The notes: a model not told the origin generated them from the letters alone. A stretch of DNA of 64,000 nt from an uncultured bacterium (GCA_943788175.1 CALSPG010000008.1:61227-125226); one strand, 5' to 3'; positions 1 to 64,000 are shown, numbered from the stretch's first letter. Made by a program: numbers and translations.

Positions 1-520
1 TGGTGAGGTTCTTAGACTTGTTTTACTATCAACGCATTATCGGCAGCCATTAAATTGGTCAGAAAAGTCAATTTTACAATCACAAAAAATGCTAGATAGG
101 ATGTATCGAACTTTGTACCAAATCGATGGCGAGGTATCAAAAGGGGCAGTAAACCCACCTAAAGAAATTATACAAGCCTTATGCGATGACCTAAATACTC
201 CAGAAGCTATTGGACAATTAAATATTCTTTTTAATGACTTTCAGCATGCTAAAGGCAAGCAAAAAAATGAGTTGCTGTCACAAATCATGAGTGGCGCAAG
301 TTTATTAGGGCTTTTAAATCAAAAGCCAGAGAACTGGCTTGGATATCAAAATGAGATGGATAGTAAGGATTTAAAAGAAGTTGAAAAATTAATAATGGAC
401 AGGGATAAGTATAGAATAGAAAAAAATTATAAAATGTCTGATCAAATCAGAGATGAATTAACTGCACTTGGTATAGAAATCGAAGATAGTCCTCAAGGTA
501 CAAAGTGGCGTAAAACCTAA
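1..520 (+). CDS. cysS: Cysteine--tRNA ligase, C-terminal part (5' truncated by window)
   Basis: Frame open from base 2: GEVLRLVLLSTHYRQPLNWS, then ALCDDLNTPEA (DALR domain) and R..KNYKMSDQIRDEL..LGIEIED..GTKW. Confidence 0.96.
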   Translation, partial: GEVLRLVLLSTHYRQPLNWSEKSILQSQKMLDRMYRTLYQIDGEVSKGAVNPPKEIIQALCDDLNTPEAIGQLNILFNDFQHAKGKQKNELLSQIMSGASLLGLLNQKPENWLGYQNEMDSKDLKEVEKLIMDRDKYRIEKNYKMSDQIRDELTALGIEIEDSPQGTKWRKT

Positions 521-521
521 A

Positions 522-863
522 TTATCCAGGTGGCCATTTCATTTGTCTACCGCCTAAAACATGTAAATGAATGTGATTTACGGTTTGGGCGCCATGTTCA
601 TTACAGTTAAATATTGTCCGATATCCTTTTTCTGAAATTCCCTCTTTTTTTGCTAGTTCTTTAGCAATAATGAATAGCTCCCCAACTAAATTTTTATCGC
701 CATCTTGTATATCATTAATTGTTTGAATTTCTTTTTTTGGAATTACTAAAAAGTGAACTGGCGCTTGGGGGTTTATATCTCTGAATGCTAATATATCATC
801 ATTTTCAAATAAAATATCAGCAGGAATTTCTTTGTTAATTATTTTTGTAAATATGGTACTCAT
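522..863 (-). CDS. hinT: Histidine triad (HIT) nucleotide-binding protein
   Basis: [41 protein letters not shown]. Confidence 0.93.
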
Positions 864-915
864 GAAACTCTGATTATGTTAATGATTTTATCAGAAATTT
901 TCATGAGGGAAATAG

Positions 916-1487
916 TTAAGAATATAGTAGCTGCTTATCTTTAATAGATGAGTATTCTGATTGAATAAGGTAATAAGATCCAAAAAGAACAGTTGTGAAA
1001 AGTAAATTACTGATTATTGTATTTTGCAGAAAGGGTAATCCGGCTGTGTAACACGCTAAAAGACCGATTAGGTTCTTAGAATACATTCCGCTTCCAATCC
1101 AGACACCAAAATTGGATATTAAAAAGAAAATAGCTCCTGATCCAAAAGCTGTTTTAAATGTTTTGGGTAATGATATATTATTTTTAAAAACATAAATATT
1201 TAATAAAATAATGATTAAATAAGAGCCATACTGCCATAGAAAACCTTTGTAGAACCAAACAAACTCTAGACTAGTTGTGTATACATAATTGTTTATAATT
1301 AAATCACTAAACCAAATAGCAAAAATAGAGATAAATAATGCGTGCCATTTTTTTGTAAATGAGCTGCCCCAAATATTCCGATTGCAAGAATAGGTGAAAA
1401 ATTTGGAGGGTGGGGTAACAACCTCGTCATAGCGGCGATAAACATGATACCAATTAATAAGCTAAGATTTATATTGAATTTTTTCAT
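916..1487 (-). pseudogene. DUF6580-family putative transport membrane protein, one-base frameshift near 1357 (probably a sequencing error)
   Basis: N-terminus RLLPHPPNFSPILAIGIFG. Adding one base in the T-run at 1357-1359 gives a ~190-aa ORF containing FFLISNFGVW...YSKNLIGLLACYTAGLPFLQNT and ending at TAA 918-916. Confidence 0.8.
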
Positions 1488-1648
1488 TTTTTAATACGCA
1501 AGTTTATGTACTCATGACTGTAAGAGTCTAGTTTAAAAAAGTGATTAGAGTATTTAATTCAATATTTAAATAGAATTATTGTATATAAAAATACAATTAG
1601 TCTGTATTGACTTTGATTTATTAACAGTAAATTTATTTATATATATAC

Positions 1649-2419
1649 ATGATTGAACTAGAAAATATATCTAAAGTATTCACCCTGACCAAAGATCAAA
1701 GAAAGGTTGTTGGTGATTCTATATTAAGGCCAAAGTTATTTACAGCTGTTGATTCTATAAGTTTTAAATGTAATGCCAGTAGCGTTTTTGCCTTGCTCGG
1801 GCCAAATGGTTCTGGAAAAACCACTACGTTACGCATGATTTCAACAATGATCTCGCCGACATCAGGTTCTATTAAAATAAAAGGTAAAGATGTAACAAAA
1901 AATGGTCGCGAAGCTAGAAAATCTATTGGGTTTATGACGAATCAAACGGCTTTATATGATAGATTAAGTCCTTATGAAATGGTTAAATATTTTGCGGATT
2001 TAAATAGTATGGAGAAGGTTGTTTTTGAGAAAAGGTGTAAAGATATTTTTGATACATTAGACATGAATTCTTTTGCTAATAAACGTATTGGCACTTTGAG
2101 CTCGGGAATGAAGCAAAAAACATCAATTGCGCGCACGATTATTCATAATCCAGATATTATCGTTTTTGATGAACCAACTACGGGACTTGATGTTATGACC
2201 TCAAGGTCGATAATTGAACTAATTAGAAACTCAAAAGGCGAAAAGAAAACTATTATTTTTTCCTCGCATAGGATGGAAGAAGTTCAATCACTGGCAGATG
2301 ACATAGGTGTCATTTATAATGGAAAACTTATTTTTTCAGGAACGAAGCTAGATTTTGAGTCTTTATCTGATTCCTCAAGCTATGATGACACTTTAATTAA
2401 CCTAATTGATAATTCATGA
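1649..2419 (+). CDS. ABC exporter ATP-binding subunit (NatA-like)
   Basis: Walker A GPNGSGKT, signature LSSGMKQK, Walker B IVFDEPT. Confidence 0.9.
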   Translation: MIELENISKVFTLTKDQRKVVGDSILRPKLFTAVDSISFKCNASSVFALLGPNGSGKTTTLRMISTMISPTSGSIKIKGKDVTKNGREARKSIGFMTNQTALYDRLSPYEMVKYFADLNSMEKVVFEKRCKDIFDTLDMNSFANKRIGTLSSGMKQKTSIARTIIHNPDIIVFDEPTTGLDVMTSRSIIELIRNSKGEKKTIIFSSHRMEEVQSLADDIGVIYNGKLIFSGTKLDFESLSDSSSYDDTLINLIDNS

Positions 2420-3609
2420 ATATTATTTATTCTATTTTTAAAAAAGAACTTATTGATGTTCTAAGGGATAGAAGAACTCTAATGTTTATGGTCGTTATTC
2501 CAATTTTAATAACACCATTATTGGTCATTGGTTCTATAAAATTCCAAGAATATCAAAATAAAAAATCTGAAGAGAAAATTTTAAGCATTGCTTTTATTAA
2601 CGATTCTGGAGACTATTTAATAAAAGAATTACTATCGAATCAAAAAGGGGTAAAAGTAGTAGAAGGTATTGTACTCGATAGCTTAGAATCATTTATTAGA
2701 TCTGATTCACTTCAAGGAGGATTACATATTGATAAAAATTTTCTGAACAACATCAATTCAAATTCTTCTGGCTCGGTAAAAATTTATTATAAATCCTCGG
2801 ATCTTATGAGTAAATCAAAAAAACGAATGCAATCAGCGTTAGAAAGTTATAAAAATGATATAGTATCTAAACGTTTAGAGAAATTAAAGTTTGATGAGGG
2901 GTTATTAGAACCCTTAGACATTACAAATGTTGATATGGCTACTGCTAAAGAAACACTTGGTAAGGCAATCGGAGGGTTTATACCATACGTTTTAGTGATG
3001 TTTATTTTTCTTGGTGCTATGTATCCAGCAATTGATTTAGGAGCGGGCGAAAAAGAAAGAGGGTCTTTAGAAACACTACTATCTTCTCCAGCAACGAAAT
3101 TCGAAATTACAATGGGCAAATTATTAGTAGTGTCTTTAACTGGGTTGGTTTCTGGTCTTGTCTCAGTTTTAGGTATTTCATCTTCATTATTTTTTATTGA
3201 CAAAATACCAGTCCAAATACAAGAAACTATCCTTGAATTAATTAATCCATTTATGATAGGCTCTATTATTGTTCTCATGGTACCTATTGCTATATTTTTT
3301 GCTTCTATGCTATTATCCATATCTTTTTATTCTCGATCATTTAAAGAGGCGCAAAGTTTAATGGGACCTCTAAATATGGTTATAATAGTTCCTTTGTTCT
3401 TAAGTCTGGGACCAGGAATGGAAATGGATCATGCTACAGCCTTAATGCCTTTAATAAATGTTGGCCTATTAACGAAAGAAATTTTAGCAGGATCTGTTGA
3501 ACTAATATATTTCATAGAAACTTTATTCTCATTACTCTTTTGTGCCGCAATAGGAATTTGGTTTTCAGTTTATTGGTTTAAAAAAGAAAATACAATTTTT
3601 AGAGTATAG
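2416..3609 (+). CDS. ABC-2 permease (NatB-like)
   Basis: KKELIDVLRDRRTL N-terminus, GEKERGSLETLL motif, 1 + ~5 TM helices, ATGA overlap with the ATPase. Confidence 0.88.
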   Translation: MNIIYSIFKKELIDVLRDRRTLMFMVVIPILITPLLVIGSIKFQEYQNKKSEEKILSIAFINDSGDYLIKELLSNQKGVKVVEGIVLDSLESFIRSDSLQGGLHIDKNFLNNINSNSSGSVKIYYKSSDLMSKSKKRMQSALESYKNDIVSKRLEKLKFDEGLLEPLDITNVDMATAKETLGKAIGGFIPYVLVMFIFLGAMYPAIDLGAGEKERGSLETLLSSPATKFEITMGKLLVVSLTGLVSGLVSVLGISSSLFFIDKIPVQIQETILELINPFMIGSIIVLMVPIAIFFASMLLSISFYSRSFKEAQSLMGPLNMVIIVPLFLSLGPGMEMDHATALMPLINVGLLTKEILAGSVELIYFIETLFSLLFCAAIGIWFSVYWFKKENTIFRV

Positions 3610-3663
3610 TACCTTTTTCTTTAATTTTTCTTTTCAAATAGTCACAAATTGAGGCAGTAAATA

Positions 3664-4149
3664 ATGATAAAAATCCACATACTTATTATTTTATTCCATA
3701 TTTCAGCGTTCACTTTTTCACAAACAATTAATATTGCAACTAATACACTTACAATTGGAATGGACAAACGTGAAGCTTTAATAAAAATGAATGAATTTAT
3801 TGATCAATCTGCAATTGAACCTGAATCAGAAAATTATTGGTTGATAAATAATAATCAAATCGTTGGATCAATCGGGTTTGAAAATGAAAAACTTAGCTAT
3901 GTTACAACTGATTGGGATGATGAAATAGATTATTTGGATTCAATTAATATGTTTAACACGCTATTTAAGGCATTAAAAAGTACTTTTGGATCCAATTATG
4001 AAGGTGATATCATTCTTCATTTAGAAGAAATAAATGAACTTAATTCTGAAAAATTAGGCATCAGTATTCAATCAAGTGATGGTAAAAGTGTGAGTATTAA
4101 AAGGGAAAATATTAGTTTAGAGATTCAACAAATAGCAAAAAAATTATAA
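3664..4149 (+). CDS. Hypothetical exported protein
   Basis: 161-aa ORF with signal-peptide-like N-terminus; no recognised family. Confidence 0.7.
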   Translation: MIKIHILIILFHISAFTFSQTINIATNTLTIGMDKREALIKMNEFIDQSAIEPESENYWLINNNQIVGSIGFENEKLSYVTTDWDDEIDYLDSINMFNTLFKALKSTFGSNYEGDIILHLEEINELNSEKLGISIQSSDGKSVSIKRENISLEIQQIAKKL

Positions 4150-4155
4150 AAATAT

Positions 4156-5715
4156 TCATTCATAATTTTTACTATAGTTAATCTTTTTTTGTTCAAGCCT
4201 TTGTAGATGCTTACTTAGTCTTACCTCAAAACTTGAATAGTCTTTTCTATCTTTTTGTGACCATACAGTCTCAGCTAATGCACATAGTCTTGGTAGTAGC
4301 ATATATTCTGCTTGCTCAGGAGTTTGAATATATTCTGTCCATAAATTGGCTTGTCCGCCTAGTATAAGATGTCTTTTACTTTTATCAATTTTTGCAGGAA
4401 TTGGTTCAAAATCATAAACTTTTGAAAGGGGAAGATATCCACCTATCGCAAGCGGTTCATTCTTTGAATCTTTCAATTGATAATAATCAAAATATACATT
4501 TGTTGTTGGCGACATTATTACTTCATGACCAGCATTTGCTGCCTCTATTCCGCCATCCATGCCTCTCCAACTATGAACGACTGCATTAGGTGCTAGGCCT
4601 CCTTCGAGAATTTCATCCCAACCAATCAGGCGCTTATTGAATTTTAATAATACTTTTTCAATGCGTTTAATAAAATAACTTTGAAGCTCATTTTCATCTT
4701 TGAGTTTTTCTGAGAGTATTCGTTTTTGACATTTTTCACATTTAGACCATCTGTCTTTTGGGCACTCATCGCCTCCAATGTGAATATATGGCCCTGGAAA
4801 AACTTTTGAGACTTCTTCTAAGACTTTTTCTAAAAATTTGAATGTATCTTCGTTCCCAGCACAATAAACTTCTTTGTGAATTCCCCATACGGTTTCTGAT
4901 TCATGTGGGCCTCCGGTACATGATAATTCGGGATAAGCTGATAAAGCAGCGGTGGCATGTCCAGGCATTTCGATTTCTGGGATTACAGTAATGTGGCGAT
5001 TTTTAGCATACTCTATTATTTCATTAATTTGTTCCATTGTATAGTAACCACCGTACTTAGAGTTATCAAACTTATGTGGTTTATCATTATAGTGACCGAT
5101 AAGAGTCTCTTTCCTGTATGCAGCAATTGACTTTAGCTTAGGGAAATTTTTAATAGGAATTCTCCAACCTTGATCTTCTGTTAAGTGCCAATGGAAGATA
5201 TTCATTTTGTGGGACGCTGTAATATCGATGCAACGTTTAATAAAATCTACTGGCATCATATGTCTTCCAACATCGAGCATCATTCCTCGCCACTGAAAGC
5301 GCGGTTCATCCTCAATTTTCAAGCCAGGAATTTTTAGCTCATTATTTATTCTACTTGTCTCCAGTAATTGAAGTAAAGTTTGAACTCCATAGAAAATGCC
5401 TTGGTAGTCTCTTGCCATTAGCATCATTCCATCATTATCAACTTTCAAGGTGTAAGATTCGTCTTTTTTTATGACATTATCATTTAATGTAAAATATACT
5501 TTAGTATGATTTTTTTCATTAAGAGTTGATGGTTTAAATCCAAAACTTGAAAAGCTTGTTTTAAAATAATCATGGATTTTTTTTAATGCTTTATCATTGT
5601 CGTTATAAATAACTCTGATTGCAGTGTTTAAAGTTATGTCGAGATCTAATTTTTTAATGCTAGAGGGGATTGGAATTAGTCCTAATTCATTAAAATTATT
5701 TAGGTTATCATTCAT
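4156..5715 (-). CDS. Beta-N-acetylhexosaminidase, GH20
   Basis: DEPRFQWRGMMLDVGRH, HWHLTEDQGWR, EIEMPGH, catalytic HIGGDE, LWTEY; no obvious signal peptide. Confidence 0.95.
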   Translation of the reverse strand: MNDNLNNFNELGLIPIPSSIKKLDLDITLNTAIRVIYNDNDKALKKIHDYFKTSFSSFGFKPSTLNEKNHTKVYFTLNDNVIKKDESYTLKVDNDGMMLMARDYQGIFYGVQTLLQLLETSRINNELKIPGLKIEDEPRFQWRGMMLDVGRHMMPVDFIKRCIDITASHKMNIFHWHLTEDQGWRIPIKNFPKLKSIAAYRKETLIGHYNDKPHKFDNSKYGGYYTMEQINEIIEYAKNRHITVIPEIEMPGHATAALSAYPELSCTGGPHESETVWGIHKEVYCAGNEDTFKFLEKVLEEVSKVFPGPYIHIGGDECPKDRWSKCEKCQKRILSEKLKDENELQSYFIKRIEKVLLKFNKRLIGWDEILEGGLAPNAVVHSWRGMDGGIEAANAGHEVIMSPTTNVYFDYYQLKDSKNEPLAIGGYLPLSKVYDFEPIPAKIDKSKRHLILGGQANLWTEYIQTPEQAEYMLLPRLCALAETVWSQKDRKDYSSFEVRLSKHLQRLEQKKINYSKNYE

Positions 5716-5847
5716 AATAGTTTTTTATGTATTGGATTGGTGATTATAATTATCAAATTATAAATATTTAAATCTTATTTAATGTGATAGAATAATTTAT
5801 ATGTGATTAATTTAAAAAGTGCTTTTATTAAATAATTCATTATAAAA

Positions 5848-6735
5848 ATGCTCTTAAATTTAAATTTAGGTGATTTTTATGCTATAATGACTGCATTATG
5901 CTGGTCTTGTGGAGTGATATTTTTTGAAATTGCTGGCAGGTCTTTAAACACGCTGCAAATAAGCCTGTTAAAAAATATTGTGGGCGTAATTGGTTTTATC
6001 CTTTTCCTTCTATTGCAAGGACACTCTTTTCCAATATTTAGCGATCAAGAGTATAATACATTAGTTATCAGTGGGATTATTGGTGTCGCAATTGGAGATA
6101 TTCTCTTCTTAGCATCCTTGCGCAGGCTGGGTTCAAGTTTGAGCGCAATAATTAGCACTAGTTACACAGTGTTTGTATTTATTCTCGCTTATTTAATGTT
6201 TGATGAGGTAATCTCAATCATTTCATACTTGGGCGGTGTTCTTGTTATTACAGGAGTCATCATTGGAACGAATGACCGCAGTATTAAAATCACACCAAAA
6301 CAATTAGTTTTAGGTGTTCTCTACGGTCTTTTTGCCCATTTATGCACTGCATATTCTATATTATTAATCAAACCAGTAATGGAACATCATCCAATCGTAC
6401 CAATTGCTTTAATTAGATTTAGCACTGGCGTAATAATAAGCGGGTTTATCTTATTGTACCTTAAGGGTCATTTAGCTTTGAAAGATACTATTATTAGAGG
6501 TTTTTCAAATTATAATTTATTAGCAGGTGCATTTTTCGGAACATTTTTATCTGTAATTTTATGGTTAGCTGGTTACAAGTACACACTTGCTGGCAGAGCT
6601 GCGATTTATAATCAGCTCTCAACGATTTTTATAATTATTTTTGCTTCTATTTTTTTAAATGAATATTTAACAAAGCGAAAATGGGTAGCGATATTTTTAG
6701 CTTTAATAGGTTCTTTTATTGTTAGCATTTATTAG
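5848..6735 (+). CDS. DMT/EamA-family transporter
   Basis: ~10 TM helices in two EamA repeats (F.E.IS.. / FLNEYLTKRKW). Confidence 0.88.
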   Translation: MLLNLNLGDFYAIMTALCWSCGVIFFEIAGRSLNTLQISLLKNIVGVIGFILFLLLQGHSFPIFSDQEYNTLVISGIIGVAIGDILFLASLRRLGSSLSAIISTSYTVFVFILAYLMFDEVISIISYLGGVLVITGVIIGTNDRSIKITPKQLVLGVLYGLFAHLCTAYSILLIKPVMEHHPIVPIALIRFSTGVIISGFILLYLKGHLALKDTIIRGFSNYNLLAGAFFGTFLSVILWLAGYKYTLAGRAAIYNQLSTIFIIIFASIFLNEYLTKRKWVAIFLALIGSFIVSIY

Positions 6736-7690
6736 AAAATATGTTGAAGAAAGTCACCTTTTTATTCAACTTTTTTATGGACCGCGTTTAAATAGGAAAG
6801 AACTGTCCGAACTTTTTTCCAGTTGGAGAAAATCAAAAAATCGATCTCTTGAAGAAAAAAACAAAATTATAATATCTGGAGTTCGATCGCAATATTCTGA
6901 TTTATTCAAAAATTGGAAATGGATAATCATTCAAACTATTTTATGGTTAGCAATATCTATTAAATTTGATTTTAACCCAATAATTAACATTATGGCTTTT
7001 TTTACTATTCTTAATCAATTTATACAAAACATTACGTCGCTTGCAAAAGATAAAAGACAAACATTTAATATTTTTATTGCCCAAGAAATTTTATCAACAT
7101 TATCATTCTCAAGTTTACTTTTGGAAAAAGTATCTGATCTAAAGAAGGGAGAAAAGGTAATGAAGGCTAAAAATATAAATTACGCATCAAACTGCGAATG
7201 GACAGATATCAAGATACAATTATTACCAAACGAATATAATGATGAGCTTCCACACTTAAGAATAAATATTGGACATGAGAAAAGTGAGGTGTTACATGCT
7301 TCAAAATTGGGTTTGGTGCAAAATTCAGATTATAAAGCCCAAAACGAGCTTTTTGTTATTCTAAAAGCATTTGGTAAATATGGTACTTTCAAAGTAGAAG
7401 GTCATGGCTCCCAAAAAAAAGCTATTGAAAAATCATTAAACGATTTAATAGAAAATTTAAATCTTTATTTTGGTGAAAGAGATATAATGCCAATTGTCAA
7501 AAATGATAAAACTGAAAATTGGGAATGCTTTGTAAATATTGAGGATAGAACAAATAGTTGGCATCAGCTTGAGCTAGAAAGATATGAGGATATAAAAACT
7601 ATGCTGCAAGAGTGGGTTCCGTTAATCGAGGAATTAGAAAAAGTAGATTTAGCTGAGCAATCTTATAGGATGAAGGGATATGAGTGGTAA
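6719..7690 (+). CDS. Hypothetical protein (true start uncertain; may be ATG 7160)
   Basis: 323-aa ORF; purine-rich RBS-like AAGGGAGAAAAGG precedes the in-frame ATG at 7160. Confidence 0.6.
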   Translation: MLAFIRKYVEESHLFIQLFYGPRLNRKELSELFSSWRKSKNRSLEEKNKIIISGVRSQYSDLFKNWKWIIIQTILWLAISIKFDFNPIINIMAFFTILNQFIQNITSLAKDKRQTFNIFIAQEILSTLSFSSLLLEKVSDLKKGEKVMKAKNINYASNCEWTDIKIQLLPNEYNDELPHLRINIGHEKSEVLHASKLGLVQNSDYKAQNELFVILKAFGKYGTFKVEGHGSQKKAIEKSLNDLIENLNLYFGERDIMPIVKNDKTENWECFVNIEDRTNSWHQLELERYEDIKTMLQEWVPLIEELEKVDLAEQSYRMKGYEW

Positions 7691-7743
7691 ATGAAATGGC
7701 TTTTTTAATACTTTTCTTGTGTTAATTATATTTAACATTAGAG

Positions 7744-8349
7744 ATGAGTTTGAGAGAAAATAATATGGAAAAATATCATAAGCTCTCAAAAGAAGAGATC
7801 AATGCTTTGCCTCTTATCAAATATGAAGGCGAAGTAGTAGTCTTGTCCTCAGACGATAATGTGCAAACAGCCATCAATGACTTAATGAATTATGGAACGA
7901 TAGGATTCGATACAGAAACAAAGCCTACTTTCGTTAAAGGCCCTCTTAATCCTCCTTCAATAATTCAATTAGCAATAGAAAACCGGGTTTACATTTTTCA
8001 ATTAGATAATAAAAATATTTTTGAAGCACTTACACCTATACTCTCGAACACAGACATTACTAAATGTGGAGTGTCAGTAGAAAGAGATTTGATTGAGTTA
8101 ATGTATTTAGCACCATTTCATCCATCCTCTTTTATTGACTTAGGAAATGTAGCTAGAGGCAATGATATCCCTCACCACGGCTTAAGGGGGCTAGTAGCAA
8201 TGTTTCTAGAAAAAAGAATTTCAAAGGGCTCACAAATTTCTGATTGGAGTAAGGCTAAACTTTCCGAATCCCAAATTTCTTATGCAGCAACAGATGCGTG
8301 GGTTAGTCTTAAATTATTTAAAGTCTTTGATCAACTAAAACTATTATAA
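7744..8349 (+). CDS. 3'-5' exonuclease (DEDDy, WRN/RNase D-like)
   Basis: IGFDTET (ExoI), IQLA, SDWS..LSESQISYAATDAW (ExoIII). Confidence 0.92.
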   Translation: MSLRENNMEKYHKLSKEEINALPLIKYEGEVVVLSSDDNVQTAINDLMNYGTIGFDTETKPTFVKGPLNPPSIIQLAIENRVYIFQLDNKNIFEALTPILSNTDITKCGVSVERDLIELMYLAPFHPSSFIDLGNVARGNDIPHHGLRGLVAMFLEKRISKGSQISDWSKAKLSESQISYAATDAWVSLKLFKVFDQLKLL

Positions 8350-8357
8350 TTATTGAA

Positions 8358-9536
8358 ATGAATAAAAATAGAAAAAGCTTATTCATTTATCTTTTTATGT
8401 TGAATTTTTTGATTAATGGGTGTGCCTCAATAATTTATAAATCAATTCCTTTGAAAGATGTCGCAAAGACAAACGGGAAATATTTTGTTGGTACTCAAAA
8501 TTTTCAATTAGTTGACTCTACTAGGTCGATGTGGTTTACTGATGATATCAAAAGTTTTAGGACCCTGAGCGTTAAGATGTGGTACCCCGCAGATGAAAAT
8601 TCATTATCTGATCGAGCACCTTACGTAGATCAATATGAATTAATAGCTAAGGCTCTTTCGACTAGTTTGGGTGTTCCGGAAGCATTGATGAGCAGAGCTG
8701 GTGCTGTAAAATGTAATTCTTGGTTAAATGCTGACATATCAATTGGAAATTTTCCGATTGTGATATACTCTCATGGGCATCAGAGTCTCAAAATTGCAAA
8801 TACTTTTCAAGCTGAAGAAATTGCTAGTAATGGGTATATCGTTATCGCTCCTGATCATACATATGACGCGGCTTTAACTATTATTAATAAGGATAAAATA
8901 ATTTATACTCGCTCTAAGCTGCCGAATAGTGATGAAGAAGCTGAAGATTCTGAAATGATCGAAAGAGTAAAAGAGCAATTAAATATTAGGGTAGAAGATG
9001 TCAGTTTTGTTATTGATAAAATGATTGAAAAATTTTCAAAAGATCAACAGTTTAATCAGTCTGCTGATTTTGAGAATATTGGAATATTTGGGCACAGTTT
9101 TGGTGGTTCCACTGCTATAATGGCAGCTAATAATGATAACAGAATAGATGCTATCCTTGGCCTTGATGCCTATTTCTTACCGCTCCCAAATTATATTATT
9201 GAAAAAGATATAAATAAACCTTTTATCCACTTAGGACAAACGAGTTGGGGTGACTCAAATAATTATGAATTAATGAAAATATGGGGGAGTAATAACAACC
9301 AAAATTCGTTTCATCTTTCAGTTGAGGGCTCTAAACACAATGATTTTACAGACTTTTCTCAATTTACAAAACTAACTAGAAAGTTTGGTTCAGGAAAAGT
9401 TCCTCAAAAAATTATGCGAAATATAATGAATGATGTTATACTACAGTTTTTTAATTATCATTTAAAAAGCATAGATACTTTTGATGCTAACCAATTTGAA
9501 AATAAGTATGAAAGAGTTAAAACTTATGTTCATTAG
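8358..9536 (+). CDS. Alpha/beta hydrolase lipoprotein (PAF-acetylhydrolase-like)
   Basis: Lipobox LINGC; YSHG, GYIVIAPDH, GHSFGG nucleophile elbow, H.DFTD. Confidence 0.87.
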   Translation: MNKNRKSLFIYLFMLNFLINGCASIIYKSIPLKDVAKTNGKYFVGTQNFQLVDSTRSMWFTDDIKSFRTLSVKMWYPADENSLSDRAPYVDQYELIAKALSTSLGVPEALMSRAGAVKCNSWLNADISIGNFPIVIYSHGHQSLKIANTFQAEEIASNGYIVIAPDHTYDAALTIINKDKIIYTRSKLPNSDEEAEDSEMIERVKEQLNIRVEDVSFVIDKMIEKFSKDQQFNQSADFENIGIFGHSFGGSTAIMAANNDNRIDAILGLDAYFLPLPNYIIEKDINKPFIHLGQTSWGDSNNYELMKIWGSNNNQNSFHLSVEGSKHNDFTDFSQFTKLTRKFGSGKVPQKIMRNIMNDVILQFFNYHLKSIDTFDANQFENKYERVKTYVH

Positions 9537-9575
9537 ATTTTTTGTATTTTGAAAATCAATTATTAACTTCGCATT

Positions 9576-11234
9576 GTGCTCAAATTAATTCCCATCCTTG
9601 TTATAATGTTTTTTTATGCCTGTGGGCCTGATTATGATTCTTCATTAGACCTCACAGGTCTGCAATTTGATGGTGTGGATGATTATGTTTTGATAGAGCA
9701 AAATGTTTTACCAGATTCAGGTGATTACACTATTTCTATTTGGGTAAAAGCTGATTCAAATAATTCGAGTGCGAGAACATTAATTTCTCAGAGTGATACA
9801 TCTGGGAATCCTTTCTTTTTTGGTTCTAATGCTGTTTCTGATACATCCGGCACTATTAAAATGAGCGAAGACTGGAGAACACTAAGTGATACGCCATTTT
9901 ACTTGGACGATAGATGGCATCTATATACAATAGTTAATGATGGAACCATTGGTGATTCTAGTGAAATAATTGACACCTCCTCTTTTTTCATTGATGGCGA
10001 AAAATCTTCACTAGTTATGGGGGTTGGTAAAGGATATCCGCTAGTTGAAAGATTTCTTATTGGTACCATGTGGGATAGCTCAGGAGAATTTTTCTCTGGT
10101 ACGATTGATGATATTGTAATTTGGGATCGTAAATTATCAGATGATGAAATTACTTCATTATACAATTCTGGTTTTGGCCTAGATCCAACTTTAGACACAC
10201 TAAATTACAAAAGTTCTGAAAATCTCATCGCTTTTTGGCCATTTAGTGAGGGTTTAGATAGCTCTATTACAGATTATAGTGGTAATGGATTTAATGGGCA
10301 AATATCGGGTGCTAGCTGGGTAAATATCAAATCTAAACTTAATCCTATTGTAGAAATACTAGCTGCAGAAGAAAAGCAGGATGTCTACCAAAAAGAATTA
10401 TGGGGAAAAATAACAGATAAGAATGGGAAATCACTTTATCAGGCTAATATTGTTTTGGCAGGTTTTCATAATGAAGAGTTTAAATGGAAAACAAATATCT
10501 TAACGAACAGGAGGGGTGACTATGAGATTAATGATTGTCAGCCCTGGAATAAATTCACTGTTTCATTGGACGGATACGAAACTCAAAATTTCTTGCCAGA
10601 AGATTCAATTTTTTTAAAAAGTCCGGTTGACTTTACATTAATTGAAAAAATTGAAGATGTTCCTTCTATTGATAGTACGATGTATGCTGAGATTTCCAAA
10701 GAGGCAGAAGAAAATTATGAAATGATCCAATATATGATAAATTCTGCAAAACAGAATCAGGTTATATCTATTCCTGAGGGAATTCACATCGTTTCAAAAC
10801 CTATCATTGTAAATAAAAAAGTAAATATTACTATACAGGGCATTCTTTCATCAGGCATAGTATTGATTGATAGTTACCAGCCTGTTTTCATAATTAATAA
10901 TTCATCAAACATTGTTCTTCAGCATCTTGTTCTTGGTCATGATATTTCTACAAAGGGGAATCATGATTCAGAGATTGTCAGAATTAATAATGGTAATAAT
11001 ATATATGTTAATAGTTGTGAAATTAGTGGGGATGCTGCTATAGGATTAAAGGCCGTTGGCGTAAAGAGTCTGACCATCTCTAGTTGCTTTGTACACGATA
11101 ATAGTTGGTTTGCATTTTCTTTTCAAAAATGCGACAATGTTACCATTGAAAACTCTCAATTAATTGACAATAAGGAAGTTTTGTATCAAAGGTCTTCTAA
11201 TGTCGTTCTTCATAGTAATATTGTTAAAGATTAG
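9576..11234 (+). CDS. Lipoprotein with LamG-like jellyroll, carboxypeptidase-regulatory-like domain and right-handed beta-helix
   Basis: GTG start, lipobox FFYAC; FDGVDDYV...FSGTIDDIVIWDRKLS; GKITDKNGKSL..ANI; beta-helix repeats such as NIYVNSCEI and LTISSCFVHDN. Confidence 0.8.
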   Translation: MLKLIPILVIMFFYACGPDYDSSLDLTGLQFDGVDDYVLIEQNVLPDSGDYTISIWVKADSNNSSARTLISQSDTSGNPFFFGSNAVSDTSGTIKMSEDWRTLSDTPFYLDDRWHLYTIVNDGTIGDSSEIIDTSSFFIDGEKSSLVMGVGKGYPLVERFLIGTMWDSSGEFFSGTIDDIVIWDRKLSDDEITSLYNSGFGLDPTLDTLNYKSSENLIAFWPFSEGLDSSITDYSGNGFNGQISGASWVNIKSKLNPIVEILAAEEKQDVYQKELWGKITDKNGKSLYQANIVLAGFHNEEFKWKTNILTNRRGDYEINDCQPWNKFTVSLDGYETQNFLPEDSIFLKSPVDFTLIEKIEDVPSIDSTMYAEISKEAEENYEMIQYMINSAKQNQVISIPEGIHIVSKPIIVNKKVNITIQGILSSGIVLIDSYQPVFIINNSSNIVLQHLVLGHDISTKGNHDSEIVRINNGNNIYVNSCEISGDAAIGLKAVGVKSLTISSCFVHDNSWFAFSFQKCDNVTIENSQLIDNKEVLYQRSSNVVLHSNIVKD

Positions 11235-11252
11235 ACTTTCTTAATATCTTTC

Positions 11253-11963
11253 ATGCAAACGAAAGAAAGAATATTATTTTTTATTTTACCCTCTTTTGCC
11301 ATTTGTGCCTTCATTATTTTTGTAATTATTGGAGCCTTGTCATACAAAGGAGGAAATAATTTAGATCAGAATTCAATTGGGTATTCTTTTGCTAATAACT
11401 ATCTTAGTGATTTGGGTAGACTGAAATCAGTTGCTGGTCATGTTAATTCAGTTCCTTTCTATTGTTTCAATGGTGGGCTCATAATGTTGAGTGTCGTTTT
11501 TTCACTTTATTTTTCATTTTTGCCATCTCTTTATGATGAAAGTATAAATGTACAAAACATATCTCGAGTCGGATCTATTTTTGGCTTTTTGGCGAGTCTT
11601 TGCTTTGCCGGAGTAGCATTTACACCTGCTGATTTATTATTAGAACCTCACATATTTTTCGCTGATTGGTTATTCCGATTAATGAACTTATCAATTATTT
11701 TTTATGCTATTTCTTACGTGATAATGGAAAAAAAATATTTCATTTTTTCCTTTATTTTTGGGCTTGTTGCATTATTTGTAAGCGCACACATAATACTGTC
11801 TGACTTTGGACTAGCAAAATTCTTTAATGAACCACATACCGTAAGGGTGCTGTCCCAGAAAGCTGCTTCAATTGCACTTCTTATCAGTGTCCCCTTAATG
11901 ACAATCTATAACCGGCAACGTTTAAAATCAGGCCCTGTAGTTCTTAAAATTTTATCTTTATAA
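11253..11963 (+). CDS. Membrane protein, DUF998-like
   Basis: YKGG....GYSFANNYLSDLG, GVAFTPAD...H; ~6 TM helices. Confidence 0.7.
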   Translation: MQTKERILFFILPSFAICAFIIFVIIGALSYKGGNNLDQNSIGYSFANNYLSDLGRLKSVAGHVNSVPFYCFNGGLIMLSVVFSLYFSFLPSLYDESINVQNISRVGSIFGFLASLCFAGVAFTPADLLLEPHIFFADWLFRLMNLSIIFYAISYVIMEKKYFIFSFIFGLVALFVSAHIILSDFGLAKFFNEPHTVRVLSQKAASIALLISVPLMTIYNRQRLKSGPVVLKILSL

Positions 11964-12007
11964 TAATAGATATAACATATTATCTAAAACATAAATAGGA
12001 GGCTGTA

Positions 12008-12292
12008 ATGAAACAGTATGCAATTGGATTTATTTCTGCAATTATGATATTTCTTGTGGTAATCGTATCAGCGGGATTTGCTCCCGCTCCAAATTTTGGT
12101 ATGGCAGGGAAATATCAAATTGATACATTGCTTATTAAGCAAGAGGATTATCTTGGAAATAAAAGTTATGAGGTCTTATATACCATTTTTGATACATCTA
12201 CTGGTGATATAAAGCAAACGAGAAGAGTCCCTCACAGTAATTATATAGCAAAAAAGATACAAAGACAAAAATCTGCATTTGATTATAAATAG
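12008..12292 (+). CDS. Small N-anchored hypothetical protein
   Basis: AGGAGG RBS; N-terminal hydrophobic helix; resembles the next gene. Confidence 0.75.
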   Translation: MKQYAIGFISAIMIFLVVIVSAGFAPAPNFGMAGKYQIDTLLIKQEDYLGNKSYEVLYTIFDTSTGDIKQTRRVPHSNYIAKKIQRQKSAFDYK

Positions 12293-12307
12293 ATAGAGGA
12301 GTTTATT

Positions 12308-12556
12308 ATGAAAAAGTATAGTATCGGAATATTAACAGGACTTATGCTTGGTATAGGGAGTGTGTTTTTTTTAGGATCGTCTACCATTAAACCTGGTGGA
12401 GATCGCTATGAGTATATAAGTGGTTCGACAGTAGATTTAAAAATCTTTGATAAACGTACGGGGAAAATGTTCGTTCGAGGTCGTGATTTTGTTACGGAAT
12501 ATGATATAATTAATGGTTATTATAGAGTTCAAACATTTACTTTATATGAAGAATAA
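12308..12556 (+). CDS. Small N-anchored hypothetical protein
   Basis: GAGGAG RBS; MKKYSIG... helix; IFDKRTG motif matching IFDTSTG upstream. Confidence 0.75.
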   Translation: MKKYSIGILTGLMLGIGSVFFLGSSTIKPGGDRYEYISGSTVDLKIFDKRTGKMFVRGRDFVTEYDIINGYYRVQTFTLYEE

Positions 12557-12572
12557 GTAGTATTTCTTACAA

Positions 12573-13520
12573 ATGATTAAACAAAACATAGATAGAGCAG
12601 CAGCAAGAATAAGTAAATACGTTCAAAAAACTCCATTTGAAAAATCTGAAATGATATCTAAGATGACTGGAGCTGAGGTTTGGCTAAAGATGGAAAATCA
12701 ACAGCACACAGGATCATTTAAGTTTAGAGGAGCAATGAATAAAATGCTTACTTTGAGCCAGCAGCAACTAGATTCAGGTATCTATGCTGCATCAACAGGC
12801 AATCATGGAGCAGCTGTTGCTTATGCTAGCCAGATTCTTAAAGTCCCTTGTATTGTTTATGTTCCAGAAAAATCTTCAGAAGCAAAATTAGCTAACATGA
12901 TGAGTTTTGGTGCTGAAATCAGAGTACATGGTGTAGATTGCATGGAAGGTGAGATAAAAGCTAGAGAAGTAGCAAGTAAAACGGGAGGAGTATACGTTTC
13001 TCCTTACAATGATGCTGAAATCGTTTACGGACAAGGTACTATTTCCGAAGAAATACAATCTCAATGCGACGGCCTTGACGCCATTATAGTTTCAGTTGGT
13101 GGTGGTGGGTTGATTAGCGGCGTAGGAGGTTACCTAAAATCAATTTGGCCTAATATTGAGGTAATAGCTGCTTCACCTGAGAATCATGCGGTAATGATAA
13201 AATCATTAGAGAAAGGGGAGATAGTTAAAATCAATCCAAAGCCCACAATTTCTGATGGAACAGCTGGCGGTGTTGAAGAAGGGTCAATTACGTTTGATCA
13301 TTGTCAAAATTTTGTAGATCACACGATATTACTGACTGAGCAAGAAATTGAAGAAGGTTTAATACATGTACTCGAAAAAGAACGAGTTTTAGTTGAAGGT
13401 GCTGCCGGTACATCAGTAGCTGCTTTGATTAAAATGCAAGACCAGTTAAAGGGGAAGAAAGTTGGAATTATCCTCTGTGGTAAAAATATTAGTGTTGATG
13501 TACTTAAAAGAATTTTATGA
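12573..13520 (+). CDS. PLP-dependent threonine/serine dehydratase (EutB-like)
   Basis: LKMENQQHTGSFKFRGA (PLP lysine), ASTGNHG, VSVGGGGLISG. Confidence 0.9.
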   Translation: MIKQNIDRAAARISKYVQKTPFEKSEMISKMTGAEVWLKMENQQHTGSFKFRGAMNKMLTLSQQQLDSGIYAASTGNHGAAVAYASQILKVPCIVYVPEKSSEAKLANMMSFGAEIRVHGVDCMEGEIKAREVASKTGGVYVSPYNDAEIVYGQGTISEEIQSQCDGLDAIIVSVGGGGLISGVGGYLKSIWPNIEVIAASPENHAVMIKSLEKGEIVKINPKPTISDGTAGGVEEGSITFDHCQNFVDHTILLTEQEIEEGLIHVLEKERVLVEGAAGTSVAALIKMQDQLKGKKVGIILCGKNISVDVLKRIL

Positions 13521-14476
13521 AAATCTATGGACTCGAAGACATTAAACGAGTCTTGCCACAAATTGACCTAACTCCAATAATTAAAGAAGGGTTTATGGCC
13601 TACTCATCAGGTCTTTCAGTTGTACCACCTGTTGGAGAATTATTATTTGAAGACCCTCCTGGTGACGTCCATATAAAATATGGTTATATTCAAAATGATG
13701 ATTATTATGTTATAAAAATAGCTTCAGGGTTTTACGGAAATCACGAATTAAATATACCGTCTAGTCAAGGTGGTATGATGATATTGTTTGATCAAAAAAC
13801 AGGTAAAGAGGTTGGTATCTTAATTGATCAATGCTATTTAACAAATGTAAGAACAGCCATAGCTGGAGCAATATGCGCAGAGTTATTTGCACCTTATAAT
13901 TTGAATTGTATTGGTGTTATAGGCACTGGAGTACAAGCTAGGATGCAAATTAGTTATTTGAGCAATCTCACCAATTGTAAAAAAATAAAAGTATGGGGTC
14001 GAGGAGGAAAAAGTGTTGAAAAATACATTGAAGAAATGTCTTTATTAGGATGGAATATTGAAAAAGCTCAAACAACAGATGAGATTGCTGCTACATGTGA
14101 TTTAATTATTACTGCAACGCCATCAAAAGAACCTCTTTTAAAAAGTAGAAACCTTAAAAAAGGAACTCATATTAATGCAATTGGCTCAGATTCTCCTGAA
14201 AAAAATGAAATTGATCACCAAATTTTTAAAATGACTGATTTAATAGTTGCAGATAGTATATCACAATGTTTGGAAAGAGGTGAAATTTCTCACGGGATCA
14301 AAGGAGGGTCAATTGAACAAAAAAATATTAAAGAATTGGGGTCTTTAATTGAAAGTAAAAGTGACCATCGTTGTCAAAGTAACCAAATCACTTTTGCTGA
14401 TTTAACTGGTGTTGCTGTTCAAGATATTCAAATTGCCAAAGCAGTATTTAACGCCTGTAAAAGGTTGGAAGTATGA
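13517..14476 (+). CDS. Ornithine cyclodeaminase/mu-crystallin family protein (EutC-like)
   Basis: LTNVRTAIAG, GTGVQA, HINAIGSD...KNE, ADLTGVAVQD. Confidence 0.92.
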   Translation: MKIYGLEDIKRVLPQIDLTPIIKEGFMAYSSGLSVVPPVGELLFEDPPGDVHIKYGYIQNDDYYVIKIASGFYGNHELNIPSSQGGMMILFDQKTGKEVGILIDQCYLTNVRTAIAGAICAELFAPYNLNCIGVIGTGVQARMQISYLSNLTNCKKIKVWGRGGKSVEKYIEEMSLLGWNIEKAQTTDEIAATCDLIITATPSKEPLLKSRNLKKGTHINAIGSDSPEKNEIDHQIFKMTDLIVADSISQCLERGEISHGIKGGSIEQKNIKELGSLIESKSDHRCQSNQITFADLTGVAVQDIQIAKAVFNACKRLEV

Positions 14477-15582
14477 AGTTTGAAGAATTTGAATTAGAAA
14501 GAAATCAATCTCTTTTTGAGCATAAAGTTGATTTTAATTTGTCAGAAAGTGGTTTACACCCCCTACCGTTAAAAGATATACTAACCAAGGAAGAGCAACG
14601 CAGTCTTTTAGATACTGAACTTATATATGGTTACACTAAAGGGACACCACTTCTTAGAGATAGAATAACGGGACTATATGAAGGCGCAAAACGCGAAAAT
14701 ATTTTAGCTACTTCAGGCTCAGCAGAAGCAAATTTCATAGCCATCATGACTACTTTGAATCCTGGTGATGAGCTTATTTATATGATCCCAAATTATTTGC
14801 AAATTCGAGGAATTGCTCGTAGTTGTGGAGTCAAGGTAATTGAGTTACCATTGCATGAAGAATTAGGATGGCAGTGGGACATTGATGAATTAAAGTCAAA
14901 AATTTCAAAAAAAACAAAAATGATTGCAGTTTGTCATCCAAATAATCCTACTGGTTCTATTGTTTCTGCAGATAACATGCGAAGTATAATAGAAATAGCT
15001 TCTGAAAATGATTGCTGGATATTATCTGATGAAGTATATAGAGGTGCAGAATTAAACGGAATAGAATCACCCTCTTTTTATGGCAGTTATGAAAAAACTA
15101 TAGTCAATGCTGGTTTATCAAAAGCATATAGATTACCAGGTCTCAGACTAGGTTGGACCGTGGGGCCTAGAGACTATATTAAAAAAGCTTGGGCTTTTCA
15201 TGATTACACATCTATAAGTGTTGCATATCATAGTGATTGGGTTGCTTCAAAAATTTTAGAGAAAGAAAGACGAAAAGCGATTCTAGACGGTACTAAAAAT
15301 CATCTAAATGAAAATATGAATACTCTCAGAGAGTGGGTTGATTCTTTAGATGGAAAATTGAGTATGAGTGTACCTCAAGCAGGTGCGATAGCTTTTGTTA
15401 GAATACATATGAATGAAAGTTCAAAAAAACTAACATATCATATAAGAGATAACTTTAGTGTCTTATTAACAGCGGGTGAATGGTTTGGGCTTGAAGGTTT
15501 TCTCAGGTTTGGATATGGTTCACCCAATCAATATTTATCAGCCGCTCTTGAAAGAATAGGCACATCATTAAAAAAAATATAA
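14473..15582 (+). CDS. Aminotransferase class I/II
   Basis: HPNNPTG, LSDEVY, GLSKAYRLPGLRLGW. Confidence 0.92.
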   Translation: MKFEEFELERNQSLFEHKVDFNLSESGLHPLPLKDILTKEEQRSLLDTELIYGYTKGTPLLRDRITGLYEGAKRENILATSGSAEANFIAIMTTLNPGDELIYMIPNYLQIRGIARSCGVKVIELPLHEELGWQWDIDELKSKISKKTKMIAVCHPNNPTGSIVSADNMRSIIEIASENDCWILSDEVYRGAELNGIESPSFYGSYEKTIVNAGLSKAYRLPGLRLGWTVGPRDYIKKAWAFHDYTSISVAYHSDWVASKILEKERRKAILDGTKNHLNENMNTLREWVDSLDGKLSMSVPQAGAIAFVRIHMNESSKKLTYHIRDNFSVLLTAGEWFGLEGFLRFGYGSPNQYLSAALERIGTSLKKI

Positions 15583-15591
15583 TCTTTTTAG

Positions 15592-16383
15592 TTAAAGAAT
15601 CTCAGGAACATAATTAAAATTAGATCTTTCTGGCCTTTCATAAGAATCTGAAGGCGCTCTATCAGGCAGCTCTACTTGCTCATGCTCTATGTCTTCATAA
15701 TTAATTTTACTAAGAATATGCGAAATGCAATTTATTCTTGATTTCTTTTTAATATCAGATTCTACAATATACCAGGGGGAAATATTGGTATCTGTGTGTT
15801 CAAGCATATTATCTTTTGCTTTAGAATAATCTTCCCACCTATTAATTGACTCTAAATCCATTGGGCTCAGTTTCCAGACTTTGGTAGGATCATTGATTCT
15901 ATCTTGAAAACGTTTTACCTGTTCATCTGCGCTAACAGAGAACCAATATTTTAAAAGGGTAATTCCAGAACCAATTAACATTCTTTCAAAGTCGGGAGCA
16001 GTTTGTAAAAACTCGATGTATTCTTTATCGCTGCAAAAGCCCATTACTTTCTCCACTCCTGCGCGGTTATACCAACTCCTATCAAAAAGAACAATTTCTC
16101 CTGCCGCTGGGAGGTGAGAAATATATCTTTGGAAATACCACTGGGTTTTTTCTCGATCCGAAGGCTTTGCTAAGGCAGCAACTTTGCAACTTCTAGGATT
16201 AAGGTTTTCAGTAATTCTTTTTATGGTACCACCTTTTCCAGCAGCATCTCTACCTTCAAAAAGGATAACTACTTTTTTATCATTCTCAATTACCCAATCC
16301 TGCATGTGAACAAGTTTAACTTGAAGCTCTTTAATTAGCTGGTTATATTTATTTTTAAATTCTTTTTTTTTGCTCATGATCAT
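15592..16383 (-). CDS. ppk2: Polyphosphate kinase 2
   Basis: FEGRDAAGKGGTI, QWYFQRY, FDRSWYNRAGVEKVMGFC, WKLSPMD. Confidence 0.96.
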   Translation of the reverse strand: MIMSKKKEFKNKYNQLIKELQVKLVHMQDWVIENDKKVVILFEGRDAAGKGGTIKRITENLNPRSCKVAALAKPSDREKTQWYFQRYISHLPAAGEIVLFDRSWYNRAGVEKVMGFCSDKEYIEFLQTAPDFERMLIGSGITLLKYWFSVSADEQVKRFQDRINDPTKVWKLSPMDLESINRWEDYSKAKDNMLEHTDTNISPWYIVESDIKKKSRINCISHILSKINYEDIEHEQVELPDRAPSDSYERPERSNFNYVPEIL

Positions 16384-16535
16384 TCCTAATTCATTAAAAA
16401 GTATAGTAAAAATATAATAGACCTTATTTAGTTGTTCAAATCCAATAATTATAAATAGATTTCAAATGCCCACTGCGGATATTTAGGGCTCCCACATACA
16501 ACTAAAAGTTTTAACTATTTAATTAGGGAAGCTCA

Positions 16536-17537
16536 ATGAAGAAGATATTATTTTTAGCTTTAGTTTATTTTATTCCAGTCAATGCCCAAAATAATCCATG
16601 CTATGATGACCTCTATTTATCCTTAAAAGCAAATGGACTCAATGCTATGACGACTAGAGAATATCATTATTTTACTCGCAAGGATGAAGAATGTTCTGAG
16701 TATAATACTTTCGATAAAAAGTACTATGACCAATTAAATGAGATGCAAAGTGAAATATATAGAATTGCAGAAAAAATTGGTGAACTAGATGAAGATATTA
16801 ACCTTGAAAATATTTATGGATTAGGTCGCCTGAAAGCTACAGATCCTGAGCTAAGAAGTCTTGCAATTATGCAATCAAAAGATGATGATATAAGAAATGA
16901 GTTTAATACTTTATTGGAGAAATTGATTGTTCTTAAAAAAGAAATAAAAGAAGAAAAAAAGGAAGATGTTGGGCCCACAGATTTAGTTGTTAATTCGCTC
17001 ACTGTAATTGATAGTTCAAATGGCGGTTACATTAGAACGATAAGTAAAGATGGTAAAAATACAGTTATGATTGGGAATCATCCTTCAGGTAGCGGAAGTG
17101 TAATTACTTATAACCGGGAAGGAGCCCCTTCTGTTAGAATTGGTTCAGATGGTAAATCTGATGGTTATATGAATGTAAAACGAAAATCAGGGAAAAATGC
17201 TCTATTTGTTGGTGTTGGTGATGATGGAAATAATGTTATTGTTACTTCAAACTCAAAAGGTAATCCATCGATTGTTGCAGGTGTAAATGATGATGATAAT
17301 GGATATTTAAAAACCATAAATAATCAAAATAATAGCTCAATAATCATTAGTTCTAAAAAAGATGGATCAGGTTATCTATCAACATTTAGCAATTCAGGTA
17401 AACGATCGTCTTTTATTTCATCAGATAGAAATGGTAATGGTATGATGGGGTTATATGATAAAGATCAGAAACTTCAATATTCTCAAAAAGGTATTAAGCC
17501 GGTTATAAATGAAATACCTGAAGACAAGAAAAAATAA
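16536..17537 (+). CDS. Exported hypothetical protein with coiled-coil region and ~23-aa beta repeats
   Basis: Signal peptide (VNA/Q); C-terminal repeats of pattern G.l.t....Gk..v.ig....G. Confidence 0.75.
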   Translation: MKKILFLALVYFIPVNAQNNPCYDDLYLSLKANGLNAMTTREYHYFTRKDEECSEYNTFDKKYYDQLNEMQSEIYRIAEKIGELDEDINLENIYGLGRLKATDPELRSLAIMQSKDDDIRNEFNTLLEKLIVLKKEIKEEKKEDVGPTDLVVNSLTVIDSSNGGYIRTISKDGKNTVMIGNHPSGSGSVITYNREGAPSVRIGSDGKSDGYMNVKRKSGKNALFVGVGDDGNNVIVTSNSKGNPSIVAGVNDDDNGYLKTINNQNNSSIIISSKKDGSGYLSTFSNSGKRSSFISSDRNGNGMMGLYDKDQKLQYSQKGIKPVINEIPEDKKK

Positions 17538-17570
17538 TCTTACTTTTAAGATAAATCATTGAGGGCCTAA

Positions 17571-18611
17571 ATGCATACAATCGATTTACGTAGCGATACC
17601 GTAACCCTTCCGACAAAAGAAATGCGAGAAGCAATTTCAAATGCAGAATTAGGTGATGATGTGTTTCAAGAAGATCCTACGATTAATAACTTAGAAAAGT
17701 TAGCAGCAAAAAAATTCAATAAAGAAGCAGCTATATTTTTACCTAGTGGAACGATGGCCAACCTTGTTGCCGTTCTTACTCATTGCAATCGTGGTGACGA
17801 GGTTATTTTAGGTGACCAATCGCATACTTTTTTGTATGAAGCTGGGGGTATATCTTCTTTTGGAGGTGTTCATTCCAGGCAATTAAAAAACCATAATGAT
17901 GGAACAATAAGTTTAAATGATATTAAAAATGCAATAAGAAAAAAGGACGTTCATTTTCCACCATCCCGTCTTATATGTTTAGAAAATACTCACAACAGAT
18001 GTTTTGGCATGCCTCTAGAAATTAATTATACAAACGCGGTAGTAGATATAGCAAAAAATAATAATATGTCTGTACATGTAGATGGTGCAAGAATTTTTAA
18101 TGCAGCTGTCGCAACTGGTTCTACCGTTGCAGACTTAACGAAAAATGTTGATACTGTATCTTTTTGTCTTTCTAAAGGATTATCTGCGCCCTCTGGTTCA
18201 TTACTTTGTGGGGATAAAAATTTTATTCATAGAGCTCGATTTAATCGTAAAGCTCTTGGAGGCGGCATGAGACAAGCTGGGATATTAGCTGCAGCTGGTA
18301 TTGTTGCTATTGATATTATGTCTGAAAAAATCATTGAAGATCATCTGAATGCAAAAGCTCTTGCAGGCGGGATAGCTAAAATCGATGGCATTATTATTGA
18401 AACAGAAAAGATAAATACAAATATTATATACTTCAAACTTGATCATCCAAAAGTAAATAGTGAATTACTTTTAGAGACTATGGGTAAAAAAAACATACGA
18501 TTTTTTGAATTGGGTCCTAATTGGTTTAGGCTTGTAACGCATTCTGGTATAAGTAAAGAAAACATTGATTATGTAATAGGTGAGTTTGATAGCTTTTTTT
18601 CTCAAGCTTGA
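17571..18611 (+). CDS. ltaE: Low-specificity L-threonine aldolase
   Basis: IDLRSDTVT.PT, SGTMAN, LENTHN, HVDGARIFNA, CLSKGLSAP.GS, GGGMRQAG. Confidence 0.96.
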   Translation: MHTIDLRSDTVTLPTKEMREAISNAELGDDVFQEDPTINNLEKLAAKKFNKEAAIFLPSGTMANLVAVLTHCNRGDEVILGDQSHTFLYEAGGISSFGGVHSRQLKNHNDGTISLNDIKNAIRKKDVHFPPSRLICLENTHNRCFGMPLEINYTNAVVDIAKNNNMSVHVDGARIFNAAVATGSTVADLTKNVDTVSFCLSKGLSAPSGSLLCGDKNFIHRARFNRKALGGGMRQAGILAAAGIVAIDIMSEKIIEDHLNAKALAGGIAKIDGIIIETEKINTNIIYFKLDHPKVNSELLLETMGKKNIRFFELGPNWFRLVTHSGISKENIDYVIGEFDSFFSQA

Positions 18612-19133
18612 ATGAAAGTATTAGATTTAAAACAAGCTAAAATTTCGATATTTTTTTTATCAGTCCTATTAACTGCCAATCTTAATGCCTCTGAAACTAG
18701 ATTCCCCAAAAATATTTCGGATATAAACGGAGATAAACTATCATTTTCAATCTTATCTAAAGATAAGATTGTTTGTTTAATTACAATCAAATCTATTACC
18801 TGCCCTATCTGCATTGAACAGCTAGAAAGAATTAAAACAAAAGTATTAGACTTTGAAAAATGTAATTTAACATTTCTTGTTCTAGCTCCAGGGCCTTTAA
18901 AGGGAATAAAGGCATTCGCAAAAAAAATGAAATTTCCCTTCCCTTTCATACAAGATAAAAACTTTTCTATCTCAAAAATATTTAGGTTGGCTAACCCTCC
19001 TTTTGAAATTATACCTGCTGTAATTTTATTTGAAAAAAATGGTTTTGTGAAATGGCGGCAATTAGGTCGAAGCTTTGATTATTTTAGTGATCAAGCACTT
19101 GAAGATTATCTTGATTGTGAAAATTGGATTTAA
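18612..19133 (+). CDS. Redoxin/AhpC-TSA-like thioredoxin-fold protein
   Basis: CPIC motif, FPFIQD, IPAVILFEKNG; signal-like N-terminus. Confidence 0.8.
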   Translation: MKVLDLKQAKISIFFLSVLLTANLNASETRFPKNISDINGDKLSFSILSKDKIVCLITIKSITCPICIEQLERIKTKVLDFEKCNLTFLVLAPGPLKGIKAFAKKMKFPFPFIQDKNFSISKIFRLANPPFEIIPAVILFEKNGFVKWRQLGRSFDYFSDQALEDYLDCENWI

Positions 19134-19221
19134 AAAATATTTACTAAGTGTAATTTGTATCATGACTTGGTACGATTAAGTTTGAGTTATATAGTTCTTC
19201 AAAATAAAAAAACTGATTTTT

Positions 19222-19827
19222 ATGTTTGATAGTGATGTAATAAAACAAGGCATTAAAAACAAATCTATCCTTAATGTTATGAGAGATATAGACAGAGGTA
19301 ACTTTGTCCCAAAGGAATATTCTGATGTAGCTTATGACGATTGTGCCATTCCTTTAGGTGAAAACCAAACAATCAGTCAGCCGTTTATCATTGCATTTAT
19401 GACTGAAAATTTAGAATTAAAACCAATGCATAAAGTACTTGAGATTGGAACGGGGTCAGGTTTCCAAACTGCGGTATTAAGTAAACTTGCAGATTTAGTA
19501 GTGTCTGTAGAAATAAATGAAGTATTAGCAAAAAAAGCTTTAATTAGATTAAATCAGTTAGGTTACTCAAATATATCTTTACATCACGGTGATGGTATTA
19601 AGGGTATTCCTAAATATGCTCCATATGATAGGATTTTAGTATCAGCGGCTTCCAGTGAAATCCCAAAAAAATTATTTGATCAATTATCAACTAATGGTCA
19701 GATGATTATACCGATTGGAAAACAATCAGAGGTGCAGTATTTATGGTTGATTAAAAAAATGAAAGATGGCCAAATGAAAAAAGAGAAAATTCTTCCTGTG
19801 CACTTTGTTTCGATTATAAAAGGTTAG
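19222..19827 (+). CDS. pcm: Protein-L-isoaspartate O-methyltransferase
   Basis: QTISQP, VLEIGTGSGFQ, APYDRI, QL..NGQMIIPIG. Confidence 0.95.
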   Translation: MFDSDVIKQGIKNKSILNVMRDIDRGNFVPKEYSDVAYDDCAIPLGENQTISQPFIIAFMTENLELKPMHKVLEIGTGSGFQTAVLSKLADLVVSVEINEVLAKKALIRLNQLGYSNISLHHGDGIKGIPKYAPYDRILVSAASSEIPKKLFDQLSTNGQMIIPIGKQSEVQYLWLIKKMKDGQMKKEKILPVHFVSIIKG

Positions 19828-20331
19828 ATGCTTCAAAAAATTATTATAACGTTTTTATTGTTTTCTTGCTCTTATGGACAATTAATATGGCATGAAGGGA
19901 ATCTAAAAAAAGTTGAGGAAGTATCTTTAGACATAGTTGTTAATGGCCAGGATGACCCTATATGGAAAGAAAAATTAACACAGATTGCGTTGTTATTTTT
20001 AGAAGGTTATAAACTGAAGATAGACCCCAAAGTTTTTTCTCCTTCAATGATTATTCAAATTAGTTTAATGAAATCAAAAGATTTAAATCGCTACTCATAC
20101 CAAGTCGAGCTGTCAGTTTTTGATTTATTTTTAACTAAAGAAATATATTTAAAAAACATCTCAAAAAAGAAAGTTTTAAAAAAGTTCAAAAAAGGAATTA
20201 TTTATCAGCAAAATTTAATGGGGCATTCTTCTGATAAAAAAATCATCCAAGATATAGAGGATTCGTTAGTAAAAATTTTAGATATGTTTATAAATAGCTG
20301 GTATCAAGATAACCCCATGAAACAGTTTTAA
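19828..20331 (+). CDS. Hypothetical exported protein
   Basis: 167-aa ORF abutting pcm; signal-peptide-like start. Confidence 0.7.
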   Translation: MLQKIIITFLLFSCSYGQLIWHEGNLKKVEEVSLDIVVNGQDDPIWKEKLTQIALLFLEGYKLKIDPKVFSPSMIIQISLMKSKDLNRYSYQVELSVFDLFLTKEIYLKNISKKKVLKKFKKGIIYQQNLMGHSSDKKIIQDIEDSLVKILDMFINSWYQDNPMKQF

Positions 20332-20356
20332 TTCTATGATTTGTTTCTACCCTTAT

Positions 20357-20384
20357 TTGACATTTCCTTTCTTCAGTGTAAATT
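20357..20384 (+). promoter_or_regulatory. Putative sigma70-type promoter
   Basis: TTGACA (20357) - 16 nt - TAAATT (20379), 18 nt before ATG 20403. Confidence 0.5.
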
Positions 20385-20402
20385 TATTAGTTTTATTAAA
20401 AA

Positions 20403-21929
20403 ATGAATTATATCAACAAAATATTAATTGTCGCTACTAATTGTGGCTTATTTATTGCATTTTGGTTTTTATTGACGGTAGATGCATCAGCTGCAGAAAG
20501 AATTGATTGGCAAGGTGGTGGTACAAAAACTGGAAAGCGATTAGCTGTTCTAGATTTTTCATCTGAAGGTATTTCTCTACCTATGCGAGATCTCTTAACC
20601 GAACAATTTCGACAAAACATTAAAAAACTAAATATTTATGAGGTTCTTGATGCTAGTATGACAAATCAGGTTGATATTTTTTATCCAGGGGAAAGGGTCT
20701 ATGGCGAATGTAAATCTAAAGCATGCATTTTAGAATTAGGTAAGATATTAAAAGTCAATTTTGTAGTGGCAGGTACGATTATAGAAAAAGAAAAAGAATA
20801 TTTTGTTAAAGGAAAAATGTATTCTATTGATTTAGAGCAGGAGGTTCAAGGGTTTTCAATTGATAATGTTAGTGCAATTGATAGTATTCGGCTTGAAATG
20901 AAAAAATTATCATACAATGTTAGTGGGTTGGAGGTGCCTGATACTCTAACAATCGAAGCATCTTCTGAAACATTAGGCTATTTAAAACCAAAAAAAGAAA
21001 AGCAGAAAACTCCTTGGCTTAGATTACCAAAAATCCCCAAAAAAGTTAGGTCCTTAGTTTATTCTACGTTTGTACCAGGAGCAGGACAGGTATATTCAAA
21101 ACGTTCTTATACAGGAATGGGCTTTTTTGGTACTGAAATTATAATCGGCGGGCTGGCACTACTTGCCCACTCAAATTATCAAAAATCTTGGGGAGGATTT
21201 GAAGAAAAATATACAAATTATCAAAGTGAAAACGATCCCGGTAAGCTAATTGAGCTTAGACCCGATATAATTCGTTATGCTAGTGATACAAAAAAGCATA
21301 ATAACTTTTTGAAGGGATTAAGAATTTTAGGTACATCTATTTGGGGCATAAATATGCTGCATGCTTATATCGTCGCTCCTGATGAGATATTTGTCAATGC
21401 TGGTAATTTTGGGTCTGTTGTTGATTCAAAATCAAAACCTAGAATGACTACATGGGATTTGCTATCAGGCTTTGGTCTAAGAGGCTCAATCATTAGGCCA
21501 ATTTTTAAAGGAAATTCTTTATCTGCTTATTCTCCGTACACTGACGGGGGGTTTTTAATTACTACACCAATAGGTCTTTATTTTGGTTCTGTTTTTACAT
21601 CATTGACTTATGAAGTTTCTAATTATTCATTTACATCCTCAACCTTTGATGATGAATACGAAGGGTCTAGTAATACGGTAGCGCTTAATTTTGATTTAAC
21701 TGAAAAAATATCTTTTGGTGGAAAGAGCCTTAGAAAATATTCTTTTTTAGGCAGGTCTTTTTATGATGATGGTAAAGGTTATGTACTTGGTGGTGATCTG
21801 ATCTATGATATAAGTACGTTCCCATTATCATTTGCGCTTTCAAGCAGAGCCAATTTGGTTAACACATCTTCATTAGGTAGTACAATGTGGGTTTCATTAG
21901 GAGTTAATGTCGGTGTTAAAATCCCATAA
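20403..21929 (+). CDS. Exported protein: CsgG/TolB-N-like domain, DUF5683-like segment, possible C-terminal beta-barrel
   Basis: RLAVLDF...ECKSKACILELGKILKVNFVVAGTI; RSLVYSTFVPGAGQVY; amphipathic strands ending VSLGVNVGVKIP. Confidence 0.7.
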   Translation: MNYINKILIVATNCGLFIAFWFLLTVDASAAERIDWQGGGTKTGKRLAVLDFSSEGISLPMRDLLTEQFRQNIKKLNIYEVLDASMTNQVDIFYPGERVYGECKSKACILELGKILKVNFVVAGTIIEKEKEYFVKGKMYSIDLEQEVQGFSIDNVSAIDSIRLEMKKLSYNVSGLEVPDTLTIEASSETLGYLKPKKEKQKTPWLRLPKIPKKVRSLVYSTFVPGAGQVYSKRSYTGMGFFGTEIIIGGLALLAHSNYQKSWGGFEEKYTNYQSENDPGKLIELRPDIIRYASDTKKHNNFLKGLRILGTSIWGINMLHAYIVAPDEIFVNAGNFGSVVDSKSKPRMTTWDLLSGFGLRGSIIRPIFKGNSLSAYSPYTDGGFLITTPIGLYFGSVFTSLTYEVSNYSFTSSTFDDEYEGSSNTVALNFDLTEKISFGGKSLRKYSFLGRSFYDDGKGYVLGGDLIYDISTFPLSFALSSRANLVNTSSLGSTMWVSLGVNVGVKIP

Positions 21930-22458
21930 AAATTTATTATATTTTATATTTGTACTTATTTTTTTGTACTCCTGCGATGATGCTAATTATGCGCTTGACA
22001 ATGAATTTGACCCAGAAAACCTTGGTTTAAATTCGCCAACAATATTTTTCCACCCTCCTGAATTTGAATCCATTAAAGTTGGCGAAAGCGATACGCTTGA
22101 ACTTTATTGTTATAAGGTCCAGAATGCTGCCGGCGCTCATTTGCAAATTGAGTTTGATTCTGAGATAATTCAGATCGATACTGTTAAGTATGGTGATTTT
22201 TTTATGAATGGTGTTAATAATCCCATTATGTTCACAGATCAAGAGGATGGCTTTTTAAACGTTTATCTATTTTTACAGCCAACCACAGTTGCAAGTAATT
22301 CAAGTGGCACCATGTCTATGGCTAAAATATTATTTACTGTAAAAGATGAAGGCTTAGCGCCAATAAGGTATACAAATAATACTGTACTTAGAAATGAAAA
22401 CAATACTTCGATTTTTCTAAATAGCTACGGTGAAGGCTTAATCAATGCCGTTCAATAA
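21907..22458 (+). CDS. Lipoprotein with cohesin-like domain
   Basis: Lipobox LYSC; IKVGESDTLEL...GAHLQIEFDSEII...GDFF...SSGTMSMAKILFTVKDEG pattern. Confidence 0.72.
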   Translation: MSVLKSHKNLLYFIFVLIFLYSCDDANYALDNEFDPENLGLNSPTIFFHPPEFESIKVGESDTLELYCYKVQNAAGAHLQIEFDSEIIQIDTVKYGDFFMNGVNNPIMFTDQEDGFLNVYLFLQPTTVASNSSGTMSMAKILFTVKDEGLAPIRYTNNTVLRNENNTSIFLNSYGEGLINAVQ

Positions 22459-25400
22459 AATAACAGCATTATTAATTATTTTAAGTTTTTCAGTACCCGC
22501 GACCATAAATGCCCAATGTGAAGATGATGTTAATCTAACAATATCAGTAGATGATTTCCCTATTGAGCTTTCTGGGTCAACAACAGCAAGCGGAGATGAT
22601 TTTGTAGTTTACAGCTCAGGAACCACAGACATATTAGCAGGGTACCTTACAAATGATGTGATATATAAATTTTCTATTGGATTTTCTGATGAAGATGGTG
22701 ATGGAGAGAATGATGAGGGTATAAACTTATTTGCCGATATGTGTAGAAGTGGGGTGAATTTTGATGCTTCGATTGCAATAGTTAAAGCGGATGGTATAGA
22801 TTGTAAAAACATTGATGAAAATGAATTAATTGCTAGCGAAATTTTTTCTTACGAATTAATTGATTCAGGTGTATTATGCCCTAGCGCTGTAGATTTTAGT
22901 CCTCCTGATTATTTACCAATAGCTAGAGAGATATATTTGGATGAACAAGGAGATTATTACATAGTGGTAGATGGCCATAATGTTGGTAATACAGGTGATT
23001 TTAATATTGTCATTGGTGAAATGTCTCACTTTTCTGATTATAAAAATCTGCATCCTCAAAATTTGTTTGTTGATATCGATTTTTCAAATGAAGTATATGG
23101 TGTAAATGATGGAGAGGTTTGGAGTATTGGTTCTATTTTAAATGGTGAAGATTATTTTGAAATTAGAGATGAAAATGGTTTTAATGTTGGGCTAGGTGAA
23201 TTACTCAATGAAAACGGTGGCTTATTGCAACAGAATACTGGTTATAGTACAATTAGATTTCCATTAATTAATCCGCCGAATTATGGTTCCTATATCTATG
23301 TAACTGTAAAAGATCATATTTTTGCAACGCGTGATGAAAATGGAGAAATCCTTTCTCAAATTACTGCACCTCATTTAATAAACAGTGAAAGCATTCCATT
23401 TACTATTGGCGATACCATTTATATTGAATTATATGATATTATCCCCCCTAGAATAACAATTGAGGGTATAAGTGTTGAATCTGATCCTATGATTGTTGAT
23501 CCGAATGAAAATATAATTATTTATTCATCTGAAGAACTTTTTAAAAATCAAGATGAGGTGTCTGCAGCGAATCTATCGGACTATATCTCGCTTTCATTTC
23601 TTGAAAGTGGAGCCCCTTTAGGTTTTAGCATCGATGTTAGTGATGATTTGCGAGTAATTCAGATTGATCCAGATGATTCTTTTGTTGACTCGCAATGGGA
23701 AGATATTCAAATAACTATATTAAACCAAAATGCTAGCGGTGTTTCTTTAAATGATGAATCGGGCAATCAGATAACTGCTAAATCATCGAATATTCGAATA
23801 AATGATATTGTAAACCCATTATTTACTAGCGCCGTAATTGACAGCAATTCAAATACACTAGTAATTATATCTATGAATGAAGAAATATATAAAGATTACG
23901 CAGACCTGGTCGCTTCTGGAGGGTTAAACACCGGTCACTTTGATTTAGCTATTTCAAGCAATGATTTAAATAATGTCCAAACTGTATTGGTAGAAAATGT
24001 TATTAAGGTTGATAGTTTTGAACCAGTTGTAGGGGGAGAGACTAGTCTTAGATTGCAGTTAATTTTAGATCCACCTAATGCTTCAGGTACTGAAGTAGTT
24101 ACAATATCTACCACTTTTTTACCAATAAGGGATCGCGCTGGGAATCAAGTTTTGAATCAAGTAACCTTTAATTTAAAAGATGAATTAGCACCAACATTAT
24201 TGCAAGTATCTCCTGACCCTGATAACGCTATATTACCCAGTAGTAATATAATTTTACTATTTAGTGAAACTGTAAAAAGTTATAACGAAACCGATTTAAG
24301 TATAAATGATTTAAATGATAGTGAATTTAAAAAAATTGTACATTTAATTAATCAAAATGGCGATACCTTAGATTATCAAACTGAATTTAATATTGATACA
24401 ACCTCAATTACTTTGGATCCAGATATTCTATTTACTGAATTAGAAATATTTACACTTTCTATTAATAGCTCAACTTTATGTGATAGTGACACAAATTTCA
24501 CTGTGGCTTATAATTTTGAGTATGAGGTCGCGGATGTTTCTCCACCTAGTTTTATTGAAGACTCTTTTGGTCGGGGCAATGATTATGTGTTGATTCAAAT
24601 GAGCGAGAATGTTTTCAGTAATTCTGTTGCGACAGAGCCTCTTACTGTTCAAGACTTTAATCTTGAAGTGGATTATGGCGATTTAAATGGTGCACAATCT
24701 ATTTATCTCGAATCAGTAGCTGATACATCAGGAGGTAACCCAGCAATTGGTGAAACAATATTTCGGTTGAATTTAAAAGTTGTTGGCTCTGCAAATGGGA
24801 CTGAAAGCATTTTGGTAAGACCAACTCCAAATGAAATTTATGATGCTGGGGGTAATATTATGAGCGCTACTGAAGTAACAGAACAATTTTATTTACTACC
24901 ATCACCTATTTTCGGACAAAACAGTAGCCTTAGTTCAGATAATGGGTTCTTTAGATTGATATTCGAAAACGGTCCTGTTTTTTCAAATGAGTTATCTAAT
25001 TCTGGCCTTGTCATTCAAGATTTTAAAGTATTGCTCACATCAAATGATGATACCATAAGTGAGGTGTTCCCACTCTATGTTGTTGATGAAAATAATAATT
25101 TGCTTGATAATGAAGGCGCAGACACAATAAAACTTGATGTTAGCCTTGATTTTATTCCAACTGGTGGTGAAATAATTAGAATATTTCCTGAATCTTCAAA
25201 TGCAATTTATAATGAAAATGGTGTTAACATGGATTCATCAGAATTTGCTGGGCCGTTTATTTTAAATGATCAATTAAGACCATTTTATAGTTCAAATATC
25301 ACGAATGAGAGTAATAATGTATCATATAACGATACATTAATTTTTAGCTTTAATGAACCTATTAGACTATTAAATGGTCAGCCTCTAACTGATGATTCTG

Positions 25401-27271
25401 CTTTAGAAAGTTTTAAATTAATAGACGTATCTAGGTATGAAGATATAGTGGTTTCAACTCCTGACTCTACTATCATAATCCCCCCAGACAGTGCTATTGA
25501 TTATGTAACATACTATACAATAGTGAATGATCCATCGCCTGATAGTATTTGGGTTATAATGACCCAACCTTTTGGAAGTGAGCACATAATGTCTGTAATA
25601 ATTGAAAATAACTTTGAGGATTTTTCAGGTAATCAAATTTTAGCAAGAGATACTATAACATTCACAACATCAGATAATATTGCGCCTGATTTTATTTCTG
25701 GTTCAGCTAAAATTGATTCTAATTTGTATATGACTTTACAAAATAATCCATCTGAGGCATCCCGAAAAATTTGTGCAGTGCACTTTTCTATTGATGATAA
25801 TGTATTTACAGATAACTCAGGGTTTAATTTTATAGCAGTTAATGATTTCAATGTTGAGGTATTTAAAAATAATGGTTTTGTTTCAAGTGCAAATATTGAA
25901 GAAATTGAGATTTTTGACCACTCTGAAGAAGGTAAAGACTCTATTAAGTTACAAATAAAATTTGATGAAGTGCCCTCTGGTAAAGAGCAATTTCTTATTC
26001 GACCAGCTAATAATTCAGCAATTTATGATTTAGGTCTAAATGCAATGAGTGTAGATAGCACTAGTGATACTCTTTTCACATATGATTTGCGATTTCCTAC
26101 AATTGACTCCACTAATATTGAACATGAAGGGTTTGTTGACTTGATAATTGATTCAGTCATTTCAATATATTTTTCAGAGTCCATTGATGTTGAATCTTTT
26201 TCATATAATTTCACTTCAAAACGTGATACTCTAGGATTTGATCACGCCTATAGGCTTAATCCAGATACTTTATTTTTAATTCTAGATTCCACAATAATGT
26301 CTTACGATACTCTAGAACTTGAGGTTCTTAATATTAAAGATACCTCAGGTAATGTTAGAGATAGTTTATTAAGTAGACGTTTTTTTACAAAAGCGGCCGG
26401 TGATTTTAGTAATCCTCCTGATGACAGAGTTAGTTTAGAAGATTTGGCGCTTTTTATATCAAGTTGGAATTCAAACGATTATTCTAAAAACCTTGGACCT
26501 TATATTGGAAGCCCTCCAAATATTAAAATAACACAAGATAGCCTTTTTGGAATTGATGATGGAATGGCTTTTACTCAAATGTGGCTATGGTCATTAAAAA
26601 AATATGGACCAGTTGAGTTAGTTGATGAAATTTTAGTTCCTGACCAGTCCTCATTGATTCAGATTACTGAGGAAACATTAAGCATTATTCCACAAAGAGA
26701 AACTAGGTATGGCCAAATAATTTTTGATTATGGTCAAAATATAAATACTGTTACGGCAATTGATAATTTTCAAATTAATAATAATGGTACTATGCTAAAA
26801 AGTATCAATGATTTTGAGGGTCTTGGCGTTATCGAATTTGCTACTTCTAATAAATTGACTACATCGTTGGGTTTTGATTTTAAAAAAAGTCATAATGAAG
26901 ATTTAGATGTGCGTATTCGTTATACATTTTTTGATGACAATTTTAATATTATTGAATCTAAAGATAGTGTCATAAACCAAATCAAAATTCCTAGCGAGTT
27001 TTCATTAATGAAAAACTATCCAAACCCTTTTAACCCAAAAACGAATATTCAATTCTCGGTACCTGAACATTCTTTTGTGAAGTTATTTATCTATGATATA
27101 AACGGTAAGACCATTTCAAAAATTATAAATAGTGAATTAGAAATAGGACATTATAAGGTATCCTGGAATGGAACAAATGAACTTGGTCGGAAAGTTGGTT
27201 CGGGCGTTTATATCTATCGTCTCCAAGCCAAAAATTTTACGAGTTCACAAAAAATGATTTTTATAAAGTAA
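22445..27271 (+). CDS. 1608-aa secreted acidic protein: tandem Ig-like (Big_5-type) domains, dockerin-like segment, T9SS-type/FlgD C-terminal sorting domain
   Basis: Signal peptide; recurring D..P domain starts (DIIPP, DELAP, DVSPP, DNIAP); C-terminal FSLMKNYPNPFNPKTNIQF...WNGTNELGRKVGSGVYIYRL...KMIFIK. Confidence 0.85.
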   Translation: MPFNKITALLIILSFSVPATINAQCEDDVNLTISVDDFPIELSGSTTASGDDFVVYSSGTTDILAGYLTNDVIYKFSIGFSDEDGDGENDEGINLFADMCRSGVNFDASIAIVKADGIDCKNIDENELIASEIFSYELIDSGVLCPSAVDFSPPDYLPIAREIYLDEQGDYYIVVDGHNVGNTGDFNIVIGEMSHFSDYKNLHPQNLFVDIDFSNEVYGVNDGEVWSIGSILNGEDYFEIRDENGFNVGLGELLNENGGLLQQNTGYSTIRFPLINPPNYGSYIYVTVKDHIFATRDENGEILSQITAPHLINSESIPFTIGDTIYIELYDIIPPRITIEGISVESDPMIVDPNENIIIYSSEELFKNQDEVSAANLSDYISLSFLESGAPLGFSIDVSDDLRVIQIDPDDSFVDSQWEDIQITILNQNASGVSLNDESGNQITAKSSNIRINDIVNPLFTSAVIDSNSNTLVIISMNEEIYKDYADLVASGGLNTGHFDLAISSNDLNNVQTVLVENVIKVDSFEPVVGGETSLRLQLILDPPNASGTEVVTISTTFLPIRDRAGNQVLNQVTFNLKDELAPTLLQVSPDPDNAILPSSNIILLFSETVKSYNETDLSINDLNDSEFKKIVHLINQNGDTLDYQTEFNIDTTSITLDPDILFTELEIFTLSINSSTLCDSDTNFTVAYNFEYEVADVSPPSFIEDSFGRGNDYVLIQMSENVFSNSVATEPLTVQDFNLEVDYGDLNGAQSIYLESVADTSGGNPAIGETIFRLNLKVVGSANGTESILVRPTPNEIYDAGGNIMSATEVTEQFYLLPSPIFGQNSSLSSDNGFFRLIFENGPVFSNELSNSGLVIQDFKVLLTSNDDTISEVFPLYVVDENNNLLDNEGADTIKLDVSLDFIPTGGEIIRIFPESSNAIYNENGVNMDSSEFAGPFILNDQLRPFYSSNITNESNNVSYNDTLIFSFNEPIRLLNGQPLTDDSALESFKLIDVSRYEDIVVSTPDSTIIIPPDSAIDYVTYYTIVNDPSPDSIWVIMTQPFGSEHIMSVIIENNFEDFSGNQILARDTITFTTSDNIAPDFISGSAKIDSNLYMTLQNNPSEASRKICAVHFSIDDNVFTDNSGFNFIAVNDFNVEVFKNNGFVSSANIEEIEIFDHSEEGKDSIKLQIKFDEVPSGKEQFLIRPANNSAIYDLGLNAMSVDSTSDTLFTYDLRFPTIDSTNIEHEGFVDLIIDSVISIYFSESIDVESFSYNFTSKRDTLGFDHAYRLNPDTLFLILDSTIMSYDTLELEVLNIKDTSGNVRDSLLSRRFFTKAAGDFSNPPDDRVSLEDLALFISSWNSNDYSKNLGPYIGSPPNIKITQDSLFGIDDGMAFTQMWLWSLKKYGPVELVDEILVPDQSSLIQITEETLSIIPQRETRYGQIIFDYGQNINTVTAIDNFQINNNGTMLKSINDFEGLGVIEFATSNKLTTSLGFDFKKSHNEDLDVRIRYTFFDDNFNIIESKDSVINQIKIPSEFSLMKNYPNPFNPKTNIQFSVPEHSFVKLFIYDINGKTISKIINSELEIGHYKVSWNGTNELGRKVGSGVYIYRLQAKNFTSSQKMIFIK

Positions 27272-27272
27272 T

Positions 27273-27292
27273 GTTTAACTGACCAGTTAAAC
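27273..27292. promoter_or_regulatory. Perfect inverted repeat, candidate repressor operator upstream of the MATE gene
   Basis: GTTTAACTG-AC-CAGTTAAAC; a 2-nt loop and no U-tract argue against a terminator. Confidence 0.5.
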
Positions 27293-27342
27293 TAAGATTT
27301 AATAGTATAGTAAGTTAATCACAGGAGGAACGTAAGTTTTCC

Positions 27343-28737
27343 TTGATGCAAGAACAAACAAAGTCTAAGTCCCGCTTAAAAGTATTTTTAGAAAACCCTT
27401 CTAAAGCTTTATGGTCTTTAGCAGTACCTATTATGTTTGGTATGGGCATACAAACATTATATAACCTAGTTGATATGATATTTATCGGAAGATTAGGTGG
27501 TCAAGCAATAACTGGGATAGCATTCAATATGCCTTTATTCTTTTTAGTTCTAGGCTTAACTATGGGACTAGGTACAGGCGTCACAGCTGCTATTGCAAGA
27601 TTCATAGGAGAGGATAATAAAAGGCAAGCTGATAATTGTGCAGAGCATGCCGTATTTATGGCAGCATTGATTAGTATTCTATTATCGTCTACTGGATTAC
27701 TTTTTGGTAGAGAAATTTTATCATTATTTGGGGCAGAAGGTGAAATATTAAATTTAGGTTGGGAGTATCTTCATGTGATGTGTATCGGTATGCCTTTCAT
27801 GATATTTTCTGGTTTTTTTAGATCTATACTTTCTGGCGAGGGAGATATGAAATTTCCAATGATGGTGGCTGGTTTAGGTACGGTTTTAAATATTATTTTA
27901 GATCCAATTTTTATTTTTGAGTTGGATAGTTATGGTGGCTTTGGCTTCGGTTTAGGTATCGCTGGAGCTGCAATGGCCACTGTTATAAGTCAAGTAGTAG
28001 TCTTTTTGGTTTTTATATTTATGCTATTCTTCAAAGACCATTCTTACATCTCTTTTAATCTTAATGATTTTAAGTTTTCAACAGATATTCTATGGGACAT
28101 TATTAAAATAGGACTCCCTGCATCCTTATCGATGATTGTAATGGCCGTAGGACAAGGGGTCTTTAATAAGATCCTTGCCCATATATCAGTTGAAACTGTT
28201 GCAGCTTATCAAGTAGCAGGTAGATTAGACATGTTAGTGTTTCTACCAATTTTTTCAATTGCGGCATCTCTCACCACATTAGTTGGAATGTTTTATGGTG
28301 CAAAAGAATATGAAGCTTTGAGATTTACAATTAGGTATGGAATTGTTTCAGCACTAATAATAACTATTTTTTCTTCAGCAATGGTTTATATTTTCGCTGA
28401 TCAGGTAGTCAGGTTTTTTACTGAGGATGAATCAATAGTAATAATTGCTGTTAATTTTTTACAAATCTTTGCATTTGCTTATCCATTTATTGCAGTAGGA
28501 ATAACCACGGGAAGAGTATTGCAAGGATTAGGTAAAGGGTTGCCTGTTTTAATTATAACAATAGTAAGGGTACTTGGTATTTCCGCACCTCTATCATTGT
28601 TTTTTATTTTTATTATGGGAAAGTCCGTTGAATGGGTCTGGTACTCGATGTCGATCTCAACAGTTGTAGCGTTCGTTATTGGTCTTACATGGTTATTTTC
28701 TACTATCAAAAAACTACCAGTAAAAAATGAATTATAA
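27343..28737 (+). CDS. MATE-family efflux transporter
   Basis: LAVPIM..M.IQTLYNLVDMIFIG, LNIILDPIFIF, GIAGAAMAT; 12 TM; AGGAGG RBS. Confidence 0.95.
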   Translation: MMQEQTKSKSRLKVFLENPSKALWSLAVPIMFGMGIQTLYNLVDMIFIGRLGGQAITGIAFNMPLFFLVLGLTMGLGTGVTAAIARFIGEDNKRQADNCAEHAVFMAALISILLSSTGLLFGREILSLFGAEGEILNLGWEYLHVMCIGMPFMIFSGFFRSILSGEGDMKFPMMVAGLGTVLNIILDPIFIFELDSYGGFGFGLGIAGAAMATVISQVVVFLVFIFMLFFKDHSYISFNLNDFKFSTDILWDIIKIGLPASLSMIVMAVGQGVFNKILAHISVETVAAYQVAGRLDMLVFLPIFSIAASLTTLVGMFYGAKEYEALRFTIRYGIVSALIITIFSSAMVYIFADQVVRFFTEDESIVIIAVNFLQIFAFAYPFIAVGITTGRVLQGLGKGLPVLIITIVRVLGISAPLSLFFIFIMGKSVEWVWYSMSISTVVAFVIGLTWLFSTIKKLPVKNEL

Positions 28738-28749
28738 ATAAATTCAGAT

Positions 28750-29523
28750 TTAGTTCTTATCGTATTTAGAAATACTACTTTTTGATTTGTTTATTACCCA
28801 GTCATAAAAAAACTGTGGCAAAATATTAAAAGCTTTCACAAATAATTTCATTTGCCATGGATATATATATGTTTTCTTACCAACTTCAATTGCTTTTATA
28901 AATGCTTTTGAAGCTGTATTAGTATCCCTTAGGAATGGTTTAAATAAGATTTTTTCTGTCATTGGAGTATCTATAAATCCAGGACAAATTGAGATTGCTT
29001 TAATTCCATTTTCAACAAGTATTGGTCTCCAAGAATCAAATAACCTTCTTACAGCTACCTTCGAAGCTGAATATCCTCCTTTATGTGGAATTGGTATAAA
29101 GCTAGCTACTGAACTTACAACGACAATGCTGCCACTTTTTTGTTCTTTCATCCTAGGTAGAAATGGTAATATAGTGTTCGTTACTCCAAGAATATTAGTC
29201 TCTAAAACTCTATTTATTTTCTCACTAGAACCTGAAAAGATTTCATCGCTGCTTCCGACGCCAGAATTAGCAATTAATATATCGATACCTCCAGCTACTT
29301 CAATAAAACTTTTTGCCGATTGTTCACATTCAGATTTTTTTCTTACGTCAGTTTTATAAATGAATATTTTACACTTTAATGATTTGCATTCTTCTTTTAT
29401 TATTTTTAATAAATCGATTCTTCTTGAAGCTAGGCCAAGTACTACCTCTTCATTTGCATAATTAATTGCTAGAGCTTTTCCAATCCCTGTACTTGCGCCC
29501 ATTATAAATATTTTTTTTTGCAT
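28750..29523 (-). CDS. SDR-family oxidoreductase
   Basis: GASTGIG, ANSG, YSASK, PGFIDT. Confidence 0.93.
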   Translation of the reverse strand: MQKKIFIMGASTGIGKALAINYANEEVVLGLASRRIDLLKIIKEECKSLKCKIFIYKTDVRKKSECEQSAKSFIEVAGGIDILIANSGVGSSDEIFSGSSEKINRVLETNILGVTNTILPFLPRMKEQKSGSIVVVSSVASFIPIPHKGGYSASKVAVRRLFDSWRPILVENGIKAISICPGFIDTPMTEKILFKPFLRDTNTASKAFIKAIEVGKKTYIYPWQMKLFVKAFNILPQFFYDWVINKSKSSISKYDKN

Positions 29524-29525
29524 AA

Positions 29526-30497
29526 TTAAAAATAAAATTCCATTCCAAATCTTGCGGTGTTATAGCCATTTTTGATAATGCTTCGAGAAGCAGCAGAGTT
29601 TTTAGAAAGTGCAGGATTTGTATGATTTAAATGAATGAAGAATATTTTTTTTTGATCACGTTTTAAAAGTCCACTAAAATAATTCATACTCTCGATAATC
29701 AGAGGGTGGGGAATTTCACTCATATTGCGATTCGGGACTTCGTCATCATAGTAAAATGTTCCATCTAACAAAGCATAAGTGTTAGACTCAATCCAGAATA
29801 AAATATCATGTTCCCATTTATTCCATTTATCTATATCAGGTATATAGAGCATAGATTCATTTGGTCCTATTATATTAAAACCAACTGTTTCAGAATACTC
29901 ATCTCTGTGCGGAACTAAAAATGGTTCTAAAATTAAATCTCTAGATAATTGAATTTCTTTTTTATCATTCATTGGTAATAGTACAATATTTTTCAGATTT
30001 ATGAGTTGATTCCAAGGGCCATTTTTCTCAAGATATTTTTTCATTTTAGGCATTGTATAAACTACTATATTTTTTGCTCCCATAACTTCTTTACCCAGTT
30101 GCATTAATCCGGCATAATGTCCGATATGAGCATGCGTTAAAAATATACCTGCAAGTCTGACTCCATGTTTTTTAGTAACTATGTGGAATTGTTTTGCAAA
30201 ATCTGGTGTAGCATCTATCATCCAGCCCAAGCCTAATCTAGGGTCTATAATAGCAATACTAGATACCATCTTTCTCAAACTGTCTGATGACCATGCATTT
30301 TTACAGCATTGTCTTTCGCAGCCAGCATGAGGATATCCACCATCTTGAGTTGTTCCTAAAACGACAGCATATGGACGGTTCGTTAAATATTGGTGATTGT
30401 CTTGAGATTGTAGTTTAATTGAAACAACAAAAAGAAAAATAATTAAAACAAATTTCTTTATCACAGGTTTATAAATATTTTCTTTTTGTATAGCCAT
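29526..30497 (-). CDS. Metallo-beta-lactamase-fold hydrolase, PqqB-like (probable start GTG 30464)
   Basis: LGTTQDGGYPHAGC..CC, DATPD, THAHIGHY, LDGTF, HLNHTNP. Confidence 0.85.
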   Translation of the reverse strand: MAIQKENIYKPVIKKFVLIIFLFVVSIKLQSQDNHQYLTNRPYAVVLGTTQDGGYPHAGCERQCCKNAWSSDSLRKMVSSIAIIDPRLGLGWMIDATPDFAKQFHIVTKKHGVRLAGIFLTHAHIGHYAGLMQLGKEVMGAKNIVVYTMPKMKKYLEKNGPWNQLINLKNIVLLPMNDKKEIQLSRDLILEPFLVPHRDEYSETVGFNIIGPNESMLYIPDIDKWNKWEHDILFWIESNTYALLDGTFYYDDEVPNRNMSEIPHPLIIESMNYFSGLLKRDQKKIFFIHLNHTNPALSKNSAASRSIIKNGYNTARFGMEFYF

Positions 30498-31573
30498 AAT
30501 AATATCAACCAGAATCCTAATAGGTGAGCAAGGGCGAATAGTAATGACCCAAACATGTCTCCTGCAATTGGAACGAATAAAGTTTTATATAAATAGCCGT
30601 ATCCTGAAATTGGCTCTCCTTCCAAAGTAAACTTTATTTTTAAAATTATTTTCGTCCAAAATCCAGATAGGACAAATAAAAAAATAGAGTTTGTGCCAAA
30701 AATCTGAAAAACCCAGAGTGGTTTTTTCCATTTTTTAATATCAATCACGTAGCAGAGTAAGGATAAAGATAAGGTAGCAATGCCCCCTGTCAGAAGCACA
30801 TATGAGCTTGTCCATAATTGTTTATTTATAGGGAAAATCAGTCCCCATATTAATCCGAAAACTATTGAAATGATTCCAAATGTGGACATCCTTTTAACAT
30901 TATCTAAAAAATCTTTTGTTGTGTGAAGCATTGATCCTACTAGATACCCCATTAAAACGGTTACAACTGACGGTATAGTACTTAATAATCCTTCCGGATC
31001 GAATTGAATTCCAGTACCTCCATAAAGGTGGTTTGCCCCGAGGAGCATAATATCAATTTTACGGATAAAGTTGGTTTCAAGGCTATATGGTGCGCTCCCG
31101 CCACCTAGCCAAAGGATTCCCCAATAAGCTAAAAGTATGCCTACGCCAGAAATGAAAATCTTTTTCAAATCTAGATGGATAACCATAATAGCTGCTATAC
31201 CGTATGCTAGTGCAATTCTTTGAAGCACACCCATTATTCTATAATTGCCCCAGTCCCAGTCTTGTTGAATAAAAGGAAAGGCATGAATGAAGCTTCCAGC
31301 TATAAAGATAGATAATGTCCTTATTAATACATGCTTATAAAATTCATTTGAAGCAAAAGAGTGCCATCTAACAAATGCAAACCTCATTGAAGTACCAACA
31401 ATAAATAAGAAAAATGGGAAAATTAAATCAGTGGGAGTGCAACCGTGCCATTTAGCATGGCGCAATGGTGCATATACATAAGACCAGCTTCCTGGGTTAT
31501 TAACAATTATCATCATTGCAATAGTAATCCCTCGGAAAATATCGATAGAGAGAATTCTTCTTGGCTTAGACAT
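30461..31573 (-). CDS. Heparan-alpha-glucosaminide N-acetyltransferase-like membrane protein (NagX/DUF5009)
   Basis: SIDIFRG, HAKWHGCTPTDLIFPFFLF, GVLQRIA, FDPEGLLST, PINKQLWTSSY. Confidence 0.92.
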   Translation of the reverse strand: MSKPRRILSIDIFRGITIAMMIIVNNPGSWSYVYAPLRHAKWHGCTPTDLIFPFFLFIVGTSMRFAFVRWHSFASNEFYKHVLIRTLSIFIAGSFIHAFPFIQQDWDWGNYRIMGVLQRIALAYGIAAIMVIHLDLKKIFISGVGILLAYWGILWLGGGSAPYSLETNFIRKIDIMLLGANHLYGGTGIQFDPEGLLSTIPSVVTVLMGYLVGSMLHTTKDFLDNVKRMSTFGIISIVFGLIWGLIFPINKQLWTSSYVLLTGGIATLSLSLLCYVIDIKKWKKPLWVFQIFGTNSIFLFVLSGFWTKIILKIKFTLEGEPISGYGYLYKTLFVPIAGDMFGSLLFALAHLLGFWLILLWLYKKKIFINL

Positions 31574-31579
31574 AATAAT

Positions 31580-33412
31580 TCAAGTTAGCTTTGAGATACT
31601 TTTATTCCAAATGAGATATGACCCAAGACCAGCGCACCCAAAAAGAATAACAGAAGCTCCATAGTTTTGAAAAATCAGGTTCCCAATACCAAATGTGAAA
31701 CCATATATCATTAGTACTCCTGATACCCATAAAATAAAAATGCCCTTGGTAACAGGCTGTAATGTGTGTTTAAAATTAGATGTTATTGGTCCCCACCATC
31801 CTCCAGGTTGTACTCTTTTATAAAATTCTTCGAGTTTTTCTATCGGTTCTGGTTTGCTAAGGAAAGTAACTGAAACCCAAGCTATTATTGCTATCGGTAC
31901 TATAATCATTAACTTATGATGAATTTGTAATTGAATACCAAAGATTACTGGCGAGGCGCCAAACAAAGAATATTGCAAATCATTATTAATAGTTTGAAAA
32001 TATGCTATCAATTCCAAAGTGATTGTTATAATAATGGAAGTGGCCAATGCAGTTATTTCGCTCCAAGCGTTTATTCGCCACCAAAACCAACGAAGTATTA
32101 ACACTAAGCCTATTCCTGCTCCCATTGAAAAAATGAACTCCCAAGCTTTAGAAATACTTTGCATTTTAAGAGCGGTAAAAGCAGCAAGGACCATTAAAAC
32201 AATTGTCATTATTTTGCCTGCAAACACATAATGCCTTTCGGATTCATCTGGTTTAAAAAACCTTCTGTATATATCGTTAATTAAGTATGAAACTCCCCAG
32301 TTTAAATGTGTATCGATAGTAGACATAAATGCTGCTAGAAAAGAAACGATGAGAATCCCTTTTAAGCCGGGACCAAGTAGCGTATTCATAACAAGTGGGT
32401 ATCCCGCTTTGACTCCTAATTCAGAATATTCAGAGGGTATAATTGGGAACATGACTATAGAAACAACCGCTACAATAATCCACGGCCATACACGTAGAGC
32501 ATAGTGTGCTAAATTAAACCAAAGCGTAGCAAGGAGTGCGTGCCTTTCATTCTTTGCTGATGACATCCTCTGAATAATATATCCGCCTCCGTCAGTACCA
32601 TGATGAGACCACCACATTATTGTTGTAAAAATTAAAAATTTTGAAAAAGGAGATTCCCAAAATGTCTGAGTTCCCAATCCTTCATCGGGTATGGGAGGTA
32701 TGAATTTCAAAGTATTTTCTGTTACAACATCTGTTCCCAAAAGTTGGTTAAGTTTTTGCAGCAATGTTTCCATCCCACCTACATAATTTAAAGCAATTAT
32801 TGCGAGAGCTATTGATCCGAACATTGCTATTAAAAATTGAACTAAATCTGTTACGACAACCCCCCAAAATCCTGATAAAATAGCATATACTAAGGCTATG
32901 ATAACGCATAGCCAAACAGCAGTCCATTTATCCATATTTAGCATTACCGAAACAACGGAAGCCATCGCGTTAATCACCCAGCCCATAACGATAAAGTTAT
33001 AAAGAACAGCAAAGTATCCTGCTTTGAAAGCGCGTAGGAATGCAGCTGGTTTTCCGCTATAACGAATTTCTAGCAACTCATTATCTGTTAGGACTTCTGC
33101 TCTTCGCCAAAGTCTAGAAAACAGAAAAACGCCGAGGAGAGAACCCATTAGTAGGTTCCACCAGAACCAGTTTTGCCATATCCCGGGTCCTCTTACAAAC
33201 TCAGTAATAGCAAGTGGTGTATCAGCAGCAAATGTAGTGGCAACCATAGATGTTCCAACAATCCACCAAGGAAGTGATCTTCCAGATAAAAAATACTCCT
33301 CAGTGCTTGAAGCTGCTCTTTTTGAAAAATAAATTCCTACACCAAGTGAAAAAATTATATAAGAAATAATGATAGCCCAATCAACCCAATGTAATGTTAT
33401 CGATTCACTCAT
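31580..33412 (-). CDS. Sodium:solute symporter
   Basis: YFLSGRSLPWW..GTSMVATTFAADTPL, GVVVTD.VQF, AAFMSTIDTHLNWG. Confidence 0.93.
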   Translation of the reverse strand: MSESITLHWVDWAIIISYIIFSLGVGIYFSKRAASSTEEYFLSGRSLPWWIVGTSMVATTFAADTPLAITEFVRGPGIWQNWFWWNLLMGSLLGVFLFSRLWRRAEVLTDNELLEIRYSGKPAAFLRAFKAGYFAVLYNFIVMGWVINAMASVVSVMLNMDKWTAVWLCVIIALVYAILSGFWGVVVTDLVQFLIAMFGSIALAIIALNYVGGMETLLQKLNQLLGTDVVTENTLKFIPPIPDEGLGTQTFWESPFSKFLIFTTIMWWSHHGTDGGGYIIQRMSSAKNERHALLATLWFNLAHYALRVWPWIIVAVVSIVMFPIIPSEYSELGVKAGYPLVMNTLLGPGLKGILIVSFLAAFMSTIDTHLNWGVSYLINDIYRRFFKPDESERHYVFAGKIMTIVLMVLAAFTALKMQSISKAWEFIFSMGAGIGLVLILRWFWWRINAWSEITALATSIIITITLELIAYFQTINNDLQYSLFGASPVIFGIQLQIHHKLMIIVPIAIIAWVSVTFLSKPEPIEKLEEFYKRVQPGGWWGPITSNFKHTLQPVTKGIFILWVSGVLMIYGFTFGIGNLIFQNYGASVILFGCAGLGSYLIWNKSISKLT

Positions 33413-34757
33413 AAATATCCTTTATCTGAGTTTGTTTATAGTAGTGATAAAGAATCTCATTAGTATTTCTACCTGCTAATGACATTCCTAGTGCTCCAAT
33501 TTGACATAATCCAACTCCATGACCCCAGCCGGCACCTTTTAAAGTGAAATATTTGCTGCTATTAGTGTTTGAATTTGTTTCAATTGTAAATGCTGAGCTA
33601 TATAAAAATTTAGGATGCAAAATTCTTCTTATTTCATATTCTGACTCTATAGATAATTTATAATCATTTTTATCTTTAAGAGTACCTATGATATCTAAAT
33701 GTAATATCCTGCCAGAGGCACCTCTTTTTAATGGTAATATTTGTTTTATGTCTGTAAATAGTTCCCCGGTTTTAACAAAAATAATTTGGATCATTTCATC
33801 CATATTATAAGAAACTTTCCATCTGTAATATTTGCCTTCCTTATCGACATTCCCCAAGTATTCACCAAGCTTATTTTCATCAATAAATTGAGGGCCACAA
33901 TAAGATGAATGCTCTAGTCTCATCCAATTTTTAAATGACTCCTCGTTTGAAATATTTTTTTTCATTTGTGAACTATCATCAACAAGAGATTCTAAATATG
34001 GTTTTTGATCCATAGTCCAAACATTTGCACTACTTTCTGTTATTCCACCACAACTTTTTGAATAACGCGCATCACATATTGTATCGCTATGCATTATAGC
34101 TTTTCCTCTAGTATTGACAGTTGCCTTTATTGAAGATTTTGTTAAATTTGATATGCCCTGGTACCTTTGGCAACAGTCGTCATTGCAGGCATCCAACCCA
34201 AGGCGTTCATGTTTTTTTTCTGCTGCCGCAAGAATCCAAGATCGAGCAACAATAGTTTGAGCTTCTAAAAGCGATGTGGGACAATTACTACCCATTTCTG
34301 ATGTGGCTACACACATTAAGTAATCTTCAAGGTGTATTCTATTTATTACAAAAAGAGAATGCCCAATAAGTTTTATGACTATGTCACCAAGTACTTTTAT
34401 TTTTATTCGCTTTTGCCAATGAAATCCTCTTCCGGCGATTACAGAATCAACTACTATATGGTCCGTAATTACCCTCTGTCTATTTGTTAAAATAATGGAC
34501 TCGCATTCTTTGCCTTCTAGATGCATGCGTTGATTTTTTGATTGAATAAGTAATTTTTTATTAAAATGAGTTTGATTTAAATCATTTACTTTGAGATCAA
34601 AACTATCGCCATTTAAAACTAGTGAAATATCTTTTTGATTATCTTCTGGCATTACAAGGCCTATAGACATGATTGGTTCTTTATGCATAATTATCTTCAT
34701 TAATGGCCAGATAAACAGCTCCCATAGCTGCGGTATTCCTATTTGAAGATAATTCAA
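33405..34757 (-). CDS. SpoIID/LytB-family lytic transglycosylase (probable start ATG 34688)
   Basis: LEDYLMCVATSEM (catalytic Glu), CNDDCCQRYQG, YSKSCGG, GWGHGVGLCQIGA, ILYHYY; ATG 34688 overlaps the upstream stop. Confidence 0.93.
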   Translation of the reverse strand: MNYLQIGIPQLWELFIWPLMKIIMHKEPIMSIGLVMPEDNQKDISLVLNGDSFDLKVNDLNQTHFNKKLLIQSKNQRMHLEGKECESIILTNRQRVITDHIVVDSVIAGRGFHWQKRIKIKVLGDIVIKLIGHSLFVINRIHLEDYLMCVATSEMGSNCPTSLLEAQTIVARSWILAAAEKKHERLGLDACNDDCCQRYQGISNLTKSSIKATVNTRGKAIMHSDTICDARYSKSCGGITESSANVWTMDQKPYLESLVDDSSQMKKNISNEESFKNWMRLEHSSYCGPQFIDENKLGEYLGNVDKEGKYYRWKVSYNMDEMIQIIFVKTGELFTDIKQILPLKRGASGRILHLDIIGTLKDKNDYKLSIESEYEIRRILHPKFLYSSAFTIETNSNTNSSKYFTLKGAGWGHGVGLCQIGALGMSLAGRNTNEILYHYYKQTQIKDIYE

Positions 34758-35700
34758 TAGGGATGTCCTTAAAATTATTTTTTTGAATGATATTTTTTAA
34801 TGGATGATTTTTTTCGTTTAGTAAGACACCCAACCGTTGTCCGATAACGATTTTTTCAGGATAATTTGTCTTAGATTTAAAAAAAGATATCCTTGAATTA
34901 ATCAAAATATTGAAAGCCTTTCCCGCAGAAAAAAGTATTTTTTCAGCTTTTTTATTCTTCATTTTTGCTTTTAAGAAAAGGTCATTTAGTGATTCTACTG
35001 ACTTCATCTTTTTTGAATTCCATTTTTGACTTAGACCTCCAAGAGATAAACATTCTTCTACAGATTTTCCATCATCCGCTATTATTTCCCAAGATTTTTT
35101 AAAATCTTTTTCAGCGGTTATATCTACTATTTGATTTTGATATACAATTCCATCTGCGATGCCTGTTCCACCACCAATGTAAATCCCATTAGAACAATTA
35201 TTTAGCTTTCCTTTACTAGAAAACTTTTCTCCATAAACACAAGATAAGGAATCATCATAAATATTTTTAATATTTATTGAACAATTTAACTCTAAGTTTA
35301 TTTTTTTATTTAACTGATGAAGCATGTTTAAGTTTCTTGGTCCATTTGCCATTATGGAAACCCCATCGGCGTTTTTTGTTTTTATTCCAGGGAAGCAGAA
35401 TCCGATAGCAGAGATATCGAAATTTTTAAAATTTTGAATTGATTTTATTATTGCATTTATAATGACTTTTGATTGTCTTAGCTCCTTTGGTTGTATGGTT
35501 ATGCTCTTATCTAAACTTTCTTTTTTTTGAATCTCTAATTTTACTGGAATAAAGCTTTGATCAAAGTTGACTATATCCTTATAGCTTACTTCAAATGGTC
35601 TTGATTCATTAATAATTTCATTTTTATCATTTATTAAAAATAATTGTGAAAGGATCTTTGAAGCTCCTCCATCGAGGCCTAGTACATATCGCTTTTTCAT
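34681..35700 (-). CDS. Divergent ROK/ASKHA-fold sugar kinase
   Basis: LGLDGGASK, IGFCFPG, YDDSLSCVYGE, IYIGGGTGIADG, AAMGA. Confidence 0.72.
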   Translation of the reverse strand: MKKRYVLGLDGGASKILSQLFLINDKNEIINESRPFEVSYKDIVNFDQSFIPVKLEIQKKESLDKSITIQPKELRQSKVIINAIIKSIQNFKNFDISAIGFCFPGIKTKNADGVSIMANGPRNLNMLHQLNKKINLELNCSINIKNIYDDSLSCVYGEKFSSKGKLNNCSNGIYIGGGTGIADGIVYQNQIVDITAEKDFKKSWEIIADDGKSVEECLSLGGLSQKWNSKKMKSVESLNDLFLKAKMKNKKAEKILFSAGKAFNILINSRISFFKSKTNYPEKIVIGQRLGVLLNEKNHPLKNIIQKNNFKDIPIELSSNRNTAAMGAVYLAINEDNYA

Positions 35701-35704
35701 AAAA

Positions 35705-36739
35705 TTACAATTTGTTTTTCAATTTGCTTATACGCAAGATTGATTGTTCAATTTTATCTATTGAAATCTTTTTTTTATTTATCCCCTCTTTTATTGCTTG
35801 CACACATTTAGGTATATAATGGGGGTCAAATTCTAGATTATTCCCAAGGCAAAAAATATCAATACCTGCGTTAATCATATATGTAAAAGTATCTTCAAGA
35901 GAGTAGTTATTTGAAATTGCTTTCATACTTGGGTCATCGCAGATTATGACTCCTTCAAAATGAAGTTTTTCCCTCAAGAGTTTTGTAGCGATATTTTTTG
36001 AAAGGGAGGCCGGTAATTTTGAATCATAAAGGCGATGAAAAACATGAGAAATCATTACCATATCAAGTAAACCGGAATCTATCATTGTCTCATATGGAAT
36101 CAACTCTTGCTCTGACCATGTATCTGTAATGTCATCAACCCCTTGATGAGTGTCTCCATGCCCAGAGCCTTGACCTGGGAAATGTTTTACGCAGGAGAAA
36201 ATATTGTTTTTCTTTAAAGTTTCAATTAGAATTGAAGAGTGCTTAATTATTTTCTTAGGGTTCTTACTGAGCGCTCTATGTGCATTACCAATATATGTTT
36301 TTTCCCCATAATCAAGGTCAAGAACAGGTGCATAATTCAAGTTAATACCGCAATAATCTAAATGGTTGGCTAGAGATTCAGCTAGTTTTTTTGTCTCAGA
36401 GAGGTCATCCAGTTTTCCTATTTCTTGCCATGAAGGGAAAGAAGGGAAGCCGTATTCTTCTTTTAATCGACTTACTTTGCCGCCCTCTTGATCAATAGAT
36501 ATAAAAATAGGATTATCGATATTGTTTTGAATTGATTTAGAAAGATTTTTTAATTGATTTGGAGAATTAATGTTTCGGGAAAATGAACCGCCTTTTTCCA
36601 TGTCTTCATCATAAAGGATTACGCCAGAAATATTATAGTCTCTTATATATTTTGAAATATCAGAAGTTTTCGAAATTTCATTTTCTCGAAATCCAGCAAT
36701 AATGAGCTGGCCTATTTTTTGATCAAGTGTTTTTGTCAT
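35705..36739 (-). CDS. GH3 beta-N-acetylglucosaminidase (NagZ-like, single domain)
   Basis: SIDQEGGKVSRL, NYAPVLD, KHFPGQG...DTH, ICDDPSM. Confidence 0.9.
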   Translation of the reverse strand: MTKTLDQKIGQLIIAGFRENEISKTSDISKYIRDYNISGVILYDEDMEKGGSFSRNINSPNQLKNLSKSIQNNIDNPIFISIDQEGGKVSRLKEEYGFPSFPSWQEIGKLDDLSETKKLAESLANHLDYCGINLNYAPVLDLDYGEKTYIGNAHRALSKNPKKIIKHSSILIETLKKNNIFSCVKHFPGQGSGHGDTHQGVDDITDTWSEQELIPYETMIDSGLLDMVMISHVFHRLYDSKLPASLSKNIATKLLREKLHFEGVIICDDPSMKAISNNYSLEDTFTYMINAGIDIFCLGNNLEFDPHYIPKCVQAIKEGINKKKISIDKIEQSILRISKLKNKL

Positions 36740-36773
36740 TTAATTAAAATAGTTTGAATAAATTTAACACCTT

Positions 36774-39725
36774 ATGAATTTAGATATATTTAAACCTTAC
36801 TTAAAAAAAACGTTTCTATTTCAATTTTTAATGTTGCTAATCGTATTCTTAAACGGTTGTGCTAGTGTCCCTGTAAGTAAAAAAAAATGGGCTGAAAAAA
36901 CATTTAAGAAGCTTTCTATAAGACAAAAAATTGCTCAGATGATGATATATAGAATGCATTTGAAATACAATAAAATTACTCCTGAAAAGTGGAATGAGAT
37001 TAAATCATTACTTTCAAATGATGGCATAGGAGGGATTCATATCTGGTCAGGAGATGGTTCTAGTTCTTTAGCGATGTTAAATGAAATACAAAAAAGATCT
37101 AAAGTTCCAGTAATTATTGACGCGGATATTGAACGAGGTTTAGGTCAACGTTTTTCATCTGGAACTGACTTTCCCCCGTTAATGGCTATTACAGCCACAG
37201 GCATTCCAAATAATGCTTATGAAGTCGGAAGAATTGTAGCCGAAGAATCAAGAGCCGCTGGAGTGCAATGGAACCTTTCGCCAGTAGTTGATGTAAATAA
37301 TAATCCTCTTAACCCTATTATAAATACACGCTCTTTTAGTGAAAGTCCTGATATCGTAAGCGAATTTTCTCTAGAATATATTAAAGGGTTGCAAGATCAT
37401 GGCATGATTGCTACGGCAAAGCATTTCCCCGGGCATGGCGATACACAAACGGATTCTCATAGTTCGCTTGCAATGATTCCTAGTGACTCCTCTAGGTTGT
37501 GGTCAGTAGAATTGAAACCTTTTGTAAAAGTCGCAAAAGCAGGCGTTGATGCAATAATGATTGCACATGTACATGCTCCTGATTTTCAGCCTGAGTCTGA
37601 TAACCCCGCTACGTTAAGTAAATTTTGGGTAACGAATATTTTGAGAAAAAAAATTGGTTTTGAAGGAGTAATTATCACTGATGGCATGGGCATGGGTGGA
37701 GTAACAAAAAATTACGCTGATGATTATGCTATTATTGAAACCGTAAAAGCGGGTTGTGATGTTATCATTCAAAATTATGATATTGTTGGTTCCATTGATG
37801 CAATTGAAGAAGCCGTATTAAATGGTGAAATTAATATAGAAAGTATTAATTCTTCTGTTTTGAAAATTCTTAAAATGAAAGAAAAGGCAGGCCTGCATCT
37901 TAATCCTTTCGTTGATATAGAATCAATGATGAGTATGATTGGTAAAAAAGAGCATAAAGAAGTTTCAGATAGGATATCTTCAGAATCTATTACTCTTCTA
38001 AAAGATGAACAAAAACTTCTGCCTTTATCGATTGATGCTAGGGATACGTTGTATGTATTTGACATCTATGATCAGGAAAATAAGCATTCTATTTCTAGTC
38101 TAACCTCAAACTTAATTAGAGAAAGATTCCCCATTAGAACAATACAAATTGATGAATCGGATAAAAAGTATGTACTGGATGCAATCTTAAGAAGTATTCC
38201 TAAAAATAGTAGAATTCTAATAAATGCATTTGTCAGTCCTAAGGAGTGGAAAGATAGAATATTTTTTCCTGATAATGAGACGTATTTTGTAAATGAGCTA
38301 ATGAAAAAATCTAATCGTATTATTCTTGCAAGTCTTGGCACTCCGTATCTTTTAATGGATTTCCCGGATGTCTCTACATATATATGTGCTTACAAAGGTA
38401 GCTTTGTAATGCAAAATGCTTTATTCAAAGCATTAATGGGTAAAGAAAATATCTCTGGACGTTTACCAGTATCTATTCCAAATATTTTTGATATCGGTTC
38501 CGGTGTTTTATTAGAAAAAAGAACAAAACCTGTAGAAAAAAATAAATTTGAGCCTGGAAAACTGCTTTTAAGAGTACGGCCTAAACTGGTTAATGCTGAT
38601 ATTTCTATGATGAGCGAAGCTATGAACTCAGCTGTCGTAGACAGTGCATGGTCAGGTGGTGTTTTGCTTGCCGCAAAAGATGGGAATATCTTTTATCATA
38701 AAGGTCATGGATATCATACGTATGACAAAATAAATGATGTCAATTCAAGCGATATTTTTGATTTAGCATCAATAACAAAAGCAGTCGCAACGACATCTGC
38801 GATAATGAAACTACAAGATTTAAATAAAATAGATATAAGTGAGCCGGTGATTAAATATTTACCTAGATTTAAAGGTAAAAACAAAAAATATTTCTCTCAG
38901 AAATCTCAAATTACAGTCAAAGACCTTCTTTCTCATGTTTCTGGATTGCCGGCATTTAAACAATATTACAGAAAAGACAAAAGTAAAGAATCATTATTGA
39001 CTAGTATTTACGATACCGATCCTGTTCAAAATAATAGAGATACTACAATTTATTCAGATGTTGGAGCCATTATCTTAGGTGATATTGTTGAAAAAATAAG
39101 CGGTTTAAATCTGGATGTTTTTGTGGATTCTATGGTTTTTAAACCACTAGGAATGAATACAACATTTTATAATCCACCAGATACGAAAAAGCATAGAATA
39201 GTACCCACTGAAATAAATTCAGAAGGCGAATTAATTCATGGTTTTGTACACGATGAAAATGCATATAGTCTTGGCGGTGTTGCTGGTCATGCAGGGCTTT
39301 TCTCAACGGCAAAAGATTTAGCTGTTTTTTCACAAATGATGTTAAATGGCGGATTATATGGTTGGAAGAGAATCTTCAAAACTGGTACAGTTAATAGTTT
39401 TACAAGTAAAGCGGGCATTTTAGATAATAGCTCTCGATTATTGGGTTGGGATAGTCCAGCTGGGCTAGCCTCAGGAGGTGTCTACTTAAGTGATTCCAGT
39501 TTCGGGCATACAGGGTTTACGGGAACTTCAATATGGATAGACCCTGAAAATGGTGTAATAGTAGTCTTATTAACAAACGCTGTGTACCCAAAGAGGGAAA
39601 GTAAATCACCAAAATATTATGATTGGCGGCAGAAAGTTCACTCCAGCGTCTACGAATCGCTAATGTTCGAATCAAAAAATCCTAATTTGCAATTAAGACC
39701 AAGGTGGAATAACATTAAACAGTAG
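36774..39725 (+). CDS. Lipoprotein: GH3 NagZ + GH3-C + beta-lactamase-fold serine hydrolase (AmiE-like) fusion
   Basis: Lipobox LNGC; KHFPGHGDTQTDSH; ITDGMGM; DLASITK (SxxK), YSD, VHDENA..LGGVAGHAGLFS, GHTGFTGT. Confidence 0.93.
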   Translation: MNLDIFKPYLKKTFLFQFLMLLIVFLNGCASVPVSKKKWAEKTFKKLSIRQKIAQMMIYRMHLKYNKITPEKWNEIKSLLSNDGIGGIHIWSGDGSSSLAMLNEIQKRSKVPVIIDADIERGLGQRFSSGTDFPPLMAITATGIPNNAYEVGRIVAEESRAAGVQWNLSPVVDVNNNPLNPIINTRSFSESPDIVSEFSLEYIKGLQDHGMIATAKHFPGHGDTQTDSHSSLAMIPSDSSRLWSVELKPFVKVAKAGVDAIMIAHVHAPDFQPESDNPATLSKFWVTNILRKKIGFEGVIITDGMGMGGVTKNYADDYAIIETVKAGCDVIIQNYDIVGSIDAIEEAVLNGEINIESINSSVLKILKMKEKAGLHLNPFVDIESMMSMIGKKEHKEVSDRISSESITLLKDEQKLLPLSIDARDTLYVFDIYDQENKHSISSLTSNLIRERFPIRTIQIDESDKKYVLDAILRSIPKNSRILINAFVSPKEWKDRIFFPDNETYFVNELMKKSNRIILASLGTPYLLMDFPDVSTYICAYKGSFVMQNALFKALMGKENISGRLPVSIPNIFDIGSGVLLEKRTKPVEKNKFEPGKLLLRVRPKLVNADISMMSEAMNSAVVDSAWSGGVLLAAKDGNIFYHKGHGYHTYDKINDVNSSDIFDLASITKAVATTSAIMKLQDLNKIDISEPVIKYLPRFKGKNKKYFSQKSQITVKDLLSHVSGLPAFKQYYRKDKSKESLLTSIYDTDPVQNNRDTTIYSDVGAIILGDIVEKISGLNLDVFVDSMVFKPLGMNTTFYNPPDTKKHRIVPTEINSEGELIHGFVHDENAYSLGGVAGHAGLFSTAKDLAVFSQMMLNGGLYGWKRIFKTGTVNSFTSKAGILDNSSRLLGWDSPAGLASGGVYLSDSSFGHTGFTGTSIWIDPENGVIVVLLTNAVYPKRESKSPKYYDWRQKVHSSVYESLMFESKNPNLQLRPRWNNIKQ

Positions 39726-39743
39726 TAGTTACATATTGAAATA

Positions 39744-40682
39744 ATGTTAATTATCTTATATCATTTTCTAATGAATGGCTTCACGACTATAAAAATATTT
39801 TTTACGTTAACTATTATTTCATTTCATTATATGGTTTTCGGTCAAGAGAACGATTTTGAACCATCAGGTTCTATTATTAATGACAGCCAAGGTATTCAAA
39901 TCAGGATGAAAACCAAATCCTATTATGATGCTCCTTTTATTGGCAAGGTGGATATGTATCAGACCACTTTTCTAGCAAAAAAACAAAAAAATACTCAAAA
40001 TACTTTAGGTATTCAAAAAAAGATTTTTGGATTCATTGCTAATCTAATTTCAGATATCAGCGATACGACTGGACACCTAATAATGGATAATGGTAAGCAA
40101 TGGGAATATAACACAGATAAAAAAGAATATTGGAGTCCAAAGTATTTTGACGATGAAAGCCCAGATGATGATGGTGGCTCAAAAGAAATTAGTTTTACAA
40201 TAGGTGATGGAGAAAATGATATCATCTTTGTTTCCAGAGTTGGCTATGATAACCTAGAAAGTATTCATGGCTTTAGAGCAAAAAAGTACACTACTACTTT
40301 TGAAACACTCGAAAGCAAAATTGAGATTGATGAGTGGGCTGTAAGAGAGCTTCCATTACTTCGATTAGCTGATTCGTTAAATAAAGAGATTTTATTAATG
40401 ATAGAATCACCCGATTCAGTCATATCAGCTAGCACTTATGGTGCTGGTCTTTCAAATAATGAAATGGTCTTAGGCTCATCCAATCTTGATAGTATTATGT
40501 TGGTATATGATATCGCACCCATAAAAGGAGAAATTATTAAAGGAGATGTCAGGTTAAGAGGAAAAAAGAATGATGAATCTGATGTGACCTTTGGTACTGA
40601 AATTATTGAATTATATGCTCAGAATTATAATTCTAAAAGATTTAGTATTGGACTAGAATACAACCTCAAAGATAAAAACTGA
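39744..40682 (+). CDS. Hypothetical exported protein
   Basis: 312-aa ORF with signal-like N-terminus; ESIHGFRAKKY resembles DUF4412-type beta proteins (weak). Confidence 0.65.
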   Translation: MLIILYHFLMNGFTTIKIFFTLTIISFHYMVFGQENDFEPSGSIINDSQGIQIRMKTKSYYDAPFIGKVDMYQTTFLAKKQKNTQNTLGIQKKIFGFIANLISDISDTTGHLIMDNGKQWEYNTDKKEYWSPKYFDDESPDDDGGSKEISFTIGDGENDIIFVSRVGYDNLESIHGFRAKKYTTTFETLESKIEIDEWAVRELPLLRLADSLNKEILLMIESPDSVISASTYGAGLSNNEMVLGSSNLDSIMLVYDIAPIKGEIIKGDVRLRGKKNDESDVTFGTEIIELYAQNYNSKRFSIGLEYNLKDKN

Positions 40683-40692
40683 AACAAAATTC

Positions 40693-41949
40693 ATGAGTTA
40701 TTATATTAAAACCCTGTTTTATGTGATTCCGATTTTTGCTTTCTTGATTTTTATTGAGGCAGTGGTTGCAAGTATAAAAGGAATTAAAATAAACCGCTCT
40801 GCTGATGTTATATCTTCACTTAGTTCTGGCATTACAAATACAATAAGGGATGCAATAAAATTTACATTTGCATTAATTACATATTCTTGGCTAGTTGAAA
40901 ATATTGCCTTATATAAACTTGAATCTTACTGGTTAATTATAATTATGGCTTTTTTAGTAAAAGACTTTAGCGGCTACTGGGTCCATAGATTAAATCATAG
41001 AGTAAATGTATTATGGAATAGACATTTTATCCATCATAGTAGTGAAGACTTCAACTTATCTTGTGCCCTTCGTCAATCCATTTCTAATACTATTAAGTTT
41101 TCTGCTATTTTCATGATACCTGGTGCTCTTTTAGGCGTACCTGCTTCTGTATTTGCAGTTTTGGGCCCCATTCATTTGTTTATGCAATTATGGTATCACA
41201 CTCAATTAATAGGGAATCTAGGATTGCTCGAATATGTTTTTGTTACGCCCTCTCACCATAGAGTTCATCATGCTATAAATGATGAATACATTGATAAAAA
41301 TTATGGACAGATCTTAATTATTTGGGATAAAATATTTGGAACCTTTCAGCAGGAGCTTGAAACAGTCTCTCCAATATATGGGACGTTAAATCAAGCAAAA
41401 ACATGGAACCCAATCATCATTAATTATAAATACTTTTTCCAATTACTTAGGGATGCCTGGAGAGCTCAAAAATTAATTGATAAAGTAAAAATTTGGTTTA
41501 TGCCTACTGGGTGGAGGCCTAAAGACGTTTTAGAAAATTATCCAAATAATAAAATAAAAGTTTCTGGAGAGCAGATAAAGTACAATACAGATAATTCTCA
41601 CTCATTAATTATGTTTTGCTGGACACAATTAATTTTTGCCTTGGTCTTTATGTTTCACCTATTTCTAGTATTACATCAATCTGAACCATTTCTTAGCTAC
41701 CTATATGCTATTTTCATTTTCTTAAATATATTTTCATATACATCTTTACTTGATAACAGTAAAATATCATTATATGCTGAAACGCTAAAGTTTTTATTTG
41801 GTATAGGAATATTACAACTACAAAGTTTTACATGGTTTAATTTTCATGGAATGCCGGTTTTATTATTTTTAATTATTTCTTTATTTGCCACAATTTTTCT
41901 TTATTTAAGCAATCAAAAGTCTGCCAAGTTAACTTTGGTTAATAAATAG
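40693..41949 (+). CDS. Sterol desaturase/fatty-acid hydroxylase family, alkylglycerol monooxygenase-like
   Basis: His boxes YWVHRLNH, HFIHHSSE.FNLS.ALRQS, TPSHHRVHH...DKNYG; extra C-terminal TM domain. Confidence 0.9.
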   Translation: MSYYIKTLFYVIPIFAFLIFIEAVVASIKGIKINRSADVISSLSSGITNTIRDAIKFTFALITYSWLVENIALYKLESYWLIIIMAFLVKDFSGYWVHRLNHRVNVLWNRHFIHHSSEDFNLSCALRQSISNTIKFSAIFMIPGALLGVPASVFAVLGPIHLFMQLWYHTQLIGNLGLLEYVFVTPSHHRVHHAINDEYIDKNYGQILIIWDKIFGTFQQELETVSPIYGTLNQAKTWNPIIINYKYFFQLLRDAWRAQKLIDKVKIWFMPTGWRPKDVLENYPNNKIKVSGEQIKYNTDNSHSLIMFCWTQLIFALVFMFHLFLVLHQSEPFLSYLYAIFIFLNIFSYTSLLDNSKISLYAETLKFLFGIGILQLQSFTWFNFHGMPVLLFLIISLFATIFLYLSNQKSAKLTLVNK

Positions 41950-42032
41950 TCTTAATAATGAACATATGTTTAATTAAAGCATTATGTAGGTCTAATTATT
42001 TTAATTAAAAGAAATTCTAGAATGGAGTATTC

Positions 42033-42920
42033 ATGCAATTATTAATAAAAAATGTTTCAAAAACATACTCGAACAGTGTCGAGGCTTTAAAAAATGTCAG
42101 CTTAGATATAGGGAATGGTATGTTTGGTCTATTAGGGCCTAATGGAGCTGGGAAGTCAACTTTAATGCGTACAATCGCTGGATTACAAGAGTTGGATAAA
42201 GGGAGTGTAACTGTAGGCTCTATTGATGTTGCTAAAGATAAGCAAGAGCTTAGAAAAATACTGGGTTACCTACCTCAAGAATTTGGTTTGTATCCAAAAG
42301 TAAATGCCCTGGAATTATTTGATCATTTAGCAGTTATGAAAGGAATAGCTAATAAAAAAGAAAGAATTGAACTCGCAGAATCATTGCTTAGTCAGACCAA
42401 CTTGTGGAAATATAGAAATAGAAAACTTGGCACTTTTTCAGGCGGAATGAAGCAAAGATTTGGTATTGCACAAGCTCTTATCGGGAACCCAAAACTAATT
42501 ATAGTCGATGAGCCTACAGCAGGTTTAGATCCGACAGAAAGAAATAGATTCCACAACCTATTAAGTGAAATAGGTGAAAATGTTATTGTTATCTTATCTA
42601 CACATATCGTAGAAGATGTAAGTGACCTATGCAGTAATATGGCAATTATTAAAGAAGGAGAAGTAAAAGTAGTTGGCGAACCAGCTGTCTTAATAAAAAA
42701 TCTCACAAAACAGGTTTGGATGGGATTTGTTGATAAAAAAGACTTTAAAAATATTTCAGAAACACATCAAGTTATTTCTTCGAAGTTATCTACGGGGAAA
42801 GTGCAAATAAGAGTATTAAGTGATAGCGAGCCTATCACAGGTTTTATGGAGGTGCAGCCTGAGATAGAAGATCTTTATTTTGCAACTATTAACAATCTTG
42901 ATACAGAAAGTAATAAATAG
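42033..42920 (+). CDS. ABC transporter ATP-binding protein
   Basis: GPNGAGKS, FSGGMKQR, IVDEPTAGLDP, STH. Confidence 0.95.
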   Translation: MQLLIKNVSKTYSNSVEALKNVSLDIGNGMFGLLGPNGAGKSTLMRTIAGLQELDKGSVTVGSIDVAKDKQELRKILGYLPQEFGLYPKVNALELFDHLAVMKGIANKKERIELAESLLSQTNLWKYRNRKLGTFSGGMKQRFGIAQALIGNPKLIIVDEPTAGLDPTERNRFHNLLSEIGENVIVILSTHIVEDVSDLCSNMAIIKEGEVKVVGEPAVLIKNLTKQVWMGFVDKKDFKNISETHQVISSKLSTGKVQIRVLSDSEPITGFMEVQPEIEDLYFATINNLDTESNK

Positions 42921-45900
42921 GATGTGGATTGATATAGCATATTTTGAAATTGCTCAGGGATTTAAAAAAGTTTCCGTATGGATATACTTTATTATTTTTT
43001 TTGCTCTCGCTTTTTTAATTGCCAATGTTTTGGGAGGAGCATTTTCAGGTGCAAGCATTGTAATTGGTAACCAGGCGACAAATGTCAATTCGCCTCTTTT
43101 AATCGCCACATTACAAATTATTTTTACAATATTTGGAATTCTTATCTGTGCAGCTATTTTTGGAAATGCGGGCTACCGGGACTATGTTACAAATATGCAC
43201 CCTTTAATATTTACAAAACCAATTAAGGCATCCAATTATTTTGTTGGTCGCTTTTGTGGCTCTTTTATATTAAGCCTCTTTATTCAGTTAGGAATAACTC
43301 TAGGCCTAGCAATCGGTTTTTTAATGCCATTCTTAGATCAAGATGCGTTAGGAGTATTTCGTATTGGAGCTTACCTTCAGCCAATTTTAGTAATGGTCAT
43401 CCCCAATATTTTTCTTGTAGGGTCTATCCTATTTACCTTAGCTATTTTATTTAGAAGGATGTTGCCAACATATTTAGCTTCCGTAATTTTATTGTTTGGC
43501 TATTTAACCTCTTCTAATCTGACAGGAGATATTGAAACAAGGTGGATTGCGGCACTTTTAGACCCCTTCGGAGGTGCGGCAGTTGATGATTTAGTTAGGT
43601 ACTGGACTCCCGCTGAGCAAGACAATCTGCTGATACCAATGGGTAAATGGTTAGTTTTAAATCGAATTATTTGGATTTTTGTAGGTGCCTTTTTCTTTTT
43701 ATTTGGAATGAGGAGCTTCAGTTTTTCTAAAGAATTCAAATTATTTAATAAGAAATCAATCAAAAACAGTAAATCAATTGAATATTCACAAAAGAATCAA
43801 AATGTAGTTAATAAACTAATAAAACCTGTTTTTAATTCATTGACCACATGGTATCAGTTTAAAACTCAGTTAAAAATTGAGCTTAAAAGAGCATTCAGGG
43901 ACCCTTATTTTTTAGCAATAGCTGGTACAGCAGCAGGGTTTTTATTACTAAACCAATCTGCTATAGGGAAAATGTATGGTGTAAATACTCTTCCGGTAAC
44001 CTATGAAGTCTTATCTGTGTTGAGTGGTTCCTTTGCTTTATTCATGCTTATTATTATAACGTTTTATTCAGGGCAACTCGTCTGGAAGGAAAGAGAACTC
44101 CGAGCTGATCAAATAATAGATTCTCTCCCCGTACCGAATTGGATACCAATGATTTCTAAGTTGGTTGCTCTGATTGTGCTACCAGGCATAATGCTTTTTG
44201 TTTTAATGGTTGTAGGTATTGGTATTCAGGCGTGGAAAGGGTTTTATGACTATGAATTGCTCTTATATTTAAAGAAATTATTTGTTTTAGACTGGACAAG
44301 GTATATGCTGTTATGTGTGCTAGCATTTACGATTCAAGTACTAGTTAATCATAAGTACTTGGGACATTTTTTAATGATATTATATTTTTTATTTGGGATA
44401 TTTGCTGGGCAATTAGGTTTTAATCATTCCTTATACTATTTTGGTTCCGGATCGAGCGCTCCATATTCTGATATGAATGGTTTTGCGCCTTTTATTACTA
44501 GATTAATCACCTATAAGTTTTATTGGATTTCTTTTTGCGCTCTGATCGTAATTATCTCAAATTTATTTTGGGTTAGGGGTAGCTCTGATAACTTTAAACA
44601 ACGATTTCAGTTAGCAAAAAACAGGATAAATAATTATTCCATTGCTGGTATTGCCTCTTCTCTTGCTATATTTATTTTATTGGGCAGCTTTATTTTTTAT
44701 AACACAAACGTGCTCAATGACTACCATCAACCAAAATATTATGAAAAATTATCAGCAGATTATGAAAAAAAATATAAGAAGTATAAATCAAAAGTATTTC
44801 CAAAAATCACTTCTGTAAATGGAGAAGTTCATCTATTCCCGAAAACTTCTGAAGTCAAATTCAATGGAACCTATATACTAGAGAACAAAACAGAATATGC
44901 TATGGATACTATTCATTCAAATTTTAATACGAAGTTTCCTTATAAAACATTTGAATGGTCAGTCAAAAATAAGCTAGTAGCTAGGGATAGTACTTACGGC
45001 TGGGATATATATGCTTTTGATCCGCCTATAGCCCCTGGAGAGGAAATTTCTTTAAAGTTCTCTGGTCATCAAAAACGTCTAGGGTTTAATAATAGTGGCG
45101 TTGATATGACCGTAATTGAAAACGGGACAATGATTTTCAGTTCTCAATTACTTCCTACTTTTGGGTACAATTCTGGCAGAGAACTGTCTCAAAAAAGAAC
45201 TAGAAAAAAATATGGATTAAATAAAGAGAAAGACCCAATGAAGCCATACAATGATATCGAGGGTTTAAAAAATGGAATTTTGGGGGATGATGCAGATTGG
45301 GTTAATTATGAAATGATTATGAGCACTGATATTGAACAAATTGCAATCACCCCGGGCTATTTGATTAATGAATGGGAAGAAAAAGATAGAAAATATTTTC
45401 ATTATAAAATGGATAAGCCAATTCATAATCTTTTTGCTTTTGTTTCAGGTAAATATGAAAGGTTAGAAGAAACCTGGAATGGAGTAGATTTAGAAATTTT
45501 ATATCACCCAAAGCATAACTATAATTTAAAAACTATGATGGATGGTATGAAAAAATCTATTGAATACTATTCAGATCTGTACGGTCCGTACCCATATAGG
45601 CAATGCAGAATAATAGAATTTCCACGTTATGCCTCTTTTGCTGTTTCTTTCCCAAATACGATTCCTTTTTCTGAATCAATCGGATTTGTAATGGATGTTG
45701 ACCCAAATGACCCCGAAGACCTTGATATGCCGTTTTGGGTAACAGCACATGAGATGGGTCATCAGTGGTGGCCCCATCAGGCATCTGGAGGAGACGTACA
45801 AGGGTCGGCATTTTTAAGCGAAGGTTTATCTGAGTATTCCGCAGTTTCACTGCTTGCAAAAGAAAAAGGTGATAAACAGTTAAGAAAATTTTTAAAATAT

Positions 45901-46533
45901 GAATTGGATAAATATCTCATGGGTAGGGCTATGGAGAGTAGGCATGAACCAAGTATTATGAAGACAGAAGGTCAGCAATACATCCATTATAATAAAGCAG
46001 GTCTTATGATGTACACTCTTTCTGATTTCATCGGCAAAGAAAAGTTTAATAAAGCACTCAAGACATTCATGGAAAGGTTTAGATATAAATCATCACCTTA
46101 TGCAGACATTGGTACTTTTGTTAAAATAGTAAAAGATAATACTCCTGATGACCTGCAATATCTTGTCGATGATACATTTTCAAAAATTACATTATATGAA
46201 AACAAGGCAAGAAATGCATCAGCTTCTGTTAATAAAGATGGCTCTTATGATGTAACATTTACTGTTGAAGCAAAAAAAGTTTACTCGGATAGTACCGGCA
46301 TTCAAACAAATGCAAAATTGAATGATTGGCTTGAGGTGGGAATTCTTGGTGAAACTATAATTAATGGGGAAATAACTGAAATCCCAATTCTTATTGAAAA
46401 AGTATTAATTACTGACTCTTTGAATACCTTCACATTTAATGTCAAAGAAAAACCTATTAAAGCAGGTATAGATCCAATGAGTAAGTTCATTGATAGAGAT
46501 GTCGATGATAACCTTATCAGAGTAGAACTATAA
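42880..46533 (+). CDS. Tandem ABC-2 permease fused to M1 aminopeptidase (probable start ATG 42922)
   Basis: Two permease repeats, then EFPRY..FA.SFP, HEMGHQWW...SEGLSEY, HYNKAG. Confidence 0.9.
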   Translation: MQLLTILIQKVINRMWIDIAYFEIAQGFKKVSVWIYFIIFFALAFLIANVLGGAFSGASIVIGNQATNVNSPLLIATLQIIFTIFGILICAAIFGNAGYRDYVTNMHPLIFTKPIKASNYFVGRFCGSFILSLFIQLGITLGLAIGFLMPFLDQDALGVFRIGAYLQPILVMVIPNIFLVGSILFTLAILFRRMLPTYLASVILLFGYLTSSNLTGDIETRWIAALLDPFGGAAVDDLVRYWTPAEQDNLLIPMGKWLVLNRIIWIFVGAFFFLFGMRSFSFSKEFKLFNKKSIKNSKSIEYSQKNQNVVNKLIKPVFNSLTTWYQFKTQLKIELKRAFRDPYFLAIAGTAAGFLLLNQSAIGKMYGVNTLPVTYEVLSVLSGSFALFMLIIITFYSGQLVWKERELRADQIIDSLPVPNWIPMISKLVALIVLPGIMLFVLMVVGIGIQAWKGFYDYELLLYLKKLFVLDWTRYMLLCVLAFTIQVLVNHKYLGHFLMILYFLFGIFAGQLGFNHSLYYFGSGSSAPYSDMNGFAPFITRLITYKFYWISFCALIVIISNLFWVRGSSDNFKQRFQLAKNRINNYSIAGIASSLAIFILLGSFIFYNTNVLNDYHQPKYYEKLSADYEKKYKKYKSKVFPKITSVNGEVHLFPKTSEVKFNGTYILENKTEYAMDTIHSNFNTKFPYKTFEWSVKNKLVARDSTYGWDIYAFDPPIAPGEEISLKFSGHQKRLGFNNSGVDMTVIENGTMIFSSQLLPTFGYNSGRELSQKRTRKKYGLNKEKDPMKPYNDIEGLKNGILGDDADWVNYEMIMSTDIEQIAITPGYLINEWEEKDRKYFHYKMDKPIHNLFAFVSGKYERLEETWNGVDLEILYHPKHNYNLKTMMDGMKKSIEYYSDLYGPYPYRQCRIIEFPRYASFAVSFPNTIPFSESIGFVMDVDPNDPEDLDMPFWVTAHEMGHQWWPHQASGGDVQGSAFLSEGLSEYSAVSLLAKEKGDKQLRKFLKYELDKYLMGRAMESRHEPSIMKTEGQQYIHYNKAGLMMYTLSDFIGKEKFNKALKTFMERFRYKSSPYADIGTFVKIVKDNTPDDLQYLVDDTFSKITLYENKARNASASVNKDGSYDVTFTVEAKKVYSDSTGIQTNAKLNDWLEVGILGETIINGEITEIPILIEKVLITDSLNTFTFNVKEKPIKAGIDPMSKFIDRDVDDNLIRVEL

Positions 46534-46659
46534 TACGTATTCTTTCTCGGTTTAATCTGAAAATTATTATTCTCAAATCTTTTTTGTCTCAATAAGAAGT
46601 GCTAAATTATGATAGCTATTCAAATACATTTTTTTAAATGAAAGTAGGGGGAAACGTTA

Positions 46660-47091
46660 ATGTCAAACTGGGATAAAAGCAGTTTTATTGAGCATATGCG
46701 TGACAATTGTAGCAGAGAAATTGCTAAAATTGGAGAAGCAATAATTGAATTTTCCGAAAAGCATGGTTCGGATATTAGTTGGGGCAGAGGAAGCGAATAT
46801 GGTACTATGACGTTTAGGTGCGAGTGTGATGAAGGGCACCTTCCTCTATTTCATATAACTTCAACTGGGCAGTTAAATCTTCAAATAAATTTTATGCGAA
46901 GCAAAGAAATTCCACCTATGGTCATCCGTGATGTTGTTATAAAATTAGAATCTAATTTTTTAAGAGATTATGATGAAGAGGGATACCCTAGTGACGTTTT
47001 TGTACCGATGGATGATCTTTTCCATACACAAAGTCAGGTTGATAAGTTTATTAAAACAATGGAAGGCGCTACATATAGATTAAAGCAATAA
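46660..47091 (+). CDS. Conserved-looking hypothetical cytoplasmic protein
   Basis: AGGGGG RBS; 143 aa; WDKSSFIE...ISWGRG. Confidence 0.75.
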   Translation: MSNWDKSSFIEHMRDNCSREIAKIGEAIIEFSEKHGSDISWGRGSEYGTMTFRCECDEGHLPLFHITSTGQLNLQINFMRSKEIPPMVIRDVVIKLESNFLRDYDEEGYPSDVFVPMDDLFHTQSQVDKFIKTMEGATYRLKQ

Positions 47092-48741
47092 TTGTTTTTT
47101 ATTCAAATCTATTTCAAATCATTTCAATTTTTTAACTCCATCTTTCGTTTGCGGTACGTATCATTAATTATCGTAATTACTATTATCAGTTTTTTAAGTG
47201 CTGAGGGTATCAACTCTCAAGAACTGCCAATTGGTTTAACTGATTTCGAAAAAAATAATATTAATCTACTCCTTGAAATGGGTAGAGAAACTTCTCCCCC
47301 AAATCAACCTGTTAGAAATATAGCCGAATTTGAACGCATGAGTGGCGTTCTAGTCAGATACCCATTAGGTGTCTCTTTGGATATTATCCGTGAGCTTGCA
47401 GAAGATGTTATTGTATATTGTCTCGTATCCGCTGCTCAACAAAATACAGCATTCAATGCTTTTAATAATGATGATATTAATATGGGAAATATTGAATTTA
47501 TAGTTGGGCCAACAGATAGTTATTGGACAAGAGATTATGGTCCTTGGTGGGTTGTAGATGGGAATAAAGAAGTTGGAATAGTTGATTTCACTTATAACAG
47601 ACCTAGATTAAATGATAATAATGCTCCTTTTAAAACTTCTGAATATTTAGATGTCCCTTATTATTCCGTTGATATGATTCATTGTGGTGGGAATTACATG
47701 ACAGATGGACGAGGTATTGGAGCCTCATCACATTTAGTTTATGAAGAAAATGATTTAGAAAGTGAAAATATTGATAGTTTAATGAGCATATACTACGGTA
47801 TTGATACTTATCATGTAGTTGAAGATCCAAATGACACTTATATTGATCATATTGACTGCTGGGGTAAGTATTTAAGTCCTACAAAAGTCATGATTCGGCA
47901 AGTACCCACAAATCATCCTCAGTTTAGTGAAATAGAATCTATAGCCAATTATTTTTCAGGGTCGCTAACGAGTTGGGGCAACAATTGGGATGTGCACAGA
48001 GTCTGGACTCCAAATGACCAGCCATATACTAATTCTATTATTGTGAATGATAAAATTTTAGTTCCTATAATGAATAGTGCCTGGGATGATGATGCGCTAA
48101 GCTCATATGAAATTGCTATGCCGGGTTATGAGATTATTGGGTTCCCGGGGACATGGGAATCGACAGATGCTTTACATTGCCGAATAAAAGGAATCCCTGA
48201 TGTTAATATGCTACAGCTATTTCATCAGCCTCTTTTAGATACAGTTGCCTCTTTTCAAAACGAAGGATATCAGTTAAATATCGAGGTCGAGGCTTTAAGC
48301 GGAATGGGTATTTTAGATAATTCAGTAAAAGTTTTTTGGAAAAACAGTGAAATGCCTTCTTATGATTCAACACAGCTCTATAAGACATTTATTCCTGAAA
48401 TTCCAGATACTTATAGTGGTTATATACCTGCTCAAGCATTTAGTTCTAATATTAAATATTTCATTCAAGCTTCGGACAGTTCTGGCAGAAATGACGCGCA
48501 TCCTCTAGCAGGATATCATTCATTTTATGCTTTGCCAACAGAGGCTTGTAATAGTTGGGTCTTAGGAGATATTGATAACTCTGGTAAGCTAAACATTCTG
48601 GATATTTTAATTTTATCTGAATTGATTATTTATAATAGCTCGTCTGGGGTCTGTTGTAATTTTGTTGCAGATATAAACGGTGATGGTGAATTGAGTTTAA
48701 TAGACATTATAAACTTGGTTGGATTAGTTGCTAACCAATAA
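47092..48741 (+). CDS. Secreted peptidylarginine/agmatine deiminase (PPAD-like) with C-terminal dockerin (probable start TTG 47149)
   Basis: WTRDY, GGNYMTDG, HIDCWGKYL, PYTNSII, TDALHCR; GDIDNSGKLNILDI...ADINGDGELSLIDI. Confidence 0.9.
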   Translation: MFFIQIYFKSFQFFNSIFRLRYVSLIIVITIISFLSAEGINSQELPIGLTDFEKNNINLLLEMGRETSPPNQPVRNIAEFERMSGVLVRYPLGVSLDIIRELAEDVIVYCLVSAAQQNTAFNAFNNDDINMGNIEFIVGPTDSYWTRDYGPWWVVDGNKEVGIVDFTYNRPRLNDNNAPFKTSEYLDVPYYSVDMIHCGGNYMTDGRGIGASSHLVYEENDLESENIDSLMSIYYGIDTYHVVEDPNDTYIDHIDCWGKYLSPTKVMIRQVPTNHPQFSEIESIANYFSGSLTSWGNNWDVHRVWTPNDQPYTNSIIVNDKILVPIMNSAWDDDALSSYEIAMPGYEIIGFPGTWESTDALHCRIKGIPDVNMLQLFHQPLLDTVASFQNEGYQLNIEVEALSGMGILDNSVKVFWKNSEMPSYDSTQLYKTFIPEIPDTYSGYIPAQAFSSNIKYFIQASDSSGRNDAHPLAGYHSFYALPTEACNSWVLGDIDNSGKLNILDILILSELIIYNSSSGVCCNFVADINGDGELSLIDIINLVGLVANQ

Positions 48742-48747
48742 TCCAAT

Positions 48748-49983
48748 ATGAAAGAAAGAGAATATGATATAATGGTGTTTGGTGCGACTGGTTTTACTGG
48801 GAAATTAGTTGTCGAATACATTATTGAACAATATGGCTTAAAAAATAATAAGTTGTTTAGATGGGCAATTGCTGGAAGAGACATTAAAAAATTAGAAAAT
48901 CTTAAATCTAAATTATTAAAAGTCAATGGAGAGGTCAAAGATTTAGACTTGCTTGTTGCCGATAGTTTTGATGATGAAGCTATAGATAAAATTACAAAAT
49001 CTGCTCGCTTAATTATTTCGACGGTTGGTCCATACATAAAATATGGAAAAGCATTAGTGTCTTCATGTGCTAATAATGGGACTCACTACTGCGATCTTAC
49101 GGGTGAGGTTCCTTTCATTAGAGAGTCAATCGATTCAAATAATGAAATTGCAAAGGAAAATAATTGTAAGATTATTCATAGTTGCGGTTTTGATTCTATA
49201 CCTTCTGATTTAGGAGTATTATTAATACAAAAAGAGGCTTTGGAAAAATATAAGATTCCATGTGAAGAAATTAAATATTATGTGAGGGCTACTAGGGGAG
49301 GTTTGAGTGGTGGTACCATTGCTAGTATGATTGCGATTTCAGCATATATTAAATCTAATCCATCCTTATCCAGTTTGTTGGGTAATCCTTATGCCCTCAA
49401 TTCGACTAGCTTTAATGGTCCTAGAGTCTCAAGCTTAAGATCTATAAAATGGGACGATGAAGTAAAATTGTGGTTAGCGCCTTTTGTAATGTCAGGTATA
49501 AATACTAGAATAGTCAGAAGGTCAAATGAAATGCTAAATTTTGAGTATGGGAAAGAATTTTTATATAGTGAGGTATCCTCTTTTTCTAAGGGATTTAATG
49601 GTTATATAAAATCATTATATATGCTTTTTGGCTTAGGTCTAGCAAAAGTATTGATGAGCTATAGGCTAACATTTTTGTTTTTAAGAAAATTTATTTTACC
49701 TTCTCCAGGAGAAGGCCCTACAAGGTATGAACGGGAAAATGGGTTCTTTAAAATCCTGCTCATTGGAAAGGCGGGAGAGAATAAAATAAGTTGCAGTGTA
49801 ATTGGTGATCGTGACCCAGGCTATTCTGGAACAGCAAAAATGCTTACAGAAGCTGCTCTAAGTATAATTTTAGATCAAAAAAAAATACCGCAAAATTTTG
49901 GAGTTTTAACCCCTGCCTCAGGAATAGGTATAACTTTAATTAATAGATTGGAAAGTAAAGGTGTCGTGTTTAAGATATGTTAA
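48748..49983 (+). CDS. Saccharopine dehydrogenase-like / trans-acting enoyl reductase family oxidoreductase
   Basis: FGATGFTG, STVGPY..YG, YCDLTGE, CGFDSIPSDLG, DPGYSGTAKM. Confidence 0.92.
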   Translation: MKEREYDIMVFGATGFTGKLVVEYIIEQYGLKNNKLFRWAIAGRDIKKLENLKSKLLKVNGEVKDLDLLVADSFDDEAIDKITKSARLIISTVGPYIKYGKALVSSCANNGTHYCDLTGEVPFIRESIDSNNEIAKENNCKIIHSCGFDSIPSDLGVLLIQKEALEKYKIPCEEIKYYVRATRGGLSGGTIASMIAISAYIKSNPSLSSLLGNPYALNSTSFNGPRVSSLRSIKWDDEVKLWLAPFVMSGINTRIVRRSNEMLNFEYGKEFLYSEVSSFSKGFNGYIKSLYMLFGLGLAKVLMSYRLTFLFLRKFILPSPGEGPTRYERENGFFKILLIGKAGENKISCSVIGDRDPGYSGTAKMLTEAALSIILDQKKIPQNFGVLTPASGIGITLINRLESKGVVFKIC

Positions 49984-50029
49984 TTGAAACTTTATGCATT
50001 TTTAAAATAATATTATGTTAAATGAGTAA

Positions 50030-53000
50030 ATGAGTAAACAAATGAAACCATTCATAGTAAATAAAAATTTGTCTTTCACATTAATAATCCTCTTCTTAAT
50101 TGGGTGTTCTAATATAATCGATGAGAAAGATTTGGTAGAAAGAGCATCTATTAAATATTTAAAAAATAATGATGTTCCTTTTACTGGTGAAGTGTTAGGT
50201 CAATTTGATAATGGACAAAATCAAATTGAAGGTCAGTATAATGAAGGTAAACGATTTGGCGTTTGGATAGAATACTATAATAATGGTAGTAAAAAAGAAG
50301 AGGGTAAGTATAAGGATGGCCTAAAGGTTGAAGAGTGGTTTACTTATTTTAAAGATGGCATCATAAAATCAAAAGGCGTCTATACAAGTGGGCTAAAAGA
50401 TGGATTATGGAAGTATTGGTACAATAGTGGTAAGAAAGAAAAAGAACTACAGTTTTTAGAAAATAGAGAAAATGGCCAGGCCCTTACATGGTATGAAAAT
50501 GAAAAAGAAAAAAGTGTAAGTACGTATTCGGTTGGCGTTCTGAATGGCGAGTTTTTAGAATGGGATCAAAATGGAAATATAATATCCAAAGGTATTTTTA
50601 AATCTGGGGAAAGATGGTCGGGGTATTTTGGAGATGATCATTACATAAACGGGAAGAGAGGATCTTTATTTGTAAAATATTTTAAAAATGGACAAAAAAA
50701 AATTGAGGGTATATTAATTGATGGTAAAAAAACTGGGTCATGGAGTGAGTGGTATGCTAGCGGTGATAGAAAGTTTTCGGGAGATTATAAGGCTAATATG
50801 AGAGATGGCCGCTGGATAGAGTGGGATGAAAAGGGTAAAGAAATTACTAATGGTGTTTATAAAAAAGACACACCGTGGAGAGGTCAGTTCGAAAACTTTT
50901 TCTATAGTAATGGAAAGGTAGCCCAAGAATATTTTGAATATCATAATGATGGTTCAAAAAAGATTGTTGGTACTTTTATTAATAATAAAAAGTCTGGTCA
51001 GTGGTCTGAATGGTATGAAGATGGGAAAGAAAAATATATCGGGAATTTTTTAAAAAATAAAAGACATGGAACATGGATAGAGTGGGATGAAAATGGTAAT
51101 GAAATTATTAATGGAGAATACCGTCATAACCAAAAATGGCAAGGTAGATTTAATGAAAAAAATTATTTAAGCGGTTTACTCAGGGAAGAGGTTGTTGAAA
51201 ATTATCCAAATGGTGGTATTAAAGCTTCAGGCGTTTTAGTCAATGAAGTAAAAATTGGTTCTTGGAGTTATTGGTACGAAAACAACATACTTAGAGAATC
51301 AGGGTTTTTCACAAATGATATTAAAGATTCTGAATGGATAGGTAATTATGAAAGTGGTAATAAGAAATATATTGGAAGTTATGTCAATGGGAAAAAAGAA
51401 GGCCTTTGGACTCAATGGTATGATGATACCTTAAAACAATATGAAGGATATTTTATAGGTGGAGTAAAAGATGGTGATTGGGTTGAGTGGGACAAGTATG
51501 GGAATATTAATGTCAACATAAAATATTTAGACGGTAAAAAATGGACGGGAAGGTATGATGATGTCTTTTATATCGAAGGTATTGAAAAGAAGGGTGTGAA
51601 AACAAACTACCCAAATGGTGTATTAAAAGATGAAGGTATTATTTTTAATGATAAAAAAATAGGTCGTTGGACTGAGTATTTTGATAATGGTAAAAGGAAA
51701 AATACAGGCCTATATCTTGATGGCCTTGAGCATGGGAAATGGTATTATTGGTATAAAAGCGGTAAAAAAGAAAAGGTAGGTGCTTATCAAGAGGGTAAAA
51801 AAGATGGTCCATGGAAAGGTTGGTATTTTAATGGGAATAACTTTTTTGAGCGGAATTATAGTCTTGGTGAAAAAAACGGGAAATGGGTTTGGTGGTATGA
51901 TAACAAAAAGTTAAAATATTCAGGATATTATGTAAAAGATTCGAAAGATGGTAAATGGATTGAATATACTTCTGATGGCAAGCTACTTGTTGATGGCATA
52001 TATGATATAGGAACAGAATGGAATGGCATTTTTAAGGGTGAATATTATTTTGACGGTATCAAAGCAGAGGAGCATAATGATTATTTTGCCGATGGAGGTT
52101 CTACAGCAAAAATTTCTGCGAAAGGTTTAATGATAAACGATTCTATAAAAATTGGTAAATGGGACTTTTTCCGAAAAGATGGTTCAAAGAAAAATAGCGG
52201 GAATTTTGATAAAAATAAAAAAACTGGTGAGTGGGAATATTGGTATAAAAGTGGTGATAAAGAGAAAGTTGGGTTCTTTAGAAAAGATATGATGGATGGC
52301 AAATGGGAAGGATGGTATTACTCGGGACAAAAATTTTATATAAGGACGTATAAATTAGGTAAAAAGGAAGGACTTTGGGCTTGGTGGAATAGTGATGGAA
52401 GCAAAAAATACGAGGGTATGTATTTAAATGATAAAAAAGATGGTAAGTGGAGCCAGTGGAATCAAAAGGGAGAGATTATAATTGAAGGTTCATATTATAA
52501 TGATATTAAATGGTCAGGTATTTTTGAAGATGGAAGATATTATAAAGGGCGGATGGCCAGTAGGTTCGAAGATTATTATGAAAACGGAACTCTAAAAGCG
52601 CAGGGATTACAAATAGGCGATATAAAATTAGATATGTGGAATTATTATTATGAAAATGGTAATAATAAAGAAACGGGTTCTTATGACGAAAGTGGAAAAA
52701 TTGGAGAATGGGCAACCTGGTATAAAAGTGGAAAGAAAAAAGATATAGGTAGCTACTTTGATAACAAAAAAAATGGCGAGTGGAGAGCCTGGTATTATAA
52801 TGGGCAAAGATATTATAAAAGAAATTATAAAGATGGGCAAAAACATGGCGCCTGGACATGGTGGTATGATAATGGTCAAAAAAAATATAATGGGGATTAT
52901 TATAAAGGTAAAAAAGATGGGCAATGGTTCGAATGGTCAAGTGATGGAAATCTGATAGTAAGTGGTTCATATAAAGGTGGTAAACGTTGGGACGGAATTT

Positions 53001-53044
53001 TTAAGGGCACAAAATACATATCTGGTGAAAAACAAAATTTGTAA
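50030..53044 (+). CDS. MORN-variant (YwqK-like) repeat lipoprotein
   Basis: Lipobox LIGC; about 35 repeats of W..WY.NG.K...G.Y..GKK.G. Confidence 0.9.
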   Translation: MSKQMKPFIVNKNLSFTLIILFLIGCSNIIDEKDLVERASIKYLKNNDVPFTGEVLGQFDNGQNQIEGQYNEGKRFGVWIEYYNNGSKKEEGKYKDGLKVEEWFTYFKDGIIKSKGVYTSGLKDGLWKYWYNSGKKEKELQFLENRENGQALTWYENEKEKSVSTYSVGVLNGEFLEWDQNGNIISKGIFKSGERWSGYFGDDHYINGKRGSLFVKYFKNGQKKIEGILIDGKKTGSWSEWYASGDRKFSGDYKANMRDGRWIEWDEKGKEITNGVYKKDTPWRGQFENFFYSNGKVAQEYFEYHNDGSKKIVGTFINNKKSGQWSEWYEDGKEKYIGNFLKNKRHGTWIEWDENGNEIINGEYRHNQKWQGRFNEKNYLSGLLREEVVENYPNGGIKASGVLVNEVKIGSWSYWYENNILRESGFFTNDIKDSEWIGNYESGNKKYIGSYVNGKKEGLWTQWYDDTLKQYEGYFIGGVKDGDWVEWDKYGNINVNIKYLDGKKWTGRYDDVFYIEGIEKKGVKTNYPNGVLKDEGIIFNDKKIGRWTEYFDNGKRKNTGLYLDGLEHGKWYYWYKSGKKEKVGAYQEGKKDGPWKGWYFNGNNFFERNYSLGEKNGKWVWWYDNKKLKYSGYYVKDSKDGKWIEYTSDGKLLVDGIYDIGTEWNGIFKGEYYFDGIKAEEHNDYFADGGSTAKISAKGLMINDSIKIGKWDFFRKDGSKKNSGNFDKNKKTGEWEYWYKSGDKEKVGFFRKDMMDGKWEGWYYSGQKFYIRTYKLGKKEGLWAWWNSDGSKKYEGMYLNDKKDGKWSQWNQKGEIIIEGSYYNDIKWSGIFEDGRYYKGRMASRFEDYYENGTLKAQGLQIGDIKLDMWNYYYENGNNKETGSYDESGKIGEWATWYKSGKKKDIGSYFDNKKNGEWRAWYYNGQRYYKRNYKDGQKHGAWTWWYDNGQKKYNGDYYKGKKDGQWFEWSSDGNLIVSGSYKGGKRWDGIFKGTKYISGEKQNL

Positions 53045-53082
53045 AAACTTTATCTCATTTTGATTTTTCTAAGTATAATATA

Positions 53083-53988
53083 ATGAAATCAAATCTTCGT
53101 TTTGCCGCAATTGATATTGGCAGTAATGCTATTAGACTTTTATTTTCAAGAATAATAGAAAATGAATTAAAACCTCACTTTTTAATTAAAGAATCATTAA
53201 TTCGAATGCCTCTCAGGCTTGGCAAAGACTCATTTAATGCTGGCGAAATTTCAGAAGCAAATTGTAAAAAGTTCTTAAACACAATGATTGGTTTCAAAAA
53301 TTTAATGGATGCATATGATCCAATGAATTACAGAGCTTGCGCTACTGCCGCGATGCGAAATGCAAAAAATGGAAAAGACCTAGCTCGAATTGTGGAGCTA
53401 AAAACAGGTATAAAAATTGATATAATTAATGGTGCTGAAGAAGCAGCAATGATTTTATCAAAGAATATTAACCAGTACTTAAAAAAAGAAAAAAGTTATT
53501 TGCACATTGATGTCGGAGGTGGTAGTACTGAACTAACATTTATCGTCAATGGTCAAATCGAAAATTCTAAATCATTTTCAATTGGGTCAGTTAGATTATT
53601 AGAGGGTAAGGTGAGCAAAAAATCTTGGAATGATATGAAAGAGTGGATTAAAAATAATACGAATTCAATCCTTCGCATTAAGGCAATTGGAAGTGGTGGA
53701 AACATTAACAAGATTGCTTCTATGTTGGGAAAGAAAAAAGGAGAATATGTTCCTTATAATGGTATTAAAATTTTGCTAAAAAAAATTGAAGCTAAAGATT
53801 TCCATCAGCGTATTACTCAATTTGGTCTTAGGCCTGATAGGGCTGATGTGATTATTCATGCTAGTAAAATTTATTTAAATTGTATGAAGTGGTCAAAAGC
53901 TCAAAATATTCTTGTTCCGCAATCTGGACTCGCTGATGGAATAATTGAACAATTATACGATAATTATAAATCAGTATCTAAAAGTTAA
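53083..53988 (+). CDS. ppx: Exopolyphosphatase Ppx/GppA (short form)
   Basis: AIDIGSNAIRL, ATAAMRNAKN, INGAEEA, DVGGGSTE, RADVI, GLADG. Confidence 0.92.
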   Translation: MKSNLRFAAIDIGSNAIRLLFSRIIENELKPHFLIKESLIRMPLRLGKDSFNAGEISEANCKKFLNTMIGFKNLMDAYDPMNYRACATAAMRNAKNGKDLARIVELKTGIKIDIINGAEEAAMILSKNINQYLKKEKSYLHIDVGGGSTELTFIVNGQIENSKSFSIGSVRLLEGKVSKKSWNDMKEWIKNNTNSILRIKAIGSGGNINKIASMLGKKKGEYVPYNGIKILLKKIEAKDFHQRITQFGLRPDRADVIIHASKIYLNCMKWSKAQNILVPQSGLADGIIEQLYDNYKSVSKS

Positions 53989-54003
53989 TTTTTAAATTTT
54001 TCA

Positions 54004-56103
54004 TTGTCGTCCATTAAAAAACATAAATTGAAATTCATTCCAAAAAAACCAATTATGGTTTGGGATGGTGATTGTAGTTTTTGCAGAAGCTTTGCGGAGC
54101 GATTTGAAGCAAGTTCCAATGATGTTGTAGAATTCATTCCATACCAGTCCTTGAACAAAAAGTATCCAAATGCTCCAAAATTAGATTATGAAAAATCTGT
54201 AGTTTTTTTTTCCTCAACTAGTGTAACAATTGGCGCTGAAGCTATTTTTAGTTTTTTTAATGTAATTGGTAAAAAGTGGCCAAAAAAACTATATGAAAAT
54301 TCTAAACTCATTTCAAAATTGTCTGAGTTCTTTTATGGTTGTATAGCAAAAAATAGAAAACTTTTTGGGTTTTTTAGTCGGATGCTTTTTGGCGATAATT
54401 TTATGCCAGATTCTTACAAAGTAAGTTCATGGATTTTTGGTAGAATGCTTGGTTTAGTTGGTGCTGCAGCATTTCTGTCATTTTGGGTTCAGGCTGAATT
54501 AATAATTAGTTCAAATGGAATACTACCTTTTGCTGAAAACTTAACTCAAATAGAATCATTTATTATTAAATCAGATTTAGATACATCTAAATGGCTTGCT
54601 AAACCAACACTATTGTGGCTTTATAAATCAGACTTATGGTTAAATATGGTTTTACTTTTAGGCTTTATTTCTTCATTGTCTCTGGCGATTGGTTTAGTTC
54701 CACATCTATCAATCTTATTATCATGGGTTTCTTATTTATCAATAGCTTCAGTTTCTGAACCATTTTTGAATTTTCAATGGGATGCTTTGCTATTAGAAGT
54801 TTACCTAATCTCAATATTTTTTGTGCCTTGGAGAGTTTTCCATAATAAAAACAATATTGAATCACCGTCTACCATTGGAAGGTGGCTATTGTGGCTATTG
54901 ATTATGAAGTTAATGCTTCAATCAGGTATAGTAAAATTTACTTTTTTTGATGTAGATGGTTCAAATGCTTGGAGAGACTTAACGGCATTAGAATATCATT
55001 TTTGGACGCAACCTATTCCATCTTGGTTGAGTTATTATTTTGATATGCTACCAATGGTAATCGACAAAATCGCACTTTTTTTTACATATGTATGCGAACT
55101 TATTATTCCGTTTTTCATCTTATTACCAAGGAAGATGCGGAGAATAGCAGCCATCTTATTAATATTATTCCAATTTTTGATTATTCTTTCAGGTAATTAT
55201 GGTTTTTTTAATTTATTAACAATCGCGCTCTGCATTTCTCTTTTTGATGATCAATATTTAAGAAAATTTAATTTTGATTTGGTCACTGATGGTAAACCCT
55301 TTCTTAAAAGTCATATAATATTTAAAAAAATAAAAAGAGGTTTAAGTTTTCTTGTTTTAATATTATTTGTTTATTCTTTTGTTATATTTTTAGGAAGGGA
55401 CCTTGAGGGTAATCGGTTATCGAGTTCAGGCCTGAATAAAAAAGTCTCAGTTCTAGAACAAAAAATATTAGATTTTTCTCAAACTTCTAGATCAATTAAT
55501 TCTTATGGCCTTTTTAGAGTAATGACTAAAACCAGGCCAGAATTTAAAATTGAATTACAATATGAAGACAGTCTATGGGTTCCAATCGATTTTAATTATA
55601 AGCCTAATCGTATTAAAAAAAGACCCGCTTTCTTTTTTCCTCATATGCCTAGAGTAGATTGGCAGATTTGGTTTGAAGCGCTTTATTATGAAAATCTTTT
55701 ATCTGATCCTTTTTTATTATCATCTTATCAAAATTTTTTATCCACAATGGTTTCAAAAGATTTAAAACTTTCTAATATTTCTATTGATGAATTTTTAAGT
55801 GTGAAGGCAAAAAAAATACTTAAAACATTGCCCCCAGCTGAAAGAAACAGTTATTTGAATCGTTTAAGTTCAAGTTTAAATAGTTATCTAGGACACTCTT
55901 ATTGGTTTGCTATGTTTTTATCTAGTTTAATAGATAAAGAATCAAGCGTTTTTCACAATTATAGAATTAAAGATAATCTTGATATAATTAAAATGAAAGT
56001 CAGTTTAAGTCATTTTACTTTTAATCATGATAGTAAAAATTCAAGTAATTGGTGGGTGAAGAAAGATATTGAAAAATCTGCTTTTACTATTGAACTACGA
56101 TAG
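54004..56103 (+). CDS. DCC1-like thiol-disulfide oxidoreductase fused to lipase maturation factor (LMF) domain
   Basis: WDGDCSFC; FLNFQWDALLLE, WRDLTALEYHFWTQPIP, SGNYGFFNLLT, YGLFRVMT..RPE, PHMPRVDWQIWF. Confidence 0.9.
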   Translation: MSSIKKHKLKFIPKKPIMVWDGDCSFCRSFAERFEASSNDVVEFIPYQSLNKKYPNAPKLDYEKSVVFFSSTSVTIGAEAIFSFFNVIGKKWPKKLYENSKLISKLSEFFYGCIAKNRKLFGFFSRMLFGDNFMPDSYKVSSWIFGRMLGLVGAAAFLSFWVQAELIISSNGILPFAENLTQIESFIIKSDLDTSKWLAKPTLLWLYKSDLWLNMVLLLGFISSLSLAIGLVPHLSILLSWVSYLSIASVSEPFLNFQWDALLLEVYLISIFFVPWRVFHNKNNIESPSTIGRWLLWLLIMKLMLQSGIVKFTFFDVDGSNAWRDLTALEYHFWTQPIPSWLSYYFDMLPMVIDKIALFFTYVCELIIPFFILLPRKMRRIAAILLILFQFLIILSGNYGFFNLLTIALCISLFDDQYLRKFNFDLVTDGKPFLKSHIIFKKIKRGLSFLVLILFVYSFVIFLGRDLEGNRLSSSGLNKKVSVLEQKILDFSQTSRSINSYGLFRVMTKTRPEFKIELQYEDSLWVPIDFNYKPNRIKKRPAFFFPHMPRVDWQIWFEALYYENLLSDPFLLSSYQNFLSTMVSKDLKLSNISIDEFLSVKAKKILKTLPPAERNSYLNRLSSSLNSYLGHSYWFAMFLSSLIDKESSVFHNYRIKDNLDIIKMKVSLSHFTFNHDSKNSSNWWVKKDIEKSAFTIELR

Positions 56104-56153
56104 TATTGTAATAAATTCTTAAAATTTTTAACATTTAAATAAAAGTATATCGA

Positions 56154-58211
56154 ATGAAAAATATTAACCTTATAATTTTATATTTCTTCTTTTTTTTGGG
56201 ATTTGTTTTTTCGCAAAACATTGAGACAAAAAAACTTGAAAATAAGAACAAAAAAAATAAAGCACCCACCGCTATTACCGGTAAAAACATTCAAACTTTC
56301 CCTGGGGCGACAATAACTCTGTCAGGTGAAAAATCTGAAGATCCTGATGAAGATTTATTGCAGTACATATGGTCTTTTCCACCTTCTTTTATTTTTGAAG
56401 AAAACTATAAATATGATAAAACAGATAGATTGGTGATTTATACAAACCTTAAAGACAATTCAATAAAATCTATAGAAACATATACCAGGTCCTTTTTAGT
56501 AGACTTGCCTAACTCTTTACCAATTGGATCAAAACATACTATTAATTTGACTGTAAAGGACCCTGGAGGATTAACCTCTAGTGATTCATTTACAGTTAGT
56601 ACAATAATGCCGGATTCATCGCAGATAGCGGACAAAAATGATGATTATCCGGGAAAAGGAACTAAATCTATTAAAAAAGAAAACAACATTTCGATATCTA
56701 TTCAATCAATCACTTCTCAAAGTAGTGCTTCAATGAATTCATCAGCAATCAATGGAATGATTTATAATATTTTGAAAAATTTAGGAATGGATAATATTAT
56801 TGATCCAAGTGCCTACATTGCCGATACGTTGTATACTATTAAAAAAAGTAACCTTACAAAAGCGGCATTGAAGTCTAAATATAATGATGTTTGTGAAACA
56901 GATTCGTGTGCCGCTCAAAACGCGATTATGCTGAAAGCGACTCATGTATTAACCTGGAGCTTTAGTAAACATAGTTCACTTGTTATGAATTTTTATAAGC
57001 CGGATGAATATCTTCAAAAAAATACTCAATATTCATGGTCAGGATTTTCTGTCCCTGTCAACCCTAAAGATGCTAATAAAACAAAGCTTCCGAACGCTAT
57101 TTCGATAAGTAATAATGATGATCTTTTTATAACAAGTGGTAATAATAATAATGTTTACAAACTTGGTTTAGATCAAAAATTAGAAGAACTCATTACAGGG
57201 AAAGTATATAATAAAGAGTTGTCAAACCCCTCGGGAATTGATATTGGTGCAAACGGAAAAATCTATGTTTCTGATAAAGATAATAATAGAATCATTAGCA
57301 TGATGAATGGCAAGTATCAAAAAATAGCAGATGAAAATTCATCCCCAAAAATTATTAAGCCAACATCTATAAGATATTTAGGCAATGGTTCTATAGCGGT
57401 ATTGTGCGAAGGTGATCAATCAATAAGAAAAGTATCTTCAAATGGTAGAGTCTCAACAATTTTAGCGCCTGGAATAGTTGAGGGTATGACTGATATAGCC
57501 GTAGATAATGATGGAAAATTTTTTGTTGTAAGTCCTCATCTTGAGCAAGTGTTCAAAATTATAAATAGTAAAAAAGTTGAGGTGATAGCTGGCTTTAAAA
57601 AAGGGGATGGACTTAAAGGAAATAAAATACCAGCAAAAGAAGCGCAACTATTTTACCCGGTGTCAATTGATTTTGATGATTCTGGTAAGCTATACATTGC
57701 TGAAAAAGGGAAAGGACTCATTAGGTATGTGGATTCTGAAAATCTTTTAATTAAGATTGCTGGTGGAGGAAATATTGCTTCACCTAGTGGTTATGTTAAT
57801 TCTGCTGACCTTAAACTAACAAACATGTCAAGTATGAGAGTTGGTAAGGATCAGAGTATTTATGTATCCCAAATGCTTGATAACTCTTTAATATGTATTG
57901 ATATTAAAGAAAAGTATGAATTTTTAGGAAATGAGAACTTTATGACCCCAATGTATTTAATTCAAAAAGATGGTATATCAGCTTTAGAACCTTATTTGCT
58001 TTCATCGTTACCCAAGCTTTTAAAAGGATTCGCTCCTAGACAAAAAATATCAGTTAAAGAAAGCTTTAAAAAAATAAATAAAAATGCAGCGACTTACTTT
58101 AAAGATAGACCTGTTCTTTTTGCAGTTTTAATGGTTGCGACGACTCAAGCAATTCAATCTATTGCTGAAAATTCGAAGTCATTAGACACACCACCAGATT
58201 TTCCATTTTAA
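56154..58211 (+). CDS. Exported protein with PKD-like Ig domain, CxxxxC module and NHL beta-propeller
   Basis: Signal peptide; NKAPTA...ITLSGEKSEDPD.D.LQYIW...LTVKD.GG; LSNPSGIDIG.NGKIYVSD..NNRI; LFYPVSIDFDDSGKLYIAE. Confidence 0.8.
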   Translation: MKNINLIILYFFFFLGFVFSQNIETKKLENKNKKNKAPTAITGKNIQTFPGATITLSGEKSEDPDEDLLQYIWSFPPSFIFEENYKYDKTDRLVIYTNLKDNSIKSIETYTRSFLVDLPNSLPIGSKHTINLTVKDPGGLTSSDSFTVSTIMPDSSQIADKNDDYPGKGTKSIKKENNISISIQSITSQSSASMNSSAINGMIYNILKNLGMDNIIDPSAYIADTLYTIKKSNLTKAALKSKYNDVCETDSCAAQNAIMLKATHVLTWSFSKHSSLVMNFYKPDEYLQKNTQYSWSGFSVPVNPKDANKTKLPNAISISNNDDLFITSGNNNNVYKLGLDQKLEELITGKVYNKELSNPSGIDIGANGKIYVSDKDNNRIISMMNGKYQKIADENSSPKIIKPTSIRYLGNGSIAVLCEGDQSIRKVSSNGRVSTILAPGIVEGMTDIAVDNDGKFFVVSPHLEQVFKIINSKKVEVIAGFKKGDGLKGNKIPAKEAQLFYPVSIDFDDSGKLYIAEKGKGLIRYVDSENLLIKIAGGGNIASPSGYVNSADLKLTNMSSMRVGKDQSIYVSQMLDNSLICIDIKEKYEFLGNENFMTPMYLIQKDGISALEPYLLSSLPKLLKGFAPRQKISVKESFKKINKNAATYFKDRPVLFAVLMVATTQAIQSIAENSKSLDTPPDFPF

Positions 58212-58252
58212 TTTAAAATTAACAAACAATCGTTTTTAATGAGGAGTATATC

Positions 58253-61200
58253 ATGAAAAAACTAATTTACATAGCAGCTATATTTTTAATACCGCTGCTA
58301 GCTCAAAATAAAAAAAATGAAATTAAGTTTTCTAATAAAACAGAAATTCTTAAAGTCAAAAATGAAAGCACTTCTGTAGCAGCAGTTCCTAGAAAAGTTG
58401 CTTATCAAGGTATTTTGACAAAAGATAATGGCCAACCAGCTGACGATAGAATGTACAACGTGAAGTTTCGATTATATAATTTGCTTGAAGGCGGAGAGCC
58501 CTTTTGGGAAGAATCTCAAATAATCTTTATAAATGATGGCCTTTTATCAGCTACTGTTGGTGTTTATAATGAACTTAATAAAATTCCCGCTAATGCATTT
58601 TTAGAAGTCGAAGTTGGGGGAAGTGTCCTGGAGCCAAGGCAAGAAATGACCTCTGTGTTTTATTCTATTATTTCTGATACTTCTTACTTTGCAAAAGGAT
58701 ATACGCGGACAGAGGACTTACCTCCTGTTTCATTATCTGGAGAGTATAGTGATCTAAAAAATATACCAGATACGTTAATAGCTGATGTCTTTATAGGAAG
58801 CGCTTCTGGGTTGACAGGAATATTAGCTGATTCAATTGGTGTCTTAAGTGGATCTCGACCTATTGTTTTTGAGGGTGATAATAATAATGAATTTCAAGTG
58901 TCGTTAAAAATTCAAGATCCAACATCCGATAATGAAATTATGATTCCCAATACAAGTGGAACAATCATTACGACTGGAAATGATCAGCTAATTGACAAAG
59001 TTGGAACCATTAATTCGGGGGCATGGAATGGCTCCAGAATAAATGATGCATTTATTAATGATGATTTAACTATTTTAGATGGTGAAATTAATGCAACCCC
59101 AATCGGGAATTCAGTGCCCTCATCTGCAAGTTTCACATCATTAACTACAGAAGATGGATTAAAAATTTACAATGGTAATATAGCTTTATCTAATGATGAA
59201 TTAAATGTTCTAGATAGTGTTGTACATGGGCAAGCTTCTCCTGGAAGAGCACTTGTGGTTGATAGTGAGAAAGATATTCTTTGGTCTAAGAAATATTAAC
59301 GCTGTAGGTACAGTGAATGCAGAATCGTTTGCTGGTATGTTTATGGGTGATGGTTCTGGTATCACTGGTGTTTCAGCAAGCTCAATTAAATCAGATGATT
59401 TGACGCCAGGTGATGCTGCTGTTACGATTACTACTTCTACTGGTGGGATAAATTTGACGCCAGCTGCAGGCTCATGATTGTTTTAGATGGATCAGTGAGT
59501 GTAGATGAAGGTATTGTTTCTGGGATAACAAGTTTAACAGCAGGCAGTATCAAACGGAACAGTTAATGCAGATCGTTTGCTGGTATGTTTATAGGTGATG
59601 GTTCTGGTATAACTGGTGTTTCAGCAACTCAATTAAATCAGATGATTTACGCCTGGTGATGCTGCTGTTACGATCAGTACTTCTACTGGTGGGATAAATT
59701 TGACGCCAGCTGCAGGTTCGATGATTGTTTTAGATGGATCAGTGAGTGTAGATGAAGGTATTGTTTCTGGGATAACAAGTTTAACAGCAGGAACTATCAG
59801 CGATGGAACCGCAACGCTTTCTAGCGGAGCTTTATCTGGAGCAACGACGATTACTGGTTCAGGTGCAATTACTGGTGGTTCATTAATCATAGATGAGGTA
59901 TTAATAAATCGATCAGAAATTGGTCATATACAAAACTCAGACTTAATTACTTTATCAGCTAACCAAGTTTTGGTAGATGGTGGAGTTACAGCCGGAACAT
60001 TAAATATAGGTGGAACAAATATAACAGCAACAGCGAATGAATTAAATTATGTTGATGGCGTTACTTCTAATATTCAGACGCAGTTGGATGCAAAGACAGG
60101 GATTACAACAGATCAAGCTTCTGCGATCACAGCAAATACCGCCAAGGTTGGTTACACAGATGATTTAGTAGCGGCAAATTCTGCTGTTGCAGCGAATACG
60201 GCAAAGACTGGAATTACAACAGATCAAGCTTCTGCGATCACAGCAAATACCGCCAAGGTTGGTTACACAGATGATTTAGTAGCGGCAAATTCTGCTGTTG
60301 CAGCAATACACGCGAAGACAGGAATTACAACAGATCAAGCTTCTGCGATTACAGCAAATACAGCAAAGGTTGGTTATACAGATGATCTAGTAGCAGCAAA
60401 CTCTGCTGTTGCAGCGAATACGGCAAAGACAGGAATCACAACAGATCAAGCTTCTGCGATACAGCAAATACCGCGCAAGGTTGAGTTATACAGATGATCT
60501 AGTAGCAGCAAACTCTGCTGTTGCAGCGAATACGGCAAAGACAGGGATCACAACATCTCAAGCTTCAGCAATTACAGCGAATACAGCAAAGACAGGGATT
60601 ACAACAGATCAAGCTTCTGCGATTACAGCAAATACCGCCAAGGTTGGTTATACAGATGATCTAGTAGCAGCAAACTCTGCTGTTGCAGCGAATACGGCAA
60701 AGACAGGAATCACAACAGCTCAAGCTTCAGCAATTACAGCGAATACAGCGAAGACAGGAATTACAACAGATCAAGCTTCTGCGATCACAGCAAATACCGC
60801 CAAGGTTGGTTACACAGATGATTTAGTAGCGGCAAATTCTGCTGTTGCAGCGAACACGGCAAAGACTGGAATTACAACAGATCAAGCTTCTGCGATCACA
60901 GCAAATACCGCCAAAGTTGGTTACACAGATGATTTAGTAGCGGCAAATTCTGCTGTTGCAGCGAACACGGCAAAGACTGGAATTACAACAGATCAAGCTT
61001 CTGCGATCACAGCAAATACCGCCAAGGTTGGTTACACAGATGATTTAGTAGCGGCAAATTCTGCTGTTGCAGCGAACTACGGCAAAGACTGGAATTACAA
61101 CAGATCAAGCTTCTGCGATCACAGCAAATACCGCCAAGGTTGGTTACACAGATGATTTAGTAGCGGCAAATTCTGCTGTTGCAGCAATACACGGCAAAGA

Positions 61201-64000
61201 CAGGAATTACAACAGATCAAGCTTCTGCGATTACAGCAAATACCGCCAAGGTTGGTTATACAGATGATCTAGTAGCAGCAAACTCTGCTGTTGCAGCAAA
61301 TACGGCAGAAGACAGGGATTACAACAGATCAAGCTTCGCTTATAGATGCTATCACATCAACGGCAACAGAATTGAATATTCTCGATGGAGTTACTTCAAC
61401 GACAGCGGAGTTGAATCTTTTGGATGGAGTGACAGCGACGACGGCAGAATTAAATTATGTAGATGGTGTTACTTCTAATATTCAGACGCAGTTGGATGCA
61501 AAGACAGGAATCACAACAGATCAAGCTTCAGCGATCACAGCAAATACCGCCAAGGTTGGTTATACAGATGATCTAGTAGCGGCAAACTCTGCTGTTGCAG
61601 CAAATACGGCGAAGACAGGGATTACAACAGATCAAGCTTCGCTTATAGATGCTATCACATCAACGGCAACAGAATTGAATATTCTTGATGGAGTTACTTC
61701 AACGACAGCGGAGTTGAATCTTTTGGATGGAGTGACAGCGACGACGGCTGAGTTAAATTATTGATGGCGTTACCTCTACAACTGCAGAATTAAACTATGT
61801 AGATGGAGTTACATCAAACATACAAGCTCAATTAGACTCAAAATCTTCTACAGCAGAATTTGATGATCTTACTGATGCTAAATCAGGTGGAAGTAATTTT
61901 TCTAATTCAATGATTTTAGGACACCAAACTACCGGGACACTTAATAATGCAGATGAAAATATTGGGCTAGGTATTGGATCTCTTGAATCAATAACCTCTG
62001 GTGATAGGAATACTGCTATTGGTAAAGATGCAATGAATAGTAATACAGATGGTAATTATAATACTAGTTCAGGATATCAAAGTTTGTATGTGAATACCAC
62101 GGGAAGTTTTAATGTTGCCGTAGGAAATTCATCATTGGGGCTAAACATTGATGGAAATTCGAATATTGGCCTGGGGCATAGAGCTTTGAATAGCAACACT
62201 AGTGGAGACTTGAACGTAGCAATTGGTAGAAAAGCATTGTACTCTACAACGACTAGTCAATATAATTTGGCCGTTGGTACCTATGCTTTAGAGGATGCTA
62301 ATCGAACAGCAGACACTGATGGTTATAATGTTGCATTGGGTTATAATTCGGGTAATACAGGAACTAATGATATTACTACGGGTAATAAAAACACTCTTTT
62401 AGGCTCTTCAACAGCAGCCTCAGCAGCCGCAGGAACTAATCAGACAGTGATTGGTTATGGTGCATCAGGTAAAGGTAATAATACAGTAACGATAGGTAAT
62501 GGAGACATTACTCATTGGTTAGCATCAGATGATAATGAAGTTGACTTGGGTAGTAGCTCGATTGAGTTCAAAGATCTTTATTTGGATGGGATTGCTTATG
62601 TAGACGGTCTTGATTTAAATGGTACGACAATCTCTGCGACAGCAGCAGAATTAAACTATGTTGATGGCGTTACTTCAATATCCAGACGCAGTTGAATGCA
62701 AAGAGTTGGTTCAGTAAGCTTTATCGATTTATCACTCACGGCACAGATTGAAATTCTTGATGGGTTACTTCACACAGCGGAGTTAAATCTTTAGATGGGT
62801 TACTTCAACTACGCAGAATTAACTCAATATCCAGACGCAGTTGAATGCAAAAGGAGTTGGTTCAGTAAGTGCTTTATCTGATTTATCAGTTACCTCTACG
62901 GCATCAGAGTTGAACATTCTTGATGGGGTTACTTCGACAGCAGCGGAGTTAAATCTTCTAGATGGCGTTACTTCAACTACCGCAGAACTTAACTATGTTG
63001 ATGGCGTTACTTCCAATATCCAGACGCAGTTGAATGCAAAAGGAGTTGGTTCAGTAAGTGCTTTATCTGATTTATCAGTTACCTCTACGGCATCAGAGTT
63101 GAACATTCTTGATGGGGTTACTTCGACAACAGCGGAGTTAAATCTTTTAGATGGTGGTACATCCGCTTCATCAACAACTATTGTTGATGCCGATAGGTTA
63201 GTCTTAAATGATAATGGAACGATGGTTCAAGTTGCGGTATCGGATTTAGGAACATATATTGCTTCTAATTCAAGCTTAGATGTATTATCAGACTCCAAAT
63301 CTGGAGGCACAAATTTTACAGGTTCCATAATTGTCGGTCATCAAAATACTGGTACTTTAGATGCTGCTGATAATAATACTGGTGTTGGTCTGACAGCGCT
63401 TGATGCGGTTACAACTGGAGATGGGAACACTGCTGTTGGATATAATGCATTAACCGCCAACACTACGGGAGAAGGTAATGTTGCTATTGGATATAATACT
63501 TTAGCTGCAAATACTACAGCTAGTCAGAACTTGGCTATGGGATATAATGCTCTTGCAATCCAAACAACAGATGGTGCATTCAATACCGCTGTTGGGAGTT
63601 ATACTCTAGATAATAATACAATTGGGGATAAGAATGTTGCTTTAGGATACGTTGCATTAACACAAAATTCTGAAGGTAGTAATAATGTTGGTATTGGATC
63701 TAGTTCATCAAAATCAAATAGTACAGGTTCATCCAATACTTCGGCAGGAAATAGTAGTCTTTATTCGAATACTGCAGCAAACTATAATACTGCAATTGGA
63801 GCAGAGGCTCTTTATGACGCTAATCGAACAGCTGACACAGATGGTTATAACACCGCATTAGGTTATAATGCCGGGAATACAGGAACCAATGATCTTACAA
63901 CTGGGAATAAAAATACGTTACTTGGGGCAAGTACAGCCGCTTCAGCTGCAGCAGGTACAAACCAGATAGTCATTGGTTATGGTGCATCTGGGCAAGCAGA
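58253..64000 (+). CDS. Giant exported fibre/adhesin-like protein (>1900 aa), multiply frameshifted in this assembly, 3' truncated
   Basis: GAGGAG RBS, signal peptide, PRKVAYQGILT... N-domain. Track ORFs 58253, 59217, 59700, 60409, 61067, 61179, 61291 and 61910 plus an unlisted open frame ~62826-64000 join by small indels into one repeat protein. Confidence 0.8.
59310..59791 (+). repeat. Two tandem ~250-bp copies (~84 aa) within the fibre gene
   Basis: GCTGGTATGTTTAT.GGTGATGGTTCTGG at 59331 and 59579; both copies end GGGATAACAAGTTTAACAGCAGG. Confidence 0.9.
60093..61640 (+). repeat. Coding tandem array of 111-bp units (51-bp A + 60-bp B)
   Basis: A = KTGITTDQASAITANTA, B = KVGYTDDLVAANSAVAANTA; units start at 60093, 60204, 60315...; ~11 B copies, with extra A copies near 60538 and 60700. 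Confidence 0.95.
62640..63150 (+). repeat. 189-bp (63-aa) tandem repeat containing 42-bp ELNxLDGVT subrepeats
   Basis: CCAGACGCAGTTGAATGCAAA at 62681, 62831 and 63020; the first copy carries many deletions. Confidence 0.88.

Follow-up and report, generated by a model that had tools for sequence, protein, structure and literature searches.

A probable cell-surface fibre with a cellular N-terminal domain and a phage-type shaft and knob in a marine Marinimicrobia (SAR406) bacterium

The locus and its parts

We analysed a 64,000-nt stretch of DNA (the window) from a free-living marine Marinimicrobia (SAR406) bacterium. Positions 58253–64000 are occupied by a single gene of approximately 2,050–2,100 codons, truncated by the end of contig C8, which is also the window end. 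This region contains nine ORFs of at least 60 aa on the + strand with the frame shifting between them, and the remaining 58 kb of the window carries ordinary ORFs without interruption. A second assembly of the locus was found at the reverse-complemented end of contig C6, which overlaps C8 over 8.8 kb from window position 55203 with 96–100% identity. The C6 copy has an intact 1109-aa frame and adds 634 nt past the window end up to the stop codon, giving a full gene of ~6.2 kb. The first-pass annotation, which had called for such an extension, proposed a single protein of more than 1900 aa still open at position 64000; this was borne out, and all of the modules that it listed were present in the same order as judged from ORFs and repeat units. 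The GC content of the fibre gene is 39–44%, compared with 33% for the genome. The parts are as follows.

56154..58211, + strand: upstream neighbour, a 685-aa PKD + NHL-repeat protein (Pfam), 42 nt ahead of the fibre gene
58253..58303, + strand: signal peptide, residues 1–17, MKKLIYIAAIFLIPLLA, then Gln18 (read by eye)
58388..58651, + strand: N-terminal β-sandwich domain, residues 46–133, PRKVAYQGILTK...FWEESQ...PRQEMTSVFYS (alignment A1 and AlphaFold2 model)
58736..59277, + strand: SGEYSDLKNIPD linker motif (Y165, L168, P172 and D173 invariant) and first shaft modules, to the first frame break
59310..59799, + strand: duplicated 82-aa module, 247-nt unit ×2.0 (repeat units); four single bases are missing from its second copy in the window
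60090..61337, + strand: stalk of 37-aa (111-nt) repeats TGITTDQASAITANTAKVGYTDDLVAANSAVAANTAK, ×11.3, with several frame breaks (repeat units)
61340..61880, + strand: ELNxLDGVT 13-aa (39-nt) repeats, second short stalk block and NIQTQLDAK connectors (repeat units)
61884..62510, + strand: head 1, NxAxG-type repeats (PHROG matches to heads)
62511..63185, + strand: FKDLYLDG connector and 63-aa repeats (sequence reading)
63186..63248, + strand: DADRLVLNDNGTM / DADRLVLNDNGTMVQVAVSDL module (sequence reading)
63290..64000, + strand: head 2, truncated by the contig end (translation and C6 continuation)
L001:10636-11280 (contig C6, outside the window), − strand: end of head 2, triple-β-helix-like stretch and predicted C-terminal TNF-like knob (C6 frame and model)

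Cellular N-terminus, phage-type shaft and knob

Read by eye, the N-terminus is a signal peptide: two lysines precede a hydrophobic core of 13 residues, and the residue ahead of Gln is small. This agrees with the earlier reading: MKK, the hydrophobic core and the A/Q junction are kept in all 19 aligned relatives, with Gln18 invariant. The following N-terminal domain has 22 invariant columns in alignment A1, and its AlphaFold2 model contains six strands with a pLDDT of ~88–93 over residues 50–110. Foldseek found no solved relative at E≤1e-3, and the best VIA Z score was 7.0 in a flat list. The domain profile matched 37,544 cluster representatives, and among the 150 listed the domain is at the N-terminus in nearly all. 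Ten profile matches were looked up; none came from Bdellovibrio and the named ones belonged to Latescibacteria and WOR-3. On 2.9 million viral contigs the domain gave 40 pattern matches, none of which was confirmed; it was not found in 50,697 phage records, and no viral fold matched it at E≤1e-3.

Phage relatives were found for the rest of the fibre. Residues 204–298 are 31% identical with tail fibre gp17 of Pelagibacter phage Kolga, and PRRG_00025 of Prochlorococcus phage P-RSP2 shows 42% identity over 210 aa with the ANTAK/ELN modules and 63% over 71 aa with the ELNxLDGVT region. The heads, the ELNxLDGVT/stalk modules and the tip matched PHROG virion and tail-spike families (E values of 5e-27 to 5e-40), virion-structural as well as tail-spike families matching the heads, and 129 phage records, for the most part tail fibres of marine phages, matched the fibre modules. 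The phage-like build proposed in the first-pass annotation was supported for these parts. A loose pattern for DADRVVLNDNGTM had no match in two phage fibres, and the same pattern also missed the motif in the fibre's own translation (P0001); the DADRVVLNDNGTM motif and the DADRLVLNDNGTMVQVAVSDL motif type both occur in the Marinimicrobia protein P0047.

The last 215 residues were modelled with a pLDDT of 80.9. The model matched the capsid spike gp52 of phage Pa223 (PDB 9ny6) with a Foldseek E value of 3.7e-7 over 227 columns including the triple β-helix, and for the knob the VIA Z score was 13.2 (rmsd of 2.2 Å over 94 residues), far above the next rows, at a sequence identity of 14–16%. Residues 1–117 of this piece align with gp5/VgrG-type triple β-helices (Z of 4.6–5.2). 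The extreme C-terminus is accordingly modelled as a triple β-helix followed by a jelly-roll TNF-like knob. Pa223 gp52 is described as a homotrimer with a TNF-fold knob and a suspected role in host adsorption (10.1101/2025.06.11.659172). Since the best fold match of our monomer model covers the knob of this solved homotrimer, the fibre may form homotrimers. Relatives of the knob were confirmed on 290 viral contigs, the one inspected being a true T7-like podovirus, and occur in 105 cultured-phage records, some annotated as minor tail protein. The comparison of viral with cellular proteins that had been suggested for the modules therefore separates the two ends, with no viral relatives for the N-terminal domain and many for the knob in the collections searched: the N-terminal domain is cellular, and the shaft and knob are phage-type.

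We also looked for known C-terminal devices. Peptidase_S74 (PF13884) is absent from the fibre and from the whole 92%-complete genome. No Pfam family, including YadA_head/Hep_Hag (PF05658), matched head 1 or head 2 at E values up to 10, and no Pfam family that could represent a YadA-type barrel anchor was found on the 1109-aa C-terminal frame, nor on the last 215 aa at E values up to 10. The resemblance to YadA-type heads, proposed from the 14-aa repeats, was not upheld, and none of the three ends envisaged earlier (S74 chaperone, trimeric autotransporter barrel or type IX C-terminal domain) was found on the fibre. A trimeric autotransporter (type Vc) identity was not supported, there being neither a YadA_head match nor a barrel and the modelled end being a β-sandwich knob. 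The type IX sorting tail (TIGR04183) had 81 matches in the genome, none on the fibre and the closest on a 610-aa neighbour, and NCBIfam likewise showed no type IX sorting domain on the C-terminal frame. Because the fibre has no such tail in a genome with 81 tails and PorU, no outer-membrane export route is evident.

Of 40 related genomes, 19 have a match to the N-terminal 348 aa, with 17 of the 24 genomes in the family and 6 of the 8 in the genus. Nearly all of the 47 loci in named genomes belong to Candidatus (Neo)marinimicrobiota, and 19 marine runs from ten studies contain at least half of the sampled words. Among relatives the fibre ends are conserved and the middle is variable. That the middle differs even between close strains is newly seen here; the complete strain variant P0285, for example, has only two ANTAK motifs. 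Other relatives sharing the N-terminal domain bear different C-terminal ends or S74.

Proposed function and the neighbouring genes

Taken together, these results make it rather likely that this intact gene encodes a cell-surface fibre of ~2,050–2,100 residues, similar in kind to the mosaic adhesive trimer (MAT) fibres of Bdellovibrio that lack S74, acting by the following mechanism. The chain would be exported by the Sec system and cleaved by signal peptidase I ahead of Gln18. Three chains would then intertwine into a long repeat-module shaft, two β-rich heads and a terminal triple β-helix, and the cellular N-terminal β-sandwich would remain at the cell surface, anchoring the fibre. At the distal end, the TNF-like knob, a module also seen in the virion spikes and minor tail proteins of phages, may bind a ligand carried by particles, polymers or other cells, and recombination among the repeat modules could exchange the fibre middle between close strains.

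The neighbouring genes bear on how such a fibre might be mounted. An orthologue of the 610-aa protein lies on the same strand no more than 400 nt after the knob end in 10 of 11 cases, the cases being knob matches that reach the protein end in the relatives and the own genome (paired loci G000:C6, G001:C70, G004:C5, G006:C38, G010:C3, G011:C24, G011:C32, G012:C100, G016:C134 and G024:C7). The exception is G022:C171, where the knob was matched with an E value of 3.3e-9 on a 143-aa frame. The distance from the fibre stop to the start of the 610-aa gene is ~13 nt in the own genome, the 610-aa protein carries a type A sorting domain, and the genome encodes PorU. That knob-ended fibres precede a type IX-sorted protein was newly seen in this analysis. 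On the other side, among the 16 related loci with any upstream DNA, 8 have a PKD + NHL homologue immediately before the fibre (10 counting two weak matches).

A two-part appendage is therefore conceivable, in which the fibre, having no sorting signal of its own, would be mounted on or exported with the downstream type IX-sorted protein, possibly together with the PKD/NHL protein. The recurrent adjacency, the short gap and the sorting domain alongside PorU all point this way, as does the account in PMC10769870, in which the surface element binding the MAT N-terminal domain is given as unidentified. However, adjacency is not binding, G022:C171 breaks the pattern, many fibre loci stop at contig ends and copies with other tips fall outside the count, and some genomes that lack a fibre match do have distant homologues of the 610-aa protein. 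We regard this arrangement as possible, if on the unlikely side; it would refine, and not replace, the anchored fibre described above.

Less probable still is that the fibre is a secreted or coat-like structural protein, forming a sheath, matrix or protective layer and binding no specific ligand; the phage-like modules would then serve as rigid blocks and the variation would come from phage or grazer pressure. The very long repetitive shaft with a middle swapped between close strains fits this reading, and a GC content raised above that of the genome is expected of Ala/Gly/Thr-rich structural repeats. Conserved ends around a variable middle nevertheless suit a base and a functional tip, and the knob shares its fold with phage parts for host recognition or attachment, so that a coat seems clearly unlikely and the anchored, ligand-binding fibre remains preferred.

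Frame breaks and genomic setting

The window copy contains ~12 frame breaks, counted from stop-to-stop segments. Comparison of the C8 and C6 copies revealed 16 indels of 1–2 nt and another three of 122, 111 and 148 nt; C6 lacks 122 nt inside the duplicated module at 59310–59799, and the 148-nt gap corresponds to a garbled extra stretch of the window (62677–62825). The break positions differ between the copies, and over its final 1176 nt the window is open and 100% identical with C6. The frame was compared with contigs from public marine metagenomes (four runs, taken from four studies), with counts for the sites listed. At 59277 (−1) the frame-restoring letter was found in all four runs and also in the C6 copy. 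The frame was restored at 59627 and 59648 (+G) in all four runs, at 59572 (+C) and 61759 (+TA) in three, at 59553 (+C) and 61188 (−1) in two, and at 60304/60311 in one. The public contigs thereby supply the four bases missing from the second copy of the 82-aa module (C at 59553 and 59572, G at 59627 and 59648). The breaks at ~59476, 60440–60490, 61078 and 61305 and the garbled 62677–62825 are contradicted, among the sites listed, by the error-ridden C6 copy only.

The ORFs of intact relatives span 1364–2189 aa. Two are complete with both ends as in the fibre, P0004 (2189 aa) and P0285 (1873 aa), the latter with 88% identity over residues 1–342 and 96.7% over the 391 C-terminal residues, and intact ORFs of 1453, 1742, 1726 and 1364 aa with the same two ends are present in G004, G006, G010 and G011 respectively. 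A coiled-coil gene downstream lies in three pieces on C6; in G004 it stays open in a single frame over at least 1527 aa, reaching the end of the fetched stretch.

Because C6 breaks elsewhere, the metagenome contigs restore the frame and the relatives are intact, the frame breaks are consensus errors, and the coiled-coil gene, split on C6 and open in G004, indicates such errors at these contig ends. Thus the fibre gene is whole in nature and its frame breaks are not real; the genuine stops that the first-pass annotation had considered were not found, the four-study contigs restoring the frame at the listed sites. A pseudogene truly decayed in this strain is highly improbable. Two different sets of breaks, five of them in the window beyond the metagenome sites listed, might suggest decay, but they are restricted to the repeat-rich, twice-assembled stretch, the copies conflict at them and are identical and open at the end, public contigs mend the frame at every break site with a listed indel, and the coiled-coil gene shows the same splitting.

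As for the setting, no phage genes were found in the ~22 kb preceding the fibre gene or the 18 kb following it, where Pfam assigned the 29 flanking proteins to metabolic and envelope genes only and detected no capsid, terminase, portal, sheath, tube or baseplate gene on either side; the chromosomal, non-prophage location claimed earlier holds, including the 18 kb downstream in which capsid or terminase genes might have lain. The view that the gene encodes the tail fibre of a phage-like particle, such as a prophage or tailocin, and not a fibre anchored to the cell, is largely refuted, since the strong phage similarity of the heads, stalk modules and knob is set against the absence of particle genes, the presence of a signal peptide and of an N-terminal domain for which neither viral contigs nor phage records gave a relative, and a chromosomal neighbourhood constant across genera.

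Comparison with known systems

With YadA/type Vc adhesins the fibre has in common a long repetitive head-and-stalk look and 14-aa NxAxG-like repeats; it differs in having no YadA_head match or barrel and in ending in a soluble knob. Pa223 gp52 shares the triple β-helix followed by a C-terminal TNF-fold knob, but is a 295-aa protein seated on the capsid via a 40-residue attachment arm, whereas here the same end would stand on an exported cellular fibre of 2,000 residues. Marine phage proteins (P-RSP2 PRRG_00025, Kolga gp17 and, on T7-like contigs such as L147, a 175-aa knob protein) share modules at 30–63% identity, but have no signal peptide or N-terminal domain and are sited among virion genes. 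Proteins that databases name ‘tail fiber domain-containing’, from Limnobacter, Patescibacteria and other groups, are giant and cellular with the same head repeats and end in a self-cleaving S74 chaperone, unlike the Marinimicrobia fibre; those of Patescibacteria also have a related YQG...W N-terminal domain.

The closest likeness is to MAT fibres, which Caulton et al. 2024 (PMC10769870) describe as having a signal peptide, a conserved β-rich domain of ~130 aa with no solved homologue, a phage-like trimeric shaft and exchangeable tips with or without an S74 chaperone, with 21 MATs in HD100. The non-S74 members of Bdellovibrio bacteriovorus (such as Bd2133 and Bd1334) resemble our fibre, by that description, in the signal peptide, the adjoining β-rich domain, the phage-like shaft, the chromosomal gene without a surrounding prophage and a tip that varies between members with S74 dispensable. 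In contrast, the Bdellovibrio members with a stated length span 626–1151 aa, approximately half of the ~2,070 aa here, and the Marinimicrobia fibre has two head blocks, a long stalk of 37-aa repeats, a type IX-sorted partner gene conserved downstream of it and a non-predatory marine host with a type IX secretion system. All seven papers found with the family name deal with Bdellovibrio-like predators. The fibre probably belongs, likened to MAT by description, to this recently described and widespread kind of bacterial fibre.

Layout of the fibre gene

From its start at 58253 to the end of the window (58253-64000, plus strand), the fibre gene is read as nine ORFs of at least 60 aa in shifting frames, with about a dozen frame breaks when counted on stop-to-stop segments; the 58 kb ahead of it consist of ordinary genes without interruptions. 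The first-pass annotation had joined these frames into a single giant protein with an ordered series of modules, and each of the modules it listed was found, in the same order.

Modules of the fibre, in order from the N-terminus
Fibre N-terminus, plus strand: signal peptide, of Sec type as read, followed by an invariant Gln
After the signal peptide, plus strand: PRKVAYQGILTK...FWEESQ domain
59310-59799, plus strand: duplicated 82-aa module (247 nt x2.0 by tandem-repeat measurement)
60090-61337, plus strand: stalk of 37-aa repeats (111 nt x11.3 by tandem-repeat measurement)
After the stalk, plus strand: ELNxLDGVT 13-aa repeats
After the ELNxLDGVT repeats, plus strand: head 1, then the FKDLYLDG connector, then 63-aa repeats
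63186, plus strand: DADRLVLNDNGTM
After DADRLVLNDNGTM, plus strand: head 2

The G+C content of the stalk (window 59500-61500) is 41-44%, compared with 33% for the genome, for which Ala/Gly/Thr-rich repeats or imported modules could be the cause. Promoter and terminator sites were no commoner in our scan than in shuffled sequence, the consensus used being unsuited to the phylum Marinimicrobia. Gln18 (window 58304), directly after the signal-peptide core, was invariant in 19/19 fibre relatives, and a Q was also noted near the start of both neighbouring proteins, 56154 and L001:10620 (L001 being the stretch fetched from a second contig, C6, of the same genome). In a crude scan of the genome, the residue following signal-like hydrophobic runs was most often Q (66/260). 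The 'Q-rule' has been ascribed to Bacteroidetes rather than to the FCB group at large (PMC5837995); Marinimicrobia may come under it too.

Frame breaks introduced by the assembly

The window ends where contig C8 ends, in a genome of 12 contigs, 2.27 Mb and 33% G+C. From window 55203 onwards, C8 overlaps the reverse-complemented end of contig C6 (G000:C6:314267-322904, L001) over 8.8 kb at 96-100% identity.

Pieces of the overlap between the ends of C8 and C6
Piece 1: 4345 nt, 119 mismatches, 5 gaps
Piece 2: 1979 nt, 34 mismatches, 16 gaps
Piece 3: 1511 nt, 12 mismatches, 43 gaps
Piece 4: 1176 nt, 0 mismatches, 0 gaps

The four pieces are collinear, and therefore C8 and C6 are neighbours whose ends were assembled twice. 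Small indels are mixed in the overlap with strain-like substitutions (119 in 4.3 kb). In a global alignment, the window and C6 copies of the gene were set apart by 79 substitutions, by 16 small indels (1-2 nt) and by large indels at three places (122, 111 and 148 nt). The C6 copy, which extends 634 nt past the window end, has frameshifts too, at sites other than those of the window, and its final frame runs uninterrupted through 1109 aa before the stop. Downstream of the fibre, a coiled-coil gene lies in three pieces on C6 yet reads as a single open frame, 1527 aa long or more, in G004, a genome of the same genus, suggesting consensus errors at the contig ends.

Half or more of the words sampled from the fibre gene were present in each of 19 public runs of marine metagenomes, which belong to ten studies, and contigs from four metagenome runs (four studies) departed from the window exactly at the frame breaks.

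Departures of metagenome contigs from the window at frame breaks (four runs compared; five further rows exist beyond those shown)
59277: one base less, 4/4 runs
59627: +G, 4/4 runs
59648: +G, 4/4 runs
59572: +C, 3/4 runs
59553: +C, 2/4 runs
61188: one base less, 2/4 runs
61759: +TA, 3/4 runs
60304/60311: compensating pair, 1/4 runs

The breaks near 59476, 60440-60490, 61078 and 61305, together with the garbled stretch 62677-62825, were contradicted by the C6 copy only. Intact relatives were also found. P0285 is a complete protein of 1873 aa on a 7.8-kb contig, with 88% identity over residues 1-342 and 96.7% over the 391 C-terminal residues, and P0004 (2189 aa) has 37% identity to the fibre in the N-terminal domain and 54% at the C-terminal end. 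Both ends of the fibre were, moreover, carried on single open frames of 1453, 1742, 1726 and 1364 aa in related genomes. The breaks are thus artefacts of assembly. From the C6 copy, the metagenome contigs and the intact relatives, our conclusion is that the natural gene is whole, with ~2,050-2,100 codons in this strain, as the reading of one giant gene had held. It illustrates how a gene rich in repeats can look like a pseudogene for no other reason than that overlapping contig ends retained consensus errors.

The middle of the fibre varies between close strains

The middle of P0285 was unlike that of the window copy, with two ANTAK motifs as against many and an additional third head block. 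Strains with nearly identical fibre ends thus carry differing middles, an observation new here, and we conclude that the middle is swapped among close strains. In contigs of 4/4 metagenome runs, position 59473 was joined to 59994 by 133 other letters, which suggests a common population variant with another module replacing the duplicated one. Joints from 61477 to 62906, bypassing head 1, were not counted as variants, as each connects repeats and could stem from a shortcut in the assembly graph.

A cellular base domain carries phage-type parts

The N-terminal domain (N-domain, residues 46-133) was predicted to be a six-strand beta-sandwich with a pLDDT near 90. It had no specific solved relative: Foldseek gave none at E<=1e-3, and the best match by VIA had Z 7.0 in a flat list. 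The type IX C-terminal domain of mirolase, ranked second (Z 6.8), was dropped because it was tied with dozens of unrelated Ig-like sandwiches. Sequence searches of solved structures with the 1109-aa and 348-aa pieces of the fibre gave no match at E<0.03. No viral relative of the N-domain was obtained by fold search, none of 40 pattern matches on viral contigs was confirmed, and no relative was present in 50,697 phage records. Its profile matched 37,544 cluster representatives at E<=1e-3, of which 12,443 passed E<=1e-10, and the domain was N-terminal in nearly all of the 150 representatives listed. A wider alignment extends to proteins of Patescibacteria with the NCBI name 'tail fiber domain-containing', and the listed matches of the wide search were mostly from Patescibacteria. 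In the ESM Atlas, the N-domain fell in unnamed clusters only, at 0.92, which we take as a lead only.

The heads and stalk, which had been described as phage-like from their motifs, proved to be so: they matched PHROG virion-structural and tail-spike families (E 5e-27 to 5e-40) and 129 phage records, led by phages of Synechococcus, Prochlorococcus, Pelagibacter and Roseobacter and including those of Mycobacterium and Bacillus. A protein of Prochlorococcus phage P-RSP2 had 63% identity over 71 aa and 42% over 210 aa to the fibre modules, and the tail fibre of Pelagibacter phage Kolga 46% over 142 aa. The proposed likeness of the heads to those of YadA was not supported. Since no Pfam family matched the heads, stalk, N-domain or end at E up to 10, in a set without PF28204 and PF26696, YadA_head was likewise without a match; PF28204 and PF26696 are annotated on some fibre relatives.

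The model of the last 215 aa (pLDDT 80.9) shows an extended part and then a sandwich of nine strands, the knob, with a TNF-like fold. It best matched the spike (gp52) on the capsid of Pseudomonas phage Pa223 (with Foldseek, E 3.7e-7 across 227 columns), on which the knob of the predicted model aligned with Z 13.2 and an rmsd of 2.2 A over 94 residues. Further fold matches were the baseplate protein of Klebsiella phage KP1 (Z 9.8) and residues 79-180 of CBA120 tailspike 4 (Z 8.6), and the extended stretch matched the triple beta-helices of gp5/VgrG (Z 4.6-5.2). The Pa223 preprint presents gp52 as a homotrimer in which an attachment arm is joined by a triple beta-helix and a knob of TNF fold (10.1101/2025.06.11.659172). 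The Marinimicrobia fibre is probably trimeric. On viral contigs, 290 of 393 pattern matches were confirmed as knob relatives, and 105 records of cultured phages matched the knob, some of them annotated as minor tail protein. The one viral knob locus examined (contig L147) was that of a T7-like podovirus, in which the knob is a 175-aa protein encoded between replication genes and the portal gene. This small marine protein (L147:5800-6327) has an exonuclease gene on one side and the portal gene on the other, an unusual place for part of a fibre, and one reminiscent of the knob's best structural match with its role as a capsid spike. Thus the base domain of the fibre is cellular and its shaft and knob are of phage type, a finding new here that draws a clean divide between a cellular base and phage-derived working parts.

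Anchors and gene neighbourhood

Pfam searches of 29 flanking proteins showed no virion genes upstream or downstream of the fibre, in keeping with the first-pass statement that no prophage genes lie upstream of it in the window. Peptidase_S74 was not found on the protein or elsewhere in the 92%-complete genome, no trimeric-autotransporter barrel anchor was seen on the fibre by Pfam at E up to 10, and the fibre has no type IX sorting tail. The genome itself has PorU above cut-off, and its 2.27 Mb contain 81 type IX sorting domains by profile match (79 over cut-off), which for a genome this small is a very large share of surface cargo.

The upstream genes encode GH3, beta-lactamase-like, ABC, M1 peptidase, PAD, MORN, Ppx/GppA, LMF1-like and PKD/NHL proteins. 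The gene of the MORN-repeat protein (50030-53044, 1004 aa) lies where GC skew is extreme, at +0.46 to +0.56 per 1 kb, and the bacterial protein at 54004-56103 has, besides a DCC1-like thiol-disulfide oxidoreductase domain, the domains of lipase maturation factor (LMF1), which are better known from animals. Downstream lie genes for a 610-aa type IX-sorted protein, the giant coiled-coil protein, RNase H and a rhodanese-domain protein. The coiled-coil protein is rich in Lys, Glu and Asn and matched no Pfam family; its frames on C6 are of 806, 382 and 783 aa (L001:2709-8521, minus strand), and its open frame in G004 (L009:14421-19001) reaches the end of the G004 sequence analysed.

An orthologue of the 610-aa protein followed the fibre by less than 400 nt on the same strand in 10 of the 11 knob matches reaching the end of the protein, the exception (G022:C171) being a weak match in a 143-aa frame. 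The fibre and the 610-aa type IX-sorted protein are thus a conserved gene pair, newly observed here. The PKD/NHL protein preceded the fibre at 8 of the 16 loci holding upstream DNA (10/16 with two weak matches). The sorted neighbour is a lead on how such fibres are mounted, and may anchor, export or chaperone the fibre. A rather improbable reading is that the pair forms a two-gene surface device in Marinimicrobia: PorU would fix the sorted protein to the outer membrane, this protein would be the surface element that carries or anchors a fibre without an export tag, and the knob would imply targets in common with phages. If this were true, the mounting partner of fibres of the mosaic adhesive trimer (MAT) type would be identified, the fibre would take a piggy-back route through type IX secretion, and the bacterium and phages would recognise the same kind of target via the knob common to marine podovirus virion proteins.

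Distribution among Marinimicrobia

Marinimicrobia (SAR406) are an uncultured group of bacteria that is abundant in the ocean. Genomes were scanned for the N-domain with the narrower alignment (A1), a wide one (A3) having no sufficiently conserved stretch. The scan gave 47 loci, nearly all from Candidatus Marinimicrobia/Neomarinimicrobiota, with one in a Legionellales-labelled and one in a Nitrospinota-labelled MAG; the named matches P0047 and P0147 are consistent with the Marinimicrobia label. Among 40 related genomes, many of them incomplete, the N-terminal 348 aa were found in 19 (17/24 of the family and 6/8 of the genus) and the last 215 aa in 12. The fibre gene, present in 17/24 family genomes and in metagenomes from ten studies, is a concrete candidate for an organelle by which Marinimicrobia attach to particles or other cells.

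Comparison with MAT fibres

Taken together, the gene is real, intact and conserved, and codes for a phage-like, probably trimeric fibre predicted to lie at the cell surface. Within the papers searched, the MAT name is confined to work on Bdellovibrio-like predators, and none on such a fibre in Marinimicrobia came up. The main interest of the Marinimicrobia fibre lies in its type IX-sorted partner and in the ecology of the lineage. As described by Caulton et al. (2024, PMC10769870), the MAT fibres of Bdellovibrio are located on the surface of the predator and have trimeric phage-like shafts with swappable tips; 13 of the 21 have S74 and 8 are without it. Each begins with a signal peptide, after which comes a conserved beta-rich N-domain of ~130 aa that has no solved homologue; by their account, the element of the cell surface to which this domain binds is still to be identified. 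Bdellovibrio was not among the 10 matches to our N-domain profile that were checked, which came from Latescibacteria or WOR-3 or had no name. The Marinimicrobia fibre follows the same plan as the MAT fibres so described, and its N-domain may be related to theirs. It would bring this recently described type of fibre, found in the predator Bdellovibrio, to a marine lineage that is free-living.
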